Shown one piece after another: positions 1 to 64,000 of a stretch of DNA of 64,000 nucleotides. Origin of the DNA: Bdellovibrionales bacterium (lineage in GTDB: Bacteria > Bdellovibrionota > Bdellovibrionia > Bdellovibrionales > DASUEL01); assembly GCA_050250255.1 (NCBI GenBank), contig JBFWOZ010000010.1, positions 1 to 64,000 of the forward strand, given 5' to 3'. Each line of letters opens with the position of its first letter. The stretch's first letter is position 1. The notes under the pieces were generated by a model. The model had not been told where the DNA came from and ran no database searches. It worked only from the letters and a program-made list of their open reading frames with translations. The position numbers and the translations under genes were made by a program.

Positions 1-172
1 AAAGAACAATTTCGCCTTCACCGGCGCGTATTTCGTCGTCAAAAGACAAAAAAGTCGTACCGTTTTCTTTTAATTTTTGATCGACAGGCTTCACGACAAA
101 AATTCGACGACCTACAAAACTTTTGTGTTTTTGAGAGCTCACGACAGGCCCTAAAACTTTTGCGAGGATCAT
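1..172 (-). CDS. BMC pentamer (EutN/CcmL, BMC-P), truncated at window edge
   Basis: Not in the ORF track. Hand translation from ATG 172 gives MILAKVLGPVVSSQKHKSFVGRRIFVVKPVD...DDEIRAGEGEIVL, an EutN/CcmL pattern. ATGA overlap with the stop of 169..456. Confidence 0.85.
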   Translation of the reverse strand, partial: MILAKVLGPVVSSQKHKSFVGRRIFVVKPVDQKLKENGTTFLSFDDEIRAGEGEIVL

Positions 173-456
173 AAAGTTTTATCTCCGACGGTTTTGTCTA
201 AACAGTGATCTACGATTCCTACGATTGCGGCATCGATGGGGACGAACCAGTGATCTAACGCGAGAGAGGCTTCGCGACTTGCAACCCACATGACGATGTC
301 TTGTTCTCTTGCTCCCACGGTGTCGACGGCGACCATAGGGTCACCAAGGCTTGCGAAATTTTCATCCACGGGTTGAAAAAGATAAAAACGAATTCCTGTG
401 AGACCTTCTGATTTTGTCGTTGCGACAACGGGTCCTAATACTTTTCCTAAAAACAT
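169..456 (-). CDS. BMC pentamer (EutN/CcmL, BMC-P)
   Basis: MFLGKVLGPVVAT-K...VAVDTVGA...PIDAAIVGIVD, typical EutN/CcmL motifs. Confidence 0.93.
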   Translation of the reverse strand: MFLGKVLGPVVATTKSEGLTGIRFYLFQPVDENFASLGDPMVAVDTVGAREQDIVMWVASREASLALDHWFVPIDAAIVGIVDHCLDKTVGDKTL

Positions 457-1052
457 TAGGTCTCTCCTTGTGCGAGAGTATCGTAACCACCAGAAATATT
501 AAAATAGCTTAGTAAATCCTGATGCGGGTTTGTGATGAGTTCGGCGTGCACGAGAGTTCCGCGGCGAGCGAGAGTGGTCTCCGCAGCGGCAATGCCGGCT
601 TCCACTTCTTCGAGTTTGCCGGTGAAGAAGTACACGCTCTTGCCGCCAATTCCACGACTGGATCTGATTTCAATCAGTGAAACGTCTGCGTTTTTTGCCG
701 TGAGATCAGCACCTAAAATACTGGAACTCATAGTGAGAGTTTCGATCACCCCTAAAGAATAGACCGCATCGTTCTTAAGCATTCCGTAAAGACCTGGCAG
801 AACATCACTATGAATATTTGGGATCATGACCGAATCCAGAATTTTTGATCGGGCGAGTTCGGAAGCATGTTGAAAAGAGGCGTCGACGCTCGCTTCATCA
901 CCATTAAAGAGAATAAAAAATTTCCCGGGCGTCATGTAAGTGGCTTCAAGAATTTTAACGGGGGCTTTTTTAACGATCTGATCCACAATCGTGTAGCCGT
1001 GCGCGATGGAAGAGAGCTCCAAAATACCAATCGCTGGGCCAAACACGTTCAT
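456..1052 (-). CDS. Tandem-domain BMC shell protein (BMC-T, PduT/HO-T1-like)
   Basis: Two BMC domains: AIGILELSSIAHG...PGKF and SLGVIET...GIGGK. Confidence 0.9.
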   Translation of the reverse strand: MNVFGPAIGILELSSIAHGYTIVDQIVKKAPVKILEATYMTPGKFFILFNGDEASVDASFQHASELARSKILDSVMIPNIHSDVLPGLYGMLKNDAVYSLGVIETLTMSSSILGADLTAKNADVSLIEIRSSRGIGGKSVYFFTGKLEEVEAGIAAAETTLARRGTLVHAELITNPHQDLLSYFNISGGYDTLAQGET

Positions 1053-2482
1053 ACAATCCTAAAATGATCTTTAAGAGTACATCGACGAACGCGGCTGAAA
1101 TCTCGTGCAGTCGTAAGTCCTTCACCCGTTGGACTTGCAATAGTGAAAGAGGTGTAACCTTCGCCACCTAAACCAAGGCCAGCGTAGCTGGGAGCGTTCT
1201 TCACAAAGATAGAGGTATTTACGGCACGAGCCATTTTGTGAAGGTGATCGATGTGTCGTGAGTGCATGACCGCTGTATGACCAAAACCGTGTTCTGCTTT
1301 TACGGCCATCTCGATGGCAGCATGAACGTTTGGTGCGCTGGTAATAGGAAGTACGGGCATGAGAAGTTCGTTTTGTACAAATGGATGTTCAAAAGGGACT
1401 TCAGTAATCAGCAGCCTTAAGTGGTCATCGGCGGGAACCCCGAGTTCGCGAAGAATCGCTCCGGCATTTCTTCCGACCCATTTTTTATTAGTGTGATAAC
1501 CATCTTCGAGAAGAATGATTTTTTCTAAGCGTTTTGTTTGATCTGGAGATAGTTTGTAGGCGCCTTGAGCTTGCATGTTTTTGACAAATTCATTTCGAAC
1601 GGCTTCTACGACGAACACTTCTTTTTCTACGATACAGACAATGTTGTTATCGAGGCTGGCGCCTAATAAAGTGTCACGAGCGGCTTGAACAAGATCGGCG
1701 GTTTCGTCGACAACCACAGGAGGATTTCCGGGACCGGCCGCGATACATTTTTTGCCGGAGTTCATAGCCTCTTTTACGACGTGAGGTCCACCGGTCACAA
1801 CGAGAAGACGAAGGCCCGGAGCGCGCATGAGTTCTTTGGCCGAATCAATCGTAGGCTCTTTCATGATGGAAAGAAGATTTTCTGGCCCGCCGTTTTCGGC
1901 AATCACCGTGTTGATGAGTTCCACCGTTTTGATGCTGCAATTTTTGGCAGAAGGATGAGGATTAAATACAACCCCGTTTCCAGCCGCAATCATTCCGATT
2001 GCGTTGTTAATAATGGTTTCTGTAGGATTTGTTGTAGGGGTGATGCTTCCGATCACACCGTAAGGTGCATATTCGGTCAACGCGAGTCCATCGTCACCGG
2101 TGACCACGTGAGATTCTAAGATTTCAATGCCTGGAGTTTTGTCGATCACAAGAAGATTTTTTTTGATCTTATCTTCCCATCGACCAAGACCGGTTTCGCT
2201 CACGGCTTCTTTGGACATCCACTCGTTGGCGTCACGAAGGGCGGAACGAATTTTTGAGATGATTTTGCGTCGGCTTTCAAGACGCATTCCGATCCAAGCA
2301 CGTTGAGATTCTTGGGCGGCCTTTACGGCACCTTCGATGGAGCTGTAGACTCCGCGAGTACCGTTACGGTTCCAACCTTTAAAACCGCTCCATTTGTGAG
2401 AGGACGAAGAGGGGCCCTTGAGTTCTTGTTTTAGCAAGTCTCTCACGGTTGCTTTGATTGTTTCTTCGTTCACTGAACTCAC
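1049..2482 (-). CDS. CoA-acylating aldehyde dehydrogenase (EutE/PduP family) with N-terminal encapsulation peptide
   Basis: APYGVIGSITPTTNP, VTGG, AGPGNPPVVVDETAD, catalytic DNNIVC, ELLMP and TIASPTGEG motifs; lies inside the BMC operon. Confidence 0.93.
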   Translation of the reverse strand: MSSVNEETIKATVRDLLKQELKGPSSSSHKWSGFKGWNRNGTRGVYSSIEGAVKAAQESQRAWIGMRLESRRKIISKIRSALRDANEWMSKEAVSETGLGRWEDKIKKNLLVIDKTPGIEILESHVVTGDDGLALTEYAPYGVIGSITPTTNPTETIINNAIGMIAAGNGVVFNPHPSAKNCSIKTVELINTVIAENGGPENLLSIMKEPTIDSAKELMRAPGLRLLVVTGGPHVVKEAMNSGKKCIAAGPGNPPVVVDETADLVQAARDTLLGASLDNNIVCIVEKEVFVVEAVRNEFVKNMQAQGAYKLSPDQTKRLEKIILLEDGYHTNKKWVGRNAGAILRELGVPADDHLRLLITEVPFEHPFVQNELLMPVLPITSAPNVHAAIEMAVKAEHGFGHTAVMHSRHIDHLHKMARAVNTSIFVKNAPSYAGLGLGGEGYTSFTIASPTGEGLTTARDFSRVRRCTLKDHFRIV

Positions 2483-2497
2483 TTAATTCTCCAACAT

Positions 2498-2537
2498 GTA
2501 TTCGTGAATTCAAGAATCCGCGAATTCATGAATTCTT
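2498..2537. repeat. Degenerate 8-bp tandem array (GAATTCNN x5)
   Basis: gtattcgt gaattcaa gaatccgc gaattcat gaattctt in the BMC-P/AldDH spacer. Confidence 0.7.
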
Positions 2538-2553
2538 GTAATGAATAATTTAA

Positions 2554-2856
2554 TTAGTGCGAGTCTTTAGATTTGTCGTAAGCGCGTTGTCCGTTCATAT
2601 CAACACTGTCAACAATAGCCATGATGACGGCGTCAATTGGACGTTCTTTAGTGGCCTCGGTTTGTCTTGCGGAAGATCCTGATGCGTAGAGTACCACTTC
2701 GCCGATACCTGCTCCCACAGCATCAGCCGCAACGAGAGAAGAACCTTTCGGTTCACCTTTCGCATCCACCGATTGCACGAGAAGAAGTTTTAATCCCTTG
2801 ATGTTGGGTTCCTTCTGAGAAGAAACCACTTCACCAACGACTCGGCCTAAAGTCAT
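2554..2856 (-). CDS. BMC pentamer (EutN/CcmL, BMC-P)
   Basis: [15 protein letters not shown]...[20 protein letters not shown]...[11 protein letters not shown]. Confidence 0.95.
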
Positions 2857-3152
2857 ACAGATTTCGCTTTTTTGTTACGTCCGAGAGGAAGTACTTCGTC
2901 GATGTTGTTGTGTGGTCTTGGGATCACATGAACGCTGACAAGTTCACCCACTTTTTCTGCGGCTCTTGCACCAGCTTCTGTCGCTGCTTTTACGGCAGCC
3001 ACATCACCCCGAACGATCGCGGTTACATATCCACCACCAATTTTTTCGTAACCCACGATTTCTACGCGAGCGGCTTTTACCATCGCATCGCTGGCTTCTA
3101 CCATTCCGATGAATCCTTTGGTCTCAATCATTCCAAGTGCGTCTGTTGTCAT
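2853..3152 (-). CDS. BMC hexamer shell protein (BMC-H, EutM/PduA-like)
   Basis: [10 protein letters not shown]...DAMVKAA..V...GDVAAVKAA...HVIPRPH; strong RBS upstream. Confidence 0.97.
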
Positions 3153-3163
3153 AAATCCTCCTA

Positions 3164-3796
3164 CTAATCTTTTCCTGTAATGCTTTGTAATGCTTTGATG
3201 GCAGCTTCACGAGCAGAATCGATATCGCTCTCACTGCCTGACATCCAGAGACGTCCAAAGGCACCAAAGGGTCTAATTTCTACTAATTTTACGTTGGCCG
3301 CTTTTTCTGCTTCATTAGCCGCGAAGGTCACATAACCTGCGGGCTCTGTTTCCAAAATGAAAAGTGATTCACCAGGCAGAAGCATGGAACCCCAGCGGTG
3401 AGTGTTCACGAGAATCGCGTGATCGGGCTCGACATGACGAATGATTTGTTCGCTCACGATTTTCGCTTTTTGACGGCTACCTTCTTCAACGCCCAAATTT
3501 TTGAGAATTTCTTTACCGGCTTGCCGAACTTCGCCTTGATCTGCATGGTGAACTTCTAAAAGACCAAAAGCACGTTCCACGATCTGCATGGCAGGGCGAA
3601 CTTTTGTGGATTTTAAAACCATGTCTGTGAGGGTGTTGATCGCGATCCCGGGAGCAATTTCTACAAAGAGAGAAGCATCACCAGGAACAGGTAAAAACCC
3701 ACGAGCTGTTGTTCCGATGTAAGTGGCCAATTGTGGCTGCAAACTATCAAGGAAAACAAATGTTTTAAGCTGAACGGAACCTGACTGTTTTGACAT
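3164..3796 (-). CDS. Permuted tandem BMC shell protein (BMC-Tdp, CcmP/CsoS1D/HO-T2-like)
   Basis: [10 protein letters not shown]...EIAPG...[11 protein letters not shown]...AANEAEKAA...GAFGRL. Start moved to ATG 3796 (MSKQ) because the ORF-track extension looks non-coding. Confidence 0.93.
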
Positions 3797-3852
3797 AGAA
3801 TTGGGACTTAACCTTAAGGCTTTAGGCAAGTCAAACGGACCGCTAGAAAGGA

Positions 3853-3908
3853 GTCTGATTACAAGACGCGTTAGGGTGTCATTTTGAGACACATTCTGAG
3901 AACGAGAC
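3853..3908. promoter_or_regulatory. Three degenerate GTCTCA-N3-TGAGAC palindromes (candidate operator cluster)
   Basis: GTCTGA-TTA-CAAGAC (3853), GTGTCA-TTT-TGAGAC (3876) and TTCTGA-GAA-CGAGAC (3894) in a divergent intergenic region. Confidence 0.5.
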
Positions 3909-4025
3909 GGAGTTGAGTTTTTTAACACTTTCTAAGCTTTAGTCAGGGAAAAACCGCCCCGATACGTTTTAAGAGCCAGTGGGCATTGTTCCCACTTTGC
4001 AATGTATAAGGTTGGGGGTACGAAT

Positions 4026-4499
4026 ATGAAACAATCATTTCTTTTCGTCGTTACTTTTTTAGTGAGCACTAACGCTATGGCTTGGAATAATCCAGCGGCG
4101 AGCAACGCTGCGGGCGCAGCAAGCAGAGCTCCACGAGTTGAATGCGTAGCTGGTAATTGCGAATTGAGAGAACATGGAAACTCCCGCCGCGTGACGGGTA
4201 AAGATCTTACTGATGCCCAAGCCTACGTCGATTTATTTTGGTCCAAATATCCTACCGGATACATTAACCCTGAAGATAAAACGGCTACCGAAGCGGCTGC
4301 TGATGGTAAACCTCAAATCGTCGTGATCAATGGCAAAACTTATCTCCTTGAAAACGGGAACACTCGTCTTTTACAGCCGAGTGAAGTAGCGGCCGCAACC
4401 AACTACGTGAACAGCCTGGGTGGAAGAACTCCTTCTAACACTGGCAGTGGGGGTAATGGTAACGACAGTGGAAATTTGGACGCCCCTACCGCACAATAA
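4026..4499 (+). CDS. Secreted hypothetical protein with two internal repeats
   Basis: Signal peptide MKQSFLFVVTFLVSTNAMA; repeat LxExGNxR...A..YV occurs twice; G/N/S-rich tail. Confidence 0.75.
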   Translation: MKQSFLFVVTFLVSTNAMAWNNPAASNAAGAASRAPRVECVAGNCELREHGNSRRVTGKDLTDAQAYVDLFWSKYPTGYINPEDKTATEAAADGKPQIVVINGKTYLLENGNTRLLQPSEVAAATNYVNSLGGRTPSNTGSGGNGNDSGNLDAPTAQ

Positions 4500-4559
4500 C
4501 GTCTCACTTTGAGTCGGGTTTTGAGTCCAGTTTTTTTATCCCGACTTTCGTATTCCTCT

Positions 4560-4586
4560 TATGAGTTTAGTCGATAGCGCCGATGA
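4560..4586 (+). promoter_or_regulatory. Candidate sigma28 (FliA) promoter of flp
   Basis: TATGAGTT-N11-GCCGATGA versus the consensus TAAAGTTT-N11-GCCGATAA. Confidence 0.45.
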
Positions 4587-4622
4587 GATTACTGAAAGAT
4601 CAATGATGAAGGAGGTCTTCTT

Positions 4623-4811
4623 ATGATGAACGCAATGAAAAGATTTTGGAAAGACGAATCAGCGCAAGGGGCAACAGAATATATTTTGTTACTCGTTGCA
4701 GTTGTTGCAATTGCGGTTTTGTTTCGTGGCCAAATCACAAAACAAATCCAAGCTCTTTTACAAAACTTGAGCGGTAGCTTTGACGCTTTCAGTTCTTCAG
4801 GTCCGAACTAA
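4623..4811 (+). CDS. flp: Flp family type IVb pilin
   Basis: KRFWKDESAQG|ATEY Flp motif followed by a hydrophobic helix; AAGGAGG RBS. Confidence 0.93.
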   Translation: MMNAMKRFWKDESAQGATEYILLLVAVVAIAVLFRGQITKQIQALLQNLSGSFDAFSSSGPN

Positions 4812-4835
4812 CTAGAGCTGATTGTCGTAAAGACT

Positions 4836-4859
4836 GTCTGAGCTCACGAGAGCTCAGAC
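4836..4859 (+). other. Perfect 10-bp hairpin after flp (attenuator or mRNA stabiliser)
   Basis: GTCTGAGCTC-ACGA-GAGCTCAGAC with no U-tract. Confidence 0.55.
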
Positions 4860-4890
4860 TCGCTATCATCAGGAAGGATGGGTTTTTTAA

Positions 4891-5088
4891 GTGGTTACTG
4901 AAGTCATTATCATTCTGACTTTATTCTTTGTCATCGCGGCGACGATGGTTGGCCAGCTAAAGACCACTTTCAAAGGCTCGGCTCCAAAACTTGGAGCGAA
5001 AATAGAAAAACATATCGAAACCGGTTCGGGCTTTACAGAGGCCACCTCCGACATCACTTGGCGCAATCCTCCAGGGCCTCCACCATGA
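4891..5088 (+). CDS. Small pilin-like protein
   Basis: TE followed by a hydrophobic helix at the N-terminus; sits between flp and the prepilin peptidase with an ATGA overlap. Confidence 0.6.
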   Translation: MVTEVIIILTLFFVIAATMVGQLKTTFKGSAPKLGAKIEKHIETGSGFTEATSDITWRNPPGPPP

Positions 5089-5606
5089 GTTCTGCTTTAT
5101 TGATTCTTGTGCAATGGATTTTTCCTTTTATGCTCCTCTCGCTCGCGGTGATCGAAGATCTCAAGCAGCGTAAGGTACGTAACAACTTTATTATTGTTTC
5201 TTTCGTCATGGCTCTCGTTTTGCTTCTTCTTCAAGAAGGGATTCAGGGTTTACCCGTGGGAATGCTAAGTTTGGTGGCCGCATTTGGGGTCGGATTTCCA
5301 CTTTTTCTTTTACGTGTTGTAGGAGCTGGCGACGTGAAACTTCTTATGGTCCTCGCTCTTAATCTTGACTGGAATGCGGTGCTAACCGTGGCTTGTGCGT
5401 CCCTTGTGTGGGGAGCGCTCCTCGGAATTATCCAAATTCTTTTAAAAAAACAAGGTCATGTTCTCGCGCAGAATCTTGTGTCTATCATGAAAACACGTAC
5501 GGCTCTTCAGTCTCAAGAACTTCATCACATTCCCTTTACAGTCGCTTTATTATTGGGTTGGCTGACTCACATCACGATGACTCAGAACGGGGGGGTGTGG
5601 TTATGA
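5085..5606 (+). CDS. cpaA: Prepilin peptidase A24 (CpaA/TadV)
   Basis: EDLKQRKVRN, GAGDVKLL and IPF motifs; multiple TM segments. Confidence 0.9.
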   Translation: MSSALLILVQWIFPFMLLSLAVIEDLKQRKVRNNFIIVSFVMALVLLLLQEGIQGLPVGMLSLVAAFGVGFPLFLLRVVGAGDVKLLMVLALNLDWNAVLTVACASLVWGALLGIIQILLKKQGHVLAQNLVSIMKTRTALQSQELHHIPFTVALLLGWLTHITMTQNGGVWL

Positions 5607-5854
5607 AACGCAAATCCTCCTCGGGACAAGTTTTGATTGAAGCGATTTTAATGATGGTGCTTTTTTTAGCAGCAGGTGCCTTTATCGCAAAGAAAATTCG
5701 CGAAGGAGAAATGCTTTCGCAATTAGCGGTCGGTCCGTGGTCTCAACTCGTCGGTATGATCGAGAATGGCACATGGGGCGGTCAGAAAAAAACAAAAGAG
5801 CAACATCCCAATTATTTACGAAGACATATTTCTCTCAAGGGGCAATTGCCATGA
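5603..5854 (+). CDS. TadE-like minor pilin
   Basis: MKRKSSSG|QVLIE followed by a hydrophobic helix. Confidence 0.8.
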   Translation: MKRKSSSGQVLIEAILMMVLFLAAGAFIAKKIREGEMLSQLAVGPWSQLVGMIENGTWGGQKKTKEQHPNYLRRHISLKGQLP

Positions 5855-6435
5855 TGAACCAACGAGGATCCCTCACGGTGGATTTTATTTTTGGTTTGGT
5901 GCTGGCGAGTGGGGTGTCGGCCATTTTAGTCGCGCTTTGTTTTACACTTTCCATTGTGGAAGTGGCTCAGTACGTGGCTTTTTCGACGTCACGGGTTTAC
6001 TTTGCCGCTCACCAAACAGAGGCGCAGCAGATTCAACGGGCTGAAGATAAATTTAAAGAACTCCTCGCATATCGCTCGATGAAACAGTTATTAACGGGTC
6101 CCTGGTTTTCGGTGACTTACGTGACCACGGGAGATTTGCGTTCGGAATATCCACCGGTGGATTTGAATGACAGCGATACGTTTTATGGAACGAGACTTGC
6201 GATCGAATCCAAAGTTCTCAATATGAAAATTCCTTTTTTTGGAAGCGTAGGCAGCGACAATGGATTCAAATCCAATATTAATAGTTTTTTGGGTCGTGAG
6301 CCAAACTTTGATGAATGCCAAAGATTTGAAGAAGACCGATGGAATAAATTTCGTGCTCTTAACCCAACCTTTCAACCGAGTGCGAGTGTACAAGTCAGCG
6401 ATCCTTATGTGACCATTATGGACAACGGGTGTTGA
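5851..6435 (+). CDS. TadE/TadG-like pseudopilin
   Basis: MMNQRG|SLTVDF followed by a TM helix; translationally coupled to its neighbour. Confidence 0.75.
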   Translation: MMNQRGSLTVDFIFGLVLASGVSAILVALCFTLSIVEVAQYVAFSTSRVYFAAHQTEAQQIQRAEDKFKELLAYRSMKQLLTGPWFSVTYVTTGDLRSEYPPVDLNDSDTFYGTRLAIESKVLNMKIPFFGSVGSDNGFKSNINSFLGREPNFDECQRFEEDRWNKFRALNPTFQPSASVQVSDPYVTIMDNGC

Positions 6436-6437
6436 GT

Positions 6438-6920
6438 ATGAAAATAAAACGCCGTTTTCAAAGAAAGAATCAAAAAGGGATGGCCACCTTAGAAGCGGTC
6501 GCTTTGATGGTGGTTTTTACGGTGATGCTGGCTTACGGACTAGGCATGTTTGGAATCATTCATTCAGGAATTTTAAATTCCATTGCGGCCAGGACTTACG
6601 CCTGGGAAGTTTGGTCTCATAGAACAAATCTTCTGTTTTTCCGCGACAATCGTCAGGGAAACCCTCTCAATGGCGAACATTTTTTGAATTTTGGATTTCG
6701 GGCCCACGGGATTTCTTCCGAAAAGTCAAAAGACGACTTTTGGTACGCGACCGAGCGACCTTTGAGCATTGGCCAGCCGAATGATGAAAAAGGCAGAAGT
6801 GCCAGCGTTCACAGAGGCCTTTCGAGTTTGACCAAAAGGGAACGTGTAGAAGTCAGCCCGGTGTGGATTAAGACCATTTACGGTATTTGTCTCAACAGTC
6901 AATGCGGGGTTGTTCAGTAA
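6438..6920 (+). CDS. TadE-like pseudopilin
   Basis: RKNQKG|MATLE followed by a TM helix; C-terminal Cys pair. Confidence 0.78.
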   Translation: MKIKRRFQRKNQKGMATLEAVALMVVFTVMLAYGLGMFGIIHSGILNSIAARTYAWEVWSHRTNLLFFRDNRQGNPLNGEHFLNFGFRAHGISSEKSKDDFWYATERPLSIGQPNDEKGRSASVHRGLSSLTKRERVEVSPVWIKTIYGICLNSQCGVVQ

Positions 6921-6965
6921 GGATTGTCCAATAAGGACCTTCCAGTAGAAAGACGGAGTAGAAGT

Positions 6966-7847
6966 ATGAACCCAAATCCGACACGTAATTTATGGATCTC
7001 CTTAGGAGCCGCCGTATTTTCTATGGCCCTGATCTATAGTTATTCGCAAGAGAAAAAAGCCGAGTACGACAAACGTTATGGAACTTCAAAGCGTGTCGTT
7101 GTGGCGGCAAAAGACATTCTCGAGATGGGCACGATTGACGACACCATGCTTCAGATTGAAGAGCGTCCGGTAGATTTTATTCAACCAGGTGCGATTGAAA
7201 ATCCAGAAGAGGCGGTCGCGATGGTTGCGGCAACTCCTATCAAAAAAGGGGAACAGGTTCTTGCGACAAAACTTTTAAAACCAGGACCGAACACCGGTCT
7301 TTCTCTTCAGGTGGCTCCTAACAAACGTGCGGTGACGATACCGGTGGATGATATCCGAGGAGTTTCAAAACTTCTTCGTCCAGGCGATCGCGTGGATGTG
7401 ATCACATCCGTCGATTCAGGTCGTGGCCAAGCACAAAAACGAGAAGTGAAAACGCTTTTACAAGACGTTATTATTCTCGCAACGGGTGTGAATATCACAA
7501 ACAACATTCCTCGAAAGCTCGAGTCCGACTCGGCCGGAAAACAAAGCTATCGTAACCTGATTGGCGACACGACTTTCTCAGGCGTGACTTTAGAGGTCAC
7601 TCCACGAGAAGCACAAAATTTAATTTATATTATGTCGGCTTCTCCAGGAAGCATTTATCTTACTCTTCGTAACCCGAATGATCGTGCCGTCACCACTATG
7701 GCAACCGCCACTGTAGATACGGTGTTGGGGCGAACCGAAATGAGTTTTGATGCGATGAGAGTGCCAGCTGCAGCTCCAGTGATTCCTCGGCGTCCGCTCG
7801 TGTTACCGTCGCAGAAGAAAAAAGGTCCTTTCGTGGAGATTAAATAA
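6966..7847 (+). CDS. cpaB: Flp pilus assembly protein CpaB/RcpC
   Basis: SAF domain VVVAAKDI, RAVTIPVD..GVS.LLRPGDRVDV, LLQDV.ILA, VTLEVTP, LTLRNP. Confidence 0.92.
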   Translation: MNPNPTRNLWISLGAAVFSMALIYSYSQEKKAEYDKRYGTSKRVVVAAKDILEMGTIDDTMLQIEERPVDFIQPGAIENPEEAVAMVAATPIKKGEQVLATKLLKPGPNTGLSLQVAPNKRAVTIPVDDIRGVSKLLRPGDRVDVITSVDSGRGQAQKREVKTLLQDVIILATGVNITNNIPRKLESDSAGKQSYRNLIGDTTFSGVTLEVTPREAQNLIYIMSASPGSIYLTLRNPNDRAVTTMATATVDTVLGRTEMSFDAMRVPAAAPVIPRRPLVLPSQKKKGPFVEIK

Positions 7848-9325
7848 TGAGATTTCTTTTTTCACTTCTTCTTACAATTTCTTTCGCTGGTTTATCTGCC
7901 TCTGAAGCGCAGGTAAAAGCGAAAGCTTTAAATAAGAAGAACGTGGATTTGCGTGTGGGTTTACAGCAGGACGAAGTCATGTCCTACATGCCAGAGAATC
8001 CATCCTTCGTAGGAGATTTCAAACGTATCGTAAAAGTCTCTTTGAATAAAAAAGAAAGAAAACTTCGTTTTGATCCTATCCGCGTAGGTACGGGTACACT
8101 TTCCGTAATGGATGAACGCGGGCGAAAAGTTTTTGACTACCTCATCACAATCTCTAAGGGGCAATTGAGCCAGGTCATGAGAGAAGTCAAAGGACTTCTC
8201 GCGGATATCGAAGGCATTGAGATTAAAATCATCAACAATAAAGTGGTGGTGGATGGCCAAATCCTTTTACCAAAAGATTTGAATCGTATTTACAGCGTGG
8301 TTAGTCAGTATCCTGATATGGCTTCAAGCCTTGTGACTTTAAGTCCTTTGGCACAAAAGAAAATTGCGGAATTTATTGAGCGAGATATCAACAATCCAGA
8401 AATCCATGTTCGTCCGGTAAATGAGAAATTCATGCTTGAGGGTGTGGCTAATGATGAGGCAGAGAAACAGCGCGCCGAAATCATAGCGAAGACCTATATT
8501 CCTGATACGATCGTTGAAGCTGCGGAAGCCGGCGGTATCATCAAAAAGAGAAAGCTAGATGCAGTGATCAATCTGCTTATGGTGAAGCCAGGTGCAGAAC
8601 CGGAGCCAGGTAAAATCATTCAACTCACGATCCACTACGTGGAATTACAAAAAGACTACACGAAGGGTTTTCGTTTTCAGTTTACGCCAGACGTCTCAGA
8701 TTCTAGTCGAGTGGACTTCTCCTCGGGAGGCCGAGAGCCTGGTGGAGTTGTCAGTCAGATCACGGCAACGGTTTCGAACTTACTTCCGAAGTTGAATTGG
8801 GCTTCTCAGCATGGGCATGCGCGTGTGTTACAAAGCTCCACAATCATCGTTCAGGATGGAAAAGAGGGGAAATTGCAATCGACTACAAGCGTGCCTTACC
8901 AAGTTGTGGGCCAAGGCGGATTACCTTCTACAAGCTTTCAAGACGCAGGCATTATTACTTCGATCACGCCTAAATTGATTAGTTCTAAATCTGACACCGT
9001 AGATATGAAAATCGATTTTGCTTTGAAGAGCTTATTAGGAATCACGGATAAAGGCCCCATGATCTCAAATAGTGCGATCCAAACGATTGTATCGGTTCGT
9101 AGCGGCCAGAGTGCGGCAATTGGTGGACTAGTTTCAAGTTCTTCTGGAGCAGATTACAACAAACTTCCCAAAAACGTGTCAGAGAATCCGATCATTTCAC
9201 TCTACGCTTCAAAAAGTTTTCGTCGTAATCAAAGTCAGTTCGTGGTGTTCATCACGCCGATCGTGAAGTCCTCCGCCAGCGCCGGCTCTGAACGCATCAA
9301 GCAAAAATTCAGGCTGAAAGACTAA
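7847..9325 (+). CDS. cpaC: Flp pilus secretin CpaC/RcpA (BON plus secretin domains)
   Basis: Signal peptide, BON-like regions, secretin C-terminus SGQSAAIGGL...FVVFITP. Confidence 0.88.
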   Translation: MRFLFSLLLTISFAGLSASEAQVKAKALNKKNVDLRVGLQQDEVMSYMPENPSFVGDFKRIVKVSLNKKERKLRFDPIRVGTGTLSVMDERGRKVFDYLITISKGQLSQVMREVKGLLADIEGIEIKIINNKVVVDGQILLPKDLNRIYSVVSQYPDMASSLVTLSPLAQKKIAEFIERDINNPEIHVRPVNEKFMLEGVANDEAEKQRAEIIAKTYIPDTIVEAAEAGGIIKKRKLDAVINLLMVKPGAEPEPGKIIQLTIHYVELQKDYTKGFRFQFTPDVSDSSRVDFSSGGREPGGVVSQITATVSNLLPKLNWASQHGHARVLQSSTIIVQDGKEGKLQSTTSVPYQVVGQGGLPSTSFQDAGIITSITPKLISSKSDTVDMKIDFALKSLLGITDKGPMISNSAIQTIVSVRSGQSAAIGGLVSSSSGADYNKLPKNVSENPIISLYASKSFRRNQSQFVVFITPIVKSSASAGSERIKQKFRLKD

Positions 9326-9347
9326 AAGGTGCCTGGGCACCTTTTAG
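9322..9347. terminator. 12-bp perfect inverted repeat between convergent genes (REP-like or bidirectional terminator)
   Basis: CTAAAAGGTGCC-TG-GGCACCTTTTAG; contains both stop codons. Confidence 0.7.
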
Positions 9348-10426
9348 AGTTCTTTTTTGGGTATGAGGTCGCGAACTTCGTAGACGTTGCCGTCTTCACG
9401 GCCGACCCAAAAGAGGTTACCCTTAATGTGAGCAATCGCCTCTGTCTGACCCATGGTGTTTGTAGATATGGGGCGTATCGAAGCTTCGTTTGGTTTCGTC
9501 CAATTTTTGATTTCCATCACGCCAAAATACGTCAGAGCAAATAGTCGATTTTTGTTATCGAGAGTGGCATCTGTAATGGGGCCTGTTGGTGGATAACGGC
9601 CAAGAAGCTCTGGCTTTTGTGGGATCGAATTTCTTAGCGGGACTCGATAAACGCGACCGGTTTTGTAGTACACCTTTTCAAAAAGATAAATGGCATTGTC
9701 ATAATAAATTCCGGCTTCGCAGTCCATGGCGCCTTCGGGATATTGAATTTCAAACCGCGACACTTTTTCGACACGTCCAAGCCGTGCGTCTTTTGCGGCA
9801 AAACGGTAAAGATAAACAGATTTGCGAATAGCTTTGTTATCGCCTACATCCAAAATCCAAATATTTTCTCCATCATTGGTAATGGCTTCCCAGTCGGTAT
9901 TGATGCTGCCGGCAAGTTGGTACGCTGTGCTTTTTCGGTCGCTCGGCGAAGTGTGCGCAACGGCTGTGGAGTTCCCGCTATCACCATGAGACCAAACAGT
10001 TTGGTTAGATTTCAAAAGTGTGAAACCAGAAAGTTCTGTAACGAATGGCGCGATATTAAAGATCGGCCTAGGTACAGCGAAGTCGGGATATCGTTTTACA
10101 AGAATGCTGAGTTTTGTGAGTTGTTGTTTGTAAAAAACAGTTTTGGGGTCTGCCTTCGGTGCGGCTGCACGTGCGGTATCAATTTCTAAGTGGTAAAGCC
10201 CCACGATCAGGCCGGTCAGAAGAGGTTCTTTGGGTTGAACGCAATGTCTGTCATGGATTTTTCTGAGTTCGGCATCGCTATTTTTTTCTGCAAAGTTTTT
10301 GATGTTCTGACAAATGTTTCTTCCTTCAGAGATGAGTTTTTGTGCATCTTTTGGTGGAAGATGAGAATAGGAAGTCGCAAGAGCGACAACGCTAAGAAAA
10401 TTCAAAAGAAAAAAATATTTAAACAT
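9344..10426 (-). CDS. Secreted hypothetical protein, probable C-terminal beta-propeller
   Basis: Signal peptide; ELSG, DWEAI, DVGDN, DCEA, ITDA and QTEAI blade-like motifs. Confidence 0.7.
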   Translation of the reverse strand: MFKYFFLLNFLSVVALATSYSHLPPKDAQKLISEGRNICQNIKNFAEKNSDAELRKIHDRHCVQPKEPLLTGLIVGLYHLEIDTARAAAPKADPKTVFYKQQLTKLSILVKRYPDFAVPRPIFNIAPFVTELSGFTLLKSNQTVWSHGDSGNSTAVAHTSPSDRKSTAYQLAGSINTDWEAITNDGENIWILDVGDNKAIRKSVYLYRFAAKDARLGRVEKVSRFEIQYPEGAMDCEAGIYYDNAIYLFEKVYYKTGRVYRVPLRNSIPQKPELLGRYPPTGPITDATLDNKNRLFALTYFGVMEIKNWTKPNEASIRPISTNTMGQTEAIAHIKGNLFWVGREDGNVYEVRDLIPKKEL

Positions 10427-11666
10427 GCTGTCTCCTCGGTGGACGTCTTCTTGGGCGGCGGTTGCGTGGGCGCTCGGTGGTTTCAGCTCTTAACGTTTGA
10501 ATTTGTGGCAGGGCTTTTTTGTAAGCTTGTTCCCAAAACAATAAATCGGAACCCGAAAGGGTATGATCCAAGCGGCAGAGAAGAAGCGCCATCGGGAAAG
10601 CCTCTTGAGCGAGAACCGCCATTTGTCGACGTTCGCCGCGATTTTTAAATTTGTGCACGGATCTTAAGAGGGATTGGATATGAAGCGCGCGTGCAAAGTA
10701 GCGTTGCTCCATGTTGGACATGCCGAGTTCATCGCGGAACAATATTTTAAGTTGCTCGTCGTTGAGAATTTGGTTGGGTTCTATCGCCTCACCGGGATGC
10801 TGATCATGCATCGCTCGATAGTAAGAGATCAAAAGGGCCGAGAACAGTTCACTTGGGTGGTCTTCGTTCACGGCTAAATCAAGAATTTGTTCTAAATAGC
10901 TATCGAAGATCTCGCTCGATTCTTGAGTCTTGTACACTTTTGCGAAGGTTGGAGAAAGATATTGGAGCACACTGAGATCATTTAATTCATGAAACGCGTG
11001 TACGGGTCTCTTTAAACGAAGAAACTTCAAAATCTCTTCACGCTTACGTGGTAAGACCGAACGCAAGAGGCCTTCCGCATTTTGTTCAATCGCAGCTCGT
11101 AAATCAGAATCTAAAAGAAAATTTAATTTATGAGTGAGGCGAATGGCACGTAGAATTCGAATAGGATCTTCCTTCAGGCGCGTGTTGGCATCGCCTATCA
11201 CGCGCAGAATGCGATTTTGAATGTCTTCAATGCCGCCGCAGTAATCAATCAACTTATCGGCAACGGGATCGTAGAACAAACTGTTGAGCGTGAAATCCCG
11301 GCGTTTGGCATCTTCTTCTTCGGTGCCAAATAAATTGTCTGGAGAAAGATTTTCGTCTTCGAGTTCCTCAGGACGGGGATCACGACGAAAAGTCGCGACT
11401 TCGTATTGCTTCCCGTCTCGCTTTACAAGGACGAGGCGAAACCGGCGTCCAATGATGTAGGCTTGGCGAATGACGGCTCGGATGTCTTCGGGATGAGCGG
11501 TGGTCGCAATGTCGAAATCTTTGGGTGGAATACCGGCGAGCAAATCACGTACGCAACCACCTACCAAATAAGTGGTGAAATCTGCTTCCTGTAGCCGTTT
11601 TACGATTTCAAAGGCATGAGGATCGATCCATTGACGAGTGAGCGAAGGCCGCGACTTTACTTGCAT
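10419..11666 (-). CDS. pcnB: Poly(A) polymerase I
   Basis: YLVGGCVRDLL, PKDFDIAT, IIGRRF (PAP-type signature), RRDFT.N, EDPIRILRA; Arg-rich tail. Confidence 0.9.
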   Translation of the reverse strand: MQVKSRPSLTRQWIDPHAFEIVKRLQEADFTTYLVGGCVRDLLAGIPPKDFDIATTAHPEDIRAVIRQAYIIGRRFRLVLVKRDGKQYEVATFRRDPRPEELEDENLSPDNLFGTEEEDAKRRDFTLNSLFYDPVADKLIDYCGGIEDIQNRILRVIGDANTRLKEDPIRILRAIRLTHKLNFLLDSDLRAAIEQNAEGLLRSVLPRKREEILKFLRLKRPVHAFHELNDLSVLQYLSPTFAKVYKTQESSEIFDSYLEQILDLAVNEDHPSELFSALLISYYRAMHDQHPGEAIEPNQILNDEQLKILFRDELGMSNMEQRYFARALHIQSLLRSVHKFKNRGERRQMAVLAQEAFPMALLLCRLDHTLSGSDLLFWEQAYKKALPQIQTLRAETTERPRNRRPRRRPPRRQHV

Positions 11667-11706
11667 CCTCTTCAGGGATAGATTTGAAACGAAGGCGTGT
11701 CAACGT

Positions 11707-12489
11707 ATGGGATTTCTTGAACAGTTTCACCATTCTATCTACGGTTTAGAGAGCTCGCCGAAGCTCGTTTTTCTGCACGGTTTAATGGGCTTTGCCGGCA
11801 ACTGGCGTCGGATCACTCCAGCCTTTGAAAAAGACTTTCAGATCCTCACCTATGATCAAAGAGGGCATGGGCGCTCGTTCAAACCTTCAGGAGGCTATCG
11901 ACCTGAGGATTACGCCGACGATTTAGCTAAAATTTTAGAAGAACTAGGATGGGAAAAAATCCATCTGGTAGGTCATTCCATGGGTGGAAGAAACGCCCAG
12001 AACTTTGCGGCAAGATTTCCGCAGCGCGTAGTAAAATTAGTCATCGAAGACATCGGACCCGACACGAGCGAAGCCGCGGTTCAGAAGATTGTCGACATTA
12101 TCGAGCGTGCCCCAACACCCTTCACGGACAAAGTGATGGCAAAAGATTTTTTCTACAACAACTACAAAGACGTCTCGCTCGGCGCTTATCTCTATTCCAA
12201 CATCGAAGAAAAACCGAACAAAACTTTTGATTGGCGTTTTAGCAAAGAAGCCATCTTAGAAAGCGTGCGCTTAGGACGTGCGCAAGAACGTTGGGACGAA
12301 CTGAAAAGTTTAAAGATGCCAACCCTTCTCATTCGCGGTGAAAAAAGTGAAGAGCTTCCGCGTGACGTTTACGAAAAAGCACTCACCGTAAATCCTCTCG
12401 TAAAGGGAGTGGAAATCGCAGGCAGCGGCCACTGGGTCCACTTCGACAAACCCGACGAGTTCATTCAAGCTCTTAAAAAATTCTTTTAA
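11707..12489 (+). CDS. Alpha/beta hydrolase (YbfF-like esterase)
   Basis: HGLMG, DQRGHG, GHSMGG nucleophile elbow, GHWVH. Confidence 0.9.
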   Translation: MGFLEQFHHSIYGLESSPKLVFLHGLMGFAGNWRRITPAFEKDFQILTYDQRGHGRSFKPSGGYRPEDYADDLAKILEELGWEKIHLVGHSMGGRNAQNFAARFPQRVVKLVIEDIGPDTSEAAVQKIVDIIERAPTPFTDKVMAKDFFYNNYKDVSLGAYLYSNIEEKPNKTFDWRFSKEAILESVRLGRAQERWDELKSLKMPTLLIRGEKSEELPRDVYEKALTVNPLVKGVEIAGSGHWVHFDKPDEFIQALKKFF

Positions 12490-12568
12490 GGTGCCAGTGT
12501 CATTTTTCTGGCTACACTGCTTCACGTAGTGGCCGCAGTGTAGCCAGAAAAATGACACTGGCACCTTA
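12487..12568. repeat. Perfect 34-bp inverted repeat with 14-nt loop
   Basis: TAAGGTGCCAGTGTCATTTTTCTGGCTACACTGC (12487-12520) and its exact reverse complement (12535-12568). Confidence 0.95.
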
Positions 12569-13285
12569 GTGGAAAGCTTCGGCGAAGATTTTCTTTGGGT
12601 CGAATTGGAGTTCGTCTTTCAGAATGCCTTGAGCGTTTTTGATCATTGCTGGATTTCCGCAGAGGTAGACAAGAGTTTCTTGAGTTTTTAGATCGTAGTC
12701 TTTGAGGTAATCCGTGACGAAGCCGCGTTTGCCGGTCCATTCGCTGAGGGGTTTATCGAGGACGAATTCGTAGTTGAACGTTGGTGCGATCTTTTTAATT
12801 TCTTCGAGCTCTTTTTGATAGAACATTTCTTTTTCGTTCCACACACCGAGAAGCAAAGTCACTTTGGAGGAGCCGAATTGATGGGCGTGGGATCTTAAAA
12901 ATCCAATGTGCTGTGAGAGGCCGGCGCCTGTGCAGAGCATGAGAACTTGTGGAGGAATCGGTGATTGAAAAAAGAGTCGTCCGAAGGGGCCCGTGATTGA
13001 AAGTTCCTCTCCACCTTTGAGCTGTCTTACGAAATCTGAGGCTTTTCCCTGAGGAAAAAGTTTAATTAAGAGAGTGGGTTTGTCTTTTTCTCGAGCATCA
13101 GAGGCAATAGAATAGGCTCTAGGTGCGGGTTTGTCCTGTCCCGGTACGGGCACTTGGAGCATAAGAAATTGGCCTGACTGAAATTGAAACCCCTTAGGAT
13201 CCAATACATCAATTCTGAGCTCCCGCATGGTATCGGTGAGCGCATGGATTTCTTTCAGACGGCATTTATAAAGTGTTCGAGCCAT
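12566..13285 (-). CDS. FAD/NAD(P)-binding oxidoreductase (FNR-like)
   Basis: GQF, RAYSIAS, GKAS, GPFG, TGAG, YLCGNPAM and EAF motifs. Confidence 0.9.
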   Translation of the reverse strand: MARTLYKCRLKEIHALTDTMRELRIDVLDPKGFQFQSGQFLMLQVPVPGQDKPAPRAYSIASDAREKDKPTLLIKLFPQGKASDFVRQLKGGEELSITGPFGRLFFQSPIPPQVLMLCTGAGLSQHIGFLRSHAHQFGSSKVTLLLGVWNEKEMFYQKELEEIKKIAPTFNYEFVLDKPLSEWTGKRGFVTDYLKDYDLKTQETLVYLCGNPAMIKNAQGILKDELQFDPKKIFAEAFH

Positions 13286-13431
13286 TGGCCCGCTACTATC
13301 TCGACATCTTCTGTGAGAGTCAAATCTGCTCCTTTGACTTTTGACCCGCATTTTGATTAAAAAGTGGCCACAACGATGGAAAGCTTAATGCCCAGCATCA
13401 AGTTAACCGGTTTTACCCCGAGGTTTTTCTT

Positions 13432-15156
13432 TTGAAGTTTTCAGAACTAAATTTACAGTCCGATGTTCAAGCAGGAATAGATGCGCTAGGTTTTTCCGAT
13501 TGCACACCGATTCAAGAATCCGTTATCCCACACATTCTCAGCGGAAAAGACATCGCGGGACTCGCCCAAACCGGTACCGGAAAAACGGCCGCTTATGTCG
13601 TGCCACTTCTTGATCGTCTTTTACGATCCAGAATGTCGCTAGAGCAAGTTCCTGAAGATCAAAAAGAGCTTCAAGCCACTCGCCAATATCCTGAATGGAA
13701 AAAGCGCGAATTTATTTTGGTGCTTGTTCCAACACGTGAACTTGCAGATCAAGTGAGCGAACAAATCGAAAAACTTAAAGGCACGGCCGAAGTGGGTGTC
13801 GTTACGATCTACGGCGGGACGGGTTATGATAAACAAATCGCCGGATTAAAAGCCGATGTTGATTTTGTGGTGGGAACACCAGGTCGCTTGATTGATCTCT
13901 ACAAATCTCACGTGGTCGATTTTAAACAAGTGCGAGCGATTGTATTTGATGAAGCTGATCGCATGTTCGACATGGGTTTTCGCGATGACATGAAATACAT
14001 TCTGAAACGAGTGCCTACAACTCGTCAGTTTCTTGTGTTCAGTGCGACTCTTAACTTTGAAGTTCTCAATATTGCCTACACTTTTGGAGCAGATCCGATC
14101 GAGTGTAACGTCAGTAAAGATCAAGCCAAAGCGGAAAACGTAAAAGATGAAATCTATCACGTTGGCCAGGATGAGAAACCTCAGTATCTTCTTTCGCTGA
14201 TCAAAAAAGAAAACGCGAAACAGGTGATCATTTTCAGTAACTTCAAACATAACGTGGGTCGTATTTCTGAGTTTCTCACACAAAATGGATATCCCGCTGT
14301 TGCGATTTCAAGTCTTCTCACGCAAGCACAACGTAATCGGGTGATGGAACAATTCAAATCCGCCGACGGACAAAATATTTTAGTCGCGACCGATCTCGCG
14401 GCTCGTGGTCTCGACATCACCGGTGTGGATTTGGTTTCTAACTACGATCTCCCGGATGATCCCGAAAACTACGTTCACCGTATTGGACGAACGGGTCGCG
14501 CGGGACGCGAAGGCCGTGCTTTTAGTCTCGTAAGCGATCGCGATGTAGAAGCTCTCGGACGTATCGAAGATTATTTGAAACATAAGATTTCCATTGGGTG
14601 GATTGAAGAGTCGGAGATCGTAAAAGAATTCTCTGCATTTCCTTCCTATGATTCTCATGAAAGAAAAAAACCTTTCAGCGGCGGAGCAAAACTATCGGGT
14701 GGACCTCGTACAGGTGGTCCGCGCGGTCCACGCCCTGATCGTGGTCCTCGACGTGACGGACCAAGAACAGAGGGCCCTCGACGCGAACGCCCTCTAGGAG
14801 ATCGCCCACAAGGTGAGCGTCGGCCTCTTCGAGAAGCAGGTGCGGGAGAGGCGCCTCGTAGTCATGGTCAGCATCGTGATCGTCTTTCAGGACGACACGG
14901 AAATCGTGACTCGAGAAATGAACCACGTGGTGAACAGCGACCGAATCAAGCAAATGGTCAGACACCTCGCGGTCCTCGTCATGGAAAACCTTCTCACGAA
15001 GGCCACCGGGCTGGTCCACGAGACAATCAACGTAAAGATCATCGTGGTGGAAATCGTCGTTATGAATCGAAACGTACACCTCAAAAGCCAGCACCAAAAC
15101 CTGCAGGCATCGGTGCAAAAATTTCGGGATTCTTTAAAGGTATTTTCGGAAAGTAA
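13432..15156 (+). CDS. DEAD-box RNA helicase (RhlB/RhlE-like) with R/G/P-rich tail
   Basis: AQTGTGKT, PTRELA, DEAD, SAT, ARGLD and HRIGRTGR motifs. Confidence 0.95.
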   Translation: MKFSELNLQSDVQAGIDALGFSDCTPIQESVIPHILSGKDIAGLAQTGTGKTAAYVVPLLDRLLRSRMSLEQVPEDQKELQATRQYPEWKKREFILVLVPTRELADQVSEQIEKLKGTAEVGVVTIYGGTGYDKQIAGLKADVDFVVGTPGRLIDLYKSHVVDFKQVRAIVFDEADRMFDMGFRDDMKYILKRVPTTRQFLVFSATLNFEVLNIAYTFGADPIECNVSKDQAKAENVKDEIYHVGQDEKPQYLLSLIKKENAKQVIIFSNFKHNVGRISEFLTQNGYPAVAISSLLTQAQRNRVMEQFKSADGQNILVATDLAARGLDITGVDLVSNYDLPDDPENYVHRIGRTGRAGREGRAFSLVSDRDVEALGRIEDYLKHKISIGWIEESEIVKEFSAFPSYDSHERKKPFSGGAKLSGGPRTGGPRGPRPDRGPRRDGPRTEGPRRERPLGDRPQGERRPLREAGAGEAPRSHGQHRDRLSGRHGNRDSRNEPRGEQRPNQANGQTPRGPRHGKPSHEGHRAGPRDNQRKDHRGGNRRYESKRTPQKPAPKPAGIGAKISGFFKGIFGK

Positions 15157-15168
15157 AAGGGAGTTAGC

Positions 15169-15402
15169 ATGGGCGGTTTAAGTTTTACCCACATGGTTTT
15201 AATTGTGATCGTCGTTTTGATCTTTTTTGGTCCGACACGACTCCCAGGGCTTGGAAAATCTCTCGGTGAGGCCATTCGCGGTTTCAAAAAAGGAATTGGC
15301 GGTGAGGAAGAAATCGATGTTACTCCTCCAGAGAAACTCAAAGACGGAACGAGCGAAAACACCGTACGAACAGAAAAAACATCCGAAAAAGACAAAGTTT
15401 AG
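15169..15402 (+). CDS. tatA: Twin-arginine translocase TatA/E
   Basis: TM helix followed by FFGPTRLPGLGKSLGEAIRGFKK. Confidence 0.92.
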   Translation: MGGLSFTHMVLIVIVVLIFFGPTRLPGLGKSLGEAIRGFKKGIGGEEEIDVTPPEKLKDGTSENTVRTEKTSEKDKV

Positions 15403-15411
15403 TTTTTATAG

Positions 15412-15993
15412 ATGCTGATTCAAGACGCGATTCGATTCATCCAAGAGATTGATAAACTCAAAAGCGATTGTCGTAAAACTCTCAACTACAATCAACAGCG
15501 CGAAGAGAACACGGCCGAACATTCGTGGCATCTCGCCATGTCCGTGATTGTTTTTAAAGATTTCTCCAATTTTCCAAACTTGGATTTGTTAAAGGCCATC
15601 AAGTTGGCACTTGTGCACGACATTGTTGAAATCGATGCAGGCGATGTGATTGTCTATAAAGAAGATCCAGAGAAATACGATCGCGAAAAAAAGGCGGCCG
15701 AGCGTATTTTTGGACTCTTGCCTCAAGAGCTTAGTAAAGAATTTCATGCCCTCTGGGAAGAGTTTGAAGCCAAGAAAACACCCGAAGCTCAATTCGTAAA
15801 TGCGCTCGATCGTTTTTTACCAATGATGTCGAATCACTTAAATGGTGGTCACACTTGGAAAAAATTTAATGTAAACCATGCGCAAGTTCTCGCCAAAAAT
15901 CAAAAAGCCATCTCCAGTGGTTCAGAAGAACTATGGAAGATGGCCTCAGAAATGCTTGAAAAATCCATCGCACAAGGCGATTTAAATCGCTAA
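15412..15993 (+). CDS. HD-domain phosphohydrolase (HDDC2/YfbR-like)
   Basis: ENTAEHSW, HDIVEIDAGD, LWEEFE, DR motifs. Confidence 0.88.
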   Translation: MLIQDAIRFIQEIDKLKSDCRKTLNYNQQREENTAEHSWHLAMSVIVFKDFSNFPNLDLLKAIKLALVHDIVEIDAGDVIVYKEDPEKYDREKKAAERIFGLLPQELSKEFHALWEEFEAKKTPEAQFVNALDRFLPMMSNHLNGGHTWKKFNVNHAQVLAKNQKAISSGSEELWKMASEMLEKSIAQGDLNR

Positions 15994-15999
15994 CTCTAT

Positions 16000-17394
16000 T
16001 TACTGACGAGTTGTTTCCGCATCTTCAGTCGATGTTCGTGGTGTGATGATCACATCCACACGACGATTTTGCGCACGTCCTGCTAAAGTTTTATTTGTTG
16101 CGATGGGTTTTTGAAAACCATAACCCACAGATTTTAGATTTGTGTTTTCAAGCCCATTGTTTTCTAAATAACTTTCTACAGATGCAGCACGCTTCTGAGA
16201 AAGTTTTTGGTTTGCTGGAGCTGAACCTAAAGAATCAGTATGGCCTTCCACCACGATGTTCTTTGGCTCAAGTTCTTGAGCGACATTTTTTACTTTCGCA
16301 AGGAGTGGAAGAGCGCTTGTAGGAAGATCCGCTTTTCCTGAAGGAAAATTCATCGCTTTTAAACGAATCAAGAGTTTATCGCCTTGCTGGTAAACTTCGG
16401 CTTCATCTTCATTGAATTGCTTACGTGCCGTTTCCATTGCGGCTTGAATAGCAATTGAGGCTCCGGCAGTAGCAAGTTGACGATCTTTTTGTTGAAGAGT
16501 TTGGTTTTTTTCCTCTAGAGCACGCTCCTTTTCTGCAATGGTGCGAGCTTTTGCATTGATAGCCGCATCTTTATCCCCTAGCTGTGAGTTAAGAACTGCG
16601 ATTTTACGTTGTTGATTGACCATCGCGATGGCAGCGCTTTCATCAAGAGTGTTTTCAGAGCTGTGAGCGGCATTAAGCACATCCACAAGGAACTGAGCGC
16701 TGACATTGGCTTTTTCAACGGCAGGCATATAGAGGCCTGGTTTGCCTCGTTGAGCGGCGATCGTATTTTCCGCACTCGTTAAATCAAGTTCGGCCTGGCG
16801 TAAGGTGTTAGGTGCGTGAGCTTTAGCGCGATCCTCATTTCTTGCGGTCTGAACTTGATTTCGAGCATTACTTAAGTGAACCGTTTTTAAAGTTTCCACT
16901 TCAAGAGCCATGTAGCGAGTTTGAAGTGAAGAAAAATCAGCTGACGTTAGATTTTTTAAATCAGAAAATTCTCGACGAAAACTATCATCGATGTTTCCAA
17001 GTTCTTTATTGTGGTGGGGATGTTGCCTAGCACCTGCGGTGATGGCCATGTTTCGAGCCGCTAAAATTCCTTCTACAATAGGACGTTTACCAGTAGCAAA
17101 CTCTTCTGCTCGCTGTAAGTAGCCTCGGGCATAACCGATTTCGTTTCGTGCTTCTTCGCCATCTCCATCAGCCATTTCTTCTTTAGCTTCTTTAAGTGCG
17201 GCTTCTGCGGATTTGTAATCTTTTGGGGCCATCACATCGAGGTGATTTTTGCGGGCGGTTTCAATTTCTGATTCTAATTTAACAATTTCTTCTGATGTAT
17301 TACTGCTCACTTCGGCTTTGTGAACACTATGTCCGCAACCAAATGAAACAAAAAGCAAGCTCATCGCTGTAAGGGTTAAGCCTCGTAAACGCAT
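16000..17394 (-). CDS. OmpA-domain lipoprotein with long coiled-coil
   Basis: Lipobox-like VSFGC; C-terminal VEGHTD, LSQKRA and NRRVD; GGAGG RBS before ATG 17394. Confidence 0.88.
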   Translation of the reverse strand: MRLRGLTLTAMSLLFVSFGCGHSVHKAEVSSNTSEEIVKLESEIETARKNHLDVMAPKDYKSAEAALKEAKEEMADGDGEEARNEIGYARGYLQRAEEFATGKRPIVEGILAARNMAITAGARQHPHHNKELGNIDDSFRREFSDLKNLTSADFSSLQTRYMALEVETLKTVHLSNARNQVQTARNEDRAKAHAPNTLRQAELDLTSAENTIAAQRGKPGLYMPAVEKANVSAQFLVDVLNAAHSSENTLDESAAIAMVNQQRKIAVLNSQLGDKDAAINAKARTIAEKERALEEKNQTLQQKDRQLATAGASIAIQAAMETARKQFNEDEAEVYQQGDKLLIRLKAMNFPSGKADLPTSALPLLAKVKNVAQELEPKNIVVEGHTDSLGSAPANQKLSQKRAASVESYLENNGLENTNLKSVGYGFQKPIATNKTLAGRAQNRRVDVIITPRTSTEDAETTRQ

Positions 17395-17435
17395 GGATAT
17401 CCTCCGGGTAAAATGATCATTGTGCGGGATACATG

Positions 17436-17451
17436 AGCATATAATATGCCA
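17436..17451 (-). promoter_or_regulatory. Candidate sigma54 promoter
   Basis: TGGCAT-ATTAT-ATGCT on the minus strand, about 40 bp upstream of the OmpA-domain gene. Confidence 0.45.
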
Positions 17452-17537
17452 GGGCACAGAACGATTGGGTCAGGCAATAAGGGACTTTTTCAAAAAGGAG
17501 AGGGGTAAAAAGACCCGTACGATGGGACAAAGCTCCT

Positions 17538-18581
17538 CTAAGAGCGGATCGCCCAACGGAGTTTTGCGGGAGCGGCTCGGGGATTCGCACGCTGTTCTTC
17601 GAAGCTTGGGCGAATGAATTCTGGTGCGACCTGGCTGTATACGCCAGTCCGATGTCCAGCTTGAAAAGCTTTTTTTACGCGACGATCTTCGCCAGAGTGA
17701 AAACTTAAAATGGCGATTCGACCTCCGCGTTCGACGAAGTCGGGGAGTTCTTCTAAAAATTGATCGAGCGCTTCGAACTCTTCATTCACCGCGATTCGCA
17801 AAGTTTGAAATACGCGTTTGATAGGAGTGTTGCCTTCGTTCTCTCGCACCTTTGCAGAAAATGTTTTCACAACATCTCGAACGACTTTTGCCACCAGCAG
17901 TGTCGTTTGTGGTTTGTATTTCACCAAAGCCGCCGCAATTTGTCGTGCGTGAGGCTCATCGGAATTTTCAATTAACATCTCCTGCAAAGTTTCTTGATCG
18001 AGCTCTTTCAGAAGGGCGGATGCGGGTTGTCCGCGAGAAGGGTTCATTCGTAAATCGAAAGGCCCATCTTGCTTAAAAGTAAATCCGCGATCTGGATTAT
18101 CAATTTGCATGGAAGAGAGACCGAGATCGGCGAGCACCAAATCCATTTTCCCTAATTTATTGACCTTCAAAAAGTTTTTGGCTTCCCGAAAGTTGATAGA
18201 CCCAATCACGAGAGATTTTTCTGGAAAGTCGAGAGCTCTCAGGCGAGCCTCTGTCTTAGGTCGTTCAATAGGATCTTGATCCAAGGCGATGAGTCGCCCT
18301 TTAGGGAGAATGCGTTTTAAAATCTCTTGAGAGTGGCCACCAAAACCTAAAGTGGCATCGAGAGCTTTATCGCCAGGTTTTGGTTTGAGAATTTCTAAGA
18401 TTTCGTCGACACAGACGGGGCGGTGAGTTCCGACGGGAGTCGCTCCACGTTCAATGACCTTTTGCAAATCCTTTTGGTATTTTTCGGGATTGAGTTCTTT
18501 GTATTTTTCAGAAAATTTACGAGGGTGTTTTCCCTTATAGCGGACTCGTCGTTTAGGTTTTGGTTCCGACGAGTCATTCAT
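17538..18581 (-). CDS. rsmH: 16S rRNA m4C1402 methyltransferase RsmH
   Basis: HRPV, DATLGFGGHS, DLGLSSMQ, DLRM, FHSGEDRRVK, NPRA..AKLR. Confidence 0.92.
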   Translation of the reverse strand: MNDSSEPKPKRRVRYKGKHPRKFSEKYKELNPEKYQKDLQKVIERGATPVGTHRPVCVDEILEILKPKPGDKALDATLGFGGHSQEILKRILPKGRLIALDQDPIERPKTEARLRALDFPEKSLVIGSINFREAKNFLKVNKLGKMDLVLADLGLSSMQIDNPDRGFTFKQDGPFDLRMNPSRGQPASALLKELDQETLQEMLIENSDEPHARQIAAALVKYKPQTTLLVAKVVRDVVKTFSAKVRENEGNTPIKRVFQTLRIAVNEEFEALDQFLEELPDFVERGGRIAILSFHSGEDRRVKKAFQAGHRTGVYSQVAPEFIRPSFEEQRANPRAAPAKLRWAIRS

Positions 18582-18595
18582 AAGAGTCACTCATT

Positions 18596-19519
18596 TTAGA
18601 GATTTGATTTTACCGTACGAGCGACACCAGCGCCGTGAAGCGAGTGTTTTTCGTAAAGGGCTTCAGGTGTTCCGCTTTCGCCGTAGGTGTCGTTCACACC
18701 GATGCGTACGAGGCGAGTGCCAATCCCAGTTGTGCTTAAGTGTTCTGCCACCGCGCCGCCAAGGCCTCCAATAATATTGTGATCCTCAGCCGTGAAAATG
18801 GTTTTACATTTTTTGGCCCAAGTGGTGATGGCTTCTGTATCGAGGGGTTTGATCGTGTGAACGTTCACTACCGCTACGTCGAGGCCATCTTTTTTCAACA
18901 ACTCTGCCGCTTGCATCGCGGAGCCTACAAGGCCTCCAGTTGCAAAGATTACGGTGTCTTTACCAGAGCGAAGTTCATCGGCTTTTCCAAAACGGAATTT
19001 GTAATCAGATTTATGAACCACATCCATATCTTGGCGTGTGAGACGAAGATAGGCGGGACCTTGGTGATCCATCAAATAGCGCATCATCGCTTTTGTTTCG
19101 ATGTCATCAGCAGGTTGAAGAACAGTCATATTAGGAAGGGTGCGCATGCAAGCGATGTCTTCTAAGCCCATCTGACTGTAACCGTCTTCACCGATTCCGA
19201 TACCAGAGTGAGTACCAACGAGGCGAACGTTGGCGTTGGAGTAACCAACACTCACACGAATGATATCGAAACGACCTGTTAAGAAACACGCGAAGGAACA
19301 AAGAAAAGGAATTTTCCCACTGAGAGCTAAACCTGCAGCTGTTCCGATCATGTTGGCTTCTTGAATTCCCATTTGGAAAAAACGCTCGGGAAATTTTTTG
19401 CTAAATGACTCGCTCTTTGTGCTTTTAGAAAGATCCGCATCAAGGACTACGATGTTTTTAAATTCGGGACCTAGTTCAACAAGTGCATCACCAAAACTGG
19501 CGCGAGTGGCTTTACCCAT
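18596..19519 (-). CDS. Transketolase, C-terminal (pyrimidine-binding) subunit
   Basis: LDADLSKST, GIQEANM, GEDG.S.Q, EDH.IIGGLG. Confidence 0.93.
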   Translation of the reverse strand: MGKATRASFGDALVELGPEFKNIVVLDADLSKSTKSESFSKKFPERFFQMGIQEANMIGTAAGLALSGKIPFLCSFACFLTGRFDIIRVSVGYSNANVRLVGTHSGIGIGEDGYSQMGLEDIACMRTLPNMTVLQPADDIETKAMMRYLMDHQGPAYLRLTRQDMDVVHKSDYKFRFGKADELRSGKDTVIFATGGLVGSAMQAAELLKKDGLDVAVVNVHTIKPLDTEAITTWAKKCKTIFTAEDHNIIGGLGGAVAEHLSTTGIGTRLVRIGVNDTYGESGTPEALYEKHSLHGAGVARTVKSNL

Positions 19520-19522
19520 AAG

Positions 19523-20368
19523 TTAGGCCTCCTGAAGGGATTGTTCATATTGATCCATTTCGGAAAGAGCTTTTTTGAGCTCCTCTGCGTTTGGACTGGA
19601 GCCGTGCCATTTATTCACGTTTTCCATGTAGCTCACGCCTTTACCTTTAACGGTATCGGCAATGACGATGGTTGGTTTTGTTTTTTCCGCTCGTGCTTTC
19701 GCAAGAGCCGAAAGAATTTGTTCGAAGTTGTGTCCATCGATGCGAATGGTATTCCATCCGAAAGCTTGGAATTTCTTTTCGATTTCACCAAGGCTCAAAA
19801 CTTCTTCCGTCGTTCCATCGATTTGGTAGCGATTTAAATCCAAGAACACGCAAATGTTCGTAATTTTATGGTGCGGAATCGACATTGCCGCTTCCCACAC
19901 TTGCCCTTCTTGAGTTTCACCATCTCCCATCAAGCAATAAACGCGATAGTCTTTTTTCTCAATCCGGGCGTTAAGGGCAATCCCTTGAGCGATCGAGAGA
20001 CCTTGCCCAAGTGATCCGGTGCAAGCTTCGACCGCTGGCATACGCATGCGATCGGGATGTCCTTGAAACGGACTTCCGAGTTTTCTTAAACTTAAAGTTT
20101 CTTCTGGTTTAAAATAACCTTTGAGCGCAAGCGTTGCATAGAGAGCCGGCACTGCATGACCTTTGCTCAAGATGAAACGATCGCGATCAGCCCATGTGGG
20201 TTCTTTCGGATTTGTTTTCATCTCATCAAAAAAGAGAGTGGTGATGATGTCGATGGCAGAAAGGGATCCACCCGGATGTCCATTTCCAGCAGCGGTGAGC
20301 ATTTTTAAAATCCACCGACGGGCTTCGGTGGCCGTTTTTTGAAGATTATAAACTTTTGATTTTGACAT
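19523..20368 (-). CDS. Transketolase, N-terminal (TPP-binding) subunit
   Basis: GHPGGSLS, DRFILSKGH, GSLGQG, GDGE..EG..WEA, KGKG. Confidence 0.94.
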   Translation of the reverse strand: MSKSKVYNLQKTATEARRWILKMLTAAGNGHPGGSLSAIDIITTLFFDEMKTNPKEPTWADRDRFILSKGHAVPALYATLALKGYFKPEETLSLRKLGSPFQGHPDRMRMPAVEACTGSLGQGLSIAQGIALNARIEKKDYRVYCLMGDGETQEGQVWEAAMSIPHHKITNICVFLDLNRYQIDGTTEEVLSLGEIEKKFQAFGWNTIRIDGHNFEQILSALAKARAEKTKPTIVIADTVKGKGVSYMENVNKWHGSSPNAEELKKALSEMDQYEQSLQEA

Positions 20369-20414
20369 GTTTCGTTTTCCCTCGATCGCAGGAAAACGTC
20401 AAGCGCCCGGTTTC

Positions 20415-21047
20415 TTAAAACATGAAGGTAAAAGCGAGAATGGGGCGGAAGAAGGCATGATTCGCTGTTGCAGGCAAATCGACTGCGACGCCGGTGCTTC
20501 CCTGTTGCTTCGTATAAGTCGCGGTATAGTAGGTGAGCTGTGGGCCTAGGCCGATTTGGCCATTAAACCAAAAGGTCACACCGATGTCGACTTGGTAACC
20601 TGTTCCCCCGGTAAAAGTTGTTTTGAGCGAGTCGGTTCCTGTCGTATAGAGTGGCGCTAAATGATAGGTCCCGAAGATATAAAACATGTCACCTGCAAAA
20701 CCCAAAGTTGGTCCATATGCTTGATAGGTTCTTTTGGTGTCAGAGGTTGTCGCATCGCCAAGAGATTCTTGAGTGTTGTGCGTACCATTATAATAAGTGC
20801 CGCCAATAAAAAGACCCATATCCGTAAGGTAACCTAAAGCCACCATCATATCCGTACGAGTGTTGACGGTTTTAGTAGCCTGATCGCCACTGGCCTGACC
20901 TCCGTCATTGAATGAATCGGTCCAGTACATTCCCATGGGCCGTAAAAGAAATCCGCCGCGACCGCCTTTTGCGGCAAAGGCAACAATGCTCATTAAAAAT
21001 ATTGTCGAAAAAATAAGAATCAAAAAGGGCATTCTTGAATTTTTCAT
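20415..21047 (-). CDS. Outer-membrane beta-barrel protein (hypothetical)
   Basis: Signal peptide, alternating aromatic/Gly strands, C-terminal Phe. Confidence 0.7.
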   Translation of the reverse strand: MKNSRMPFLILIFSTIFLMSIVAFAAKGGRGGFLLRPMGMYWTDSFNDGGQASGDQATKTVNTRTDMMVALGYLTDMGLFIGGTYYNGTHNTQESLGDATTSDTKRTYQAYGPTLGFAGDMFYIFGTYHLAPLYTTGTDSLKTTFTGGTGYQVDIGVTFWFNGQIGLGPQLTYYTATYTKQQGSTGVAVDLPATANHAFFRPILAFTFMF

Positions 21048-21156
21048 AACCACCTCGTTACTCTTTTTAAAGATGTGAGTTGCGCTCACCTATGGAAAAT
21101 TGTAGCTGATTTTTATGGACCAAGGTCAAAGTTCAGAAAGAACTTAGGACTATGGT

Positions 21157-21795
21157 CTAGGAGTTTTTCAGTTGACCCATATTTACCTGAACCGTCGAGC
21201 TGGCGAGGCTTTCAACGTCCCGCGGGTCATGAGTGATAAGAAGGGTGGGGATTTTAAACTCCTCTACCGTCTTTTTAACAAGAGCACGAGCTTCGTTCTT
21301 CAGATCTTCATCGATGGCAGAAAAAGGCTCATCTAAAAAGAGAAATTGTGGTTCACCAATGAGCGCACGCGCAAGGGCCACCCGTTGTTTTTCTCCACCA
21401 GAAAGAACGGCTGTGGGTCGCTCAAGAAGATACTGAATTTTTAAAAGCTGAGTGAGCTTTTCGAGATTTTCTTTTTTCCGAGAAGCTTTGATTTTTCTCG
21501 CATGTGCCGCGAATTCTAAATTTTCTCGCGCGCTCATGTGAGGAAAGAGTTCGTAGTTTTGAAAAACAACTCCAAGACGTTTTGAAGGAATATCCTGTTT
21601 CGCAATATCCACACCTTTTAAAGTCCAACTCAAAGTAGGGCAACTTTCCAAGCCAATCAGAAGGCGAAAAATAGAAGTTTTCCCTGCACCCGATGGACCG
21701 ATCAGCGCCGTAATGCCTTGATCGGGAATTTCCCATTGAGGAATATGAATTTTAAAATCCCCATAATCTTTAATGAGGCCGGTAACCAAAGACAT
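21157..21795 (-). CDS. ABC transporter ATPase (ThiQ-like)
   Basis: GPSGAGKT, LSGGEKQR, LDEPF, ITHD. Confidence 0.88.
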   Translation of the reverse strand: MSLVTGLIKDYGDFKIHIPQWEIPDQGITALIGPSGAGKTSIFRLLIGLESCPTLSWTLKGVDIAKQDIPSKRLGVVFQNYELFPHMSARENLEFAAHARKIKASRKKENLEKLTQLLKIQYLLERPTAVLSGGEKQRVALARALIGEPQFLFLDEPFSAIDEDLKNEARALVKKTVEEFKIPTLLITHDPRDVESLASSTVQVNMGQLKNS

Positions 21796-23206
21796 AACCT
21801 AATCTCCGAAAAAATATCCAAACGCTCAAACCTAAAATAAGATTGAGCCAAGCAAGACTGCTCGCGGCTTCTATACGATAAGAATCCGCTAAGCTTTTAA
21901 TTAAAAGTGATAACGAAAAAGTGGAGGGGGCCATAAGACTGGAAAAAGCAAAGTCTCCCGACGCCCAGAAAGCCATTAAGGCGGCTCCAAAACAGAGCGC
22001 GGGCCACACTTGAGGCAAAATGATCTTCCAATAAATTTCAGAAGGAGAGGCGCCTAAGCTTTGCGCCACTTCCATCTGGGGAAGAAGGGCATAGAAGGTG
22101 CCATCAACTTGGAGTCGATAAATCAAAGGAAGAGTCAAAACGCAAAGACCCAGAATGATCGCCACTAAAGGCGAAAGAAATTCTGGCAAATCTAAAGAAA
22201 GCCACGCGACTCCTAGGAATGCCGTACTTGGCGCCAGGTAACTCAGCAAAAAGGGGCGAAAATGCGGATGCGGGAGTGCATAGCAGGTGAGAGCTAAAAG
22301 AAAAATCATAAAAAAACCCGCGCCGAGACTTATGAAGACGGAATGAAGAAGTGCAGAAGAAAACGAGACCACCGAGTGGAGCTGCTTGAGATCTTGAAAG
22401 CCTCTTGGGAGATCAAGAAGTTGTCCCCATAAAATAATGACGGTGATTGTAAGCACCGGAATAAGTCCCCACCATAATCCAAGCAGTCGTGGCTGAAAGG
22501 GTTTTGTGTTAAGCGAAGTGTGAAAACGAGAAAGTTTCCAGCAGATCGCGAGCAAAAACAAAGACTGAAAGAGAGAGAGAGCAAAGGCCTGGGAGAAATC
22601 TTGATCAATGCGAATTTTTTCATAAATGAAGAGTTCAAGTGTTTGCCCGGTAAACCCGCCCGCAATAAGAGGAACAGAAAGACTACTAAAGGTAAGGGAA
22701 AAGAAAAAAAGTAGTAAAAGTGCTAAGTCTTTTTTTAAATAAGAAAGGACGACTTTCAAAAAAGCTAAGCGAGTCGCACCTTCAACAAGTGCGAGCTCAC
22801 TCCATGTTCCTACTTTCGTGAGGAGAAGGGATTTGAGACTCACGGCACAGAGGCCAGTATAAAGTGCCGTTTGCACAATCACGATACCCGTAAGCCCAAA
22901 GGGGAAGGGATTAAAAAACTTCAAGCAAGCAACGAGAACAAAAAGAGTAGGAACAAGGCTTGGTAAAAGCAAAAGGGTTTCTAATTTTTTCCAATTATAA
23001 AAATGAACTAAACCAAGGGCACCAAGAAATCCAAAGAGAAGGATAGAGAAGCTGCTGAGACTCGCCTGGAGAATGGTGAAACTCAAGATGTGTAGAAACT
23101 GAGCGTAAGGAATGTGATTCCAGGAGTTAAGCTCGCTGACCAGCACGAGGAAGGGCGAAAGGAGCAGAAGGGCAATAAGAAAACGAATGAGAGATTTTAT
23201 GCTCAT
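21770..23206 (-). CDS. ABC transporter permease (ThiP-like, duplicated TM domain)
   Basis: Many TM helices; two EAA-like loops (ELALVEGA, EVAQSLGAS). Confidence 0.85.
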   Translation of the reverse strand: MSIKSLIRFLIALLLLSPFLVLVSELNSWNHIPYAQFLHILSFTILQASLSSFSILLFGFLGALGLVHFYNWKKLETLLLLPSLVPTLFVLVACLKFFNPFPFGLTGIVIVQTALYTGLCAVSLKSLLLTKVGTWSELALVEGATRLAFLKVVLSYLKKDLALLLLFFFSLTFSSLSVPLIAGGFTGQTLELFIYEKIRIDQDFSQAFALSLFQSLFLLAICWKLSRFHTSLNTKPFQPRLLGLWWGLIPVLTITVIILWGQLLDLPRGFQDLKQLHSVVSFSSALLHSVFISLGAGFFMIFLLALTCYALPHPHFRPFLLSYLAPSTAFLGVAWLSLDLPEFLSPLVAIILGLCVLTLPLIYRLQVDGTFYALLPQMEVAQSLGASPSEIYWKIILPQVWPALCFGAALMAFWASGDFAFSSLMAPSTFSLSLLIKSLADSYRIEAASSLAWLNLILGLSVWIFFRRLGYVFGYRPH

Positions 23207-24216
23207 TGCACTTGAGACCAAAGATCCAGAAGTTCTTTCATTTTCAAGGTGGCGTAATCTTGGAGAGAAAAAGTTTTAACGAGAGGCAGTTGCGCGAATG
23301 GGGTTTGTGCCATGATGCGTTCTTGTGCGGGAAACATATAGTTCTTTTCCATCACAATCTTCTGAGCTGAGTCGCTTAAGAGAAATTTGATGAACTCTTT
23401 TGCAAGCGGAACATTGGAAGAACCTTCAGGAATCGCCATCCATTCATACTGTACAGCCAAAGATTCTTTAAAAACGATCGGCTGGTAATCAGAGTCTTTT
23501 TCTTCAACCCAATGATAAACCGGTGATGTGAGATAACTGTAAGCGAGCTTCGCTTGTTTTTTCTTAAAGAGCCCATAGGCGGTACTCCACGAAGGAGAAA
23601 TGCTATGAATGTTATGCTTAAGTTGTTTTAAAAAAGTAGCGGCATTTTCTTTTTTTACAAGAGAAATCCAGGAAAGAAATTGTAAGCCCGGAGTGCTGGT
23701 TCGGGGATCTTGAAGAGCAATAGTGGATTTGTATTCAGGTTTTAAAAGATCATCGATGGAGCGAGGAGGATTTTTGAGCTCACTTTTTCGGTAGATAAAG
23801 GTGAGAGGTGCCCAATCGAGAGGAAGAAAAAAGTGATGAGCCGGAACTTCGCGATCCGGTAAAAGTTCAACGAGTTCGGAAAGAGGCTGCCAGCTGAGTT
23901 TTTCTTCGGCTTGCGGTAAGTGGAGCTGGTCTAAACCCAGCACCAGATCCACACGTTTTTCTCGCTCACGTAAAAGTTTTTGTAAAATGAGTGTTGAGTC
24001 TTCGACTTGAACAAGATTGATTTTGCAGTCGCACTGAGCTTCAAACTCTTTCACCAATATTGGTCCAGGACCCCAAGCGTTAAGAAAAGAAGGGTAGGAA
24101 TACACGATGAGAGTTTTTTGGTAATTGTAGAGCTTTGGTTTCGTATAGAAATAAACGGACCATACGGCGAGTGCGAGAAAGCCTAGAATTCCGAGACCCA
24201 CCTTGCGCGAGTCCAT
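23203..24216 (-). CDS. thiB: Thiamine ABC transporter substrate-binding protein (ThiB/TbpA-like)
   Basis: YSY.SF..WGPGP, FEAQC.C, QDPRTSTPG, WSTAYGLF, SYLTSP.YH. Confidence 0.85.
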   Translation of the reverse strand: MDSRKVGLGILGFLALAVWSVYFYTKPKLYNYQKTLIVYSYPSFLNAWGPGPILVKEFEAQCDCKINLVQVEDSTLILQKLLREREKRVDLVLGLDQLHLPQAEEKLSWQPLSELVELLPDREVPAHHFFLPLDWAPLTFIYRKSELKNPPRSIDDLLKPEYKSTIALQDPRTSTPGLQFLSWISLVKKENAATFLKQLKHNIHSISPSWSTAYGLFKKKQAKLAYSYLTSPVYHWVEEKDSDYQPIVFKESLAVQYEWMAIPEGSSNVPLAKEFIKFLLSDSAQKIVMEKNYMFPAQERIMAQTPFAQLPLVKTFSLQDYATLKMKELLDLWSQVQ

Positions 24217-24710
24217 TACCACCAAATTCCACGCTGTCGCTTATAGAAAAAGTAATCCATTCCTAAGCAGCGTCCTGCTCCTAACCAAGCCATGGTCAAG
24301 AAAATGGCAATCAAAAGTCGGTAGAGGTCAGCGCTTTCGGGACCATAAATCCACAACATGTTCAAAGATAAGAAAAATCCTAGGATGGAAAGGGGTCTCA
24401 CGAAATAGCCAAGCACATAACTAATGCCGATCAAAAGCTCCATAACCACAATTGCTAAAGCAAAAATTTGCCAGTTAGGTACTAAAATGTTCTCGATGAA
24501 GGTGCTGTACCATTGAGGTGCGAGAGAACGTGGCAGCCAATGAAGGGCCGTCTCGGCTAACACAGGCCGTACCAAAAAATCGCTTCCATAACGCTCGAGC
24601 GCCTGGTTAATATAAAAATAACCAATATAAACTCTCAGAAGAGCGAGAGGAAACAGATGACCAAGATATTTAATACTTTCAAAAAATGCGACCAGCACAG
24701 CTTTCTTCAT
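24216..24710 (-). CDS. DoxX family membrane protein
   Basis: LLRVYIG, ELLIG, GAGR..G.D; four TM helices. Confidence 0.8.
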   Translation of the reverse strand: MKKAVLVAFFESIKYLGHLFPLALLRVYIGYFYINQALERYGSDFLVRPVLAETALHWLPRSLAPQWYSTFIENILVPNWQIFALAIVVMELLIGISYVLGYFVRPLSILGFFLSLNMLWIYGPESADLYRLLIAIFLTMAWLGAGRCLGMDYFFYKRQRGIWW

Positions 24711-24749
24711 GCGCTCCTTACAGCAGAGAGTCAAACTTTGTTTTGCAAT

Positions 24750-25670
24750 GTGCTTGTTACTTTTTTGTTAGGGTTTTCCTTCTTTTTTGACGCAACGGCC
24801 TTTGCGAAGGAAAAGTCTATTTCTACTCTCATGGAAGATCTCCAAAAGACCGTGAAGGCCCGTAAGTGGAATTGGGATCTAAGTGTTTTTACGTCACAAG
24901 GTTGGCAAAGCCACGGAACTTCAGTTCAAGGCTATCCAATGATTTATTATAGCTGCGGAGATACAAAGGCCTCCAACAAATCTCTCATTTTGGCGAATGT
25001 GCATGGAGATGAAGTCACTCCAGGGTATTTTGGTTTTAGATTGGTTGAGTGGTTAAAGGCCCGACCGGAACTTTGTAAGGATCGTTTTATCGTTGTCGCT
25101 CCTATGGTGAACCCTGATGGGTTTATGCGCTACTCTAAAGGAACGCGCACGAATTATAACAAAGTAGATTTGAATCGGAATTTTGATACCCCAGATTGGG
25201 ACAAGCTGGCGCTCAAGATTTGGAAAGAAAAATTCAAGGCCCGCCGATACTATCCAGGAGATAAAGCGGGGACAGAACCGGAAGTGCATTTCCAAAAATG
25301 GCTCATTGATGAATTTATGCCGACAAAAATTTTAAGCATTCACGCGCCTCTTAATTTCTTAGATTACGATGGCCCTCAGAACAACGAAGAGATTGCAGTG
25401 TTCGCAAAAAAGTATGTTGAAGCCTGTGAAGAGTTAAAATCGGCAGTGAAGAAAGCTACGCCGGCACTTGATTTTTACGCCTATGGAGTATTCCCAGGAA
25501 GTCTCGGAAATTATGCGGGTAAACAAAAAGGAATTCCTACTTTCACTGTTGAGCTACCGACAACAAAGCCTGAGTTGGCTGGTAAGTATTTTGGAGACCT
25601 GGAAGAGGGCACAGCCCTTTTCATTCAGTACGCTTTGAAAGAACAAAAAACCGCCGCTCTCCCTCGATAA
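24750..25670 (+). CDS. M14 zinc carboxypeptidase (MpaA-like murein peptide amidase)
   Basis: HGDE, NPDG, R.N...VDLNRNF, EPE, SIH, TVELP; start codon uncertain. Confidence 0.88.
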   Translation: MLVTFLLGFSFFFDATAFAKEKSISTLMEDLQKTVKARKWNWDLSVFTSQGWQSHGTSVQGYPMIYYSCGDTKASNKSLILANVHGDEVTPGYFGFRLVEWLKARPELCKDRFIVVAPMVNPDGFMRYSKGTRTNYNKVDLNRNFDTPDWDKLALKIWKEKFKARRYYPGDKAGTEPEVHFQKWLIDEFMPTKILSIHAPLNFLDYDGPQNNEEIAVFAKKYVEACEELKSAVKKATPALDFYAYGVFPGSLGNYAGKQKGIPTFTVELPTTKPELAGKYFGDLEEGTALFIQYALKEQKTAALPR

Positions 25671-25783
25671 GATGAGAGACTGTTCCCAGCGCATTTCATG
25701 AGTAATTTTTTCTAAACTCCAGCCATTTAATTGTGATTAAACACTGCTAAACATAGAACGCCTCCTATACCAGGGAGGTATTC

Positions 25784-26173
25784 ATGAAATTTCTTTTTTT
25801 AGCTCTTATGGCTTTTTCGTTTTATGCAGAAGCTCAGCGCCGTGTAAGTCCTTGTAGCGTTGGAAACGCACGACAAGCTGCGGAGGTTGCTGCCCAAGTT
25901 CTTTTACAAAAACACAACATTGGTAATTATAAAGGTGTAACAAGCGTAGGTGTAGCTGCTTGCAGTCCTAAATCTTTAGCTCTACTTGCAGGCTATAAAG
26001 TTCCTGCGGTCGTTATGCCTGATGTATGTGGTGTTTTAGTCGGATTTGAAGATCGCTACGTAGCTAATGAAGTTGCAAAATCTATTATCACAAGTGTGGG
26101 TTCTAGATTTAAAACAAATCAAGGCGAAGTCAGAATCTGTGGACGTATTACAGGTCGCATTGTTCCGCAGTAA
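25784..26173 (+). CDS. Secreted hypothetical protein (4 Cys)
   Basis: GGAGG RBS and signal peptide. Confidence 0.7.
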   Translation: MKFLFLALMAFSFYAEAQRRVSPCSVGNARQAAEVAAQVLLQKHNIGNYKGVTSVGVAACSPKSLALLAGYKVPAVVMPDVCGVLVGFEDRYVANEVAKSIITSVGSRFKTNQGEVRICGRITGRIVPQ

Positions 26174-26186
26174 AAGTTCAGAATTT

Positions 26187-26882
26187 TTAAATCAACTTCG
26201 GACAAAGTTTATTTAAGAAACATTCATCACACAAAGGTTTACGAGCCGTGCAGATGGCGCGGCCGTGAGAAATCAGCCAGTGAGAAAAGTTCACCCAGTG
26301 TTCGCGCTCTATAAGTGGTTCTAGTTCTTTTTCGATCTGGACTGCGCTTTGGCCTTTCACAAGTCCCAGTCGATTGCTCAAGCGTGTGACATGCGTATCG
26401 ACGACCATTCCGGGAATTCCATAAGCATTTCCTAAAACGACATTCGCAGTTTTTCGACCGACGCCAGCAAGTGCGCTCAACTCTTCCATTGTTTTCGGAA
26501 CTTGTGATTTGTATTTGGTGACGAGCTCCTGGCAGCAGGCTTTGATGTTCTTGGCTTTGTTTTTATAAAAACCTGTTGAACGAACGAGAGTTTCAAGCTC
26601 CGTAATGTCCGCATTTGCAAAGGCTTTGGCGTTGGGGTAACGGGCAAAGAGTGCGGGAGTGGTTTTGTTTACGCGAGCATCTGTACATTGCGCAGAAAGA
26701 ATCGTGGCGATAAGAAGCTGTAACGGATTTTCGTAATCTAAAGAACATTTCGCATCGGCATATTCATGAGACAACTCGTGAACGATTTTATCCGTACGCT
26801 TTTTTTTCTGCTCAAACGTTTCTTTGGGATTTTTTTTTCGCGCCAAGGAGGGGAGCTTTTTGGATTTATTCTTGACCGTCAT
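26187..26882 (-). CDS. nth: Endonuclease III
   Basis: LSAQCTD, HhH GVGRKTANVVL, VDTHV, C-X6-C-X2-C-X5-C Fe-S motif. Confidence 0.95.
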   Translation of the reverse strand: MTVKNKSKKLPSLARKKNPKETFEQKKKRTDKIVHELSHEYADAKCSLDYENPLQLLIATILSAQCTDARVNKTTPALFARYPNAKAFANADITELETLVRSTGFYKNKAKNIKACCQELVTKYKSQVPKTMEELSALAGVGRKTANVVLGNAYGIPGMVVDTHVTRLSNRLGLVKGQSAVQIEKELEPLIEREHWVNFSHWLISHGRAICTARKPLCDECFLNKLCPKLI

Positions 26883-27102
26883 TGCCAATGGCTTCAACAG
26901 GACAACCTTCCATTGCTTCACGACACTGATCTTCTGTCTCGGGATTGCTTGGCTGTTTTGTCACAAAAGCATGGCCACCAGATTGATCCATGCTGAAAAA
27001 ATCAGGCGCAATCGTCACGCAAGCATCGCAAGCGATACATGCTTGATCTACGTAGAACTTGCCTTGAGCGTTCTCGCCCCATTTTTGCCCTTTGTCTGCC
27101 AT
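26866..27102 (-). CDS. Single-cluster ferredoxin
   Basis: CIACDAC...CPVEAI. Confidence 0.9.
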   Translation of the reverse strand: MADKGQKWGENAQGKFYVDQACIACDACVTIAPDFFSMDQSGGHAFVTKQPSNPETEDQCREAMEGCPVEAIGNDGQE

Positions 27103-27151
27103 GGCCTATTCTTCTCGTATTTCTCTGTTTTGGTCAAGGAACAGGTCGGAA

Positions 27152-27547
27152 TCACTGACATTTAAACTTCATCTCTGAAGTATAAGCGTCTCCTCCGGTC
27201 ATAATGGCGCCTACCGTTCCTGCGGTGCCTACAGCACCACCGGCACTTCGTTCGTTGCGGCCGCCGAGTCCATACATTCCAGAGCCTACTACAACCGCTG
27301 CTTTAGAAGCCTGGCGAACGGTTTTGCGGGTGGCCTCGTCCATATCGCCAGTGTACTTGGTGCCTTCGGTGACAAAGGCCGCTCGCTTTTCTAAGCTCTC
27401 GCAGTAGTGATGAGCCTGCGAAATTGCGGAGCGCTCCACTTGATCTTTTTCAGGGCCGCGAGTGATCACATAGTTTGTGCCATCAACACCTGGTCGTACA
27501 TCTCGATGATGAGCGCATGATGCGAGAAAAAGTAAAAAACTGATCAC
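27152..27547 (-). CDS. Hypothetical lipoprotein
   Basis: LASC lipobox, AGGAG RBS, glycine-zipper-like segment. Confidence 0.7.
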   Translation of the reverse strand: MISFLLFLASCAHHRDVRPGVDGTNYVITRGPEKDQVERSAISQAHHYCESLEKRAAFVTEGTKYTGDMDEATRKTVRQASKAAVVVGSGMYGLGGRNERSAGGAVGTAGTVGAIMTGGDAYTSEMKFKCQ

Positions 27548-27714
27548 GCAGCTCCTAGTCTTTAGGTGTGGACATTTCGACACGGGAAGAGAGCGGGAAC
27601 CGCACAATCTTTACCTCTGTCGAGGCATGGGGTCTTGAATCGGGAGATTTGGTTTGGGCCCTTCACTTCTTAGTATAAAATCTAATGAAACACATGATTT
27701 CAGAGGAGTTGGCC

Positions 27715-28809
27715 ATGGATGGACCTCGAGCCCCGGAAGCCTCAGAGTTTGATCGTCTTTTACATTTTTTGAACCAAAATTTACGTGCTGGAGAAGGTTG
27801 GTCTATTCGTGATGAATATCCTACCGCTTTAGACCAAAATAATTTGGGCAACATACGAGTCATCACCGAGAATAATAAAATTCTCTCTCACGCGGTGGTG
27901 AAGCCGGTGATGATCAAGACGCCACTTGGGATGTTCAAAGTTGCGGGAATTGGAAGCGTCGTTACCGACCAGAATTTTCGTAGCCAAGGACTGAGCAAAC
28001 AAATCATTGAAGATTGTGTGGCGGTTGCTCAAGCGCAAAATTGTGATTTCGCCATTCTTTGGACAAATCTTTTTGAGTTCTACCGCAAATTAGGTTTTGA
28101 ACTTGCGGGAAGTGAACAAAGTTACGTGATCAATCGAGAACTACCGGTACCTTCCACAGATTTAAAATTTGTTAAGGGAAATAAAGTGGATCCCGAAGCT
28201 CTACTGCGAGTGTATTCTCAGCATACAGTCTCGAGCGTTCGAAGTTTTGATGAAGTGAGAAAATACCTTCAGATTCCTAACTCCAATGTGTACACCGCTT
28301 GGGGAGCCGACGGCCAACTTAAAGCCTACGCTGCTGAGGGGAAGGGCGCGGATCTTCAGGGGTATATTCATGAATGGGGCGGGCAGCTTTCAAACTTCCT
28401 TCCGCTTCTCAACCATATTTATAAAGATCAAAAAAAGCAGATCACTTTGATTGCGCCAAGACATTCGGAAAATCTCCATCTGAAATTAAAGTCATTCGGA
28501 GTTCAGGAGATCCCGGGATATTTAGGAATGATTAAAATTCTAAATCCCCAAGTGCTCTTTGGAAAGATCCTTCGCTCCATCCGTGCCGATCAAGGGCATG
28601 AAGATTTTGTTTTTGAAAAACGTCAGGACGGTTATTACATCGGTACGCAAAGCAAGATGTTCAAAACTGATTCTGAAGCCGATATCATTCGTTTGATTTT
28701 TGGTCCTTACAAACCCTCGGCTATTCATAGTTTTGATCCGCCACTTTTGGCACTTCTCGAAAAAACATTACCCATTCCCATGTGGATTTGGGGTTGGGAT
28801 TCAGTATGA
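27715..28809 (+). CDS. GNAT acetyltransferase (Eis-like)
   Basis: IGSVVTD..FRSQGLS and FYRKLGF. Confidence 0.85.
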   Translation: MDGPRAPEASEFDRLLHFLNQNLRAGEGWSIRDEYPTALDQNNLGNIRVITENNKILSHAVVKPVMIKTPLGMFKVAGIGSVVTDQNFRSQGLSKQIIEDCVAVAQAQNCDFAILWTNLFEFYRKLGFELAGSEQSYVINRELPVPSTDLKFVKGNKVDPEALLRVYSQHTVSSVRSFDEVRKYLQIPNSNVYTAWGADGQLKAYAAEGKGADLQGYIHEWGGQLSNFLPLLNHIYKDQKKQITLIAPRHSENLHLKLKSFGVQEIPGYLGMIKILNPQVLFGKILRSIRADQGHEDFVFEKRQDGYYIGTQSKMFKTDSEADIIRLIFGPYKPSAIHSFDPPLLALLEKTLPIPMWIWGWDSV

Positions 28810-29492
28810 CAAAATGGGGTTTTGTTGCACTCTTGGCGCTCGTTGGATGTATTGAGAAAGAAAAAATGGAAGTGCCACCCGCAGTGGCGTGCGAAAGTGT
28901 TGAGAGCACATTAAATACGGCGATCGGTGGATCAGAAAACCGTTTAGCAGAAGAGGATTGGGTGCATTTTGAAGATTCCATCGCTCCGACGTCTCAACCA
29001 GCCACAATTCTTGCCGATCAGCTGAATAAAATTATTAAGCTCATTCAAGTCGGAACCACTACCCCACCAGTTTATGAAATACGCTCTTTAGAAACAACCA
29101 TCAGCTATAAAAACGGTCAGCAGCAAAAAGAAACTCGTGAAGTCGTCGAACAAGGCCCTACTACCTTTGCACTTTGTCCTTCTTCCTCAGCTGTGAGTTA
29201 TCATGGTTTAGGTGCGGGACAAACGAAGGTGAGCGCTCTTCAATACAAAGACAGCTGCGGCTCGTTTGTAGATTGTAAAATCACGGTCACCCATATGAAC
29301 TTTGATCAGTTGATTACCTTTCCTGATGGAACTCAAGAGGCGGCGAAATATCATCTAGTTTTAAGCGCTGAAGTTCCCTATGCGGGTCGTTTTCTGGAAA
29401 CTTGTGTGACTCAAGGATACGAGGTGAACGGACAAAAAATTCCGGCCACTCGCTGCAAACGCGTGAGAAACTTTGGTTTTAAAACCGAATAA
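28806..29492 (+). CDS. Hypothetical lipoprotein
   Basis: LVGC lipobox; ATGA overlap with the GNAT gene. Confidence 0.7.
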   Translation: MTKWGFVALLALVGCIEKEKMEVPPAVACESVESTLNTAIGGSENRLAEEDWVHFEDSIAPTSQPATILADQLNKIIKLIQVGTTTPPVYEIRSLETTISYKNGQQQKETREVVEQGPTTFALCPSSSAVSYHGLGAGQTKVSALQYKDSCGSFVDCKITVTHMNFDQLITFPDGTQEAAKYHLVLSAEVPYAGRFLETCVTQGYEVNGQKIPATRCKRVRNFGFKTE

Positions 29493-29496
29493 AAGC

Positions 29497-29679
29497 TTAG
29501 CTAGGCTCGTCGTCTTTACGGCTACGAACTTGGGGTTTTTCGTCTCCGCCAATACCTTCTTTAAATCCACGAATGGCTTCTCCAAGAGACTTTCCGAGAC
29601 CGGGAAGGCGGGTGGGGCCAAAGAAAATCAATGCAATCACTGTTAAAAGTAGTAAATGTCCAATACTCAAACCGCCCAT
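29497..29679 (-). CDS. tatA: Twin-arginine translocase TatA/E, second copy
   Basis: FFGPTRLPGLGKSLGEAIRGFK; AGGAGG RBS. Confidence 0.9.
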   Translation of the reverse strand: MGGLSIGHLLLLTVIALIFFGPTRLPGLGKSLGEAIRGFKEGIGGDEKPQVRSRKDDEPS

Positions 29680-29758
29680 ACATCCTCCTGGCTTTTTGTC
29701 TCTATGTGCTAAGACTACTCTTGTGTTAAGAAAATCTCAACTCAAGATAGGAGGGACC

Positions 29759-30412
29759 ATGAAACAAATAGCGGTTGTCCTCGCAGGATGCGGGTTTAAA
29801 GACGGTTCGGAGATCACCGAGGCGGTCAGTACATTAATTTCGCTTTCAGAATTTGGTGTGGAATATCAATGTTTTGCTCCGCATTTAGAAATCGAAGCCA
29901 AAAACAATATTACCAATACCGAAATGGGCCAAAAACGAAACGTTTTGATCGAAGCCGCTCGTATTTCTCGAGGGCAGATCAAAGACATTCGTGAATTAAA
30001 ATCTGAAGAGTTTGATGGCCTTGTTTTTCCGGGCGGTTTTGGTGTCGCCACTCATCTTTGTAACTTTGCTCAAAAAGGGTCGAAGGCCGAAGTTCACCCT
30101 GAAGTTTCTCGAGTGATTCAATCTTTCCACGCAGAATCAAAGCCTATTTGCGCGATCTGTATTGCTCCAAGCTTACTGGCTCTTACATTAGGAAAAGAAG
30201 GGGTGACTCTCACTCTGGGAGATGATCCCGAAACGATTCAAGAGATTATAAAAACCGGTGCGCAACACGAAGAGTGTCCTGTTGAAGACTTCGTGACCGA
30301 CCGCCAACACAAAATTGTGACGACGCCAGCATATATGTACGGGAAAGCGAAGCCGTATCAGGTTTTTAAAGGAATTCGCGCGGCCTTACAAGAATTTGTG
30401 GAAATGGCCTAG
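29759..30412 (+). CDS. elbB: ElbB/ES1 glyoxalase (DJ-1/PfpI superfamily)
   Basis: AVVLAGCG..DGSEI.E, EAARISRG, PGGFG, CIAP, TTPAYM. Confidence 0.92.
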   Translation: MKQIAVVLAGCGFKDGSEITEAVSTLISLSEFGVEYQCFAPHLEIEAKNNITNTEMGQKRNVLIEAARISRGQIKDIRELKSEEFDGLVFPGGFGVATHLCNFAQKGSKAEVHPEVSRVIQSFHAESKPICAICIAPSLLALTLGKEGVTLTLGDDPETIQEIIKTGAQHEECPVEDFVTDRQHKIVTTPAYMYGKAKPYQVFKGIRAALQEFVEMA

Positions 30413-30538
30413 GCCGCCCGCAAAAGTATCATCTGCTTCGTTGCAAACACCAAAAGTCTCACTCCAACGTGCAGGAGCACGTTTCCGTTCGATTTTGGCT
30501 TGAACGCCTCGCATCTGATACTTTTTCGGACGGCCTAG
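30409..30538. mobile_element. MITE-like intergenic element (~130 bp) with 23-bp terminal inverted repeats
   Basis: CTAGGCCGCCCGCAAAAGTATCA ... TGATACTTTTTCGGACGGCCTAG (2 mismatches); central AACGTGC-AGGA-GCACGTT hairpin. Confidence 0.7.
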
Positions 30539-31245
30539 CGTTTAAATTTCTTGAGTGCTTTTTGATGTTCCATTTTCATCCAGAGAGAGGAAAAAATCTT
30601 CTCTTCTTTTTCCCCCGACCATAATTTCAACGCAGAAAAGTTTTTTTGTGGAAGCTGGGAATGCCTTAAAAGAATTTCTTGAGCTCTGGGTATAAGTTTA
30701 TTTTGCGGAAGAATTTCGTCCACCCAACCGAGACTTTGGGCTTCGTAGGCAGAGACGGTGCGTGAGAGGAGAAGCTGGCGCTTTAAGTTCGTGAGCGAAG
30801 TGCGGTTAAGAAGTCTGCGACCGCCACCCCAACCAAAACTTAAACCCAATTGCCTTTGCCAGAGGCCAAAAAAGGAATGAGGGGCCGAGAGTACAATGTC
30901 AAAACAAGAGAGAAGTTCCATGCCTCCGCCAAAACAATCCCCATTGGCAAGGGCGATCGTTAATCCTTGATGTTGCTCGAGAGTTTTCAGAGCACTTCGT
31001 ACTGCTAATTGAGTTTTGAAACTCGCCATTTTAGATTTGGCTTGGATTTGTTCTGCTAAATTTCCGCCCGTACAAAAAAAGCGTGAGCCGGTCGACTGAA
31101 AAATAATGGAAGAGTGTGTGTGCTTTTTTAAAAGAGACGTAAGGACTTTTGCCTCTGCTTGGCCAAGACTATGCCCTAATTCGGAATGATCCAATGTGAC
31201 AATCAATGTTTGGTCTATCTCTTCGAAGCGAATCATTTCTCTCAT
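30535..31245 (-). CDS. Enoyl-CoA hydratase/isomerase family protein
   Basis: FCTGGNL, NG.CFGGGMEL, A.EA..LG.VD. Confidence 0.85.
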   Translation of the reverse strand: MREMIRFEEIDQTLIVTLDHSELGHSLGQAEAKVLTSLLKKHTHSSIIFQSTGSRFFCTGGNLAEQIQAKSKMASFKTQLAVRSALKTLEQHQGLTIALANGDCFGGGMELLSCFDIVLSAPHSFFGLWQRQLGLSFGWGGGRRLLNRTSLTNLKRQLLLSRTVSAYEAQSLGWVDEILPQNKLIPRAQEILLRHSQLPQKNFSALKLWSGEKEEKIFSSLWMKMEHQKALKKFKR

Positions 31246-31284
31246 TATGCTTGAATCTCTTTTTCTGTCCAGTAGTCTGGGAAT

Positions 31285-32202
31285 ATGGGATTGGGACACA
31301 GCCACCATCATCACCACGACTACCAAGAAGATCGTGCACAATTTCAACGATCTTTGCTTTGGGTTTTAGGTTTAACTCTCACTTTTATGTTTGTGGAAGT
31401 AGGATTTGGCTTTTTCACAAACAGTCTGGCCTTACTCGCCGACGGCGTTCATATGCTGACGGATGTGGCAAGCCTCGCCCTTACCTTCGTGGCTTTTATC
31501 TGGAGCCAAAGACCTGCAACGAAGATGAAAACCTTTGGTTTTTATCGCGTAGAAATTCTTGCAGCTTTTGTAAACGGTCTTTTTCTTATGCTGCTCTCCG
31601 CGGGAATTATTTGGAGCGCCTGGAGTCGCCTTTCAGAACCTCTTGAAATCAAATCCACGGAAATGTTGATCGTGGCGTGCATTGGGTTATTAGTAAATTT
31701 AATTGCAGGCTTTATTCTTTTTAAGCAGAGCCATAAAAATTTGAATCTTCAGGGAGCTTTTTTACACGTGATGGGAGATACGCTCGCCTCCGTAGGAACT
31801 ATTGTAGCTTCGTGTTTGATAATATGGAAGGGTTGGACGCTCGCTGATCCAGTAGTGAGTCTTGTGATTTCTGTCATCATTATCATTTCGTCCTACCGAC
31901 TTGTGGCAGACGCAGTTCACATTATTCTCCAGGGTGTACCTGCAAATATAGATCCCCTACTTATTGATCAGGAGTTACGACAACTAAAAGGTGTTACGGA
32001 CTTGCATCATCTGCATGTTTGGAGCTTAAGCTCCAATATGAATGTTTTAACGGTGCATTTAGTAGTAAGTGGTGGTTGCCAAGAGCACACGGCCTTTCTT
32101 TCGGAGGCCAGTGAGTTAGTACGTAAAAAGTTTGGAATTTCTCACACCACAATCCAAATCGAAACCACATCACTCGAGTCAAAAGAGCTCCACTTCCCTT
32201 AA
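31285..32202 (+). CDS. czcD: CDF Zn/Co/Cd transporter (CzcD/ZitB)
   Basis: His-rich N-terminus, ALLADGVHMLTD, HVMGD, HHLHVW, HTTIQ. Confidence 0.92.
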   Translation: MGLGHSHHHHHDYQEDRAQFQRSLLWVLGLTLTFMFVEVGFGFFTNSLALLADGVHMLTDVASLALTFVAFIWSQRPATKMKTFGFYRVEILAAFVNGLFLMLLSAGIIWSAWSRLSEPLEIKSTEMLIVACIGLLVNLIAGFILFKQSHKNLNLQGAFLHVMGDTLASVGTIVASCLIIWKGWTLADPVVSLVISVIIIISSYRLVADAVHIILQGVPANIDPLLIDQELRQLKGVTDLHHLHVWSLSSNMNVLTVHLVVSGGCQEHTAFLSEASELVRKKFGISHTTIQIETTSLESKELHFP

Positions 32203-32203
32203 T

Positions 32204-32270
32204 AATACCGGTTTTCTGGAATACCGGAATACCGGCACACGGAATCCCCGTATAATTCCAGGATACCGTG
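32204..32270. repeat. Degenerate octamer array (AATACCGG)
   Basis: AATACCGG at 32204, 32220 and 32228 plus degenerate neighbours. Confidence 0.7.
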
Positions 32271-32409
32271 AAGACACCAACCTTTTAATTAACCGAATTG
32301 CTTCGTTGTTCGCTCTTAGTCTGGAGGGCGGGAGGGGACCCACTCTCAGAGTTCTAGGATTGAACTCGAAATCGTTCGGTCGATTTCAGATATATGCAGA
32401 GGGGGATTC

Positions 32410-34278
32410 ATGCAATTAAAGAAACCCGTTAGTTTTTTGGTGTTTCTGATTATTTCGCTCATAGTTGTGAACTTGTGGTTGTTTCAAAGTTGGTATTCAG
32501 AGTCCACATTGGAAAAATCTCAAAAAGCTGAAGAGTCTGTCTCCTTTGCGCCATTTCCAACAGAAAACGGAGCTCGTGACCTACAAAACGAGGAGGCAGT
32601 TCCCGAGCTCAAAGAAGAAGAAACTTCGAGTGGTTCCTTCTCGCCGGGCGCACCAGTGGTCAGAAAACCCGCTTTGCGAACGAAGGTCGCCCGTAAAGCT
32701 TCCAAAGAACATTTGAAAAGAGGATTTCGCTATCTGGAAGAGTCGCTTCCACGTACAGAAGAGGCCAACACCATCATTCAAACATTGATTATGAGCGAGA
32801 TTCAGTCACATGCCGCGGTGGTGATCGCAAAAGAAAACTTAAAATTTCAATCTCAGCAGGTGATGGCATCTCGTCATCTGGTTGAACAAACTTATTTTAC
32901 GTATCAGCAATATGCTAACGACCTTCCGGTAGAGCATGGAAGCGCGCGGGGCATAGCCATGAACCTTCCGAGTGGGCCTGTGCTGACTTATGTGGATTAT
33001 AATATTGCGGAAATTCCGGAGCGCACGGTTCAACAATCTTTATCGGAAGAACAAGCTTTGACGGCTGCTCGAAGTGCTTTTGCGAATTCTAAAAATCTTT
33101 CTATCCACAAACAAAATCGTTTATACCGGGTGATTGATGGGCAGTGGGAGCCTGTTTACGATTTTGAATTTGTCGGTGAGCCAACCGCGATCAGTGTGCA
33201 CATCGAAACGGGCAAAGTTTATCGGGAAAATCGAGCGCACGCGGCGAAAACCATTTCCGGGCAAGTGGGCGGCCGCGGAGTACAGTTTGATCCCGTGAAG
33301 GGGCGTAATCTTCTTTTGCCACTTCCTTATTTAACGATCAAAGGTTCTGCAGGTGCTGTCGCTGAGACGAATGCTAAGGGGGCTTATCAAATCAATGTTG
33401 GTGCAGATCGGAACCTTATTGCGACACTCACGGGTCGTTACGCGAAAGTAATTTCAGAGAGTGGCGGAAATGTTATTGCGAGCGCAAACATTGGGTCGGG
33501 TAAAGCAATCAATCTTGGTTTAAATTTAACTCCACGAGTGAGTACCACCGCACAAGTAAATGCCTACTATCACACGAATGTGGTTCGTGAATATTTGAAG
33601 CTTAATGGAGTGAACCACGTAGGGCTGGATCGATCAGTGCCAATCACGGTGAATGGTTCTTTGTTTCCGGGCGGGCAACGGGGCACATGTAACGCTTATT
33701 TTTACACGGGCGCACTCTACTTTTTCAAAGAAGGTGGGGGTTGTAACAATCTCGCTTTTGATACGGTGATTTATCACGAGTATGGTCACTTGGCTGACGA
33801 TACCTTTGGTGGCATTACGGATTATGGTTTATCCGAAGGCTGGGGCGATGTACTTGCCGTTTTGATCACAGGGCAGCCTCAGATTGGTGAAAATTGGGAG
33901 CAATCTTCCTCGGCTCCGCTTAGACGTAGTGATAACGATTACGTCTACGGACAGTGGGATGAAGAACATGATCAAGGACAGGCGTGGGCAGGATTCGCAT
34001 GGCACTTGCGTGCAGAGCTGATCAAAAAATATAGTACTCAAAAGGGTGTGGAGCTCGTAGAGGATCTTGTTTTACCAGGGCTTGTCTCTAACTCCACAGA
34101 TATTCCATCAGCGGTTCGAGAAGTGATGGTGAGAGATGACAATGATGGAAATCTCTCAAATGGTACGCCAAATCTAGAGCAAATTAAGATTGCGGCCGCA
34201 AAGCATGGTCTGACGTCATTCTTGACGATTACCTCAAAAGTACAACTCACTCCGCAGTTAGCAAATGTTCTACAGTAA
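32410..34278 (+). CDS. Secreted zinc metalloprotease (M4/M36-like gluzincin with propeptide)
   Basis: NAYF, HEYGH, GLSEGWGD, EEH..G; FTP/PepSY-like propeptide region. Confidence 0.85.
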   Translation: MQLKKPVSFLVFLIISLIVVNLWLFQSWYSESTLEKSQKAEESVSFAPFPTENGARDLQNEEAVPELKEEETSSGSFSPGAPVVRKPALRTKVARKASKEHLKRGFRYLEESLPRTEEANTIIQTLIMSEIQSHAAVVIAKENLKFQSQQVMASRHLVEQTYFTYQQYANDLPVEHGSARGIAMNLPSGPVLTYVDYNIAEIPERTVQQSLSEEQALTAARSAFANSKNLSIHKQNRLYRVIDGQWEPVYDFEFVGEPTAISVHIETGKVYRENRAHAAKTISGQVGGRGVQFDPVKGRNLLLPLPYLTIKGSAGAVAETNAKGAYQINVGADRNLIATLTGRYAKVISESGGNVIASANIGSGKAINLGLNLTPRVSTTAQVNAYYHTNVVREYLKLNGVNHVGLDRSVPITVNGSLFPGGQRGTCNAYFYTGALYFFKEGGGCNNLAFDTVIYHEYGHLADDTFGGITDYGLSEGWGDVLAVLITGQPQIGENWEQSSSAPLRRSDNDYVYGQWDEEHDQGQAWAGFAWHLRAELIKKYSTQKGVELVEDLVLPGLVSNSTDIPSAVREVMVRDDNDGNLSNGTPNLEQIKIAAAKHGLTSFLTITSKVQLTPQLANVLQ

Positions 34279-34289
34279 TGATTTTGTAA

Positions 34290-34979
34290 TTACAAAGTTT
34301 GTAGGGCTTCCGAATAAACTTCACCGGTTTTAATGAAACGCACACCCACACCTGGGGTTTGCGTTTTATAGTTGGGATTGTGGGAGTTCCAAATGACTTT
34401 CCCGCTCATTTCGTGAGCTCGCTCCACTTGATCAAGAGGAATATGAATTTTCAAAACTTCTCCGGCTAGAAAACTTCTATCGGTTGCGATGAAGGCACCA
34501 CCCATAGAGAGATTTCGAAGGGAGCATTCAAAAATTTCACCATTTCGGAAGATTTCCACTTTTGCTTTTTCTATGGTCGAGAAGCGTTTGTTATAACGGG
34601 TTAAGTAGCTTTCAAGTTTTTGAGTGCGTTCAATGATGCCTTGAAGTTCTTTTGTGCTAATGGGTTTTTCTACGACGAGAGTTTTTTTAGAATGGGGGAT
34701 AGGAAAACGTCCATCGGCATGAATCAGATCTGCGATGTAAAGAACGGGAGACTGACAGCCAATCGCGCGAAGTTGATCCACCATTTCCATTTTCTTGCGT
34801 GTGAAAATTTTTGTATTGATCAAAACGGCACCATATTTGGGTGAATGAAGAAGCGCATGGAGGGCCTGCTGAGGAGTGCGAACCCAATCAACATTCTGTT
34901 TTAGATGGCGAATCATGATGTCTTTTAGTTGAAAGCTTTCTTGATTAAATTGGCTCATAAGTAGAATGCGGTTATTCAT
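34290..34979 (-). CDS. Degenerate receiver plus PilZ domain protein
   Basis: RYNKR (RxxxR) and NLSMGG (D/NxSxxG) c-di-GMP motifs; the REC-like part has N where the phospho-Asp is expected. Confidence 0.85.
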   Translation of the reverse strand: MNNRILLMSQFNQESFQLKDIMIRHLKQNVDWVRTPQQALHALLHSPKYGAVLINTKIFTRKKMEMVDQLRAIGCQSPVLYIADLIHADGRFPIPHSKKTLVVEKPISTKELQGIIERTQKLESYLTRYNKRFSTIEKAKVEIFRNGEIFECSLRNLSMGGAFIATDRSFLAGEVLKIHIPLDQVERAHEMSGKVIWNSHNPNYKTQTPGVGVRFIKTGEVYSEALQTL

Positions 34980-35001
34980 AGGGCCTCCAACTCTTTACTT
35001 A

Positions 35002-35151
35002 TGGAATTATCATGCCACGAGACAATTTAATAAGTATTTGAAATTACTAGTCTTTATATGATACGCAAGGGCATGTTTGTACAAAAATTGAACAGATGTT
35101 GCGCCTTTAAAAGCTCTGAATTAGCGTAGTTCTCGCGTCTCAAAACGAGAC
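35002..35151 (-). promoter_or_regulatory. Candidate sigma54 promoter, IHF site and upstream palindrome
   Basis: TGGCAT-N5-TTCCA (35017-35002), TTTCAA-ATAC-TTA (35043-35031), GTCTCA-AAA-CGAGAC (35137-35151). Confidence 0.45.
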
Positions 35152-35196
35152 ATTGGACTTTTGAGAATTGGGATATACTGAAGGGAGAATATCAAA

Positions 35197-36153
35197 GTGG
35201 AGACTATTAGGATGATAAGATCTCTTTTTTCTTCTTTCGTTTTTTTCGCAATTTTCTTTTCTTCTTTTATGGCGGTGTCGTCTCCTCGCTTAGCGGTGGT
35301 ACTCCTTCCAGGAACTCTCAACTCCATCCTGCCTGGTCGAATCACCGAAGATTCCGTAAAAAAAATTCTGCTGACGACTCCGTATTTTAGTTCGGCCATT
35401 ATTCAATCTCTCGAAGAGGGCGGCGCACTTGTTCACGTTGTGAAAGGCTTAGCGCCGGCGGGCGACCTTGAAGAAAATGGTCGCGTCGCTTTGCTCTCCA
35501 TACAAAAATGGTATCGAGAAAGCGGGAACTCGTTACCTTTAATTTTGATTGGTCATAGTGCTGGTGGACAGTATGCGCTTTGGTTGGCCGCTCAAAATCA
35601 ATTACCCATTCAGAAAATTGTTTTCGTTTCGACACCTTTTAATGGAGCAAAACTTGCTGAGCGTTTTTTTGGATTTCCTTTTACAAATATTTTGAGATGG
35701 GGACCGCCCTCTTGGTTTTCTTTTTTTGATTGGCGCGGGCTCTACCAAATGAAGCCGACGGAAGTAAAAGAGTTCTTCAAGCGAATCCGTATTCCTGGCA
35801 ACATTGAGTTGCTCGCGTTTGGTGGAAGTCAGGATCTGCCACGCTCTCCCTTGCAGACCATCAGTGCCGAATATTTTTCTCCAGCGCTTGCGGTAACGGC
35901 AGGTCTCATTGGTGAAGAGAGCGATGGCATAGTGGAAATAAAATCTGCTTACTCGGATAAAGTCGAAATTCTTTCGCAACTAGATGAAAGAATAAACATT
36001 CAGTATCTTTCCGAAATGCACATGCCGCTTGAGCATCCCGAACAAGTTTTGGATTACCGTATTTTTAAATATATGGGTGCACGAAACTCAGAGTTCGTTT
36101 ACCAAAAACAGCGCGAAACTTATTCACGCCTCATGTCTTTGATGAATCGTTAA
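35197..36153 (+). CDS. Lipase-like alpha/beta hydrolase
   Basis: GHSAGG, STPFNG and SDGIV motifs. Confidence 0.8.
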   Translation: METIRMIRSLFSSFVFFAIFFSSFMAVSSPRLAVVLLPGTLNSILPGRITEDSVKKILLTTPYFSSAIIQSLEEGGALVHVVKGLAPAGDLEENGRVALLSIQKWYRESGNSLPLILIGHSAGGQYALWLAAQNQLPIQKIVFVSTPFNGAKLAERFFGFPFTNILRWGPPSWFSFFDWRGLYQMKPTEVKEFFKRIRIPGNIELLAFGGSQDLPRSPLQTISAEYFSPALAVTAGLIGEESDGIVEIKSAYSDKVEILSQLDERINIQYLSEMHMPLEHPEQVLDYRIFKYMGARNSEFVYQKQRETYSRLMSLMNR

Positions 36154-37082
36154 CGGTTCTGCGCAAATAAACACAACATTTCAAACATTACGTCCGTTGC
36201 CGCAAGTGTAGTGATCTCGGATTGATCGTAAGGAGGAGAAACTTCTACGATGTCACAACCTACAAGCTTTGGAAGCTTGAGATGTCGAAGGATACGTTGA
36301 ACTTCGTACGTGGTGAGGCCACCGACGACAGGCGTGCCGGTGCCAGGCGCGAAGGCCGGATCAAGGCTGTCGATATCGAAACTGATATAAGTTGGAAGAC
36401 CGGTATCAACTTTGAAAGTGCTTAAGAATTTTTCAAGGCCTGGCTTTCGAATATCATCAATCGTCACGACTTGGGTTTTGTGTTTTTTAGGGAAATCTAA
36501 ATCACCGGCGCCTGCGAGAGGGCCGCGAATCCCGATCGCCGTACTTTTTTTAGGATCGATGAGCCCCTCTTCCACCGCGTGTCTTGCAAAAGTGCCGTGA
36601 TGATATTCACAGCCCCAAGCAGCGGGGTAAGTATCAAGATGGGCGTCAAAATGTATCAGGCTTAGTTTCCCGTATTTTTTGTGGAGAGCACGGAGAATAG
36701 GAAGGGTGGTGGAGTGATCTCCACCGACAGAAATAAATTTTTTATCCTTTTTGAGGAGATCCCCAAAGAATTTTTCGATTTGCTTGTAGGTTTTTTCTTG
36801 AGAGATCGGCACCGTAGGACAATCGCCAATGTCGGCAACTTTGATTTTTTCAATGAAGTTCAGTCCACGACCCCAGTTGAAGCCACGACCCAAAGAAGAG
36901 CTTTCGCGAATTCGGGAGGGGGCAAAGCGCGCACCGGGTCGATAAGAAACGCCGCCGTCAAAGGGAACCCCAACGATTCCAACATCGTAATCGGCGTTTA
37001 TTTCTACATGAGGTAAGCGAAAAAAAGTTTTGATCCCAGAAAATCTTGGGAATTGGCGTCCATCGAGCGGCCGGTATTCCAT
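36150..37082 (-). CDS. speB: Agmatinase (ureohydrolase)
   Basis: GGDHS, DAHLD, SFDIDSLDPAFAPGTGTP, DIVEVSP. Confidence 0.9.
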   Translation of the reverse strand: MEYRPLDGRQFPRFSGIKTFFRLPHVEINADYDVGIVGVPFDGGVSYRPGARFAPSRIRESSSLGRGFNWGRGLNFIEKIKVADIGDCPTVPISQEKTYKQIEKFFGDLLKKDKKFISVGGDHSTTLPILRALHKKYGKLSLIHFDAHLDTYPAAWGCEYHHGTFARHAVEEGLIDPKKSTAIGIRGPLAGAGDLDFPKKHKTQVVTIDDIRKPGLEKFLSTFKVDTGLPTYISFDIDSLDPAFAPGTGTPVVGGLTTYEVQRILRHLKLPKLVGCDIVEVSPPYDQSEITTLAATDVMFEMLCLFAQNR

Positions 37083-37113
37083 TTTGCCTCCAGATCGCAT
37101 AGTATGTCACAAA

Positions 37114-38118
37114 ATGACAGAGCAACAAAGTTCCATTTTAAAGTGGTACAAATCAAATGGGCGCGTACTTCCTTGGCGGGGGCGTCAGGATCCTTATCAT
37201 ATTTGGATTTCTGAGGTCATGCTACAGCAGACGACGTCTCAAGCGGTCGTTCCCTTTTTTGAGCGCTTCTTAAATCGTTTTCCAACGGTGGCTTCGTTAG
37301 CCCAAAGCGATGTGGGGGAAGTTCTCGAGCTCTGGTCGGGGCTTGGTTATTACAGTCGTGCGCGCAATCTTCATAAGGCGGCTCAAGCCCTTCACTTAGA
37401 AAAACAATTTCCAAAATCTTACGTGAAACTTTTAGAGATGCCAGGGTTTGGTCCTTACACGAGCCGTGCGGTTTCAAGCCTCGCGTTTAACGAAAACGTT
37501 GGCTTAGTAGATGGCAATGCCATTCGGGTTCTCTCTCGCGTTTATACGATGAAGTCTCTTTGGTGGAGCACCAAAGGCCGTGCAGAAATTCAAGAGAAAG
37601 CAGATGCGCTTGTTCAAGGAGTCGATGCACGAGATATGAATCAAGCACTCATGGATCTAGGTTCTATGATCTGCACGCCCACGTCGCCAAAGTGTGCGCT
37701 TTGCCCTTGGGCAAAACATTGTCAGGCAAATCTGGAAGGAAATCCTGAAGCCTATCCGCCTGCTAAACCTAAAAAGCAAAAGATGATTCTTGCCTGGTAT
37801 CCGATTGTTGAGATGGGCGAAAAGAAAAAAACCTTATTACTTCAGAAAAATGACTACGCGCCTTTTTTAAAGGGACAGTGGCTTTTACCGGGGCATATCA
37901 AAGTCCTCAAGAAGGCGCCGACAAAATTTCTTTTTAAACATACGATCACTCACCACGATATTTACACCGTAGATATTCAGAAAAAACATCGAGCAAAAAT
38001 AAAACAAGTCGGGCTGCAATCTCAGTGGGTGAAAATGAACGAGCTTGCTCGTGTGTGTCCTGTGTCTCTTGTTTCTAAAGCTGTTCAATTAGCACATCCG
38101 GAGTATACAAAATCATGA
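37114..38118 (+). CDS. mutY: A/G-specific adenine glycosylase MutY
   Basis: LPWR, ISEVMLQQT, GLGYYSRARNL, VDGN, Fe-S Cys motif, HTITH. Confidence 0.93.
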   Translation: MTEQQSSILKWYKSNGRVLPWRGRQDPYHIWISEVMLQQTTSQAVVPFFERFLNRFPTVASLAQSDVGEVLELWSGLGYYSRARNLHKAAQALHLEKQFPKSYVKLLEMPGFGPYTSRAVSSLAFNENVGLVDGNAIRVLSRVYTMKSLWWSTKGRAEIQEKADALVQGVDARDMNQALMDLGSMICTPTSPKCALCPWAKHCQANLEGNPEAYPPAKPKKQKMILAWYPIVEMGEKKKTLLLQKNDYAPFLKGQWLLPGHIKVLKKAPTKFLFKHTITHHDIYTVDIQKKHRAKIKQVGLQSQWVKMNELARVCPVSLVSKAVQLAHPEYTKS

Positions 38119-39152
38119 TGAAGTGGAACTTGGCTTTTTGCAGCGCTCTGTTGCTGAGCTGTTCTTCGAAAAACGTAAAGCCTACAACGAGCGTGAATAG
38201 TGTCACTACGGTTGTCGCTATGGAATCGCAAACGTGGACCGAAAGGGGGCAAAATCGTCACCCTTGGATTTCTCAGGATGAGCGCTATCTCTATTTCACA
38301 AGCGGTGAGAGGGAACATTTCAATCATCAAATTTATGTTCTCGATCTGAGTTCTAAAACTCAAAGGCGACTCACCCATCAAAGTGGAGATTGTCTGCAAG
38401 TTATCACGATCCCCAATACATCCCAAATGCTTTATGTAAGTACGACCGACGAGTTAAAAGAAAAAAATGAAATGGATTCTTGGGCAGCGAGATATCTCGA
38501 TCCGAAGTTTTCGCGAAATCAAGTCGTGAACAAACCATCAGAAATTTATTTAAGTAAGTTGGATGGAAGTCACATTCGTCGATTGACTCAGTCTGCGGGC
38601 TTTGATGGACAAATCACTCTTCATAAATCAGGTCGCCTGGCGGTGTTTGTTTCTTCTAGAAACGGGCGTATGCAACTTTATAAATTGCATTTATCTTTGA
38701 CGGCCGTGGAACCTCTTTATCATGGAAAGTTTCAGGATCAAGAGCCTCAATTTTCTCCCGATGGAAAACAGTTGGTATGGACGAGAAGAGAAATTAAGAG
38801 CGATGGTTCTTTCGGTTCAGCTCAACTGTATTTGGCCACCTTTGGAAAACCTACCGTGAAGGCCTTAACGACGGTGGAAGCGGATCACGTTTCACCGTCA
38901 TGGAGTCCTGATGGAAAAAGTCTCGTGTTTTCATCAGACCGTGATCGTAAAGGTCAGCTGGATCTTTACACCTTGCAAATAGAGTCCAAGTGCCTACAAA
39001 AAATCACTAGTCAGTCACAGAGTGTGGACCCCCTCTATCACCCTAGTGGCAAAACGATTTTCTTTTCGCAGCAACAGGGAGCTTCTTTCCAAATACAGAG
39101 CTTGCCAGTTCCAGCGGAAAACTCTCAAAACTGTTTAAACTCGCCTTTATAA
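38115..39152 (+). CDS. TolB-like PD40 beta-propeller lipoprotein
   Basis: LLSC lipobox; PQFSPDGK and PSWSPDGK repeats. Confidence 0.85.
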   Translation: MMKWNLAFCSALLLSCSSKNVKPTTSVNSVTTVVAMESQTWTERGQNRHPWISQDERYLYFTSGEREHFNHQIYVLDLSSKTQRRLTHQSGDCLQVITIPNTSQMLYVSTTDELKEKNEMDSWAARYLDPKFSRNQVVNKPSEIYLSKLDGSHIRRLTQSAGFDGQITLHKSGRLAVFVSSRNGRMQLYKLHLSLTAVEPLYHGKFQDQEPQFSPDGKQLVWTRREIKSDGSFGSAQLYLATFGKPTVKALTTVEADHVSPSWSPDGKSLVFSSDRDRKGQLDLYTLQIESKCLQKITSQSQSVDPLYHPSGKTIFFSQQQGASFQIQSLPVPAENSQNCLNSPL

Positions 39153-39199
39153 GACTTTTGGGCTTGTAGAACCACTGCGTGATATGCTTTGTTTAAGGT

Positions 39200-39760
39200 A
39201 TGAAGTACGTCATCTTCTGTTTATTTTTTTCCTTTACTGCGAGAGCCGCCCCGATTCCTATGTCGAGCTCCTCAAAAGCTGTAGAACCTTACTGGGGTCT
39301 TTATCGCTCGGAAAGAGGTTTTTCGGTAGATGGACGAAGCACCGGGTGGAAGATTGCAGAAGGGCCTGAAGATTCGCCACATGTTCTCGCTCTATTTAAG
39401 AGTGTGGATTCGGCAGGGCAAAGACCTGCCACTCTCAGCGTGCGGATTGATGACAACACTCAAAAATTAAGACCTCCGAATTACATTAAAAGTTGGTTAC
39501 TGCTCTATCATCGCTTAGGCCTTGATGTGAAAGGCCACCAACCATTTCTTCATAATGGAGAAAAGGGGTACGTGTTAGATGTTGTTGATCGAAAACTCAG
39601 CACACAAAGTCGACAAGCTTTATTTTTTCGCGGAACTCAAGTCGTAATCCTTACTTGTTCTGACGCCAAAGCATCATTCACAAATGCTCTTCCTACCTGT
39701 AACAAGCTGATTCGAAGCTTCAAGTGGTCGGAAGATTCCTCTCTCTCATTAACAAAATAA
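39200..39760 (+). CDS. Secreted hypothetical protein
   Basis: Signal peptide; no family recognised. Confidence 0.65.
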   Translation: MKYVIFCLFFSFTARAAPIPMSSSSKAVEPYWGLYRSERGFSVDGRSTGWKIAEGPEDSPHVLALFKSVDSAGQRPATLSVRIDDNTQKLRPPNYIKSWLLLYHRLGLDVKGHQPFLHNGEKGYVLDVVDRKLSTQSRQALFFRGTQVVILTCSDAKASFTNALPTCNKLIRSFKWSEDSSLSLTK

Positions 39761-39761
39761 T

Positions 39762-40106
39762 ATGACATCGACTTCTTCCTACCAACTCTTTGGGATTCCT
39801 AACTGCGATACGGTGAAAAAAGTTCGAGTTCTTCTTGAGAAGAAAAAGATCGACTACGAATTTATCGATTTCAAGAAACGACCGCCCACAGAATCCGATA
39901 TTCAAAGATGGAAATCTTTTATGAAGGTATGGCCGGTGAATACCAAAGGCCCAACCTATCGTAAAATCCGTGAAAAATTTGAAGCCGTGAGCGACAATCA
40001 AAAAATGAAACTGCTTATCGAAAACAGTTCGGCGATCAAACGTCCTATCTTAGAAAAGAATGGGGCAGTCCAAGCTGTCGGGTTGGACTTAAGTTACTAC
40101 AAATAG
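39762..40106 (+). CDS. ArsC/Spx family protein (YffB-like)
   Basis: GIPNCDTVKK and IKRPIL. Confidence 0.88.
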   Translation: MTSTSSYQLFGIPNCDTVKKVRVLLEKKKIDYEFIDFKKRPPTESDIQRWKSFMKVWPVNTKGPTYRKIREKFEAVSDNQKMKLLIENSSAIKRPILEKNGAVQAVGLDLSYYK

Positions 40107-40310
40107 AGCGCTGCTCGATAAGCCTATATATTTCGAAATGAAAGATGATCAGAAATCATTTCTTTGATGACCAGCCAATAGACTGAAGTTTGATTCGCCC
40201 CCCCCATTGTATTCCCAATCAGCTCCTTTTTACACGCGTCCGTCTCTGCGGACGCACTTTGTGGTCTACTTATTTGAATTTAGTAAATCATGCTGTTAGG
40301 GTCCTCCTAA

Positions 40311-41117
40311 ATGAAAACGGAAAACTTTGCTTACAAAGCAACAAAAAAAATGGCCCTCAAAACTCAGCCAAGAAACTTTCGAGAGTACCTTCAAGGTGAA
40401 TTTGTACTTCGCTGCAAAAAAAATCCACAGTATTCAATGAGAGCCTTCTCCAAGTTTCTAGGTGTTGAAAATTCATGGCTTTCAAAAATTCTGCGAGGAA
40501 AGAAAGTCGCCTCTCGTCAGTCAATAGAAAAATTGGCTTTTCGATTAGGTCTCTCTGCACATCAAGTCCAAAATCTTCAGTCATTAAGCAAGACGAATAA
40601 AGATAGTGAAGCCGCGTACAAAGTTTTGACTGAAGATATCTTTGAGGTCATCTCCGATTGGTTCCACTTTGCAATTTTGGAACTTATGAAACTTGATTCT
40701 TTTGAGGCAGACGAAAAATGGATTTCAAAAAAATTAGGAATTCCATTTATCGAAGCGCGATCGGCTATTGAAAGGTTAAAAAAAGTAGGACTGATCGAGA
40801 CGTGTGCAGATGGAAATTGGATAGATACGTCAAACGGCTTTACAACACACAACTTGGGAATTCATTTTACGTCAGCAGCTAGAAGGCGCCTACAAGAGAA
40901 TATCCTCGAGAAATCTCGAGAAGCTTTGGTGGCTCTTCCTATTGAAGAACGTGATCACAGTTCTATTATGATGGCGACAAATATGTCTAAGTTGGAAGAA
41001 GCAAAAAGAAGAATTGATACCTTTAGAAAAGAGATTTGCGATTTTCTAGAGGATTGTAACGAAAAAAATGAAGTTTACCAATTGTCAGTTGGATTGTTTC
41101 CGCTGACAAAAAAATAG
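40311..41117 (+). CDS. TIGR02147-like protein (HTH plus DUF4423)
   Basis: KNPQYSMRAFSKFLG HTH, ISDWFHFAILEL, EERD.S, VYQLSVGLFPL. Confidence 0.85.
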   Translation: MKTENFAYKATKKMALKTQPRNFREYLQGEFVLRCKKNPQYSMRAFSKFLGVENSWLSKILRGKKVASRQSIEKLAFRLGLSAHQVQNLQSLSKTNKDSEAAYKVLTEDIFEVISDWFHFAILELMKLDSFEADEKWISKKLGIPFIEARSAIERLKKVGLIETCADGNWIDTSNGFTTHNLGIHFTSAARRRLQENILEKSREALVALPIEERDHSSIMMATNMSKLEEAKRRIDTFRKEICDFLEDCNEKNEVYQLSVGLFPLTKK

Positions 41118-41125
41118 GAGATTCT

Positions 41126-42040
41126 ATGCGTACGATATCATTAATTTTAACTCTATCGTTTCTGAATATTGCGACCACTTATGCTGGTCAAGATGGGAGA
41201 GGTGGAAATGTTGTGATTTGCCCAGGTAAAGAGGTGGTCACATTAGACTACTATCACGCAACACTACCACCCTCTAATACAGTAGACATTTCAAGAATGT
41301 CTCGCGTTGAAGTTATTAACTTATTTAAAGAAAGATTGAAGGACGCATTTTTTCTCCAACAATTTGAAGATGCTTTGCAGGTTATAGGGCCTAGCTATTC
41401 ATGGATTGAAGACAACCTAAAATATGTCGATGACAGCAATGAACCCTACCAACTGCCCACAGGTTGCGTAAGAAAAACAGTAGCCGTGAGGCAAAACGAA
41501 GAGACCATGTTTAAGGATCCTGCCATCTATAGGCTTTTATCTGGAGCACAAATTGGAATCTTAGAAGTTCATGAGGCTTTTTATTATGTCGCCTCTAAAG
41601 TCGGGATTAATACTTCAGAAAGAATTCGTACCTTAGTAAGGGCTCTACTCCAAACATCTCCAGATCAAATGGCAGTTTATAAAGCGATGAGTGCTATTGG
41701 GGGCGGAACGCTTGCTATCATGGAGAAAATTCCGGGAACTTATGTTGGGACTCTCACTACACGTATTCTTGGTGAATACGAATTAAGATATAATGAAATA
41801 AGGGGTGTCTTCACTCTAGCGCCAGAAAATGGAATTTATATCGATTACGGCACAAATCGAAAACCCTGTACTCTAAAAGGCGAATCGGTCATTTGTTATT
41901 TTAAACACGATGATTGTGTGGTGACATATAATTTTTCACCTCGTGCAGGCACACTTTTGTTCAGTCGGATATGCGAGAGTTTGCCCGGTTCTACTCCTCA
42001 TCATATTTCTATGGGCACCTTAAAAAGGTACCCATTATGA
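41126..42040 (+). CDS. Secreted hypothetical protein
   Basis: Signal peptide, G..GRGGNVVIC, LDYY and HEAFY motifs; AGGAG RBS. Confidence 0.75.
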   Translation: MRTISLILTLSFLNIATTYAGQDGRGGNVVICPGKEVVTLDYYHATLPPSNTVDISRMSRVEVINLFKERLKDAFFLQQFEDALQVIGPSYSWIEDNLKYVDDSNEPYQLPTGCVRKTVAVRQNEETMFKDPAIYRLLSGAQIGILEVHEAFYYVASKVGINTSERIRTLVRALLQTSPDQMAVYKAMSAIGGGTLAIMEKIPGTYVGTLTTRILGEYELRYNEIRGVFTLAPENGIYIDYGTNRKPCTLKGESVICYFKHDDCVVTYNFSPRAGTLLFSRICESLPGSTPHHISMGTLKRYPL

Positions 42041-42146
42041 ACGACGTAGAATACAGCAGTCATTCCTTTGATAATCAAAAAATTAGCTCAATTTTGTCAT
42101 TCGTTCTGAGTGTCTCTAATTTGAGATTGGCTAATTCGATTTGGTT

Positions 42147-42162
42147 AGGCATACGAATTGCA
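42147..42162 (+). promoter_or_regulatory. Candidate sigma54 promoter
   Basis: AGGCAT-ACGAA-TTGCA about 30 bp upstream of 42191. Confidence 0.5.
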
Positions 42163-42190
42163 TTTTTTTAGGAAAAACCTTGGAGGTTCT

Positions 42191-42658
42191 ATGAAGTCGA
42201 TGATGATAGTATTTGCATTTTTAAGTGCGGCGTCTGCCTACGCAGACAATGGCTTTATTCTACAAAAGGGAGTGATGGTCTACTCTACACAGACGTTACG
42301 AGTTCCAGAACAAAATGGTCTCAAGCAAAATAAAGAGTACCGTTTTACACTACAGCACATCGAAGACTATGCTGATATTGTTGAATTTAAGGACACAGGA
42401 GTTAAGCTCCATTTCTCTGATAAAAATGCTTTGGGTGAACCTCAAAGTGGAAGAATAGCGCTTGTAAACTTTCTGTCATTGCTAAATGAGGGTAAAATTA
42501 AAGCAATTGGTGCAAAAAAAGTTGAAATGAATTTCACTGGATTTTGTTTGGCATATGTTCGTAAGGACGACACACAAGTGCTAGTTTTAGGTTCCGCCCT
42601 TGCTGATGTTAAGTCACTGGCTGATATTAAACAGGACAACTGCAAGCTTATTGACTAA
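42191..42658 (+). CDS. Secreted hypothetical protein
   Basis: GGAGG RBS and signal peptide ending in AYA. Confidence 0.72.
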   Translation: MKSMMIVFAFLSAASAYADNGFILQKGVMVYSTQTLRVPEQNGLKQNKEYRFTLQHIEDYADIVEFKDTGVKLHFSDKNALGEPQSGRIALVNFLSLLNEGKIKAIGAKKVEMNFTGFCLAYVRKDDTQVLVLGSALADVKSLADIKQDNCKLID

Positions 42659-42708
42659 AACACTTGTTTTTGTGCTAACTAGCGTTCAGAAACGCTGGGT
42701 CTATCTGG

Positions 42709-43602
42709 TCACAACTCTCGAATTCTCAATTGATTATGACTGCGGCAGAGAAGCCGCAAATTTTCAATCGAGTTGAGACCACCTAACGAATAGGGTTGGA
42801 TGTGATCAACCTCCAATTGAAATTTTGAATCACATTTCTTGCCGGCATGTGCATAAGTGCATTTTCCCTGATCCCTTTGCCAAACTACACGTTTAATCTG
42901 TGAGGGAATGTATCGGGTGTGTTTACGCAATGTTTCTTCGCCTGGTGAAGAAACGCTGGGTCGAGAAGTCGTGGCTTTTTTGAGGGCGGTTCGCTTCTTC
43001 AAAGCGTCGTTTGCCATCAAATCGATGAGTTCGGCAAAACTTGGATTTGGATGAATGTGCGAGTAAAGTTTTTTAAGTTCCTCTAATTTATCTGTGAGCT
43101 TCTTTTCCAACACAACCGTCACTTGAGTTTTATCATCGGACAACACCCGAATCTTTTCAATTGTGGGTAGGGTTGGGGACTTTTCAATCAAGACCTTTTC
43201 ACACTCGCGACTTGATTTGTTTTCAAGATTTTTAAAGAGCTCTAGCCTCTCTGCCTTATCGTAAGTTTTGTTTTGGTACTTCTTTTCTTGATTCAAAAAG
43301 GTTTGCGCTTTCGTCACGGTTACAAGATTGAGCGAACCTTCAGCTAGAGACTTTTTCACTTGGGGTAAATCACGAGTCACGCGCATTGCCGAAATACGGC
43401 GATAGGCGGCAGATTCGCTATATTTTAGCTCCTTCACGCAAAATTCCATGAGGCTACCGTAGCCTTTTTGATGATGGAGTTTGCGTCGATCCACCTCTTC
43501 CAGGAGCTCAATGATTTCTAAATTTAAATTTCGTTCGGCTTGAGTTTTTGTCAAAAGAATTTTGATCAGCTGATGATTTGAAAAAGATGAAATTTGAGTC
43601 AT
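42709..43602 (-). CDS. HNH endonuclease with long helical N-terminal (DUF222-like) region
   Basis: RYIP..IKR.VW.RD...C..C...LEVDHIQP...GG...ENLRLLCRSHN; AAGGAGG RBS supports ATG 43602. Confidence 0.88.
   Translation of the reverse strand: MTQISSFSNHQLIKILLTKTQAERNLNLEIIELLEEVDRRKLHHQKGYGSLMEFCVKELKYSESAAYRRISAMRVTRDLPQVKKSLAEGSLNLVTVTKAQTFLNQEKKYQNKTYDKAERLELFKNLENKSSRECEKVLIEKSPTLPTIEKIRVLSDDKTQVTVVLEKKLTDKLEELKKLYSHIHPNPSFAELIDLMANDALKKRTALKKATTSRPSVSSPGEETLRKHTRYIPSQIKRVVWQRDQGKCTYAHAGKKCDSKFQLEVDHIQPYSLGGLNSIENLRLLCRSHNQLRIREL
42925..42954. repeat. 30-bp palindromic repeat, intragenic copy
   Basis: ACGCAATGTTTCTTCGCCTGGTGAAGAAAC, 29/30 identical to 43868-43897. Confidence 0.9.
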
Positions 43603-43867
43603 AAAGACCTCCTTCGGTAAAGACATATTAGCATGAGTTTTTAAATCTTAAAATTTAGAGTTTAATTGGCCCGAGAGCGAAGAATTTTTACTTGCAACGA
43701 AGCTTCTTGAAAAGAAAATTTGCGTCGATTAAAGGGCAAATGCAGAAGAATAAAAAATTGTTTAGACGAGATTTTCTACACAAAATAATTTTTCTGATTT
43801 TAGCCAAAACCCATGTCAAGTATCAATTATAAATTATTTAAGAAATTGAGAGTTTTTTGAAACTCAA

Positions 43868-43899
43868 ACGCAATGTTTCTTCACCTGGTGAAGAAACAT
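43868..43899. repeat. 30-bp palindromic repeat, upstream copy (perfect 13-bp arms)
   Basis: ATGTTTCTTCACC-T-GGTGAAGAAACAT at 43873-43899. Confidence 0.9.
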
Positions 43900-44021
43900 C
43901 GTGTTGCAAATTCGCGAAATTATTTTGCGCTAAGACTTAACCTGAAATAATCAAAATTTGTTTGAGCATTAATTTTTTTATGTTAATTGTCGCTGCAGAA
44001 ACTTTCACAAAGGAGTAACAA

Positions 44022-44357
44022 ATGAAGTTATGGATTATGGCAGCAGTGGTTGTTTTTTCTCAAAATGCATTCTCAAAAGATTTGGCCTGCAGACTTGCAG
44101 AGACCTATGACGGCAAAAGCGCCGTCTATGCTCTGTCATCTGCAGAGGCAAAAATTGAGTCTGCTGGAAAACTACACAAAAGCCTCGAATTAAGAATTAC
44201 TGGAACAGAGGTCGATAACCAACCGGTTATCCTTCAAACTTTCACAAATATTACGACAGGCGAGACTTTTACGACGCGTGCAATAGGGAAAACATTAGCT
44301 TATGAGCATAAACACGCTCTAGGTGCTTTCGTTATCACCTGCAATTTTGTTCTTTAA
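44022..44357 (+). CDS. Secreted hypothetical protein
   Basis: AAGGAG RBS, signal peptide, Cys pair. Confidence 0.72.
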   Translation: MKLWIMAAVVVFSQNAFSKDLACRLAETYDGKSAVYALSSAEAKIESAGKLHKSLELRITGTEVDNQPVILQTFTNITTGETFTTRAIGKTLAYEHKHALGAFVITCNFVL

Positions 44358-44386
44358 TCTAGACGTATTAAGGAAGACACAAGCGT

Positions 44387-44416
44387 TCAACCCAACCGAA
44401 GAATAGGTTGGGTTGA
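44387..44416. terminator. 11-bp hairpin between convergent genes
   Basis: TCAACCCAACC-N8-GGTTGGGTTGA. Confidence 0.6.
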
Positions 44417-44419
44417 CTT

Positions 44420-44743
44420 CTAATGAGCGATCCAGATTTTCATTAATGTTGCGATGGTCGTGAACCCGACAATTAGAAGTGATCCGAGTTTTATGATCAT
44501 TCGGTACTCTACTTGCTGGATTTTGTTTTCGACGCTACTGATTTTGATTTCGAAAGATGTCGTTATATCTTTTCGAAAGCTCTCAAGTTCTTGCTTTAAG
44601 CCAGTTTCCAAAATTTTAAGATCTTGTTTTGTAGCCAACTCACCCTCGACAATCTCGGTTATGACTTGCAGTTGAATTTCTGCTTGTTCTCTCGAAAATC
44701 CAGCCTCTTCTAACTGCTTCGAATATTTGAACGCGTTAAACAT
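44420..44743 (-). CDS. DUF1640/CCDC90-like coiled-coil membrane protein
   Basis: F....Y.K.LEEAGFSREQAE, LATKQDL, C-terminal TM helix. Confidence 0.8.
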   Translation of the reverse strand: MFNAFKYSKQLEEAGFSREQAEIQLQVITEIVEGELATKQDLKILETGLKQELESFRKDITTSFEIKISSVENKIQQVEYRMIIKLGSLLIVGFTTIATLMKIWIAH

Positions 44744-44844
44744 ATAATACCTCCTGAGAAGAGGTATTGCAATCGTGCCTAGGTCTTAAAAACTGTTAGG
44801 GTGGATTTGCCTTGGAATTACAAACAGATATCGGATCGAGAGAC

Positions 44845-45075
44845 TCAAACTTCTTTGAGTGCTTCGAACAAATGCTCAAGTCCGTTGACCTTGATTTCAT
44901 AAACTTGCTCGAGGAGCCGTCCTAATTCACCTTCAGGAAAGCCTTTGTTGCGGAACCAAATGACATAAGGCTCGGGCAAATCAACCAGCGCAACTCCTTG
45001 AAATTTTCCAAATGGCATTTTTAAATTGGCGATTTTAATGAGGTCTTCGTAATTAGGAGTCACTGTTTTTCTCAT
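44845..45075 (-). CDS. DUF3820 family protein
   Basis: [27 protein letters not shown]. Confidence 0.82.
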
Positions 45076-45286
45076 ATTTGTATTCAAGATAAAGATTTTC
45101 TACTTTGGCTCTTGCCCAAGGAGTTTTGCGCAAAAACTTTAAGCTGGAACTCACGCTTGGATCCTTATTAAAACAATTGATAGGAACGAGTTCACCCAAC
45201 TTTTTCCAGCCATAGTGTGCTAATAACTCATTGAGAATGGCTTCGAGTGTAACTCCATGTAGTGGGTCTTTTGAGCTATTGTTCAT
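45053..45286 (-). CDS. VF530 (DUF2132) family protein
   Basis: [33 protein letters not shown]. Confidence 0.88.
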
Positions 45287-45354
45287 TTGAATATTTAGTG
45301 TAGCATTAGCCGGGAACGCAAGAATCTTCTTAGGTATTATGCAGAGCTAAGTCT

Positions 45355-45888
45355 ATGTTATATCGCTTTCAAATTGAATTATCAGATATCGACCGTAACA
45401 TTTACGAAACTTTAGATTTTCGAATTACCCAACATCCTTCAGAAACGGCGACTTACTTATTAACTCGAGCCTTGGCCTATGCCCTTAGCTATTCCAAAGA
45501 ACTGGAATTCACAGCACAGGGTTTGAGCGACCCAGACGGGGCGGCCTTACAATCTCTTGGCGCTCAAGGGGGCATTCATCTCTGGATTGAAATTGGTAAC
45601 CCATCCGCAAGAAAACTTCATAAAGCGACAAAGGTGGCTCAGCAAGTGGTGGTGTACACTTATAAAAATCCTGATTTATTAATTGCAGAAATCAAAGCGA
45701 ACGATGTTCATAAGGCAAACACAATTCAAATTTTTTCTTTTGATCCAAAATTTCTGCTGAGTCTCGAAAGTGGACTTGAGAAAAATAATCGCTGGTCTGT
45801 TTTATTTCAGGATGGTCATTTAAGTGTGGAGATTGGTAGTCAATCGCACACAACGGACGTTAAAGAGTCTAAAGTAGAAAATAAATAA
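45355..45888 (+). CDS. yaeQ: YaeQ family protein
   Basis: LSDIDR..Y, HPSET, F..GLS, LWIEIG.P. Confidence 0.85.
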   Translation: MLYRFQIELSDIDRNIYETLDFRITQHPSETATYLLTRALAYALSYSKELEFTAQGLSDPDGAALQSLGAQGGIHLWIEIGNPSARKLHKATKVAQQVVVYTYKNPDLLIAEIKANDVHKANTIQIFSFDPKFLLSLESGLEKNNRWSVLFQDGHLSVEIGSQSHTTDVKESKVENK

Positions 45889-45951
45889 GACCCGAGGGCC
45901 AACCTCAAACGGTACCTCGGACCTCAAACGGTAAACCCCAAACCTCCAACT

Positions 45952-46638
45952 CTAAGGCTTTGCAGCTACGAGACGCTCCAGAGAAGGAGCTTCGACAATC
46001 GCAGGAACTCCAAGTTCACGTGAGCGTGAGCAAGACCCAAAATTCAAGCGCACCGCACGTAAGGCAATCGTGCTTTCCATGAACGGAAGCTTGGCGCCGT
46101 AAAGTGCGTCGCCTACGATGGGATTATTGTGTCTTGAAAGTTCGTAGCGAAGTTGATGTGGACGACCTGTTAGTGGATCCAAATGCCAGTGTTGAACTTT
46201 TTGACCGTTAAAATCGAGAGTGCCTTTCCAGTATGCACGGGTGACCGCAAGTTTTCCGTGAGGAGCTTCGAAAGCTCTCTTTTTTCCACGATGAATATGG
46301 CAACTCCACTCGAACATTATTCCGGGTTTTGCGTCCGCAGGTGCTTCGCCTTCGCCCCAAGCTTCGTACATTTTATCGATCTCACGAGTTTCAAACCAGC
46401 CACTGGCTATCTTGTGGCTTCGTTCATTTTTGGCGAATAGGGTGACGCCGGTGACTTCTAAGTCGAGGCGATGCACGGGGATCACATTTTGTTTCATTTG
46501 TTCGATCAAACGCATTCCCAGAACGGGTCTTGGATCTTCTTTTCCCCATTGGCTTGGGACCGCGAGCCAGCCTGCCGGCTTATCGACGACAACAAAATGC
46601 TCGTTCTCAAAAAGAATAGGTATGAGTTGAGGTGTCAT
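45952..46638 (-). CDS. RluA-family pseudouridine synthase
   Basis: VDKPAG, VHRLD, TGRPHQLR, PIVGDALY. Confidence 0.92.
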   Translation of the reverse strand: MTPQLIPILFENEHFVVVDKPAGWLAVPSQWGKEDPRPVLGMRLIEQMKQNVIPVHRLDLEVTGVTLFAKNERSHKIASGWFETREIDKMYEAWGEGEAPADAKPGIMFEWSCHIHRGKKRAFEAPHGKLAVTRAYWKGTLDFNGQKVQHWHLDPLTGRPHQLRYELSRHNNPIVGDALYGAKLPFMESTIALRAVRLNFGSCSRSRELGVPAIVEAPSLERLVAAKP

Positions 46639-46719
46639 TGTGAAGGATCAGTAACATAAGTGAGTCAAATCAGCACGAACTTCTTGAGACTCTCGCATGA
46701 AGATGGCAAATCTTATTCT

Positions 46720-47904
46720 ATGAAACCCCTACAGAGTTTAGGTTTTTTGGGCGGTGGTCAGCTTTCACGCATGCTCGTTGAAAGTTTACAAGAGCTGCGC
46801 CTCGAAGGGGAAACGCAAGCACAAGAACGTTGTCTCGTGGACGACCGCCAATGTCCAGTTTCAGAAGTGACGAAGCAGTTTCAAGTTGGCTCCGCACATT
46901 CCTTGGAAGATCTTAAAAATTTTTTTAAATATTGTGATGCTGTCAGTTTTGAAAACGAATTTGTCTTGGCCCATCTCTTTCGCCAGGTCTCGCCTTGTGA
47001 TCTTGTGGTTCGTCCTGAGCTTTCTATTATCGAAACAATACAGGACAAGTTAAAACAAAAGACGCTTCTAGCGTCTCTCAATATCCCTACCGCTCGACAC
47101 GAATTGTTCGTTGATAGGGAGCAAACTAAAAAACAATTTGGGTCCGAATACATATTGAAGTGGTCCCGGCTTGGTTATGACGGTAAGGGTGTTCTTTTTG
47201 TTCGAGATTCTGTTGCTGACGAAACCATTGAAGCATTTCTGTTGGAAGCTCGAAAAAAACAAAGCCCTGTTTTTGTCGAAGAAAAAATTCCTTTTCAGAA
47301 AGAACTCGCCATTGTTGCGGCTCGGGGAGTGAGTGGGGATATTTTATTTTACCCTCCTGTTGAAACTATTCAGGCTAAAGGCGTTTGTGAGTGGGTCTTC
47401 TCTTTGGAAGAACAAGAAGAAAAGAAAATTTCTCAAATGATTGAGCCGTGGTTACGAGCCCTTCTTGAGAAATTGGATTACGTGGGCGTACTAGCAATGG
47501 AGCTTTTTCAAACTCCGAGCGGGCTTTACGTCAATGAACTAGCTCCCAGAGTTCATAACAGCGCTCACTACTCACAATGGGCATTGAGTGAGAGCCAGTT
47601 CGATAGCCACAATCGTGCCGTCTTAGGCCTCCCACTAAAATCTTTCGAACGACGTGCGCCCTTTTTTGGAATGATGAATTTGCTCGGCGAGGAAGACTTT
47701 ATGATCACACACTTCCATCATCCCTTTTTACCGGTGCCAGGACAATTTTATTGGTATGACAAGGCTCACTCCAAGCCAGGACGAAAAATGGGACACGTGA
47801 ACTTTATGGCTTCCACAAAAGAAGAATTCGAAGAATCCAAAAAGAAATTAGTCCAATTTAAAAGTAAATTGTGGGAGTCTTTGAAAAAAGAGAGTGTGAG
47901 ATGA
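46720..47904 (+). CDS. purK: N5-CAIR synthase PurK
   Basis: [34 protein letters not shown]. Confidence 0.92.
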
Positions 47905-48395
47905 AAAAGCAAATTCCAGTGGCTATCATTATGGGAAGTGATTCTGATTATCGTGTGATGAAAGACGCCGTTCAGGCTCTCAAAGAGTTCGATGTGCCTC
48001 ATGTGAAAAAAATTATTTCGGCCCATCGCACGCCACGCGAGATGATCGAATTTGCCGAGACGGCGAAGGCCAAAGGTTTTCAAGTCATTATTGCCGGAGC
48101 TGGCGGATCGGCTCATTTACCAGGGATGGTGGCGTCTCTCACCGAGCTTCCTGTGATTGGTGTCCCGGTGGAGGTGACCTCTCTCAAGGGCGTAGACGCC
48201 CTTCTTTCTATCGTGCAGATGCCAAAGGGCGTTCCGGTAGCGACAGTGGCGATTAACGGAGCCTACAACGCAGGTTTACTGGCCTGTAAGATCATCGCGA
48301 GCGGTTCTTCTCCGCTTTCCAAAAAACTTTCTCAAAAATTAGCGAATTACAGAAAATCTTTGAGAACGACTGTTCTGAAGAAAAGATTACCTTAG
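47901..48395 (+). CDS. purE: N5-CAIR mutase PurE
   Basis: MGSDSD, SAHRTP, GAGG.AHLPG, SIVQMP.GVPVATV. Confidence 0.96.
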
Positions 48396-50170
48396 GCTGC
48401 GGTTCGTGTTTGGGCTAAAAGTTCTACGAGATTGCAGTAGTGTTCAAACTTCTGTTTGTCTTCGATTTTGATATGCAAGCGTAAGACATTTTTTTCTGTT
48501 AGTTTTTTCATTTTCTTTTCGGTCATGGCCTCTCCGGCAAGTACATACTTTACATATTTTTGATTTAGATCAAACCGTAGATAGACATCAAAATTGACTT
48601 TTACATCGACCTGAATTCTTGAAGCCTCAACTGAGATCATATCAGGATGAGCAGAAGGCTCTGTGGTGGCTGAGGATGCAGGAGTTTCAAAAAACTTAAT
48701 TCGTTCTCCACTGACGCCCTCAAGAAGGCCCGAGAAATGAGTGATGTCTGTAGCCGTATCGTAATCTGTAAGACTAAACTCTAGAGGGTCTTTTATAGAT
48801 CTTTGCTTTGTGAGATTTAAATGAAGTTTAAGTTCCTTTTCAATATGCGTTTTGATTTCATTCATCTCGGGTGGAGGGGTGGGTAGCATAAAAACGGCAT
48901 AGCCGTTGAAGCTTGGGCTCTGAACATGAGAGAAAACCATATGCTCGCCTTGGAAAAAAGAAGGTGGGGGCTCTGGCGTCTCAGGTGCGTTTGCAGGGGT
49001 GGGTTCAGCGATCACTTGTGGGGCTGTTTCCAACACAGATTCAGTCACCGATTCTATAATCTGTACAGGCTTTAATTCTATTAGAGTTTCTTCGGAAAAC
49101 TGAGTTGTTACCGTTGACACATCTTCTGTGGGAGCTTGCGTGTTGAGGACGACTTCACCCATTTTTTCTTCTGCAACTTGCACGTGAGTTTCGCCCTCTT
49201 GCGCTTCAATGGTGGCAACCGTCTCTACGGTGCCAATTTCTACAGGAGCAGACTCTGTTACGGTGACGTGACCAAAATCTTCTGCTGTCTCTTCTTTTAC
49301 TGCGTGAGGGTTTTCAAAACTACGTGGTGTTGGTGGGGGAGAATCTTTTTTTATGAGGATCAGCTTAGGTTCTTCATGAGGTTTGTCTTCAGTCACTCTG
49401 ACTTTTGTGAAATCTTCTGTTTTTCTCTTGGAGGTTTTTCGTGCTTTGCCTTTTCTTTTTTTACGCTCTTCTTCTTTTTTGAATGGAGATTTTATTTGTT
49501 TCTCTTCGGATTCAGCTTCAGGATTTTGCGTGAAATCTTCCTGTGAAGATTCAAGGGAACTGGCCGACTCTTCGGCCAATGTGTGATCCATTTGACTGGC
49601 TTCGAACCAGGCTTTCTTTCTTTCTTGTTCTCTCAAAACCTCATCGCGTTTGAGTTCTTCACGTTCGTGATCTTGTATGAGTTGCTGATCATTTTTTTCT
49701 TTGGCTTTTGCTTTGGTGGCTTGAGCTTGTTGCTTTTTTACTTGCTGATGGTGGCCCGCATTTTTCTCTCGAAGCCATGTTTCCACGATGCGATGTAATC
49801 CAGCGCCTGTTGTTTTAAATTGCATTTTATTAGGGTAGTTGGAATGTTTTAATTCGATCATGGATTCGCGATTGTTCGGATCTTCTGGAAAAATATAACA
49901 CAAACAATCCATTGTATTTTTTAGGAGATTGGCAAAGCTTTCGGTTTTTGCGGAATGGAGTGCGATCGAAATAAACGTATGAGTGGGTTTGAAAGTAGAA
50001 TGCAGGCGCACGGCTTCTCTTAAAGAGAACACACCCTCAGCCTGAATGCCTTTACGAATTAAAAAATCACGACATTGAATCACGTTGTATTGTGACTTCC
50101 CTAAAATGAGTACGCGCGCGACAACTTCTTCTATCGCGGGGGCATCTGATGGTGTCTCATCTGTCGACAA
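48392..50170 (-). CDS. Hypothetical protein with long acidic/charged linker
   Basis: 592-aa ORF with folded-looking ends and an E/K/T-rich middle. Confidence 0.7.
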
Positions 50171-50352
50171 GGGGTCCTCTTTGCAAAAGGTTTTACACTT
50201 CTAATATCGGTTTTTTTGAGCAATTTCTTCGACTTAGCTCTCATATAGCGGGGTGATTTGTACAAATAGAACCAAAGTCCAGGGTAGAGCTTGCTTTCGG
50301 GGGGAAGCTTCGGCAGAACTTCTGGATTAAAGGCTTAAAAACAGAGGGAAAA

Positions 50353-50907
50353 ATGGCTGTCAGCAAGAAAAGAATGAAGCAGATGGAACGAGACTTTATG
50401 AAAGAAAAGGCTCTTAACACTTTGGCGAAACCCGGAGTGCATGAGCTCATCATTGTCCTCGATAGCCTCAAACCCGACTTCAATGTCGGAAAAATCTTTC
50501 GTTCTTCAGATGCTTTTGGCGTAAAAGAGATCAACCTCATCGGAATTCCATTTTTTTCTCCGGCAACCGCGATGGGATCTTTTCGCCACGTTCCCGCAAA
50601 GTTCTTTGAGAGTTTCAAACCTTGTTATGATTATTTAAAATCCGAAGGATACGATATTTACATTTTTGAACCTACTGGTGGTTCTCAACTGGGTGTTGCC
50701 TCGTTCCCTAAAAAATCAGCGCTGATTATGGGCCATGAAGAATTTGGAATCAGTTTTAATAAAGCCGATTACCCCGATTTAAAAGTCATCACCGTTCCAC
50801 AATTTGGAAAAGTACAAAGTCTAAATGTATCCATAGCGGCTTCGGTAGCGATGTACGAGTATGTGCGCCAACAACATTTTTCTCAAACGGAGCAAGCTCC
50901 TTCATGA
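50353..50907 (+). CDS. TrmH/SpoU family RNA methyltransferase
   Basis: NVGKIFRS.DAFG, MGHEEFG, SLNVSIA. Confidence 0.9.
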   Translation: MAVSKKRMKQMERDFMKEKALNTLAKPGVHELIIVLDSLKPDFNVGKIFRSSDAFGVKEINLIGIPFFSPATAMGSFRHVPAKFFESFKPCYDYLKSEGYDIYIFEPTGGSQLGVASFPKKSALIMGHEEFGISFNKADYPDLKVITVPQFGKVQSLNVSIAASVAMYEYVRQQHFSQTEQAPS

Positions 50908-52049
50908 GTTTGGAATTTCGCAAAAAACATTATCCATCTGTGTCGCTTAAAGACTGGAAGGATTGGAAATGGCAATTGAGAAATCGTTTAAAGACGACGA
51001 CTCAACTGCAATCTTTTGTGAATCTTACCGAAGACGAAGTTCAAGCAATCAAAAAACATGAGGGTCGTTTGCCTCTTGCGATCACTCCCTACTATATGAG
51101 TCTTATTGACGAAAAAGATCTTCAAGATCCGATTCGTAAAACTGTAATTCCTCTGACAGCCGAATTCTTGCATTCTTTTGGTGAGTCGGAAGATCCTCTT
51201 GGTGAAGAACCCAACCGACCAACTCCTGCGATCGTGCACCGTTATCCTGATCGCGTTCTTCTTCTCGTCACTGCGACATGTTCAGTTTACTGTCGCTACT
51301 GCACACGTTCTCGTTTGGTGGGAGATGCCGCCGAGTACGCACCGGATATGAAGATTTTAAAAGAGGGTATTCAATACATCGCGGATCATAAAGAAGTGCG
51401 AGATGTGTTGATTACCGGTGGAGACCCACTCACGCTTTCTGACGAAAAGCTCGATTGGATTCTCTCGGAAGTGCGAAAAATCCCTCACGTAGAGTTCATA
51501 CGTATCGGCACGAAGGTTCCGGTGGTGCTTCCTCAGAGAATCACGCCGTCACTTTGCAAAATTCTTAAAAAATATCATCCTCTCTGGATGAGCATTCATG
51601 TTCTCCATCCAGCAGAAATCACTCCGGAAGTGGCGAAAGCGTTTGCGCGTTTAGCAGATGCTGGTCTTCCACTCGGAAGTCAGACAGTTTTACTTAAAGG
51701 TGTGAACGACAATGTGGAAACGTTGAAAAGTCTGATGCACAAACTACTCATGAACCGTGTGAAGCCTTATTACCTTTTCCACTGTGATCCTATTTCTGGC
51801 TCAGCCCACTTAAGAACGAGCGTGGAAAAAGGTTTAGAGATGATTCAAGGGCTTCGTGGGCATACGACAGGGTATGCTGTTCCTCACTATGCTGTGGATA
51901 TCGCGGGTAAAGGTGGGAAAGTCGCGCTGGTACCAAGTTATGTTGTGGGTCGAGAAGAAGATCAGCTTATTATCAAGAATTACGCGGGTGAAACCTATTC
52001 TTATCCCGATGCTGCTGGGAATCAGTCTTCGGAAGAAGTGATTCAATAA
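50904..52049 (+). CDS. KamA family radical SAM 2,3-aminomutase
   Basis: DW.WQ, HRYPDR, CSVYCRYC, GGDPL, QTVLLKGVND, LRGHTTG, GGK. Confidence 0.92.
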   Translation: MSLEFRKKHYPSVSLKDWKDWKWQLRNRLKTTTQLQSFVNLTEDEVQAIKKHEGRLPLAITPYYMSLIDEKDLQDPIRKTVIPLTAEFLHSFGESEDPLGEEPNRPTPAIVHRYPDRVLLLVTATCSVYCRYCTRSRLVGDAAEYAPDMKILKEGIQYIADHKEVRDVLITGGDPLTLSDEKLDWILSEVRKIPHVEFIRIGTKVPVVLPQRITPSLCKILKKYHPLWMSIHVLHPAEITPEVAKAFARLADAGLPLGSQTVLLKGVNDNVETLKSLMHKLLMNRVKPYYLFHCDPISGSAHLRTSVEKGLEMIQGLRGHTTGYAVPHYAVDIAGKGGKVALVPSYVVGREEDQLIIKNYAGETYSYPDAAGNQSSEEVIQ

Positions 52050-52080
52050 AAAAACGCACCTCTTTTGAAGGTGCGTTTTT
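52050..52080. terminator. Bidirectional intrinsic terminator
   Basis: AAAAACGCACCT-N7-AGGTGCGTTTTT between convergent genes. Confidence 0.85.
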
Positions 52081-52101
52081 GAATTTCAATAATTAAAAAA
52101 A

Positions 52102-52569
52102 TTATCGACCCATTTGGGAACTAACAAGATCAATCATATAAGTTTGACCTTGAGCTGTCCCGTTAGCTTTTACGTAACCGAAAGCGACGTTATCAGCGAT
52201 ATAAATTGTTTGCGGTTGTCCGCTTTCATCGTTTTGCACGAGTTTGCATGTTTGATAAGTGCCTGCAGGAACAGTCACCATCATTGGTGTGCCACCATTG
52301 CCAGCACAATCAGCTAGAATTGCATCTACCTGTGCATCTGTAATCAGCTTATCCGCCTCGATGCTTTGGTTCTGATTGATGACGCGACCATTTACGTTCG
52401 CAGAAATCAAAATGTTGTACGTGTTGGCTCCAGAATTGAAAGCAGTGATTTTTTGAGTCACGGCCACCTTTTGTGCACCAATCGTGTAATTGTATTGTGC
52501 AGTATCACCGATTGTTGGCATTGCCTGAGCTGTCATTGCAGAAAGAACTAAACCTAGTAAGAACGTCAT
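52102..52569 (-). CDS. Secreted hypothetical protein
   Basis: Signal peptide ending in AQA; VTVPAGTY.TC motif. Confidence 0.72.
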   Translation of the reverse strand: MTFLLGLVLSAMTAQAMPTIGDTAQYNYTIGAQKVAVTQKITAFNSGANTYNILISANVNGRVINQNQSIEADKLITDAQVDAILADCAGNGGTPMMVTVPAGTYQTCKLVQNDESGQPQTIYIADNVAFGYVKANGTAQGQTYMIDLVSSQMGR

Positions 52570-52686
52570 GTATTCCCCCTTTCGAGAATAGGACAATTAG
52601 ATAAAGCTCTGGTTCGGGGGTCAATGAAAAAAAGGATTGTTTTCAGCAGTGGCCCGGCACGGGAACGTTCCAGTTTTGTACGCCCT

Positions 52687-52707
52687 TTCAAATGACTTTC
52701 ATTTGAA
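52687..52707. promoter_or_regulatory. Perfect 9-3-9 palindrome (candidate operator)
   Basis: TTCAAATGA-CTT-TCATTTGAA between divergent genes. Confidence 0.5.
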
Positions 52708-52803
52708 GTTGAAGTGACAAAGTAGCCCTACTTGTTCGACCCGCTATTTTTCTCTTGCTGCTTTTCCAAATTATTGAAAGTCTGCGGGGCATTGGGGGAA
52801 ATT

Positions 52804-53922
52804 ATGCTTCAGGGTTTTTTGTTCATTTGCACTGTTTTATTCGCAAACTTTTCTTGGGCTAACGACTTCACTTATAGAGAGCTTACAACACTCATTCAGT
52901 CCCAAAACGTGAAAACCGTGGATGCCCTCATCCCACTTCTCCCCGCTGTTCTCCGCCAAAACCACGTGCTTGTTCATGGAAGCAGAAGTCGTCAGACCTC
53001 TTCGCTGATGGCACCTCGTGTGATTTTGTTCACAAAATTTGCCGATTTTAGACCCCATCATCCCACGAGCGGTTTAGCATTAGCATTTAATGGTGGTGGC
53101 GAAGCGATGGCTGACCATTCGGTGGAAGTGATTGAATATAATCCGCAGGTTCGTGGCTTTGAACTCCATGAGATCACTTTTGATAAGGCAGGAGTTCAAG
53201 CACCTCAGTTTTCAGGCACCAATCCATCGCGCTGTCTCATGTGTCATCGAGCAGATCCGCGACCAAATTGGGATTCTTACCCTTTCTGGCCAGGTGTTTA
53301 TGGGAGCATCCATACGCCGCCGGCTTTGCCAAGGTTGAGTATTGGACAAGAAGAGATCAATCAGTACTTACAATTTAAAGCAGATACCTCAGAGCATCCT
53401 CGTTATAAAAGTTTAAACCTTCCAGCTGATATTAAACAGTTGGCGTTGAACAATACATTTATGGGATTGGGGTTTGCCTACCAAAATTACGGGCGTGTTC
53501 GGCGACAAATAGATCAAACAAATCTACTTCCTAAATACAAATATTATATTCAGGGATTGTTTGCGGGCTGTTTACATCCACGAGGATTTTTACCAGCGCG
53601 GATCCATGCGCAGCTTCAATCAAAGCTCGGTTACTCTCTGGAAGAGATGTACATGCAGACAGAACAACGCATTCTCCTCGAAAGAACGCGTGAACAGGCA
53701 TTTTTTGATCTCTACAATAAAGTGCATATTATTGCGGCCCTCAGATTTATTTTTGAAGGGCAGGGGATTGATATAGCCGATTGGTCCATCAGTATGGATT
53801 CCAATTACCGATTCTCCACGGGAAATCGTGGCATTGGAGACTTCCCATTCTATTTAGAAATTGAGAGCATGACGAAAGATTGTGACGAACTGAAAAGACT
53901 CAGCCTCGCAGAGTTTCCTTAG
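52804..53922 (+). CDS. Secreted protein with a single CxxCH motif (putative c-type cytochrome)
   Basis: Signal peptide; NP..CLMCH...RPNWDSYPFWPGVYG. Confidence 0.7.
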   Translation: MLQGFLFICTVLFANFSWANDFTYRELTTLIQSQNVKTVDALIPLLPAVLRQNHVLVHGSRSRQTSSLMAPRVILFTKFADFRPHHPTSGLALAFNGGGEAMADHSVEVIEYNPQVRGFELHEITFDKAGVQAPQFSGTNPSRCLMCHRADPRPNWDSYPFWPGVYGSIHTPPALPRLSIGQEEINQYLQFKADTSEHPRYKSLNLPADIKQLALNNTFMGLGFAYQNYGRVRRQIDQTNLLPKYKYYIQGLFAGCLHPRGFLPARIHAQLQSKLGYSLEEMYMQTEQRILLERTREQAFFDLYNKVHIIAALRFIFEGQGIDIADWSISMDSNYRFSTGNRGIGDFPFYLEIESMTKDCDELKRLSLAEFP

Positions 53923-54003
53923 GACACGTGTGTACGCGTGAAATTTTAATCTCATCGTGGGAATGTCTTGCTATTTGCTTCTACGGCTGGTATTTGGCTA
54001 CAT

Positions 54004-54702
54004 ATGGATTTTCAACCCATCGGCTACATTCAGTCTTGTTTTAAAGAAAAATTTGGTACTCCAAGGCAACCCAGCTTGGTGCCTGAATCGACAGCCTCTT
54101 TAAAAATTCGTAGCGATCTTCAGCCTCAGGAGGCTTTAGTGGGATTGGAACAATTCAGTCATGTTTGGGTGATTTTTGAATTTCATAAAAATGCGAATAA
54201 AAAGTTCTATCCCAAAGTGAGTCCGCCACGATTGAATGGAGAGACAATGGGTTTATTTGCAACTCGTTCTCCTCATCGACCAAATCCCATCGGTTTAAGC
54301 TGCGTAAAGCTCGAGCGCATTGAGGGAGACACACTTTATTTTTCTGGCATTGATTTGATCGATGGCACACCGGTGTTAGATATTAAGCCCTATGTTGTGT
54401 CTGTCGATTCTGTGCCTCAAGCGACAGTAGGGTGGCTCGACAAAACAGAAAATAAACGTTTGGATGTTTCTTTTTCTGAAGAGGCCATGGGCAATCTTCA
54501 AGATTTTCAGGATAAAAATTTAAAGACGATGATCACGCAAATTCTGGAGAACGATCCGCGAAACTCTATGGACCGGGAACTTTCTCGTCAAAATAAAACT
54601 CTCGGATTCTACCTGGGAGAAGCGAACGTTGTTTTTTCTGTGGAAGCTACAAAAGCCATAGTGATTCGCATCGAATCACGCCATACAAAATTATCCCAAT
54701 AA
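54004..54702 (+). CDS. tsaA: tRNA m6t6A37 methyltransferase TrmO
   Basis: KFGTPRQ, PPRL.G, FATRSPHRPNPIGLS, DLIDGTPVLDIKPY, DPR. Confidence 0.93.
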   Translation: MDFQPIGYIQSCFKEKFGTPRQPSLVPESTASLKIRSDLQPQEALVGLEQFSHVWVIFEFHKNANKKFYPKVSPPRLNGETMGLFATRSPHRPNPIGLSCVKLERIEGDTLYFSGIDLIDGTPVLDIKPYVVSVDSVPQATVGWLDKTENKRLDVSFSEEAMGNLQDFQDKNLKTMITQILENDPRNSMDRELSRQNKTLGFYLGEANVVFSVEATKAIVIRIESRHTKLSQ

Positions 54703-54730
54703 GCTTAAAATATGCTAAATTTCTCATCTT

Positions 54731-57520
54731 ATGGTGATGCAAACCTACTACGTTCCGTCTTTAGTAATTTTATCTATTGTCGTAGCAATTTTTGCCTCTT
54801 ACGTGGCTTTAAATCTTGCCCATAGCGTTACGCAGGCAAGAGGTAGAGCTCAAGTCATTTGGTTGATTTGTGGTTCGCTGGCAATGGGCGTCGGTATTTG
54901 GAGCATGCATTTTGTTGGAATGCTGGCTTTTGAAATGCCGGGTATGGAAATGGCCTATGACGTTCCGCTCATGGCTCTTTCAGTGATGGTAGCGATTGCA
55001 GGCAGTGCGCTAGCTCTTTTTGTTGTGAGTCGACCACTTGTACATCAGGGATCACTCATTTCAGGTGGTATTGCCATGGCCGCAGCCATTTGCGGTATGC
55101 ACTACATTGGCATGTATTCCATGCGAATGGCCGCGACCATACAATGGAATCTCTATCTTGTTTTTCTCTCTGTGCTGATTGCATTGATGGCTTCTTTTGC
55201 GGCTCTGACCATTTCTATTAAATTGAGAAACAAGCCTGACAGATTTTATCTCTTGTTTGCCGCGAGTGTATTAATGGGCTTTGCCATTTCGGGAATGCAT
55301 TACACGGGCATGATTGCAGCAACGTTTATTCATGACGATTCTGTGAAAATTATTGAAAGTAATTTGTTAGTGACCTCAGGTCTCACGATCGTAGTGATGG
55401 TGACCACGGTGTTGATTTTAGGGCTCGCGCTCGCAAGCTCTATTGGTCAGAGAGTGCTAAGAATCTGGCAACGACAAAGTGAAGAAGTCCTAATTAACAT
55501 CGAAGAGAAATATCGCCTCCTTGTTGAAGCTGTAAAAGATTATGCGATTTTTATGTTGGATACGAAGGGGTTTATCACCACCTGGAACGCCGGTGCGCAA
55601 AAAATTACGGGTTACACTGCAGAGAAAATTATTGGGAAACACGTTTCCACTTTTTATACGAAAGAAGATCTCGTTGCAAATGTAGCGGTCTACGAGCTAG
55701 AGATAGCACAAAAAAATGGCCACTTTGAAAATGAAGTGATTCGAGTAAGACGAGATGGCTCTCAGTATTGGGCGAATATCGTTATTGACCCTCTCTATGA
55801 TAATCAGGAGAGACTCACGGGATTTTCTAAGGTGGTACGTGATATCACGCAATTAAAAGAAGCTGCCGAGCACACAAGAAATATCAACGAAGAACTTGAA
55901 AAACGAGTCAAAGAGCGAACACTCGAATTGCAGGAAAGAGAATTACAATTACGTACAATTACGAATGCGATTCCTATTCTGGTGGCTCAATTGGATCGGA
56001 ACGAAAATTTTTTGTTCGCGAATAATTCTTTCTGTGATTGGTTTCATTGTAGCCCAAATGAAATATCACAACGCACATTTCGCGAAATATTAGGACAAGA
56101 AAGATATCCGCAAAACAAAAAGTATATTGATAAAGCGCTCGCTGGAGAAATTGTCACTTACGAAAGAACTTCGAAAAGTGGTGATAGACAGGCAAATTTA
56201 AATATTACTTTTGTTCCAGAGTTTGGTCCCGACCAACAAGTGAAGGGGTTTATTGTCGTTGCAACGAACGTGACGAGATATAAAGAAATTGAATTGGAAC
56301 TTAAAGGTGCGAAAGAGGCTGCAGAAGTAGCGAATGAAACAAAGAGCGCCTTTTTGGCAAACATGAGTCACGAAATACGCACTCCGCTCGGAGCCGTGCT
56401 TGGATTTTCTGAACTGATATTGGATGAGACCATATCACCTTCAGAAAAAAACAATATGATTGAGGTGATTAAGCGTAACGGCAAACTGCTCTCCACAATT
56501 ATTAATGATATTTTGGATCTTTCTAAGGTGGAGGCCGGCAAACTTCAGGTAGAAAAAACAAACGTGCAACTTTTTGATCTGCTGAACGAAATCTCAGCGC
56601 TTCTGAATTTGGAAGCCAGCGGTAAGGGAATTCGATTAACGATTTCTTCGGAGGGACTTGTTCCTCAAGTAGTAAAGTCCGATTCGACACGCCTACGACA
56701 AATTCTCTTTAATATCGTGGGAAATGCCATTAAATTCACTTCAAGAGGTTCGGTGGATGTTCGCGTGATGCTCTCACCAACCGATGCCAGTAAGCTTGCT
56801 TTTTATGTCACTGACACGGGAACGGGTGTAGATCCAGGGCATGCTCCAAAACTTTTTTCTCCATTCACCCAGGCCGATGTGACCACCACCAGAAAATTTG
56901 GTGGAACTGGACTTGGTTTAGTACTTTCTAAAAAACTAGCAAACGCTTTGGGTGGAGATGTGGTTCTAGAGAAAAGTGTACTGGGTCAAGGAAGTACATT
57001 TGTTATCACCATCGAACATGGGCAATCACAGAAAGTTCCTTTCGAAGGGTCAGAGGAAATTTGGCAAAAAGATTTTAAGATGCTGAATCTTTCGGTCCCG
57101 GAAGATAGGAAAAAACTTGCGTCCTCAAACATTTTGCTTGTGGACGACAGCCTCGACAACCTTTCGCTCATAACGAAAATGTTAAAAATTGTTGGCGCTA
57201 AAGTCGCAACCGCTTCGAATGGCAAAGAGGCGATTGAAAAAGCATTTCAGGAAGATTTTGATCTTGTTCTTATGGATTTGCAGATGCCCGAAATGGATGG
57301 TTATGAGGCCACGGCAGCGCTCAGGCAGAGTGGTTTTTCGAAGCCCATTATTGCTTTAACCGCACATGCGATGAAAGAAGAGCGCGAGCGTTGCTTAAGG
57401 AGTGGATTTAACGACCATCTCACAAAACCGATTGATCGTGAGCGCTTAATGCACACTCTGTACGCATATCTGGGTGAAGAGCGATCGGGAAAGAAAGCCT
57501 CCGATCATCGTTTGGTGTAA
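54731..57520 (+). CDS. Hybrid sensor histidine kinase MHYT-PAS-PAS-HisKA-HATPase-REC
   Basis: MHFVGM, MHYIGM and MHYTGM repeats; PAS regions; MSHEIRTPL; GGTGLGL; MDLQMPEMDG. Confidence 0.94.
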   Translation: MVMQTYYVPSLVILSIVVAIFASYVALNLAHSVTQARGRAQVIWLICGSLAMGVGIWSMHFVGMLAFEMPGMEMAYDVPLMALSVMVAIAGSALALFVVSRPLVHQGSLISGGIAMAAAICGMHYIGMYSMRMAATIQWNLYLVFLSVLIALMASFAALTISIKLRNKPDRFYLLFAASVLMGFAISGMHYTGMIAATFIHDDSVKIIESNLLVTSGLTIVVMVTTVLILGLALASSIGQRVLRIWQRQSEEVLINIEEKYRLLVEAVKDYAIFMLDTKGFITTWNAGAQKITGYTAEKIIGKHVSTFYTKEDLVANVAVYELEIAQKNGHFENEVIRVRRDGSQYWANIVIDPLYDNQERLTGFSKVVRDITQLKEAAEHTRNINEELEKRVKERTLELQERELQLRTITNAIPILVAQLDRNENFLFANNSFCDWFHCSPNEISQRTFREILGQERYPQNKKYIDKALAGEIVTYERTSKSGDRQANLNITFVPEFGPDQQVKGFIVVATNVTRYKEIELELKGAKEAAEVANETKSAFLANMSHEIRTPLGAVLGFSELILDETISPSEKNNMIEVIKRNGKLLSTIINDILDLSKVEAGKLQVEKTNVQLFDLLNEISALLNLEASGKGIRLTISSEGLVPQVVKSDSTRLRQILFNIVGNAIKFTSRGSVDVRVMLSPTDASKLAFYVTDTGTGVDPGHAPKLFSPFTQADVTTTRKFGGTGLGLVLSKKLANALGGDVVLEKSVLGQGSTFVITIEHGQSQKVPFEGSEEIWQKDFKMLNLSVPEDRKKLASSNILLVDDSLDNLSLITKMLKIVGAKVATASNGKEAIEKAFQEDFDLVLMDLQMPEMDGYEATAALRQSGFSKPIIALTAHAMKEERERCLRSGFNDHLTKPIDRERLMHTLYAYLGEERSGKKASDHRLV

Positions 57521-57616
57521 GCCTTTGCGATGTCTCTGAAATTTCTGTTTTTAAACCTCGCGTCAAATAGGACCAACTTGACAAGAATTTGATTTTCCTG
57601 CTTTCTGACACTCAGT

Positions 57617-57692
57617 TCAGGAGTAGCTCAGTTGGTAGAGCAAGCGGCTGTTAACCGCTTGGTCGGGGGTTCGAGTCCCTCCTCCTGAGCCA
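57617..57692 (+). tRNA. tRNA-Asn (GTT)
   Basis: 76 nt; acceptor stem TCAGGAG/CTCCTGA, anticodon arm AGCGG-CTGTTAA-CCGCT, GGTTCGAG T-loop, encoded CCA. Confidence 0.97.
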
Positions 57693-57702
57693 TTATTCAA
57701 TT

Positions 57703-57780
57703 AATACCGGTATCCCGGTATCCCGGTATCCCGGTATTCCCGTTACCTTGAATACATGGATCCCAGTACGGAATACTGAG
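57703..57780. repeat. Octamer array (AATACCGG then TATCCCGG x3, decaying)
   Basis: Directly visible tandem repeat downstream of the tRNA. Confidence 0.85.
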
Positions 57781-57877
57781 CCAGCCCTCCTCCTCTTCAA
57801 AAATAAACAGTGTCACTTTAGCTCAATTTGACATCCCACTAAAGTCTTACATACTCCCTAGATACAGGGGGGAAACC

Positions 57878-59848
57878 ATGACGTTCATTCGCCAAATTTT
57901 CTTAGGGGCACTTTTTTTCTCATTTGCGGTGACTTCAACCGCACAAGCTCAATCCACGCTGCCGATTCAATACGGAAATAAACAAATCGATCTCCTCTCC
58001 TTTATCGGTGCGGGTTTTTTGATCATGGCGATGGTGGATGAAAGAAACGATGACATCTATTGGATGCGTGACGCAATGAACTCTGTTGAAGTGATCAAAG
58101 TTGGTCGCACAGCGAGTGGCGGTTATGATGATACTAAATCCAAAATTGTTTTTGATTTAGGTCGACGAACAGTGATTCAGCCCCGCGGACGTTTCAATCC
58201 TCTTGATAATTTCTTTTACTTTGTGACGGATAACAATTCCGATGAAACATATAATGTATTTCGTCTCGATCCTAAGAAACGCATTTTTCAACAGGTGAGT
58301 TATGCCGCTTATGCAGCGGCGTTTGAACTGAGCCAAAATCAAAAGCTTCTCTTTTATCATGGGCGCGACAACCCGCTTTCGGGAGAAGTGTGTTTGCGTG
58401 AGAAAAAGGCAGATTCCTCGAAAGCTGAAAAAAGACTCCTTTGTGATCACGAAGGTCTTCGCATTTATTTCTTCGTTGACCCTTTTATAGATCAGCAGGA
58501 CCGTTACGTTGCCTCTTATATGATTCGCGACGGGTTACGCACGAACGCAAATATCGGCATCTATGATCGTCAAACAAATACGGTGAAAACGGTTTATCCT
58601 CCAACAACAACGGGCCAAACGATTTCTATGCTCGATTGGGCTAATGGAGAATTTTATTTTGCGATGACAAGGCAGGGAATGACCGCGACATATGCCTATG
58701 ATCCTGTAACGACAGCCATCCGTATGGTTCGCCAACATACAGGTACAGTGCTCGGTGCCTACTCCAACAAATTGAAACTCTTAATGACTCAGGAGCCTGC
58801 AGGCGGCGGTACGAATGGCAATACGAATATGGTCTTTTACGACCCTATGAAGAAGGAAGTTGTGAAAGTCGCGAACATGGGCGGCTATACCTACGACATT
58901 TATACGCCACGGTTTGAAATGAAAGACGGAAGTCATTTCGCGCTCGTGCGACGTCAAGATTCGTTAACGAAAGCGCTCGCAAAAGTGTCGCCGAACGGGT
59001 CGATAGTGGTTCAACCACTTTTTATTCCTGAAGTCGAAAAGAAGCTGAAGCAGTCTTGTGAGGTCGAGGATTTCACCTATGAAACATTCGACAAAGATTT
59101 GATGGGAGCGCAGAGGAAAATACATGGGGTTCTCTTTCGTCCACGAATTCCGGCGACAAAACCAGCAGCGGTGATTTTTGCTCATGGTGGACCAAGTAGT
59201 TCAACTACGAAATCCTACAATATGTGGATTCAAAGTCTTTGTGAGGCGGGATATTTTGTATATGGACCGAACGTACGAGGAAGTACTGGTTACGGAAAAG
59301 AGTTTGAAGATCTCAATAACAATGACTGGGCTGGCGGAGATGCACTTGATTACGAATACGCAAGACGGGCGATTCTTCAAAAATTCAATTTAGCTCCACA
59401 ACGTGTAGGTATTTTGGGCGGAAGCTACGGTGGATACATGACAAACTGGGCGATGACCCGACCCAATAATCAATTTGCTTTTGGTGTGAATCACTATGGA
59501 ATGTCGGATCTTTTCCTGGGCCTTGAAGGGAATACCGCAGATATGCAAATCGGAGAAATTGGAGATCCTCGTAAGTCAGAAGGAGTCAAAAGGTTTTACT
59601 CGGAACGCTCTCCAATTAATTGGGCGAAAGATTTAAAAAATCCATTTCTTTTGATTCATGGGGAAATGGATCGTCGTGTACACGTTGAGCATAGCCGTCG
59701 CTTTGCAACCGCATTAACGCAAGAAAACAAAGTGTTCGAATATTACGAAGCAAAAGGTGAAGGCCATGGTTGGCGCTACTTAGGAGAAATCCAAAAGCTC
59801 TATCAGAAAACGTTTCAGTTCCTCTGGACTCACGCACCGACAGAATAA
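57878..59848 (+). CDS. Secreted S9 prolyl oligopeptidase family peptidase
   Basis: Signal peptide, propeller region, HGGP, NVRGSTGYG, GGSYGG, HGEMD.RV, EGHG. Confidence 0.92.
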   Translation: MTFIRQIFLGALFFSFAVTSTAQAQSTLPIQYGNKQIDLLSFIGAGFLIMAMVDERNDDIYWMRDAMNSVEVIKVGRTASGGYDDTKSKIVFDLGRRTVIQPRGRFNPLDNFFYFVTDNNSDETYNVFRLDPKKRIFQQVSYAAYAAAFELSQNQKLLFYHGRDNPLSGEVCLREKKADSSKAEKRLLCDHEGLRIYFFVDPFIDQQDRYVASYMIRDGLRTNANIGIYDRQTNTVKTVYPPTTTGQTISMLDWANGEFYFAMTRQGMTATYAYDPVTTAIRMVRQHTGTVLGAYSNKLKLLMTQEPAGGGTNGNTNMVFYDPMKKEVVKVANMGGYTYDIYTPRFEMKDGSHFALVRRQDSLTKALAKVSPNGSIVVQPLFIPEVEKKLKQSCEVEDFTYETFDKDLMGAQRKIHGVLFRPRIPATKPAAVIFAHGGPSSSTTKSYNMWIQSLCEAGYFVYGPNVRGSTGYGKEFEDLNNNDWAGGDALDYEYARRAILQKFNLAPQRVGILGGSYGGYMTNWAMTRPNNQFAFGVNHYGMSDLFLGLEGNTADMQIGEIGDPRKSEGVKRFYSERSPINWAKDLKNPFLLIHGEMDRRVHVEHSRRFATALTQENKVFEYYEAKGEGHGWRYLGEIQKLYQKTFQFLWTHAPTE

Positions 59849-59863
59849 AATCTGATATCGGAA

Positions 59864-59989
59864 TTATTTGGATGGGCCCACAAACACGCTGAGATTGGCG
59901 CTTCCTGTTTTTAAAGTGACAATACCGTAAATCACTAAGCCCAATCCGACGAGAAGAGCAAAAATTTGAAGACGTAAAGTGAGATTCAT
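59864..59989 (-). CDS. Putative 41-aa membrane microprotein
   Basis: Hand translation MNLTLRLQIFALLVGLGLVIYGIVTLKTGSANLSVFVGPSK; fills the intergenic gap. Confidence 0.45.
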   Translation of the reverse strand: MNLTLRLQIFALLVGLGLVIYGIVTLKTGSANLSVFVGPSK

Positions 59990-60072
59990 TTGGCTTTCAT
60001 TCTAGAATAAGAACCTAGACCTTCACACGAAAATATTTGTCGCCGCAACGCAGCTCCATGGATACTTTCAGG

Positions 60073-61341
60073 ATGGGTTTTGGTAGGTTCCAGCGCATGT
60101 TGAGAATGACCTTTTGCGCTTTATTTTTGATGACGTCCTCAGCTTTTGCGCAAACTCGCTCGCTCACTCTTGATGAGAGTTTTCAATTAGCCACGCAAAA
60201 AAATCAATCGGTCGCCATTCAAGAATCAACTGTCGTGCGCGCTCGAGAAACGAAAGCCCAAGCTCGTGGCGCTGTTTTTCCTTCTCTTGCGGCAATTGGT
60301 GATTATACACGTCAGGATATAAAAAACCTTCCGGCAACAAGCACCATCAAAGAAGATTCGACTTCGGCTCGACTTCATTTGAACCAATCTTTGTTTCGCG
60401 GATTTAGTGAATACGCGGCGATGAGATCAGCCTCTTCACTTGTTGAGCAAGAAGAATTCAATTTGAAAGACAGCAAAAACAATCTTTACGTCACTGTCGC
60501 TCGTTCGTTCTATCAACTTTTGATTTATAAATCAGAAGATGAAAAATTAAAAAAACTTTTGGAACTGACGGATCGCCGGGTCGGGGAGCTTCGCAAACGC
60601 ACAAGTGTGGGACGGACACGTCGAGGGGATTTGTTAACGGCACAATCACAGGCGGCTTCCTTAAAATCGCAAATTGCGGCCAACACGACGCTGCTTCAGC
60701 AAAGTCAGGCACAATTTGAAGCTCTCACAAATGTTTCATCACCTTCACTCGTCGATAACCTGTCTCTTCCTGAGCAAATGCCTCCACTCACGCAATACAT
60801 TTCCAAAATTGAAGATCGTCCCGACATTGCGAGCTCCGCGATCCAAGCGAAGCGCGCTGACGAGAACGTGGCGATTTCAAAAGGTGGGCATTGGCCTCGT
60901 CTGGATTTGAGCGGAAATTATTATTTGAAGCGTACAGGTTCTTTAGAAGATGTGAAGTGGGATGCGGGTCTTACGCTGACCGTTCCTCTCTTTGAAGGGG
61001 GTATCACGCAATCTCAAGTGCGCGAAGCTTCTCAGCTTTATTATGAGTCGCAGAAAACTCTTGAACTCAATCGTGAGTCCGCATCAGTGGAGCTCAAACA
61101 ACTTCACTCCACCGCCGCGCAAGGGTTAGAGCAGATCAAATCTTTAAAAGAAGCCGTCGAGTTAGCGGAAGCCAATTATAGAGAACAGTCGAAAGATTAC
61201 CGTTATGGTCTCACGACAAATCTTGAAGTTTTTCAGTCGCTGAACTCTTACGTCGATCTCGAAAGAAATCTCGATAAGACGATTTACCAAACAAAAATTG
61301 CGATTGTGCAGCTAAAAGCTGCTTCAGGAGTCGTTCAGTGA
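60073..61341 (+). CDS. TolC family outer-membrane efflux protein
   Basis: Signal peptide, two OEP repeats, RPD, P.LDLSG, VPLFEGG; start codon uncertain. Confidence 0.9.
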   Translation: MGFGRFQRMLRMTFCALFLMTSSAFAQTRSLTLDESFQLATQKNQSVAIQESTVVRARETKAQARGAVFPSLAAIGDYTRQDIKNLPATSTIKEDSTSARLHLNQSLFRGFSEYAAMRSASSLVEQEEFNLKDSKNNLYVTVARSFYQLLIYKSEDEKLKKLLELTDRRVGELRKRTSVGRTRRGDLLTAQSQAASLKSQIAANTTLLQQSQAQFEALTNVSSPSLVDNLSLPEQMPPLTQYISKIEDRPDIASSAIQAKRADENVAISKGGHWPRLDLSGNYYLKRTGSLEDVKWDAGLTLTVPLFEGGITQSQVREASQLYYESQKTLELNRESASVELKQLHSTAAQGLEQIKSLKEAVELAEANYREQSKDYRYGLTTNLEVFQSLNSYVDLERNLDKTIYQTKIAIVQLKAASGVVQ

Positions 61342-64000
61342 AATCTCCCTTAAAATCGTCGGGACTTTCGGATATTGCCATTCGTAATCCTGTTTTTACG
61401 TGGATGATCATGGCGTCCCTCATCCTATTTGGAGGGATTTCTTTTAGCCGCATGGGCGTGAGTCAACTCCCAGATGTCGACTTTCCAAATGTGAATATCA
61501 GTTATGCTTTAGAAGGTGCCGCGCCTGAGGTGATGGAAACCACCGTAGTGGATCCGGTGGAAGATGTGTTGATGTCGATTGCGGGCATTGAAAATATCTC
61601 CTCTACCGCACGTAGCGGAAGTGCGAGTATCAATTTAGAATTTGATCTTAATAAAAATATCGACGTCGCCGTTCAAGAAGTACAAACTGCTTTGGGTCGT
61701 GCTCAAAGACGTCTGCCCGCGGACGTTGAACCTGCGGTCATCACAAAATCCAATCCTGAAGACCAGCCGATCATGTGGCTCGGTGTAAGCACCGACCGTA
61801 TGGAAACGCCAGAGTTTATGGCCTACGTACGCGACCATTTAAAAGATAAGTTTTCGACAGTTCCTGGGGTGACGGAAGTGTTTTTGGGGGGCTATGTTGA
61901 TCCGGCGCTTCGAGTTTGGATTTCTGCAAAGAAGCTTAACCAGTACTCGCTTACAGTAGATGATGTTCTCAACACGATTAGTACAGAGAGCGTGGAGCTG
62001 CCGTCTGGGCGAATCGAAACTCACGAAAAAGAAATCAATGTTCGTACTCTTGGTGAGGCCAACACCGCTGAGGGATTTAGAAAACTTGTAATCAGTCGAC
62101 GTGGTGGTGGCGCGAATTACAATCCCATCACTTTAGGGCAAGTCACCATTGTGGAAGATGGCCTCAGCGACATTCGTCGTAAAAGTCGTATCATGGGAAA
62201 GCCTGCTATTGGGTTAGGAATTCGTAAGCAGCGCGGTTCTAACGCCGTCGGTGTAGGCGATGCCGTTCTTAAACGAATGGAAGAAGTAAAAAAGCAATTA
62301 CCTGAAGGTATGCAAATCGGGGTGAACTTTGATGGAACGAAGTTCATACGAGAATCCGTTCGAGAATTAAACATGACTCTTCTCGAAGCGGGTCTTCTCA
62401 CAGCGCTTGTGTGTTGGCTGTTCTTAGGAAGTTGGACTGCGACTCTCAACGTAATTCTTGCGATTCCAACTTCCATTGTAGGGACTTTCATTATTCTCTA
62501 CGCATTAGGTTTTACGCTGAACACCTTTACGCTTCTTGGTCTTTCTCTTGCGATTGGTATCGTTGTGGATGATGCCATCATGGTGCTAGAAAACATCGTT
62601 CGCCATCGGGAGTTGGGGAAAAGTAAACTTGAGTCGGCAACCATTGGCGCACGCGAAATTTATTTTGCCGCCCTTTCGGCAACGGTAGCCATTATTGCGA
62701 TTTTCTTACCGGTGGCTTTTATGAAGGGCCTCATCGGTAAATACTTTTTTGAATTTGGAATCACAATTTCCGTCGCCGTGGCTCTTTCTCTCTTGGAAGC
62801 CTTAACACTTACGCCAATGCGCTGTTCACAGTTTTTAAAAGTGGAACACCGTACGACTCGCATTGGGCGTTTTGTAGAAAATGCTTTTCAAAGTTTAGCG
62901 GCCTCTTACCAGAAACTTTTGCCTTTTCTTTTGCGTCATCGAGTCGTGACTCTCTTGCTAGCATTAGTTGTGTTTTTGGCGTCGCTTCCGATCGCGAAGT
63001 TTCTTTCTAAAGAGTTTGTACCGCCGCAAGATCAAGGAACCTTGATGGTTCGCCTGCAGGCCCCAGAAGGTTCTTCACTGGATTACACCGATGCCAAAGT
63101 CATGGAACTCGAGAAAATCTTAAGTTCCAAGCCTGAAGTGGAGCGCTACTTTGTTTCCGTAGGTGGGTTCGGTGGCGGTCAGGTAAATACCGCTATGGCC
63201 TTCATCACTCTTAAGCCGAAGAACAAAAGAACTATTTCACAACAGGATTTAGCAGAAGTCCTCAGAGCTGAATTTAAAAACATCAAGGGGGCTCGTGTTT
63301 TTGTTCAAGATCCAAGCTTGAGCGGATTTGGTGGAGGCAGAAGTTTTCCGGTGGATGTCTCTTTGCGCGGCCCTGATTGGACAAAACTGGGTGAGCTTTC
63401 AACACAGATGAAAGAGGAAATGGAAAAGACGGGCATTATGGTGGATGTGGACTCAGATTTCCGTAGCGGAATGCCTGAAGTGCAAGTGATTCCTGACCGA
63501 GAAAAAGCAAGATTATATGGCGTGAGTTTTATGGATATTAATAAAACTATCAACTCTCTCATTGGTGGTTCCCTTGCAGGGCAATTTTCTCGCGACGGTC
63601 GTCGTTACGACGTACGTGTACGGTTGTTAGCGGACGAACGGGATGAGACCACTTCGATCACAAGACTTTTTGTGAGAAATAATCGAGGTGAGCTCATTCC
63701 GCTTTCTTCAATCGTGAAGATCGAAGAAAAAACCAGTCTTCAATCGGTCTCGAGAAAAAATCGTGAGCGCGCAATCAGCGTTTACTCCAACTTAAAGCCT
63801 GGCACTTCTCAAACAGATGCGATTACAAAGGTTCAGGAGATTGCCAATAGAATTCTCCCTAAAGAATACAACATAGTTGTGGGTGGAAGCAGTCAAACTT
63901 TTCAGGAGTCAATGCAGAGTTTGATTTTTGCACTTGTCTTGGGATTACTTGTTTCCTACATGGTCCTTGCTTCGCAGTTTAATAGTTTTATTGATCCGAT
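61338..64000 (+). CDS. AcrB/AcrD/AcrF RND permease, truncated at window edge
   Basis: Not in the ORF track. From GTG 61338: AIRNPVF...LPDVDFP...AIGIVVDDAIMVLENI...ALTLTPM...VLASQFNSF. GTGA overlap with the TolC gene. Confidence 0.93.
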   Translation, partial: MKSPLKSSGLSDIAIRNPVFTWMIMASLILFGGISFSRMGVSQLPDVDFPNVNISYALEGAAPEVMETTVVDPVEDVLMSIAGIENISSTARSGSASINLEFDLNKNIDVAVQEVQTALGRAQRRLPADVEPAVITKSNPEDQPIMWLGVSTDRMETPEFMAYVRDHLKDKFSTVPGVTEVFLGGYVDPALRVWISAKKLNQYSLTVDDVLNTISTESVELPSGRIETHEKEINVRTLGEANTAEGFRKLVISRRGGGANYNPITLGQVTIVEDGLSDIRRKSRIMGKPAIGLGIRKQRGSNAVGVGDAVLKRMEEVKKQLPEGMQIGVNFDGTKFIRESVRELNMTLLEAGLLTALVCWLFLGSWTATLNVILAIPTSIVGTFIILYALGFTLNTFTLLGLSLAIGIVVDDAIMVLENIVRHRELGKSKLESATIGAREIYFAALSATVAIIAIFLPVAFMKGLIGKYFFEFGITISVAVALSLLEALTLTPMRCSQFLKVEHRTTRIGRFVENAFQSLAASYQKLLPFLLRHRVVTLLLALVVFLASLPIAKFLSKEFVPPQDQGTLMVRLQAPEGSSLDYTDAKVMELEKILSSKPEVERYFVSVGGFGGGQVNTAMAFITLKPKNKRTISQQDLAEVLRAEFKNIKGARVFVQDPSLSGFGGGRSFPVDVSLRGPDWTKLGELSTQMKEEMEKTGIMVDVDSDFRSGMPEVQVIPDREKARLYGVSFMDINKTINSLIGGSLAGQFSRDGRRYDVRVRLLADERDETTSITRLFVRNNRGELIPLSSIVKIEEKTSLQSVSRKNRERAISVYSNLKPGTSQTDAITKVQEIANRILPKEYNIVVGGSSQTFQESMQSLIFALVLGLLVSYMVLASQFNSFIDP

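Follow-up and report, generated by a model that had tools for sequence, protein, structure and literature searches.

An HNH nuclease gene family of Bdellovibrionota with a palindrome in its interdomain linker and, in part of the family, a cognate copy upstream

A 64,000-nt stretch of Bdellovibrionales DNA (the window) contains an HNH nuclease gene that carries a palindrome in frame between its predicted DNA-binding part and its nuclease domain, with a nearly identical palindrome upstream of the gene. This pairing of linker and upstream sites was found to be family-wide and cognate, with a matching upstream copy in between about one quarter and one third of the genes. The arrangement appears to be real, common to the family and undescribed; a literature search (mainly open-access articles) found no description of an HNH gene with such a linker palindrome. 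With moderate confidence, we lean towards an explanation in which a multicopy, likely selfish nuclease gene encodes in its linker a dyad-symmetric site that its own predicted ParB-type domain would likely bind, binding would restrain the nuclease, and cutting and repair would scatter the sites. The features of the locus are as follows.

42709..43602, minus strand: DUF222-like/HNH protein gene (open frame up to 43626)
43174..43536, minus strand: predicted ParB/KorB/Spo0J-type helix-turn-helix (HTH), residues ~31-151 counted from 43626
42958..43134, minus strand: predicted ribbon-helix-helix (RHH)-like domain, residues ~165-223, a small domain with middling Z
42712..42930, minus strand: HNH nuclease domain (PF01844), catalytic and zinc residues intact
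43814..43819, minus strand: TTGACA box, ~210 nt above the start
43867..43905, no strand: site C, upstream palindrome cognate to site B, ~50-85 nt upstream of the TTGAC box
42925..42962, no strand: site B, the palindrome of the interdomain linker, in frame and conserved in the family
42681..42701, no strand: site A, partial, collapsed copy of one B arm just beyond the stop
42709..43905, minus strand: unit running from site C to the stop codon and shared with the C18 paralogue at 80% nucleotide identity

The start codon is likely the ATG at 43602 and not 43626, because an AAGGAGG box (43608-43614) lies upstream of this ATG and the Atlas record of the protein begins at residue 9, counted from 43626. 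At this locus the TTGACA box has no good -10 element at a spacing of 17 nt; a TTGAC box is found 110-340 nt upstream in 62 of 80 family loci and is probably a promoter element. The leader of ~200 nt between this box and the start (window positions 43603-43813) is similar in length across the family and dissimilar in sequence. The gene lies antisense among small hypothetical genes (40311-42658 and 44022-44743), namely a gene of DUF4423/HTH type, a CCDC90-like gene to which stretches on contigs C35 and C7 are similar, and three unannotated ORFs whose starts resemble signal peptides. The neighbourhood looks like a variable islet. Further along the window, positions 45901-45950 hold a 50-nt repeat composed of CCTCAAAC-like units, with copies on at least 6 other contigs, often as inverted pairs, one of which brackets a small ORF behind the C73 paralogue.

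The initial annotation had described three palindromic sites at this gene, and their sequences were confirmed. Site C has as its core a perfect 13-1-13 palindrome (43873-43899), which extends imperfectly over 43867-43905 with arms of 19 nt that are 89% complementary. It folds well (hairpin z = -5.6), is scored as terminator-like and marks the upstream limit of similarity to the C18 paralogue. Site B lies in the coding linker before the HNH domain, as claimed, where it encodes VSSPGEET on the minus strand, spans residues ~222-234 between the DNA-binding part and the nuclease, and is identical to site C at 29 of 30 positions (42925-42954 against 43868-43897); as DNA it folds weakly (z -1.2). Site A, 7-28 nt beyond the stop codon, shares 14 bp with B, and this 14-mer occurs exactly twice in the 3.09-Mb genome. 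Site B here equals the arm of A joined exactly to the core and flank of C. A degenerate 21-nt pattern (up to 3 mismatches) matched only B and C in the 64-kb window, against 0.01 expected, and across the 3.09-Mb assembly this palindrome variant was found only at this locus (contig C10) and at the C18 paralogue; here it is no high-copy genome-wide repeat.

Site A is largely confined to this locus. Within 100 nt of the stop, 2 of 144 genes have an exact match of at least 14 nt to the linker, and the second of these cases is a duplication of the start of the HNH part. In shape, site A is one B arm with its flank, folded back and lacking the centre, and it lies where similarity to C18 stops; we infer that it is a templated repair scar and not a conserved element end.

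This genome holds 16 near-full-length paralogues of the gene, plus several fragments. The C18 paralogue (86% amino acid identity), whose nucleotide similarity ends exactly at the stop codon, has its own B (a 16-5-16 palindrome) and C, and no A. Other close paralogue pairs have 250-450 nt of upstream DNA in common and diverge near the stop. Genes that consist of the N-terminal part only and end just past the linker site also exist (L048), and family loci are rich in microsatellites and indels. One member, L019, has a very long linker with three in-frame peptide repeats encoded by palindromes (TSTLKV, TSTSKV and TSTSLVKV). Family matches were found in 27 of 41 genomes in an order-level scan, with up to 45 per genome, and were absent from the other 14; in a phylum sample the family was present in 68 of 151 genomes. 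Both Atlas neighbours, which are partly labelled DUF222 (12% of one cluster), and the named scan records point to Bdellovibrionota, and searches of phage and plasmid collections for carriage of the family gave no match. The family behaves as a patchy, multicopy and likely selfish gene with fast turnover, and the analogy with DUF222 and RAYT/REP elements drawn at the outset is apt. A swap of N-terminal modules between B and C was considered on the basis of one mosaic pair (L004/L033), but the correlation of 0.75 between N-terminal and HNH identities (160 pairs) gives no sign that such swaps are general.

Linker-upstream pairing was analysed in those 144 of 159 distinct full-length genes for which 600 nt of flanking sequence was available on either side, the other 15 being excluded for short or masked flanks. 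The loci are best-scoring matches and not a random sample. At a match score of at least 14, 40 of 144 genes, from 27 of the 74 clusters formed at 55% identity, had upstream DNA that matched their own linker; in two of them (L031 and L039) the match is low-complexity A/T. By comparison, linkers matched the upstream DNA of other clusters in 3 of 432 cases, and an N-terminal coding segment matched upstream DNA in 0 of 144. Downstream DNA (within 600 nt of the stop) was matched in 5 of 144 genes, against 1 of 288 in the control. Cognate linker and upstream copies are present in homologues, and downstream matches are rare. The best pair was identical over 44 of 44 positions (L059), and tandem arrays lie upstream of some family genes. 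Within clusters, the own match beat the cross match in 48 of 74 pairs, with 20 reversed and 6 tied, the pairs being non-independent. A clear upstream match was absent in 104 of 144 genes. Upstream sites are located at -563 to -190 or at -98 to -12, and most copies lie above the TTGAC box and therefore outside the likely mRNA. A family profile gave scores of at least 16 in 42 linkers, 28 upstream regions and 9 downstream regions, against 1 in a shuffled control (n=144 each); at a score of at least 14 it was found in 53 of 144 linkers, many linkers having no recognisable site. Three perfect copies of the palindrome (upstream, linker and downstream) are present at L073. At L120, the ORF is flanked by two direct copies of a 21-nt sequence of the family palindrome type (1486-1506 and 2460-2480), one containing the ribosome-binding site at the start and the other lying at the stop codon.

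Several observations concern the level at which the linker palindrome is kept. Perfect palindromes with 9-bp arms were found in 11 of 144 linkers, against 0.2 in synonymous shuffles and 1 in N-terminal segments, and with one gene per cluster the count was 7 of 74 against 0.2 expected; at 8 of 9 pairs, the counts were 27 for linkers, 5.4 for synonymous shuffles and 14 for N-terminal segments (n=144). The linker consensus reads CACTTCCGGC followed across the centre by GCCGGAAGTG (even form) or TTACTGCCGC.N (odd form). Family-wide, the site has a single position and mostly one reading frame, and its peptides, LPAPEV and TAAEV, are tied to that frame. A comparison of L020 with L320 and L321, which occupy one orthologous locus, shows synonymous changes in both arms that leave the palindrome and the peptide TATVAV intact. 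L320 and L321 retain the linker site in spite of having lost the upstream copy, and the internal site is therefore the primary element. Judged from these sequence comparisons, linker symmetry exceeds what the peptide needs and the palindrome is kept as DNA. The central base pairs are as symmetric as the arms (0.71-0.77, from a family profile trained on both half-sites, which biases towards symmetry), and such a symmetric centre is more readily explained by a double-strand site than by a hairpin loop.

With regard to the protein, Pfam identified the HNH domain (PF01844, E 3e-8) and a sub-threshold DUF222 match (PF02720, 18.8 bits against a cut-off of 24.4, covering only profile positions 12-109 of 306). 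In an AlphaFold model built on 56 homologues (mean pLDDT 92), residues 224-234, encoded by site B, are the only segment with pLDDT below 50. Structural searches with the HTH part returned KorB (8qa8, Z 6.7, rmsd 3.4 over 99 residues; 1r71, Z 6.2), ParB (6s6h, Z 6.6) and Spo0J (1vz0, Z 5.3), four ParB-family chains among the top non-HNH structural matches; fold Z scores of 6.2-6.7 are middling, in the range that the search tool rates as possibly common. An hhalign comparison of the HTH part with 28 ParB HTH domains of related genomes gave a probability of 60% (pairwise E 8.5e-5), against 0.4% for a reversed control, while Foldseek with the model gave no match at E <= 0.001. These results suggest, with moderate strength, a predicted ParB-type HTH DNA-binding domain. 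In the model, no more than two helices lie N-terminal to the HTH, and there is no match to the ParBc (N-terminal CTPase) family. Residues ~165-223 matched MazE (6a6x, Z 5.0), TraM (3on0, Z 4.9), MatP (3vea, Z 4.8) and TacA1 (7zg6, Z 4.7), which we take to be ribbon-helix-helix folds. The DNA-binding folds predicted for the protein are thus of a type that recognises palindromic sites. Residues 233-305 matched HNH nucleases at Z 7.3-7.5, and across 159 homologues the catalytic and zinc residues are nearly invariant (His 100%, Asn 99%, three Cys 99-100%). No recombinase fold was found by Pfam on the protein, by profiles over 56 members or by structural search, and Y1_Tnp was absent from the protein and from the 25 families listed for the 56 members.

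A possible reader of the site was sought among 50 cluster representatives with a scored site, using identity windows of 40 columns. Site similarity correlated with HTH windows at rho 0.32-0.34, with RHH windows at 0.19-0.23 and with HNH windows at 0.17-0.21; the top window, spanning the end of the ParB-like part and the RHH strand, reached 0.38. In a partial Mantel analysis, the ParB-like region gave 0.31, RHH 0.06 and HNH 0.00. Quite different recognition helices are found with one common consensus site. The correlation is only a hint that the ParB-like HTH region may read the site, because shared ancestry confounds it.

Related genomes provided four comparisons of filled and empty sites (L049/L091, L120, L143 and L141), in which the filled alleles carry inserted stretches of 1.5-2.4 kb, two of them with cargo genes. 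These insertions end at or near host stop codons and terminators, in none of the four at a cognate palindrome; the empty alleles hold no palindrome able to serve as a target, and neither fixed ends, an att core nor a target duplication was found in the four comparisons. This boundary test is weakened because a clear upstream-linker pair is lacking in all four genes. The sole sharp junction, that of L049 against L091 (flanks 91-97% identical), shows an overlap of ~1 nt and no target duplication, and this insertion has repeat-bounded ends and cargo. At one orthologous chromosomal site in genus g31 (loci L020, L142, L198, L308 and L320-L339), 24 alleles were read, selected from 44 genomes with gap size as one criterion, and 16 of them contain strongly diverged family genes, in one orientation throughout; among the 8 gene-less alleles, 6 are without a site and 2 have weak hits inside ORFs. 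Between L020 and L320, the flanks are 90-93% identical and the genes 70%. One other genome of the bacterial family, searched for an empty allele of the locus studied here, gave no match. A search of the Logan contigs for 3 DNA runs of a single study, one of these runs possibly being the source of the window, found no circle or excision joints, a result that is uninformative either way since such contigs drop rare forms.

Palindromes of this type also occur away from family genes. A scan of 185,579 genomes for an exact consensus 19-mer found 37 loci, 25 of them in taxa labelled Bdellovibrionota, 12 of these 25 coming from the two genomes used to derive the motif. A family gene lies within 1.3 kb of only 6 of the 37 loci (4 genes); the others are mostly intergenic and comprise single sites, palindrome-type mosaics, tandem arrays and direct repeats bracketing a small cargo gene. 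Non-coding copies retain full symmetry. In a pattern scan with the four central bases left free, among the sites listed (3 others not being among them) a self-complementary centre was found in 25 of 49 from family-carrying genomes (11, some of them related) and in 0 of 13 from genomes without the family, the chance level being 1 in 16. In the present genome there are a few solo copies of the sites of other paralogues, often directly after stop codons. A metagenome scan for the exact site of this locus gave 8 loci, all in long ORFs and none near a family gene, which were taken as chance, and protein-seeded locus scans gave no matches.

Other repeats were observed near family genes. A structured repeat of ~75 nt lies mostly 3-130 nt past the stop codons of paralogues in this genome (L222-L235; contigs C1, C5, C6, C8, C14, C17, C29, C30, C31, C34, C39, C70, C82 and C92), with a long outer stem (by eye), two inner hairpins and a GGATG tail. 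Of 18 profile hits (E < 0.01), 17 are within 300 nt of a family gene, six of these having built the profile, and both-sided change was seen in 4 of 9 predicted pairs. It is absent at this locus and at C18. Its reading as a guide RNA was rejected: it has no Rfam match, a sequence-only profile found none at the family loci of other genomes, and it is missing here; Rfam searches of 14 family loci gave no gathering-level match. Y1-type transposase genes with their own flanking inverted repeats were seen at L216 and L218 in this genome and at L101 in genome G010. In genomes G010 and G030, a 41-nt repeat that flanks a Y1 gene, assigned as such from the start of its sequence only, also lies just upstream of many HNH-family promoters. 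Six contig ends (C17 on the right; C27, C71, C31, C53 and C87 on the left) belong to a multicopy element that was left unassembled, is bounded by terminal inverted repeats of ~17 nt and is presumably IS5-like. All six sit centrally in AGCTTC-N6-GAAGCT palindromes, the site type of the C31, C27 and C5 paralogues, one within an upstream site and one within a linker, and the element has a similar palindrome near one end; this second element seems to target family palindromes. C17 had been considered as a deletion between upstream and linker sites and is actually the flank of this element inserted in a palindrome.

According to the explanation that we favour, a dimer on the internal site, and on the upstream copy if present, would repress the gene or stop transcription ahead of the HNH part. 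From time to time the nuclease would nick or cut DNA next to a bound site, and the damage would be repaired by copying another site. This could hold B and C near-identical, produce scars such as A and give rise to solo palindromes, and it could occasionally relocate the gene together with cargo and with imprecise ends; site-specific att recombination would not be required. A wider proposal, which we regard as possible and hold tentatively, is a phylum-wide selfish system in which a ParB-reader HNH nuclease with a master palindrome in its own coding sequence would, by transposase-free cutting and repair, seed REP-like palindromes, arrays and cargo-flanking repeats and move itself. It is rather unlikely that the palindromes are REP-like repeats mobilised in trans by a host Y1 (HUH) transposase, with the HNH gene as a passenger and the linker as a tolerant landing place, in the manner of IscB and TnpB, which are passengers in IS200/IS605 elements. 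This genome does have 6 Y1_Tnp matches above the cut-off (8 in total), two with flanking inverted repeats, and the BIME-like mosaics and arrays of solo sites, the repeat-bounded, cargo-bearing L049/L091 insertion without target duplication and the 75-nt repeat after many paralogues would all fit. However, the linker site is fixed in position and mostly in frame, the upstream copies are cognate to the adjacent gene, the inverted repeats around both Y1 genes here differ in sequence from the family palindromes, a GTAG-type head is absent, copy number is low, and fully symmetric sites were seen only in HNH-family genomes.

A role of the linker palindrome as RNA, either as a hairpin at which transcription or translation would pause or stop between the domains or by antisense pairing with RNA of the upstream copy, would account for its location exactly between the domains, its persistence after loss of the upstream copy in L320 and L321, the good folding and terminator-like score of site C and N-terminal-only genes such as L048 that end after the site. 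We consider it quite unlikely, given that a loop has no need of symmetric centres, that B folds weakly and that most upstream copies are outside the likely mRNA. The initial annotation had proposed that A and C mark element ends and that B is reminiscent of an att or circle junction; on this model the unit would excise and integrate by site-specific recombination. The composition of B from the arm of A and the core and flank of C, the similarity to C18 that runs from C to the stop beside A, the three perfect copies at L073 and the direct repeat around the L120 ORF are in line with this proposal, but A-type sites are almost confined to this locus and lacking at C18, where B and C are present, cognate palindromes are missing from the boundaries and empty alleles of all four comparisons and from 6 of the 8 gene-less alleles, and the protein has no recombinase fold; both parts of the proposal now appear very unlikely. 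Least probable of all is a neutral by-product, in which a codon-driven quasi-palindrome is combined with chance local duplications near an unstable gene. The fixed frame, which ties the site to the peptides LPAPEV and TAAEV, and the abundance of microsatellites and indels would suit it, yet it is largely refuted by the cognate-match and synonymous-shuffle tests, with the compensatory synonymous changes, the empty N-terminal control and the symmetric non-coding copies also speaking against it.

DUF222-HNH-like genes are abundant, and no mechanism is assigned to them in the literature found. Since each gene appears to state its own DNA target, the family may offer dozens of natural protein-site pairs that are directly testable, and a compact (~300 aa) reader-plus-HNH protein with 15-20-bp targets is a possible tool. 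If the enzyme also spreads palindromes, this would be a second route, besides RAYT, to REP-like repeats; a 2013 survey describes one REP class apparently without a dedicated transposase (PMC3733652). Should the phylum-wide HNH system prove true, it would represent an HNH-driven counterpart of RAYT/REP together with a natural library of protein-site pairs that can be read from the genes.

Among known systems, the DUF222-HNH or REP13E12 genes of actinobacteria are likewise multicopy, with a DUF222-like N-terminus and a C-terminal HNH domain. The protein studied here scores below the PF02720 gathering threshold with partial cover, and 20 of 56 members match the DUF222 profile at E <= 0.05 (best 1.3e-7), which makes the family a remote relative. 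DIVE places REP13E12/HNH/DUF222 among repetitive elements (PMC10589994); the literature found mentions no palindrome, fold or mechanism for such genes. RAYT/REP systems (REPIN, BIME) similarly combine an enzyme gene with cognate palindromes that occur solo, in mosaics and in intergenic arrays; according to one study, gene and REP coevolve, REPs are dispersed, and the RAYT gene always lies between two inverted REPs with a GT(A/G)G head (PMC2817692). The RAYT enzyme is of the HUH/Y1 type and REPs number in the hundreds, whereas here the enzyme is an HNH nuclease, the gene is multicopy, the master palindrome is inside the coding sequence, sites number from units to tens, and there is no obligatory inverted flanking pair (as reflected in the few downstream cognate copies), GT(A/G)G head or non-complementary middle. 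KorB recognises a 16-bp operator that may lie close to the promoter or well upstream of it (PMC11790492), and the ParB-parS and KorB-OB systems likewise have the DNA-binding fold predicted here, a dyad site of 15-20 bp and near or far upstream sites; the present protein has neither the N-terminal CTPase domain nor a parA partner, is fused to an RHH-like domain and a nuclease, and has its site within its own gene. The family further resembles HNH homing endonucleases and IscB/TnpB in lacking a transposase of its own and in its patchy, intergenic distribution. Free-standing homing endonucleases and the IscB/TnpB of IS200/IS605 are selfish nucleases without their own transposase and with patchy intergenic occupancy. 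The empty alleles that were read show no conserved target; compared with IscB/OMEGA, only the HNH part matches (32.6 bits for the full IscB profile against a cut-off of 175) and no Rfam family lies near the genes at the 14 loci searched. By their defining features, the family falls outside RAYT/REP, KorB/OB, IscB and classical IS/att elements, while in its logic it is like RAYT/REP and in its predicted recognition like KorB/OB.
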